Source: Promethearchaeia archaeon | GTDB taxonomy: Archaea; Asgardarchaeota; Lokiarchaeia; Sigyniarchaeales; SOKP01 | DNA length: 15,866 bases | Assembly (NCBI GenBank): GCA_029856125.1 | Contig: JAHQWJ010000135.1 | Span: 1-15,866 of the forward strand | Direction of reading: 5' to 3' | Part shown: piece by piece, positions 1 through 15,866 of the stretch | How positions within the stretch are numbered: position 1 is the stretch's first letter | How the letters are laid out: every line of letters starts with the position of its first letter | The notes under the pieces: generated by a model | What the model was told of the DNA's origin: nothing | Database searches by the model: none | What the model saw: only the letters and a program-made list of their open reading frames with translations | Translations under genes and position numbers: made by a program

Positions 1-941
1 CCTTCAATTTTACTCAGTCTATTATAGGAATAATCGCGTCTTTCTTTAAGTTTTCTAACCATATCAATGGTATGGCTACTTGAAGTTTTTAAAATGTCAA
101 TTGCTGCGAATTGGGCAATGGAACTAACAGAGAGCCTAGCACGAGCCATTTTAGCGATACCGTTTTTTATTTCCTCCAGTTTGTTTTCTGGATCGTGATA
201 GTATAGGTATCCAAGCCTCCATCCAGTTACTAAGTGAGTTTTTGAGAACCCATTTAATCCGATTATCGGAACATCTTTAGCTAACGACGCAGGACTTACA
301 TATGGTTTTTCATAGGTAATCTGATCGTAAATCTCATCTGATAAAATTGGTAGGTTATACTCCCCGGCAAGATCGATTATCTCTTTGATTTTTTTTTCTC
401 CGTATAAGACACCCGTTGGATTATTAGGAGAACATATTAGTATCGCTTGAGTTTTCGGAGTAATTTTTTTTCTTAAATCTTCAATATTGGGCTCCCAATC
501 TTGTTGTTCATCAAGCTCATATTCAACTGGCTTACCATCATAAAACTTAGCATAATTGATATAAAGGGGATAAGACGGTCCCGGCATGAGTAATTCCTTA
601 CTGTTTTCGATCATACTCGAAATAATAAAATTTATTCCCTCTGTAACACCTGATGTTACAACGATCTCGTCAGTACTAACATTGAGATTTTGTCCCTTCA
701 AGAGTTTACTTATTTCTTCTCTTAATTCAATTACTCCTAATGAATTTGCGTAATAATTCTTGCCTTTACGACTATAGACCGTTAATGCATCCGAAATAAA
801 TCTTGGAGTCTTAAAATCGTAGGCAACTGGGTCACCTATGTTTAAATGATACACTGTTTTACCCGTTTTAGCAACTTCTTGAGCTACTGCTGCGATCTCT
901 CGAATCGCATATTCTACACCTTTTACTCTATTAGTGAGCAT
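1..941 (-). CDS. PLP-dependent class I/II aminotransferase, alanine aminotransferase (AlaA/AlaAT)-like; 3' end lies outside the window
   Basis: Not in the ORF track; translated by hand from ATG at 941: MLTNRVKGVEYAIREIAAVAQEVAKTGKTVYHLNIGDPVAYDFKTP..., with SPNNPTG, LSDEIYD and the PLP-lysine motif NGFSKTHLVTGWRLGY. EYAIR and LNIGDP are typical of the AlaA subfamily. Confidence 0.92.
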   Translation of the reverse strand, partial: MLTNRVKGVEYAIREIAAVAQEVAKTGKTVYHLNIGDPVAYDFKTPRFISDALTVYSRKGKNYYANSLGVIELREEISKLLKGQNLNVSTDEIVVTSGVTEGINFIISSMIENSKELLMPGPSYPLYINYAKFYDGKPVEYELDEQQDWEPNIEDLRKKITPKTQAILICSPNNPTGVLYGEKKIKEIIDLAGEYNLPILSDEIYDQITYEKPYVSPASLAKDVPIIGLNGFSKTHLVTGWRLGYLYYHDPENKLEEIKNGIAKMARARLSVSSIAQFAAIDILKTSSSHTIDMVRKLKERRDYSYNRLSKIE

Positions 942-1055
942 ATTAATTATCCGTTATATTTCGAATTATAATTAATCTAATACAATTAAGTTTATAGAAA
1001 GAAAAATTAAATAGCTTATCTTTCTGTAGAATGAGGGTTGTAGAAATAAAAAAAG

Positions 1056-1424
1056 TTAAAACTGAAATTCCCTATTACGTAATTTTGATACCAAATGCCC
1101 TCTTGAGAGTAGCTGGATTCCAAATTGTGAACTATAGTCGCGCGAGAAATCTGTGGCGATGTTACATATCATAATTCCACCTTCTATTTCTGGTATATCA
1201 ACACAAGCTTTGTGAAGTTGCCGTAGTTGTGTTATAGAGATTTCTCTTTTCCAATCCCGAACAAAAACACCATATTTCCCAAGCTTACCGTTATTTATAA
1301 CAGCGTTAAATGTCCATGTTTTTCCAGATTCACCCTTTAATTTTTTAGGGCCGTTAATGAACTCATATTTCTCAGAAAAGACCTTCTCAGTTAACTCTGT
1401 TAACGACTTATCTCCTAATGTCAT
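1056..1424 (-). CDS. Small Mrr-catalytic-domain-like (PD-(D/E)XK restriction endonuclease fold) protein, catalytic residues apparently degenerate
   Basis: The pattern LKGESGKTWTFNAVI...GVFVRDWKREISITQL...D...GGIMIC...FSRDYSSQFGIQLL follows the archaeal Mrr_cat layout (GxSG..h.D...ExKxW...V....D..giiv..F..A..yA..gi.L). SD-like GTGA lies just upstream of the ATG. Confidence 0.65.
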   Translation of the reverse strand: MTLGDKSLTELTEKVFSEKYEFINGPKKLKGESGKTWTFNAVINNGKLGKYGVFVRDWKREISITQLRQLHKACVDIPEIEGGIMICNIATDFSRDYSSQFGIQLLSRGHLVSKLRNREFQF

Positions 1425-1609
1425 AAAATCACTTATTCTTTTATATAAATATATTTTGTAAGTAATATATAAGTGTTATTTAGATAGATTTAGAAACTAA
1501 TCTTAAAAATAAGTAATACGCAGATAACATCATCAGAATATGAGCAAATTTGAAGATTGTTTAACTTCATACGATGCCGACAAAAATCTATAATCGCACA
1601 ATTCAGGTA

Positions 1610-2461
1610 TTACGAATTAAACATTTTATAATTGAGTAATTTATATAGAGGGTAATGGCCCTCTACATCCGGACCTTCCATTTTTATGTATGTATAAAGA
1701 TATGACTGCAAAAAATCAACGAGTTTATAGGCAATCTCATTGCAAATCTCGCCACAATTAATAAAATTATCAACGAGAAAATGACACGAGCTATTATGTT
1801 TAACACAGAATTTTTTCATTTGTAAAGATAATCCTTCTGCAGAAAGAAGATCTAAATGATCCCATTGATCTTTAAATCCTCCTAAATTTTTAGGAGCAAT
1901 ATTTCTGAGTTCTTTATGTAATAAGCCTGTGTTTTTGCTTAAAATCCCATTAACTAAATATCCTAATCGCTTTGAAATTCCTTTTGATTCCTTTTTCGCT
2001 TCAACTTGACATAAAAAGACGTACTGTTTCAAGAGTTTTTCTGCTTTTTTTGCCTTAGGATAATCGATTATTTCCCACCCTGATATCTTTTTACAACTAA
2101 TTTCATTCTTGCTTGGATTTGAAAAATCAGTAGGATATATCCAACATTGAGGTGGTTTAATCCCCGAATCGTGAACTGAACATCCATTTAAAACTTCATC
2201 GAATAAAAAACATTTACCTGTGTCTTCGTTAAACCTCAATTGAAAAGAGAAAATATTACTTCTAGTAAAATCAGACTTTTCAGCATATCCTCTTTTAATA
2301 TATTCTTCCGCCAGAACCTTTGGTACATCAATCTTAATAGAACAGCATTCACCTTTGCAAATTGAAGGATCAGTACAATTAGGACCTTGTATTGCCGACT
2401 TCATTAAATTATTAAACTCTTCGATAATTTGCCAAAAGTAGCTATTTTTCTGACCTATCAA
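1610..2461 (-). CDS. YkgJ/CxxCxxCC-family cysteine-cluster (putative Zn or Fe-S binding) protein with an extra C-terminal domain
   Basis: C-x5-C-x3-CC (CTDPSICKGECC), then GKCFLF...GCSVH...KPPQCWIYP, which matches the family tail C.fL...C.iy..RP..Cr.YP. The annotated start is TTG; an ATG at codon 20 is an alternative. Confidence 0.75.
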   Translation of the reverse strand: MIGQKNSYFWQIIEEFNNLMKSAIQGPNCTDPSICKGECCSIKIDVPKVLAEEYIKRGYAEKSDFTRSNIFSFQLRFNEDTGKCFLFDEVLNGCSVHDSGIKPPQCWIYPTDFSNPSKNEISCKKISGWEIIDYPKAKKAEKLLKQYVFLCQVEAKKESKGISKRLGYLVNGILSKNTGLLHKELRNIAPKNLGGFKDQWDHLDLLSAEGLSLQMKKFCVKHNSSCHFLVDNFINCGEICNEIAYKLVDFLQSYLYTYIKMEGPDVEGHYPLYKLLNYKMFNS

Positions 2462-2525
2462 GATTGAAAAACCTTTGTTTGTACAACGAGATTAATGTGT
2501 AGAAAGAATTTTCTGGGAAGTAGTT

Positions 2526-3710
2526 TTATTTTTTCTTGATTTTTTTAATTTCTTCTTTTATATTTTTTTGAAGGATCTTAACGTCCCGCATTTGTTTACC
2601 AATTACATCTATTTCTCTCTTTAATGGAGTAGTTTCTGATAGCTTTCCTTTCTCTAACTCCTTTCTAATCGAATTATATGCCTTTATCCGATTTATATTA
2701 TTTATGAAATATTCGGTCGCATCAGCCCTGTTTGTTTTTATTCTTTGTAGAGTATCTAAAATTATTTTAATATTGTCAATAGAAGTCGTCCAATCGCTTA
2801 AATTTTCGTTCTCTCTTAAAGAATCAATTGTTTGATCGATAAATTCTAAAGCAATTAAAAATACATTTTCAGGGTTAATTTCATGGGTCTGACTTTTTGA
2901 AAAAGGTTCTAATCTTACTTCATCTAAAATATCAGAACTATAGTTAATCAAAACATCTTCGGCAGAGAATTGATGTTCATTTTCTGGACTGATTTCAGTG
3001 ATTTCTGTCACTAGTTTAAGTTCGTCCAACTCAATTTTAGTCATCAAGGGAGTGAAACGTACTTGAAGGTGCTTTTTTCCATAAAATTCGTTTCCTATCC
3101 GCATTATTTGAGTGTAGTTTTGTATAAAATTTTCACCAATGGGGGCGAACAAAACCCCATCTGAAGAATCAAGCTGAAGTAACAATGGAATAATTCTTTC
3201 CTGCTTTATAGCACCTGTTACAAGAATTTTTTGCCAAGGTGTTAAGTCAGGTAGACCGTTTAATGGATTATCTACAATTACCTTCACTTTATCTTGAAGA
3301 CCATTTCTCTCTAAATTATCTTGCGTAATCTTGGCAATCTCTTGATTTGCTTCTAATATTACGATTTTCCCTTTGGGGGCTAATCTATTTGCAAGTGCGG
3401 CAATGTACCCGCTTTTAGCCCCTAAGATAAGAAGATCGTCATCTTCTTCTAATAATAACTGTTGTAGCATAATTGAAATCATGTGCGGAGCAGATATAGT
3501 TCTAAGCGTTTCAGGGTTCTTTTTATTCAAGTAAAATAATATTGGAGCATCGTTATAAATTTTAAAATGGGAATGTAATTCGTTAGGTATAAATTTCTTT
3601 AGAGGGACGTCTAAGAAGGCTTTAACCAATCGGATATCTCTCAAGTACCCATTATAAATTAGGGTAAATAGTAGCTGAATCTTTGACCTAAATAATTTGC
3701 GACTCTCCAT
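2526..3710 (-). CDS. Protein-L-isoaspartate O-methyltransferase (Pcm/PIMT)-like protein with ~170-aa C-terminal helical extension
   Basis: PIMT hallmarks TISAPHM, SGYIAAL, PWQKILVTGA (cf. PYDxIxVtAa), GVLFAPIG and VRFTPL. Motif I is altered, so no gene symbol is given. Confidence 0.85.
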   Translation of the reverse strand: MESRKLFRSKIQLLFTLIYNGYLRDIRLVKAFLDVPLKKFIPNELHSHFKIYNDAPILFYLNKKNPETLRTISAPHMISIMLQQLLLEEDDDLLILGAKSGYIAALANRLAPKGKIVILEANQEIAKITQDNLERNGLQDKVKVIVDNPLNGLPDLTPWQKILVTGAIKQERIIPLLLQLDSSDGVLFAPIGENFIQNYTQIMRIGNEFYGKKHLQVRFTPLMTKIELDELKLVTEITEISPENEHQFSAEDVLINYSSDILDEVRLEPFSKSQTHEINPENVFLIALEFIDQTIDSLRENENLSDWTTSIDNIKIILDTLQRIKTNRADATEYFINNINRIKAYNSIRKELEKGKLSETTPLKREIDVIGKQMRDVKILQKNIKEEIKKIKKK

Positions 3711-3809
3711 GTAAACAACAGATAATGATAATATTTATAGCTATTATATCTTTTTATATTAAAATATTAAATCATCGTAATGATGACACTACTTTAGGTT
3801 TTTACTTTT

Positions 3810-4391
3810 ATGTTTGTTTTGGATGCATCAAATATTAAGAAAGCTAGGATAACAATATTTTTAATAACTTTCAATACACTCCTCTACCTTTTCTTCTCTT
3901 TTGGAAATTTAGACGATCTATTTTATATATTAGTCCAAATCAACAGTAAAGTGGTATATGATTTAGAACTATGGCGTTTATTAACATCAATGTTCTTGCA
4001 CGGAGATGCGCTTCACCTTTTCTCAAATATGGTTTCTCTATTAATTTTTGGATCGTATATCGAACTCAGTTTTTCAAAGTATAAATTTGTCTTAATATAC
4101 TTCATTTCAGGATTTTTAGGAAGTTTATTTACTTTATTTCTTTTACCGCTAAACACGGTTAGTTTAGGAGCCTCTGGCGCAATTTTCGGGTTAATAGGGG
4201 CTGCTCTATCGATATTAATAGTTGAAAGAAACAATCCATTAATTATTTTAGGATTAATCTACGTTTTTTACTTTGTTATCATGTCCTTTTCATCGGGAAT
4301 CAATTACATTGCTCATATTTTCGGTTTATTAGGAGGTTTTGTAGTAGGTTATCTTCTTAGAAGAAATAAACGAAAGGAGCAATTATATTGA
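3810..4391 (+). CDS. Rhomboid-family intramembrane serine protease
   Basis: WRLLTSMFLHGDALHLFSNM, catalytic GASG and AHIFGLLGG (catalytic His); about six hydrophobic segments. Confidence 0.96.
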   Translation: MFVLDASNIKKARITIFLITFNTLLYLFFSFGNLDDLFYILVQINSKVVYDLELWRLLTSMFLHGDALHLFSNMVSLLIFGSYIELSFSKYKFVLIYFISGFLGSLFTLFLLPLNTVSLGASGAIFGLIGAALSILIVERNNPLIILGLIYVFYFVIMSFSSGINYIAHIFGLLGGFVVGYLLRRNKRKEQLY

Positions 4392-4396
4392 GCATA

Positions 4397-5062
4397 CTAT
4401 TTTTTTTTCCTTTTACTTTTTCTGGCTAACTCCATTGTAAAATCCTTTGGACAAATGGCATTTAATGGGCATGAATCACATTTAGGGTGAATAGGTAAAC
4501 AAATTTCTTGTCCAAATCGCACAAATAAGCGATTCACCCTAATCCACTGGCTTTTTGGTATAATTTCTTTTAACCTTTTCTCAGTTTGCTCCGGTTTAGT
4601 TGTTTTAATCCATCCTAATCTGTTTGGAATCCTATGTACATGTGTATCAACCGGGATTGCAGGAATATTAAAAGCATATACCAACACACAATTCGCTGTT
4701 TTTGCGCCTACACCTGGTAAAGAAATTAACTCATTGAAATCAACTGGTACTTTTCCTAAATAATCTTCTGATATGATTCGAGAGACTTCTTTGATACGAG
4801 CAGCTTTAACCTTATAAAACCCTGATTTATGTACTAACTTCTCTAAGATTTCAATATTTGCGCTAGAAATATCCTGCGGAGTTTTATATCTGGAAAATAA
4901 ATTCCTGGTAACTTCTTCAGTACTTGAATCTCTCGTTCTTGCAGAGAGAATTGTCGATATTAATATTTTAAAAGGGTCATTTCTTTTCTTTGCTAGTTGA
5001 TCTAAATGCGCTTCTCCTTCAATAGATTTCTCTATCTCGTCGAGAATTTCTACATAATTCAT
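4397..5062 (-). CDS. nth: Endonuclease III (HhH-GPD DNA glycosylase/AP lyase, 4Fe-4S)
   Basis: PFKILISTILSART, HhH motif LPGVGAKTA (catalytic Lys), VDTHVHR (catalytic Asp) and Fe-S motif C-x6-C-x2-C-x5-C (CLPIHPKCDSCPLNAIC). Confidence 0.96.
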   Translation of the reverse strand: MNYVEILDEIEKSIEGEAHLDQLAKKRNDPFKILISTILSARTRDSSTEEVTRNLFSRYKTPQDISSANIEILEKLVHKSGFYKVKAARIKEVSRIISEDYLGKVPVDFNELISLPGVGAKTANCVLVYAFNIPAIPVDTHVHRIPNRLGWIKTTKPEQTEKRLKEIIPKSQWIRVNRLFVRFGQEICLPIHPKCDSCPLNAICPKDFTMELARKSKRKKK

Positions 5063-5065
5063 GGT

Positions 5066-6478
5066 TTAGCTTGATTCGTTGATTTTTTCGAACACATAAA
5101 GTTTTCTTTTGACAATCTGATTTTTTTTAGCATCAAGGATTGCTCTAACATGCGCTTGTTTAAATTGAAGTTTTCTATTTGATTTGTTTACGATTCTATT
5201 TAAATCTAGCATTGGTATTAGTTTGAAATTGTAAAAATTAGCCATTTCTTCTACATTTAATTGTACGTCTCCTCCGTCAATAGTGCTAATAACCGGTGTG
5301 ATTATACTAATCCTACCCTTTGGAGCTAAAACTTTGAAACTTTCCCGAAAAGTAGCTTTAAATAAAGGATTTAATTTCGATTTAATCAAGTCAACAACTT
5401 CGGTGTAATATGGTTTTTGTTTGAAAAAAGGGCCCAACTCGGGTTCCGTACAAATCCCATCAAATCTTTCTTCATTGAAAACTGAAGATAGTTGATTTAT
5501 GTCAACCTTTTTTATTCTCTCGTTTAACATATATGGTACTGATTCTTCGAGTTCGTTCAATAGCCAATTAACATTTCTTTCAGTGTTTTTAACTTTAGTT
5601 TCGTCAATATCCGTTCCAAAAACTTGAAAGTCTTCAATTAAAGCGAACATTACTATAGTCCCATTCCCAACGAAAGGATCCAGAATTGTTTTTCTCTCTC
5701 TCTGTTCAAATAAGTTTAAAAAGTTTAACAATATGAGAGCTAATTTGGGTGAAATAGCGCTTTTAAACTCTTTAAATGGTCTTTCCTCATCAATTTGTTT
5801 TTTGAAGTTAGGATCGTCACAAGTAAGCGTTCTTGCAACGTAACAACCTTCCTCTGTGAACCCGAATATAATTTCAGCTCGATCTCTATTGAACAATCCG
5901 TATTTAATAACATGATGAGGGAAAATAGGGTTTAAATTACCAGCATCAATATTTTCTTGAGGGTATTTATAATATAAAGATTTCTTAGCTCCATTTTCTT
6001 TTAATAGGACCATGATTTCTGTATTTAAAAACGGTAGGAAGTGTTTTAGGAGCACATCAGAGTAATAATTATCATCATAGAGATTAGGGTAAATTGAAAC
6101 CGCAAAAAATAAACTTTCTCTTGCAATACTAGGAAAAACCTTTTTTAGAGATGAGTCGACAACTTTAAGAATCTCTTTCCTCTTTATATCGACTTGCCTA
6201 TACTGTTCGATTTGTAATGGGAACGCACGCTGCACGGTTTGGATGTCAATAAAATTATATATCTCGGCGATCTTTTGGGTTCCGCCTAGCATATATTGAA
6301 GCTCCATTAGTTTATTAGCGTATAATCTATCATCATGTAAATCATCGAATTCTACAATGGCAATATTCGCTGAATAATCTGTAATTCGACCTTTAAACTG
6401 TGAATTTTTCAATACATTATCAATTTCAGCTAATGACAATTGCCAGTTTGACCCTAGAACAAATAAGAAGCGATTCAT
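5066..6478 (-). CDS. Trm11/TrmG10-like SAM-dependent (probably tRNA guanine-N2) methyltransferase
   Basis: N-terminal FVLGSNWQLSLAEI, ERPF...SAISPKLALILLN, motif I ILDPFVGNGT, GTDID and motif IV-like DGICTEPELG. I chose the ATG at 6478 over the track's TTG at 6484. The stop is 3 nt from the nth start, implying co-transcription. Confidence 0.78.
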   Translation of the reverse strand: MNRFLFVLGSNWQLSLAEIDNVLKNSQFKGRITDYSANIAIVEFDDLHDDRLYANKLMELQYMLGGTQKIAEIYNFIDIQTVQRAFPLQIEQYRQVDIKRKEILKVVDSSLKKVFPSIARESLFFAVSIYPNLYDDNYYSDVLLKHFLPFLNTEIMVLLKENGAKKSLYYKYPQENIDAGNLNPIFPHHVIKYGLFNRDRAEIIFGFTEEGCYVARTLTCDDPNFKKQIDEERPFKEFKSAISPKLALILLNFLNLFEQRERKTILDPFVGNGTIVMFALIEDFQVFGTDIDETKVKNTERNVNWLLNELEESVPYMLNERIKKVDINQLSSVFNEERFDGICTEPELGPFFKQKPYYTEVVDLIKSKLNPLFKATFRESFKVLAPKGRISIITPVISTIDGGDVQLNVEEMANFYNFKLIPMLDLNRIVNKSNRKLQFKQAHVRAILDAKKNQIVKRKLYVFEKINESS

Positions 6479-6551
6479 AGTCAATTAAAAATAGGTTGCT
6501 AGGTTTAAAAAGCAATCATGTTATTAGTAGTTTTAGTTAAGGAAGAATAAG

Positions 6552-7835
6552 TTAGTCCGCTCCTAATATATATTGAATTATTTTTATGATGTCAGCTTTA
6601 CGAGCAGCAGAGGGTATGTTTATATTATTTTTCGAGCAATATTTTTTCAATTCCTTAACGGTTAAAGTATTTAAATCTTCAGGTAAGTCACCTATTAGAT
6701 TAGTATTAACTCGAATTGTTTCTTCAATTTCTTCGCTTGAATGTTCAGTATCTCCAGTTATCGTACGTTCATATTTTTCACCTGAGATATTTTCAATTGC
6801 GCTTATGATAGAGTCCAGATCTTCTTTCTTTCTTTTTGGAAGCAGAGATAGAACCTCTTCCTCTTCTGGTTCTTTAATTTTTGTTTTTTTCACTTGTTTT
6901 CTTTGATACCTATCATGTTGTACGGTTTCCAACTCTTTCATTATAGTCTTATAATTATCTTTAAAATATTTTAAACTGACATTTATTACATCTGAGAGAT
7001 TATTCCATCTTTTCTGTTTAACTATCGAATCTCCCCAATGGAATAAATCTCTCTGTATATCTATAGTGATTACTTTACCTTCATAACTAACATCTAAAGT
7101 AAGCCACCTAAGGATATTTGCTATTATAATGTCGTTATCAAAAGCTGAAAACCCGTATTCTCTTCCTAAAGAAGAGAAAATAGATAAAGTACCGAACGCT
7201 GCCACCTGCCCGTTATGATATTCTGAGGTTAATACCATTGGAACTTTAGGACAATCCTCTTCAACCCATTGCTTTCCATCGAATCGGTTTCTCCAGCAAT
7301 TCAGGCCTCCTCTTACAATGACTTCGACTTTCACGTTTTTTTCTTCTTCCTTTGTCAGTTTAAGCGTTCCTAAAGAACAAGCACTTGATAAAACGATTTT
7401 TTTAATATTTTCTGTGATATAGTGCGGTTTAAAATTAAGTATCAAAGGTCTTTTCTGTAAATTAACATAATTTACTGAATCATTAATTTCATCATTAATA
7501 AATTCAAATCCGAAAAACTTGGTTAATTCGTTAATATTAGTTCTATTTGTGTGTTCTCCACCCCTCGAGCCGACGATTAGTAAGCTTCCACCCGTTCTAA
7601 CGTATTCCTCTAAAACTTCTATTTCTCTCGGATCAAGATTAATATTTTTAGGAATGGACATTATAATCGCATTGTAGTTTTTAACTTTATCTAATGAATA
7701 AAATCCCGCTTCAATTTTCCCTAATTTGTAAGCAGAAGTGAAGAGGAACTGGGTGAAATCTGCATAGCTCGAAGCTTCTAAGGTAAGCATGTTGTTGTGG
7801 CTATAATCGAGACCGACTGTAATGTCATTTTTCAT
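6552..7835 (-). CDS. Multidomain protein: N-terminal GIFT/GATase-like (IFT52/GldG/DUF4350-like) domain + putative ribbon-helix-helix + charged linker + C-terminal HeH/LEM/SAP-like domain
   Basis: Residues ~1-246: VGLDYSH, EIEVLEEYVRTGGSLLIVGSRGGE..TNIN...FG...D, GQVAAFG...DN...NILRWL. Residues ~254-293: VITIDIQRDL...IVKQKRWNNLSDVINVSL. Residues ~385-422: DLNTLTVKELKKYCSKNNINIPSAARKADII. The ORF is solid; the domain calls are by eye. Confidence 0.72.
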   Translation of the reverse strand: MKNDITVGLDYSHNNMLTLEASSYADFTQFLFTSAYKLGKIEAGFYSLDKVKNYNAIIMSIPKNINLDPREIEVLEEYVRTGGSLLIVGSRGGEHTNRTNINELTKFFGFEFINDEINDSVNYVNLQKRPLILNFKPHYITENIKKIVLSSACSLGTLKLTKEEEKNVKVEVIVRGGLNCWRNRFDGKQWVEEDCPKVPMVLTSEYHNGQVAAFGTLSIFSSLGREYGFSAFDNDIIIANILRWLTLDVSYEGKVITIDIQRDLFHWGDSIVKQKRWNNLSDVINVSLKYFKDNYKTIMKELETVQHDRYQRKQVKKTKIKEPEEEEVLSLLPKRKKEDLDSIISAIENISGEKYERTITGDTEHSSEEIEETIRVNTNLIGDLPEDLNTLTVKELKKYCSKNNINIPSAARKADIIKIIQYILGAD

Positions 7836-7977
7836 AATTAAATCATTCCAATTTATGTGTTTAAAAATATAATAATTTCTGCTTTTAAATATTTACAGCA
7901 AAATTATCTTTCGCAAAAGAAATAATAAAATCGTATAATATAGTGGTTTTATAAAAATAATATTTACTCGTAAATAA

Positions 7978-7988
7978 AAAAAAAAAGA
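7978..7988 (-). terminator. Archaeal-type oligo(T) terminator after the membrane acyltransferase gene
   Basis: An A-run at ~7976-7986 on the + strand reads as T11 on the - strand, immediately after the stop codon at 7989-7991. Confidence 0.55.
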
Positions 7989-9077
7989 TTAGATTTTAAT
8001 CTTAATATCATATCTAGCAAGTAGTAGCGCTATTCCTGCCTCTATAGCTATTGGTAAAACTCCAATTAAAAGCATAGTAATTAATGGATTAGCCACAAGA
8101 AAACTTCTATCAAGAAGACCTATAGCAACATCAAAAATAAACGCTAATATAAAGAGTAATAGCATATTTTTCCCCATTTCTGAGAGTACAGGAATCCTAA
8201 AGTTCATTTTTTCGAACCCATAGAAAACTGCAATTAAGAAGCCAGAGGCTGCGATCGCTAGGAATGCTAGAGATGTTGTTGCGTCGTGATGTTCTGCAGG
8301 TTGGATCCAGTCAAGACAGTAGAAGGCTATTATAAATATGGTTGCGACTGGTAAAATTCTTTTTTTAAATCCAACAATTGGATCTTCGGGTTCCATTTTG
8401 TACCATTGAGAAAAACAAGTCCCAGCAATAGCAATTGCAGCATGATTTAATGAGTTAAACGGAAATGGAATGGTTCCCACTCCTCCAAGCCCTTTATGCT
8501 CAAAAAGTGGAGTCGCGTAGAGTATCGCATGAACTATCAATATTCCGATGCAGACATATAACCTTTTATCTGGACTTTTAGGGATTAAGTACGCCAAGAG
8601 ATAAGCAGCAAAAGTTCCAATCGCTAAATTTGCTAGGGTACCATACCATAACACTTCATCCCAAGGAATTCCGTCACCAAAAAGTAGTCCCCCAATTAAT
8701 CCGTCATCTAAGAATGCTAGCCCATAGAGAACTGCTACACGGATAATACCATGTTTCCATGCAGCTCCAACGCCTTTCTTTTTCAATCTGCTGGTAAAAG
8801 CAATATATGCCACAAATCCTAAAATGAACATGAAAATTTGTTGGCCAATATCAATTATTGTTATTAAAGCTGGATACCCGTCATAATACTGGAATCCGTG
8901 ATTTAAAAGGGGTGGTCCTATAGGAGCCTCTCCGGGAAAATTACCTGAGAGTGGCCAAGTTATCACTGAAATTATAAGGAATATAATTATAAGTCCGCGA
9001 AATTGGTCGAGCCATTCATAACGTTTATGCAATAGTTTTTTTCCTTCTCGTTCTACATCAATTTTTTCTTCAGCCAT
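7989..9077 (-). CDS. Multi-pass membrane acyltransferase, heparan-alpha-glucosaminide N-acetyltransferase (HGSNAT)/DUF5009(NagX)-like
   Basis: N-terminal RYEWLDQFRGLII (family RxxsLDxfRG), a His in LLNHG at the expected catalytic position, ITIIDIGQQIFMFILG (cf. TxxDlvfPxFlFixG) and a late MGKNMLLLF (cf. GxNxL); about 10 hydrophobic segments. Confidence 0.72.
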   Translation of the reverse strand: MAEEKIDVEREGKKLLHKRYEWLDQFRGLIIIFLIISVITWPLSGNFPGEAPIGPPLLNHGFQYYDGYPALITIIDIGQQIFMFILGFVAYIAFTSRLKKKGVGAAWKHGIIRVAVLYGLAFLDDGLIGGLLFGDGIPWDEVLWYGTLANLAIGTFAAYLLAYLIPKSPDKRLYVCIGILIVHAILYATPLFEHKGLGGVGTIPFPFNSLNHAAIAIAGTCFSQWYKMEPEDPIVGFKKRILPVATIFIIAFYCLDWIQPAEHHDATTSLAFLAIAASGFLIAVFYGFEKMNFRIPVLSEMGKNMLLLFILAFIFDVAIGLLDRSFLVANPLITMLLIGVLPIAIEAGIALLLARYDIKIKI

Positions 9078-9138
9078 TTTTTCATCAACGCTTTTTATTT
9101 TTCAAATTCTGAAAGTAAATTTGGCATTTACTAGTTTT

Positions 9139-9162
9139 GATACTTCTAAATTTAAAAGTATC
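9139..9162. promoter_or_regulatory. 24-bp near-perfect palindrome, putative operator in the divergent acyltransferase/MFS promoter
   Basis: GATACTTCTAAATTTAAAAGTATC: 11 of 12 positions pair, with a TATA-like core. Confidence 0.5.
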
Positions 9163-9245
9163 TCTTCCAAAAAAAAAGCAAACTTATTATAAGATTATAA
9201 CGAAATAGAATTAATTTTACAAATTATTAAAAGAGTATCTTAAAT

Positions 9246-10700
9246 ATGAAGAAAAGAGAGTTAGTTTCGTTATTTTTCTTTTTGTCGTTAATCTTAATCA
9301 TTATAATGGATAGTGCTTTGTTTCTACCTAATGAAGTATTAATTGCCGCTGATTTGGGAATATATTTTGAAACTCTAGGCATTATCATAGGTATATATAC
9401 TATTGTAAATGGTATTTCAATTCTTATATTCGGATATTTAACCGATATGATAGAGAGAAAAAAGATTTTAATCCTTGCTGGAATACTGTGGTCATTAACG
9501 GCAATATTGCATATATTTGTGGAAGAACTCTGGCAGTTGTTCCTTGTTAGGATCGTAGCAGCAATTGCCGTAAGCGTAACTACTCCACTTGTAATTTCAT
9601 ATTTAGCAGACATAATTTCATCTGATTCACGCTCAAAATCTTTCGCATTTTGGGGATTGATAACAAGCATTGGAACCTTGGTAGCAGGAGTATTAGCATT
9701 AGCGTTTAACACTATTGATTTCGAGGCTATAGAATTACCTCTCCTTCAGAAAATCGACTTTATCGCCCTTAATTATCCTAATGTGTTATATACTTGGAAG
9801 CTTCCATATTTTTATCTTGGTATCATTGCTCTTATATTTACGATCCTTAATTATTTTATTACCATAGAGCCTAAAAGAGCTGCAAAAGAAAAACAATTAG
9901 AAGAAGTTTTTTCAGATGAGACTATGCGCTATTCCTACAAAATTAAATTTTCAGATTTAAAATATGTCTTCAAAAGGAAATCAAACTTCTTCCTGATGTT
10001 TAATTTTTTTGATGTTATCGCTTCAGGTTTAATATTAGCCTATATTTTCCCCTATATCCAGCTGGAAATTGGAGTAAGCGTCGTCGATATCAAGGTCATT
10101 ATTCTGTTTCTGTTCATAATTGTCGTGGGGTTAATTGTGGGACAATTTTGGCTCGCACATTTGGGAGATAAAAAAGTTAAGCGTGGAGATCTTTCTGGTA
10201 GGGTGAAAGTAGCGGTTATTTGTTCGATTTTGAATTTACCATTCTTTTTATTTGGATTTGCAATGACACCTAATGTTTCAGACTCTACTTTTTTCTTTGG
10301 CACTTTATTGGTCAACGATATTGGATTTTGGGTTTTGTGGTTAGTGTATTGTTCATTTCTAGGGGTAGGTCTCGCTTTCACTATGGGAATTGGTCCTAAT
10401 TGGTATAGTTCTCTTATTGACGTTAATTTCCCCGAGAATCGAGGGACTATGGTTGCGGTAGGATCCTTTATAGATTCCATCGGACGCGCCTTAGGGGCAG
10501 TTATAGGTGGTTTCGTAGTAACATTAACGGGAAGCTTTTCTGCGACAATTTTCTGGTCTTTTTTGATATTTGGGATATTTTCTACTTGCTTATGGATTCC
10601 ACTTTTCTTTACTGCTAAAAAAGATTATTTAGATATAAACGAAGCCATGAAAAATAGAGCATCTTCGTTAACTAACATGCAACCCGAGGAATCCCGGTAA
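9246..10700 (+). CDS. Major facilitator superfamily transporter
   Basis: About 12 TM segments; motif A variant GYLTDMIERK, LFLVRIVAA, YLADIISSDSRSKSF; second-repeat LAHLGDK and DVNFPENRGT. Confidence 0.93.
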   Translation: MKKRELVSLFFFLSLILIIIMDSALFLPNEVLIAADLGIYFETLGIIIGIYTIVNGISILIFGYLTDMIERKKILILAGILWSLTAILHIFVEELWQLFLVRIVAAIAVSVTTPLVISYLADIISSDSRSKSFAFWGLITSIGTLVAGVLALAFNTIDFEAIELPLLQKIDFIALNYPNVLYTWKLPYFYLGIIALIFTILNYFITIEPKRAAKEKQLEEVFSDETMRYSYKIKFSDLKYVFKRKSNFFLMFNFFDVIASGLILAYIFPYIQLEIGVSVVDIKVIILFLFIIVVGLIVGQFWLAHLGDKKVKRGDLSGRVKVAVICSILNLPFFLFGFAMTPNVSDSTFFFGTLLVNDIGFWVLWLVYCSFLGVGLAFTMGIGPNWYSSLIDVNFPENRGTMVAVGSFIDSIGRALGAVIGGFVVTLTGSFSATIFWSFLIFGIFSTCLWIPLFFTAKKDYLDINEAMKNRASSLTNMQPEESR

Positions 10701-10762
10701 TTAATTTAACAAATTGTTGCTGATATTTCATTCAAGTTCGATGGCGAGAAAGAATTTTAAAA

Positions 10763-11620
10763 TCACTTTTTATAAACAGTTATATCCATTACAATATGGT
10801 ATAAATGAGGACCATAACTTTTTACGAATCTCTTTGCTAACAGGTCGCATTTAAAATCACTTTTTTCTGCAATTACTTTAAACTCATTAAACGTATCTAA
10901 GTATTTTTCTTTATCAACTATACCCTCATAATGATATATCGTACCTTCAATTTTGGCCAATGTTAACGCTTCTTTTATGAAGTCTTTTGGAGCAGGAAAT
11001 ACCCCCATAATTACTCGATCTGCTTTAAGACCCGAATTGCTCAAAGTCATTACTTCAAGCTTACTATCGCCATAAATTGGAGTAATTATTTCCTCAAAAT
11101 GATTGAGCTTAATATTCTCAGTTAAGTATTTATAAGAATTAGGGTTCAACTCTATACTAAAAATTTTTTTAGGTTTTGAATGTCTTGCTATGGGTAAGGA
11201 GAAATAACCTATACCTGCAAACATATCAACAATAACTTCACCTTCTTTTACTAAAGTAGCTAGAAATTTCCTTTCATTTAGATTTCCCATACTAAACATT
11301 ATCTTTGTGAAATCAAATCTATAGATTACCCCATGTTCTTTATGTTTAGCAATGGGATTATCTATTCCAACAAGAAACTCTATTTTTTCTGGAGTTCTAA
11401 ATTGTCCTTTTACTCGCCCTGAGTTTAAATAAATAGATTTCAATTTTGGTAATAAATCTAAGTATTTTTCAGCAATTAGAATTTTTTTTTCAAGTAATAG
11501 TGGTTTAAATTTTACTATTGCTACATCACCAATGGTTTGAAATCCTCGAGGAAGAGCAGACAATTCCTCGTCAGTTAGAATTCCTATAAGAGCGTCCTTA
11601 AGTTTATCTTTAAATCCCAT
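10763..11620 (-). CDS. taw2: Trm5/TYW2 (Met-10+) family SAM-dependent enzyme, most likely Taw2 tRNA(Phe) wyosine aminocarboxypropyltransferase
   Basis: LPRGFQTIGDVAIV, HKEHG..Y.FD..KIMFSMGNLNER, VDMFAGIGYFSLPIA, IELNP, ADRVIMG, HYEG and VKSYGP. The 285-aa length (no Trm5 D1 domain) and MFSxGN/GIGYF/IMG favour Taw2 over Trm5. Confidence 0.8.
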   Translation of the reverse strand: MGFKDKLKDALIGILTDEELSALPRGFQTIGDVAIVKFKPLLLEKKILIAEKYLDLLPKLKSIYLNSGRVKGQFRTPEKIEFLVGIDNPIAKHKEHGVIYRFDFTKIMFSMGNLNERKFLATLVKEGEVIVDMFAGIGYFSLPIARHSKPKKIFSIELNPNSYKYLTENIKLNHFEEIITPIYGDSKLEVMTLSNSGLKADRVIMGVFPAPKDFIKEALTLAKIEGTIYHYEGIVDKEKYLDTFNEFKVIAEKSDFKCDLLAKRFVKSYGPHLYHIVMDITVYKK

Positions 11621-11685
11621 TAATTATCAAAAATGTAAGTCTATGATTTTAACCTTAAACAAAATCAAGTTAAATTATTATGTTA

Positions 11686-11716
11686 TAGTATATTACTTTT
11701 AAAAAATATTATACTA
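11686..11716. promoter_or_regulatory. 31-bp imperfect palindrome over a TATA-like element upstream of the acyl-CoA ligase
   Basis: TAGTATATTACTTTTAAAAAATATTATACTA: 13 of 15 pairs. It is followed by SD-like AGAGGA (11724-11729) before the ATG at 11736. Confidence 0.45.
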
Positions 11717-11735
11717 AAAAATTAGAGGATAAAAA

Positions 11736-13595
11736 ATGACTAGTTTAAATGATCCAGAGTTTCTGGTTGACGAAAGCAAGGTTTGGTTTACTGGAGGTTA
11801 TTGGCCTGAAGGTGTTCCTCACCAACTTAAGGATGTTGAAGGCGTTGAAATGCTCCCAATGTGGGAGGGTTTTATTAAATCTGCTGACGATTACGGAACC
11901 TGGGATAATGATATTTGTATTTTTGTATACGGTCCTTACATAGAAAGAGTAAATCTAAGAACTCTTTTCGAATACGGGAAGAGATTTGGTACATTTCTCT
12001 ATGATACTTTAGGAATTAGAAAAGGAGATGTAGTAGCAATCGATCTTCCTAATTCTATAAATTTTGTTGTGGCGTATATGGGTTGTATGTATATCGGGGC
12101 AATCGCACAAGGTATTAATCCTACTTATAAGCCAATGGAACTATTGCACTCATTAACAATGACAAAAGCGAAGGTGTTAGTGCTAATGGACATGCTCTAT
12201 ATCGCCGGTCCAGCAACTATCCTACCAAAAACTGATGTGAAATATCTGATCCCCTCCAATTTTGTTGACTTTTTCACTGCCGATGAAGAAACTATCCAAA
12301 GTCTTGGAATTCCATCTGCTAAAGATAAAATTCCGAGCGGAACAGAAGATTATGAAATACACTGGATGAAGAACATAATAGAAAACACGGAACCAAAAGA
12401 AATTTCTGTCGAAATAGATATTTGGAAAGATCCCGCAGTTTATCTTATGACGGGAGGTACAACTGGACTCCCCAAAGTAGCAATGCTCAGTCACGCAAAT
12501 CTTATCTCAAATTTACACATGATTAAACCTTGGACCAACCTCGAACCAGGAATGATCACAATTGGAAGCATTCCCTTTTTCCATAGTTTTGGGTTGACTT
12601 GCGTTATGAATGGGGCATTAACCTTAGGGTTACAAATGTTACTTTTTCCCAAGCCACCTGCAGACGATGTTTTATCAGAAACCATTAATAAATTGGATGC
12701 TCCTCAAGGAATTATGTACACCGGAGTAGAAATGTTGTTTAAGAGATTAACAGATTATGTTCATGAATTAGGAGTAGAAGAATATAAGAAGAAATATAGC
12801 TTTGCAGAGAAATTAAGATACGCTACGCAAGGTGCGGGACCACTCCATGATCATATCCGTGTACCTTTCGAAGAAATTTTCTGTCCGATTAGAGTTGGTT
12901 ACGGCCTAACTGAAACGTCACCAGTAACTAGTATTGCTCCTTTCTGGGGACCTAATAAACCCGGTAAGCTAGGATTACCTGTTCCAGGGGTAGATTGGGC
13001 GATATTTGATTCAGCTGATTTTGACACGGGTCCAATTTGCGACGGTACTCCTGAGATGAATCATTTTGGTGTAGAACATACAGGAGAAATTTGTGTTGCA
13101 GGACCACATATAATGCTTGGATACTTAGGCGTACAAAGTGAACAAGAAGATAATCTTAAGATGTGGAATGGAAAGAGATGGTTGCTTACTGGGGACATAG
13201 GGTTTATGGACGAAAACGGTTTTTGCGAAATAAGAGATAGAAAGAAATCTTTAATCAAAGTCTCAGGACATTCCGTATTTCCAAAGGAAGTAGAAGATTT
13301 AATGGGGCATCACCCTATGATTGACGAAGTTGCTGTCGCGGGACTTCCAGATGAGGCTTCTGGTGAGAAAGTTAAAGCATGGGTTGTACTAAAAAAAGGA
13401 TTCAAAGTCGGTAAAAATGTGGAAATTCAAGACATTAAGAATTGGTGCATGGAAAATATGGCAAAATGGAAAAGTCCAAGACTTATCGAGGTTGTTCGGA
13501 AACTTCCAGTAAGTATGACTGGAAAAGTTCAACGTAGGGAACTTCAAGAAAAAGATATCGCAAAAATGGAAAGTGGTAAAGAAATAAAAGGTTAA
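11736..13595 (+). CDS. fadD: Long-chain-fatty-acid--CoA ligase (AMP-binding, FadD-like)
   Basis: P-loop YLMTGGTTGLPK, PFFHSFG, GYGLTETSP, GEICVAGPHIMLGY, TGDIG, DRKKSLIKVSG and LPVSMTGKVQRR. Substrate specificity cannot be determined from sequence. Confidence 0.92.
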   Translation: MTSLNDPEFLVDESKVWFTGGYWPEGVPHQLKDVEGVEMLPMWEGFIKSADDYGTWDNDICIFVYGPYIERVNLRTLFEYGKRFGTFLYDTLGIRKGDVVAIDLPNSINFVVAYMGCMYIGAIAQGINPTYKPMELLHSLTMTKAKVLVLMDMLYIAGPATILPKTDVKYLIPSNFVDFFTADEETIQSLGIPSAKDKIPSGTEDYEIHWMKNIIENTEPKEISVEIDIWKDPAVYLMTGGTTGLPKVAMLSHANLISNLHMIKPWTNLEPGMITIGSIPFFHSFGLTCVMNGALTLGLQMLLFPKPPADDVLSETINKLDAPQGIMYTGVEMLFKRLTDYVHELGVEEYKKKYSFAEKLRYATQGAGPLHDHIRVPFEEIFCPIRVGYGLTETSPVTSIAPFWGPNKPGKLGLPVPGVDWAIFDSADFDTGPICDGTPEMNHFGVEHTGEICVAGPHIMLGYLGVQSEQEDNLKMWNGKRWLLTGDIGFMDENGFCEIRDRKKSLIKVSGHSVFPKEVEDLMGHHPMIDEVAVAGLPDEASGEKVKAWVVLKKGFKVGKNVEIQDIKNWCMENMAKWKSPRLIEVVRKLPVSMTGKVQRRELQEKDIAKMESGKEIKG

Positions 13596-13618
13596 TTTTT
13601 TTAATTTTTTTTTTAATT
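13596..13618 (+). terminator. Tandem oligo(T) terminator after fadD
   Basis: T7-AA-T10-AA-T tract directly after the TAA, filling the gap to the convergent kinase gene. Confidence 0.65.
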
Positions 13619-15244
13619 TTACGTGTTTAGGCGTTTATGCGTTTTCTTCATAATTTTATAAATGTTAGTGAATTCTTTAAAGAGTTTGTCGTAAACTTCC
13701 CTGTTTTCTGGATTTGGTGTAAATACATTGGAAAATTGAATTAAATCAGGAATTTGATCCCAAGTAAGGTACCCCAGTCCCACTGAAGCGATAAAAGCAG
13801 CTCCACGAGCGTTTGCTTGAATAGGATCTTTAACTTGTTTAATAGTCCTATTGAGGACATCGGCAAAAATTTGACACCAGACATTACTCGATCCACCTCC
13901 ACCTATTATGTTAAGTTCGGGCATTACGACATCTTTTTTCGACATTCCCGGATTCGCTTTTATCTTACGCTTTTGAATAAATTTTTCAACATAAGTATGA
14001 AGCCACCTTACATTATAAGCAACACCCTCAAAAATTGCTCTAATTAAATGTTCACGTGACATTTCTAGCGATAGATTATAAAAACCACCACGAACCGCAT
14101 GATCGTCAACTGGAGCTCTTTCTCCAATAAGCCAAGGGGTGAATATTAGATTATTAGACCCCGCAGGAACCTTTTCAACAATTTTATCGAATATTTTATA
14201 CACATCTGGAACTTGTTCCTCTTTAAGTAATTCATCCTTATGATAAAGAATTTTATCCCTTAAAAATGAGAGAGCCCCACCAGCGATTTCTTGTTCGTTT
14301 ACTAAGAAATACTTCCCTTTAATTGCTGCAGGAAAACTTCCAATGTTATGAAAAATATCTGTTTTCTTGTAAGGTATGTGACATAATACCCAATCAGAGG
14401 TTCCAATATAAATGTGACCTTCGTAATCCCTCACTGCTCCTGATCCTATTGTTGCTGCGTGGAGGTCGGGAGCACCTATAATTACTTTGGTTTCTTTGTT
14501 TAATCCAAGTTCGCTTGCTACTTCGTCTTTCAAAGGTCCTAAGATGTCTGTAGACCATCTTAAATCTGTTGGGAATTTACTTCGATCTACCTTAGCCCAT
14601 TTCATTAATTTGTCATAATACTTAATATTGTTGATATCACGAATGTCTGTAATGAAATGCATTTGAATGGAGGCATACGAAGCTGCAAATTTGCCCGTTA
14701 ATTTCATATTGATATAATCCTGAGGTTCCAAAAACATGAAGGTTGCGTCGTAAATGTCAGGTTTTTTATCTTTTAACCACAAAATGTGACCAAGAGGGTC
14801 CTTCCCTGATAAAGTAGGACCCCCACCAGTTACTTTAACGAATTTTAATATTTTACGTAATGAATATCCGCTTATTTGGATTAAACTTTTATGGAGTTTT
14901 TTCATATATGGAGCTCCTCGAGTGTCCATCCATATTATAGCATTCATTAAATGATTTCCATTTTTATCTAAAGCCACCGTTCCACTCCACTGACTTGAAT
15001 TACAAACGCCCACTATATCGTCTACCGAAACTTTCCCGCTGTTAATAACTTGTTTTGCAGTCTTGAGTATGGCATTCCACCAGTCGTCAGGATCTTGTTC
15101 GACTCCGCCTCCCTTCTCTACGTGTAATGGTACTTCTTGAAAAGCCCAATCAATTACCTCACCTTGAGTTGAGACAATAGCACACTTAGGTCCCCCTGTG
15201 CCATGATCTATAGCAAGAATATATTTTTGATCTAAATCTGACAT
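13619..15244 (-). CDS. FGGY-family carbohydrate kinase (xylulokinase-like)
   Basis: ILAIDHGTGGPK, VEQDPDDWW, AIIWMDTR, GAPD..A..GSG, YIGTS, FTPWLIGERAP, RAIFEGVA and IIGGGGSSNVWCQIFADV. Confidence 0.94.
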   Translation of the reverse strand: MSDLDQKYILAIDHGTGGPKCAIVSTQGEVIDWAFQEVPLHVEKGGGVEQDPDDWWNAILKTAKQVINSGKVSVDDIVGVCNSSQWSGTVALDKNGNHLMNAIIWMDTRGAPYMKKLHKSLIQISGYSLRKILKFVKVTGGGPTLSGKDPLGHILWLKDKKPDIYDATFMFLEPQDYINMKLTGKFAASYASIQMHFITDIRDINNIKYYDKLMKWAKVDRSKFPTDLRWSTDILGPLKDEVASELGLNKETKVIIGAPDLHAATIGSGAVRDYEGHIYIGTSDWVLCHIPYKKTDIFHNIGSFPAAIKGKYFLVNEQEIAGGALSFLRDKILYHKDELLKEEQVPDVYKIFDKIVEKVPAGSNNLIFTPWLIGERAPVDDHAVRGGFYNLSLEMSREHLIRAIFEGVAYNVRWLHTYVEKFIQKRKIKANPGMSKKDVVMPELNIIGGGGSSNVWCQIFADVLNRTIKQVKDPIQANARGAAFIASVGLGYLTWDQIPDLIQFSNVFTPNPENREVYDKLFKEFTNIYKIMKKTHKRLNT

Positions 15245-15360
15245 AATTAATATAAAGGTTGTAAATGTAAATAAAGATTTATTGAGTCAGATATTTTTCA
15301 ATAATTATATGAGCAATTTTAGATTTTCTTAATCAAATAATATTATTTTGTTGATTCTAA

Positions 15361-15866
15361 ATGGAATATGAGGAAAAAATAGCGAAAATTAAAAATATTG
15401 TTGATTTGCCTATTAGCAAATTTAAACCAGACGAATTAAAAGGGATATTAGAAAGGTATGAGAAAAATCATGCGAAGTCAAAAGTGGCTTTTGAGAGAGC
15501 AAGAAAAATAATCCCTGGTGGTGTAGAACATAATCTCGCCTTTAATTATCCATTCCCTCTAGAGAGTAAGCGCGTTTTTGATTGTTACATGGAAACTATT
15601 GATGATATCGTCCTAACAGATTATTTAATGGACGGAGGACCGATTATCCTTGGTCATAATCACCCGGTTTTGACGGAAAAGGTTATCGAAGTTATTCGGG
15701 ATGTTGGACCGTGTCATGGAATAACTAACGAATACGAATATCTTGCTGCAGAACAACTACAAAAGCATTTTCCTTCGTGCGAAATTATAAGATGGCTCCA
15801 AACAGGAACAGAAGCCGATATGCTTGCTATAAGGATTGCTAGAGTAGCTACAAATCGTAAATGGAT
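15361..15866 (+). CDS. Class III PLP aminotransferase, glutamate-1-semialdehyde aminomutase (HemL)-like but probably not HemL; truncated by the window end
   Basis: Not in the ORF track; translated by hand: MEYEEKIAKIKNIVDLP...SKVAFERARKIIPGGVEHNLAFNYPFP...DYLMDGGPIILGHNHP...IRWLQTGTEADMLAIRIARVATNRKW. The frame is open to the window end. Confidence 0.9.
   Translation, partial: MEYEEKIAKIKNIVDLPISKFKPDELKGILERYEKNHAKSKVAFERARKIIPGGVEHNLAFNYPFPLESKRVFDCYMETIDDIVLTDYLMDGGPIILGHNHPVLTEKVIEVIRDVGPCHGITNEYEYLAAEQLQKHFPSCEIIRWLQTGTEADMLAIRIARVATNRKW

Follow-up and report, generated by a model that had tools for sequence, protein, structure and literature searches.

The window analyzed here, positions 1–15,866 of contig JAHQWJ010000135.1 from a Promethearchaeia archaeon assembly (GCA_029856125.1), is AT-rich (30–39% GC), and its proteins find their best relatives in Promethearchaeota and Lokiarchaeota MAGs. 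Its reverse strand carries the gene for a protein of 427 residues, P0001, in which an IFT52-type GIFT domain is followed by a ribbon-helix-helix (RHH) module and a helix-extended-helix (HeH) tail (Table 1). The gene is real and conserved, and the N-terminus of its product coincides in an alignment with the N-termini of 21 orthologs. A forward-strand ORF lying opposite to it (6586–6906) was treated as spurious. The highest Kyte-Doolittle mean over any 19 residues of the protein is 0.93, which bears out the original prediction that neither a transmembrane (TM) helix nor a hydrophobic signal peptide is present; on hydropathy, the protein is read as cytoplasmic.

Table 1. The GIFT-RHH-HeH gene, the parts of its product and its upstream region; positions are those of the window and identities are pairwise means among 22 orthologs.
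Feature	Position	Strand	Residues	Mean identity	Basis
Whole gene, GIFT-RHH-HeH protein P0001	6552..7835	(-)	427 aa + stop		ATG start, orthologs
Promoter-like AT-rich block with TATA-like element ~50 nt upstream of the ATG (putative)	7863..7896	(-)			Inference; two same-genus orthologous loci
GIFT domain, IFT52-type	7098..7835	(-)	1-246	78%	Pfam PF23355, PDB IFT52, AF2 + Foldseek
RHH (strand 254-260, helix A 262-275, helix B 280-293)	6954..7082	(-)	252-294	73%	AF2, fold lists, hhalign
Long helix C, charged, poorly conserved	6879..6953	(-)	295-319	45%	AF2, alignment
Conserved short helix motif LPKRKKEDLDSIISAIENISGEKYE	6768..6839	(-)	333-356	77%	Alignment, AF2
Second linker			357-383	36%	
HeH/SAP/Rho_N-type helix-extended-helix tail	6561..6686	(-)	384-425	74%	PF12949, AF2, HeH copies

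The three modules GIFT, RHH and HeH/LEM were originally proposed, together with their boundaries, from the letters of the sequence, and both are borne out by Pfam, AlphaFold2 (AF2), Foldseek and hhalign. The stretch that was thought to join them as a charged linker is indeed charged, but it is no plain linker, since it holds helix C and a second, conserved helix. The latter (…RKKEDLDSIISAIENISGEKYE) is a fourth conserved element beside GIFT, RHH and HeH, and AF2 places a helix at residues 337–351 within it at medium confidence. Conservation follows this partition, with 73–78% identity in the four modules and 36–45% in the linkers between them. Helix C may extend the dimer.

Assignment of the N-terminal domain rests on both sequence and structure comparison. 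Pfam IFT52_GIFT (PF23355) matches the 427-residue protein with 33.2 bits, above its cut-off of 27.2, and the locus scored 31.4 bits when the family was searched against the genome in six frames. phmmer against the PDB ranked Chlamydomonas IFT52 first (E 2.6e-10, residues 32–133), and a search with the family profile improved the match to E 8e-12. In an AF2 model built from an alignment of 63 relatives, pLDDT exceeds 90 across the GIFT part. The fold check suggested for this segment was run with that model, and Foldseek returned the N-terminal domains of mouse and Chlamydomonas IFT52 (5fms/5fmr) first, at E 2e-16 to 1e-15 and target TM-scores of 0.78–0.88, making IFT52 the best match of the domain in sequence and in structure alike. 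OST48/Wbp1 followed, as did ThuA-like GATase1-like proteins. After strand 84–88 the orthologs read G-S/A/T-R-G-G, with residue 90 being S, A or T. A catalytic class I glutamine amidotransferase (GATase) was considered and rejected, as the ortholog alignment has no conserved Cys nucleophile at the elbow, a position placed by secondary structure and not by superposition.

What the Loki protein has in common with IFT52 (OSM-6/BLD1; PF23355; 5FMR, 5FMS, 8BD7 chain B) is a cytoplasmic, non-catalytic GIFT fold. Only its first 246 residues correspond: sequence searches match IFT52 chains to residues 32–133 and structure searches match them to the GIFT domain, while residues 247–427 are unmatched. Where IFT52 continues with a TPR-binding middle (IFT88/IFT70) and an IFT46-binding C-terminal domain, the Loki protein instead has the RHH, the conserved helix and the HeH, and there is no cilium or other IFT context. 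Because the parts of IFT52 that follow the GIFT domain are absent, the protein belongs to the GIFT domain family without being an IFT52 ortholog. The fold is further shared with GldG/ABC_transp_aux (PF09822, 27.6 bits on the whole protein, below that family's own cut-off) and with OST48/Wbp1 (Foldseek E 1e-10); in contrast to the Loki protein, which lacks a signal peptide and TM helix, these are membrane-anchored and extracytoplasmic or luminal.

The genome holds further GIFT proteins, and five of its proteins score above the IFT52_GIFT cut-off versus none in 14 control genomes. Among the paralogs are a 309-residue GIFT-RHH protein whose gene adjoins that of an Arf-like GTPase, two GIFT plus coiled-coil proteins of 307 and 457 residues, a ThuA-like protein, and a GIFT domain within a large membrane-anchored ORF of 1,324 codons from stop to stop. 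Subtilase-like motifs can be seen by eye in this last ORF. Whether the GIFT-RHH-HeH protein or its paralogs stand nearer to IFT52 is a point on which two sequence measures conflict: the paralogs score 41–49 bits on Pfam IFT52_GIFT versus 33 for the GIFT-RHH-HeH protein, but phmmer to the solved IFT52 chains gives the GIFT-RHH-HeH protein 43 bits versus 32–33 for the paralogs.

Database profiles gave little for the middle of the protein. Pfam had no family for the isolated RHH segment (residues 247–300) at E up to 10 and nothing useful for the linker at residues 301–379, the 17 places that PF01402 (RHH_1) found in a six-frame search of the genome do not include this locus, a PDB search with the whole-family profile returned no RHH entry, and the ESM Atlas yielded no usable match to residues 247–427. 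An AF2 model of residues 247–320 (pLDDT 87.5) nevertheless folds as strand-helix-helix (beta-alpha-alpha) followed by a long helix. The Foldseek list for the segment is nearly all RHH (ParD, ORF56, NikR, CopG, omega, MazE9), with weak scores of E at least 0.5, and the top 50 of a VIA-align comparison with 48,161 chains are almost only RHH proteins, again weakly (Z 3.8–6.3), including PutA52 (rmsd 1.5 Å over 44 residues) and NikR (1.4–1.8 Å over 42–46 residues, 10–26% identity). Furthermore, hhalign was used to compare the segment, as aligned across the family, with ten aligned RHH_1 matches from the same genome. The two profiles aligned with a probability of 93.2% (E 3e-7), with 42 columns in register that span the strand and both helices. 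Controls remained far lower, at a maximum of 25.1% and a mean of 0.9% for 60 column shuffles of the segment, 0.9% for the reversed profile, 0.4% for the HeH against the RHH_1 profile and 0.6% for the RHH segment against the HeH profile. The strand pattern K-h-h-T-h-D/N-h agrees with the K-I-V-T-V-N-V of the genome's own RHH proteins, and helix B begins with the usual Ser N-cap.

On the strength of the segment model, the RHH-dominated fold lists, the hhalign result, the strand pattern and the Ser N-cap, we accept a predicted RHH fold and probable RHH homology for this segment, with the fold lying outside all Pfam RHH families. The beta-alpha-alpha unit, canonical strand and Ser N-cap are shared with RHH regulators that carry an added domain (NikR, PutA RHH52, HicB-type and ParD-type antitoxins), and in HicB, as in the Loki protein, the RHH is C-terminal to another domain. 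The Loki protein differs from these regulators in that the partner domain is a 246-residue GIFT domain, Pfam has no RHH match and no toxin gene is adjacent. One predicted outward-facing position of the strand is Asp/Glu or variable among the orthologs. Such a module would dimerize and probably bind DNA.

The C-terminal tail is basic and falls just under the Pfam threshold for HeH (PF12949, 28.9 bits): the family scores 23.6 bits on the full-length protein and 28.7 bits on the tail by itself. Precomputed PF12949 matches exist on many orthologs. Rho_N, SAP and Ish1, which we take to be related helix-extended-helix families, match more weakly. The topology is that of an HeH, since AF2 joins helices 393–402 and 413–424 by an extended stretch (pLDDT 83–86). 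With the modules of PF12949, PF02037, PF07498 and PF10281 the tail shares a length of ~40 residues, two helices with an extended segment and a basic character, and it has the pattern L..LTVKELK....I..P...RK..II in common with HeH/LEM-like, SAP, Rho_N and Ish1 modules. It differs from the HeH/LEM-like family in its sub-threshold score and in its best PDB sequence match, the Mu-like prophage protein 2OUT (E 5.5e-4). No eukaryotic LEM/HeH chain was found when the PDB was searched with the HeH profile, and a specifically eukaryotic (LEM/BAF) affinity of the tail is therefore unsupported by that search.

A near-identical HeH core, TVKQLK.YC..NNI..PS..RK..IIKLI, aligns on three other proteins of the genome. 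A 1,113-residue Topo VI-B-like protein (Topo-VIb_trans 99.4 bits) has one copy near its C-terminus, and a gelsolin-domain protein has two at its C-terminus, where PF12949 passes its cut-off with 41.2 bits. The third is a ScpA-like ORF that begins immediately downstream of the SMC stop codon and carries the HeH at its N-terminus; outside the HeH, its best Pfam match is SMC_ScpA, below threshold (E 0.0046). The first ATG/GTG/TTG comes only after this HeH, so that translating it would require an ATT start or coupling. Across 71 genomes of the family, the HeH recurs in many genera on ORFs of Topo VI-B-like and ScpA-like size, located on the same contig at a conserved mutual distance. Chromosome machines make up two of the four HeH carriers, and this provides the strongest case at hand for a role of the module in targeting DNA or chromatin in these organisms.

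The distribution of the protein separates a widespread core from a local tail. A database search returned 530 relatives, the best 120 of which are full-length with 63–98% identity; the named relatives all come from Promethearchaeota, Lokiarchaeota, Hermodarchaeota or Thorarchaeota bins and, apart from two named by JGI, are called 'hypothetical protein'. The architecture search that had been suggested was run on 301 genomes of the phylum, 246 of which hold some match to the protein. Matches spanning residues 1 to ~425 are confined to the window's own GTDB genus, in which 27 of the 27 other sampled genomes match, most of them over the full length. Other genera of the family match at residues ~4–374 in ORFs of ~420 residues that end in a different tail, the sister family at residues ~6–330 with 38–43% identity, and the remaining phylum in the GIFT domain alone. 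A search for the HeH tail in the 71 family genomes gave the same limit, the HeH coinciding with a GIFT ortholog in the window's genus only. The three-module fusion as originally described therefore holds for this genus, and in the genomes searched no GIFT-RHH protein outside it was found to carry the HeH. The unit found order-wide is instead GIFT plus RHH plus the helix at residues 333–356, which is still recognizable at the order level in HeH-less orthologs of 40–45% identity; the C-terminal tail is swappable between genera. Since other genera replace the tail with unrelated ones, the core function cannot depend on DNA tethering through the HeH.

In the genome, the gene is followed by a Trm11/Trm-G10-like methyltransferase and endonuclease III. 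Upstream lie an inserted MFS transporter and a 362-residue membrane protein, and beyond them Taw2/Tyw2. Orthologous loci at 57%, 50% and 45% identity have Taw2 directly upstream on the same strand, as do three of five sister-family (order-level) genomes, and a Trm11-like gene lies directly downstream at loci of 75%/66% (same genus), 57% and 50% identity; the downstream neighbor at the 45% locus is not Trm11-like. The adjacency of Taw2 and the GIFT gene is interrupted by the two inserted genes in the window's genus and is broken in two of the five order-level genomes. Taw2-GIFT linkage across the order is thus suggestive, with the qualification that these genomes are related and their evidence is not independent. 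The spacer before the next gene measures 67 bp and contains T5 tracts. An alignment of the upstream regions conserves only the AT-rich promoter-like block, in a region too AT-rich for operator repeats to be called.

The original prediction also stated that no description of this architecture was known to its author, and a search of the literature on the GIFT domain, IFT52 and HeH/LEM in combination with Asgard, Lokiarchaeota and archaea gave no paper describing such an archaeal protein. In the library covered, no paper dealt with archaeal GIFT or IFT52-like proteins either. No curated family covers the whole architecture, and an NCBIfam scan of the whole protein produced a single weak, meaningless match; on the other hand, Pfam already labels the GIFT part, and the JGI pipeline names two orthologs 'Arc/MetJ-type ribon-helix-helix transcriptional regulator'. 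The GIFT-RHH-HeH architecture is, overall, an undescribed and conserved assembly of known modules. The JGI naming is independent of the present analysis.

Sugar binding was the role first proposed for GIFT domains. To our knowledge, the only cytoplasmic GIFT domain whose function has been studied is that of IFT52, and it binds proteins. As a protein-interaction surface, it contacts the TPRs of IFT88 and the IFT57/38 coiled coil (PMC9753473). Against this background, the Loki protein is best explained as a DNA-tethered dimer that serves as an adaptor or regulator, a reading to which we give even chances of being right. The protein would act as a cytoplasmic homodimer on DNA, in which the beta strands of two RHH modules pair up and so create both the dimer and a probable DNA-reading ribbon. 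In the window's genus, the C-terminal HeH on its flexible charged tether would add general affinity for DNA or chromatin. The two large, non-catalytic GIFT domains could then serve as interaction platforms, as in IFT52, or as ligand sensors, and the conserved helix may be a motif that docks onto a partner or back onto the GIFT domain of the same protein. Such a protein would be either an adaptor tethered to the nucleoid or a regulator of the RHH type, and the one-component regulator or nucleoid organizer originally proposed remains plausible. Dimerization, DNA binding and a partner or ligand are inferred, and our searches identified no operator, ligand or partner. This explanation draws on the GIFT fold and homology, the RHH profile match, the presence of HeH on chromosome-associated proteins, the conservation of the modules, the JGI naming of two orthologs and the role of the IFT52 GIFT domain as an interaction surface; the missing Pfam RHH match, the weak fold scores, the Asp/Glu or variable outward strand position, the sub-threshold HeH with its prophage protein as best PDB match and the replacement of the tail elsewhere oppose it.

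Other readings distribute the same evidence differently. The combination of a sensor with an RHH recalls NikR and PutA, both among the best structural matches, and the gene has its own promoter-like block, as would befit a classical one-component transcription factor whose GIFT domain senses a small molecule (e.g. a sugar) and whose RHH acts as a repressor at specific promoters, perhaps that of the gene itself or those of its neighbors. We consider this rather unlikely, in that the analysis identified neither a ligand pocket nor a conserved operator repeat, conservation of the GIFT surface is high (78% identity across the genus), the GIFT domain of IFT52 binds proteins, and the extra conserved helix and swappable tails suit an adaptor better. 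The protein might alternatively bind no DNA and be purely a protein-protein scaffold, with an RHH-like unit that only dimerizes and an HeH that binds protein or RNA. The failure of the RHH HMM to match, the acidic or variable outward position of the strand, the HeH copies on a gelsolin-domain (actin-regulator-type) protein and the loss of tail conservation beyond the genus all fit such a scaffold, which we still regard as unlikely given that the HeH decorates the chromosome-associated Topo VI-B-like and ScpA-like proteins and that the RHH strand agrees with the genome's native RHH_1 proteins.

Gene order offers a further alternative, in which the protein is a partner or regulator of the flanking Taw2/Tyw2 and Trm11/Trm-G10-like enzymes in tRNA/RNA modification and its HeH/Rho_N-like tail binds RNA. 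The recurrent order of Taw2 and GIFT genes and the Trm11-like gene downstream within the family speak for such a role, but the broken adjacency in the window's own genus and in some order-level genomes, the relatedness of the genomes, the different downstream neighbor at 45% identity and a protein that itself shows nothing pointing to tRNA make it very improbable. Lastly, the top rank of IFT52 by sequence and structure and the excess of IFT52_GIFT proteins over the control genomes could be taken to mark the protein as IFT52's archaeal counterpart or ancestor, serving a transport or coat-like complex as its backbone. This we judge extremely improbable: the match is limited to the GIFT domain, the IFT88/IFT70-binding stretch and the IFT46-binding domain are replaced by the RHH and other modules, and paralogs outscore the protein on Pfam IFT52_GIFT.

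The dimeric, DNA-tethered adaptor or regulator that we favor can also be set in a wider frame. Lokiarchaeia might target proteins to chromatin in a general way by means of one lineage-specific HeH, a tag carried by Topo VI-B, the SMC kleisin, a gelsolin-type actin regulator and GIFT-RHH, with the GIFT-RHH-HeH protein as a nucleoid-anchored interaction hub and a prokaryotic forerunner of eukaryotic HeH/LEM tethers built on an IFT52-type scaffold. Although quite unlikely in our estimate, such a hub would link the chromosome, the cytoskeleton and other machinery. Should the protein turn out to be no more than an RHH regulator whose sensor is unusual, it would be a modest addition to archaeal transcription factors. 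HeH-type modules tether chromatin in eukaryotes, and here one is joined with a relative of a domain of the ciliary scaffold IFT52. If the protein is indeed a DNA-anchored hub, it would provide an experimentally tractable example of a pre-cilia role of cytoplasmic GIFT domains and would show a way in which Asgard cells direct proteins to the chromosome.

Immediately downstream of the GIFT-RHH gene we observed a Trm11/Trm-G10-like gene, whose product has a long and divergent N-terminal part, at three levels of within-family identity: 75%/66% (same genus), 57% and 50%. Same-strand Taw2/Tyw2 lies immediately upstream in three of five sister-family genomes and in more distant orthologous loci (among L013, L015 and L017). 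A membrane protein that matched no Pfam family and an MFS transporter separate Taw2 from the GIFT gene, an insertion found only in the window's genus.

Features at the GIFT-RHH locus and at related loci of the same genome (contigs G000:Cn, extracted loci L0nn)
Feature	Location	Strand	Evidence
Trm11/Trm-G10-like methyltransferase	window 5066-6484	-	
Multi-pass membrane protein, 362 aa	window 7989-9077	-	
MFS transporter	window 9246-10700	+	
Taw2/Tyw2 (tRNA wyosine pathway)	window 10763-11620	-	
Arf/Ras-like small GTPase	L002:296-910 (G000:C55)	+	
Short GIFT + RHH-like paralogue, 309 aa	L002:1507-2436 (G000:C55)	-	
GIFT-containing large ORF, 1,324 codons stop to stop	G000:C26:2120-6091	+	
Topo VI-B-like protein, 1,113 aa	L019:433-3774 = G000:C84:17432-20773	-	Topo-VIb_trans, 99 bits
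ScpA-like ORF	L020:855-1883 = G000:C84:32854-33882	-	SMC_ScpA, E 0.0046, sub-threshold
Gelsolin-domain protein, 376 aa	L005:1348-2478 = G000:C126	-	gelsolin repeat, 28.3 bits

Outside the genus, GIFT-RHH orthologues end in conserved non-HeH tails (proteins P0123, P0130, P0141, P0163; P0124, P0126, P0128, P0129, P0131). One type reads ...ETGKKA[VI]W.GKIT..F..WLK..Y and another ...LD.A..S.GS.DDF.KK..EFK...; Pfam searches with P0123 and P0126 matched nothing in either.

The short paralogue is tailless and 36% identical to the window protein. Its gene lies ~600 bp from that of the small GTPase, and between the two is a small ORF of 182 aa that looks metallophosphoesterase-like on visual inspection. 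In the large ORF, an IFT52_GIFT-type domain (28.3 bits) is accompanied by subtilase-like motifs and, at the C-terminus, by a hydrophobic stretch, the last two recognised on visual inspection. This is GIFT in its classical extracytoplasmic setting, encoded by the genome that also encodes the GIFT-RHH-HeH protein.

The HeH module of the GIFT-RHH-HeH protein also occurs near the C-terminus of the Topo VI-B-like protein; ORFs of that size with one to four copies of the module are found repeatedly among the family's genera. An HeH/Ish1-type module (27.5 bits) forms the N-terminal part of the ScpA-like ORF, which begins directly after the SMC stop codon. This module is encoded 5' of the first ATG/GTG/TTG. 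An ATT codon adjoining the SMC stop would give a 342-aa product if used as start, which points to translational coupling or to initiation at a non-canonical codon. Finally, the gelsolin-domain protein combines an N-terminal gelsolin repeat (28.3 bits) with two C-terminal HeH/Ish1 modules (HeH 41.2 bits, Ish1 46.1 bits), and thereby joins an actin-regulator-type domain to a putative chromatin tag.
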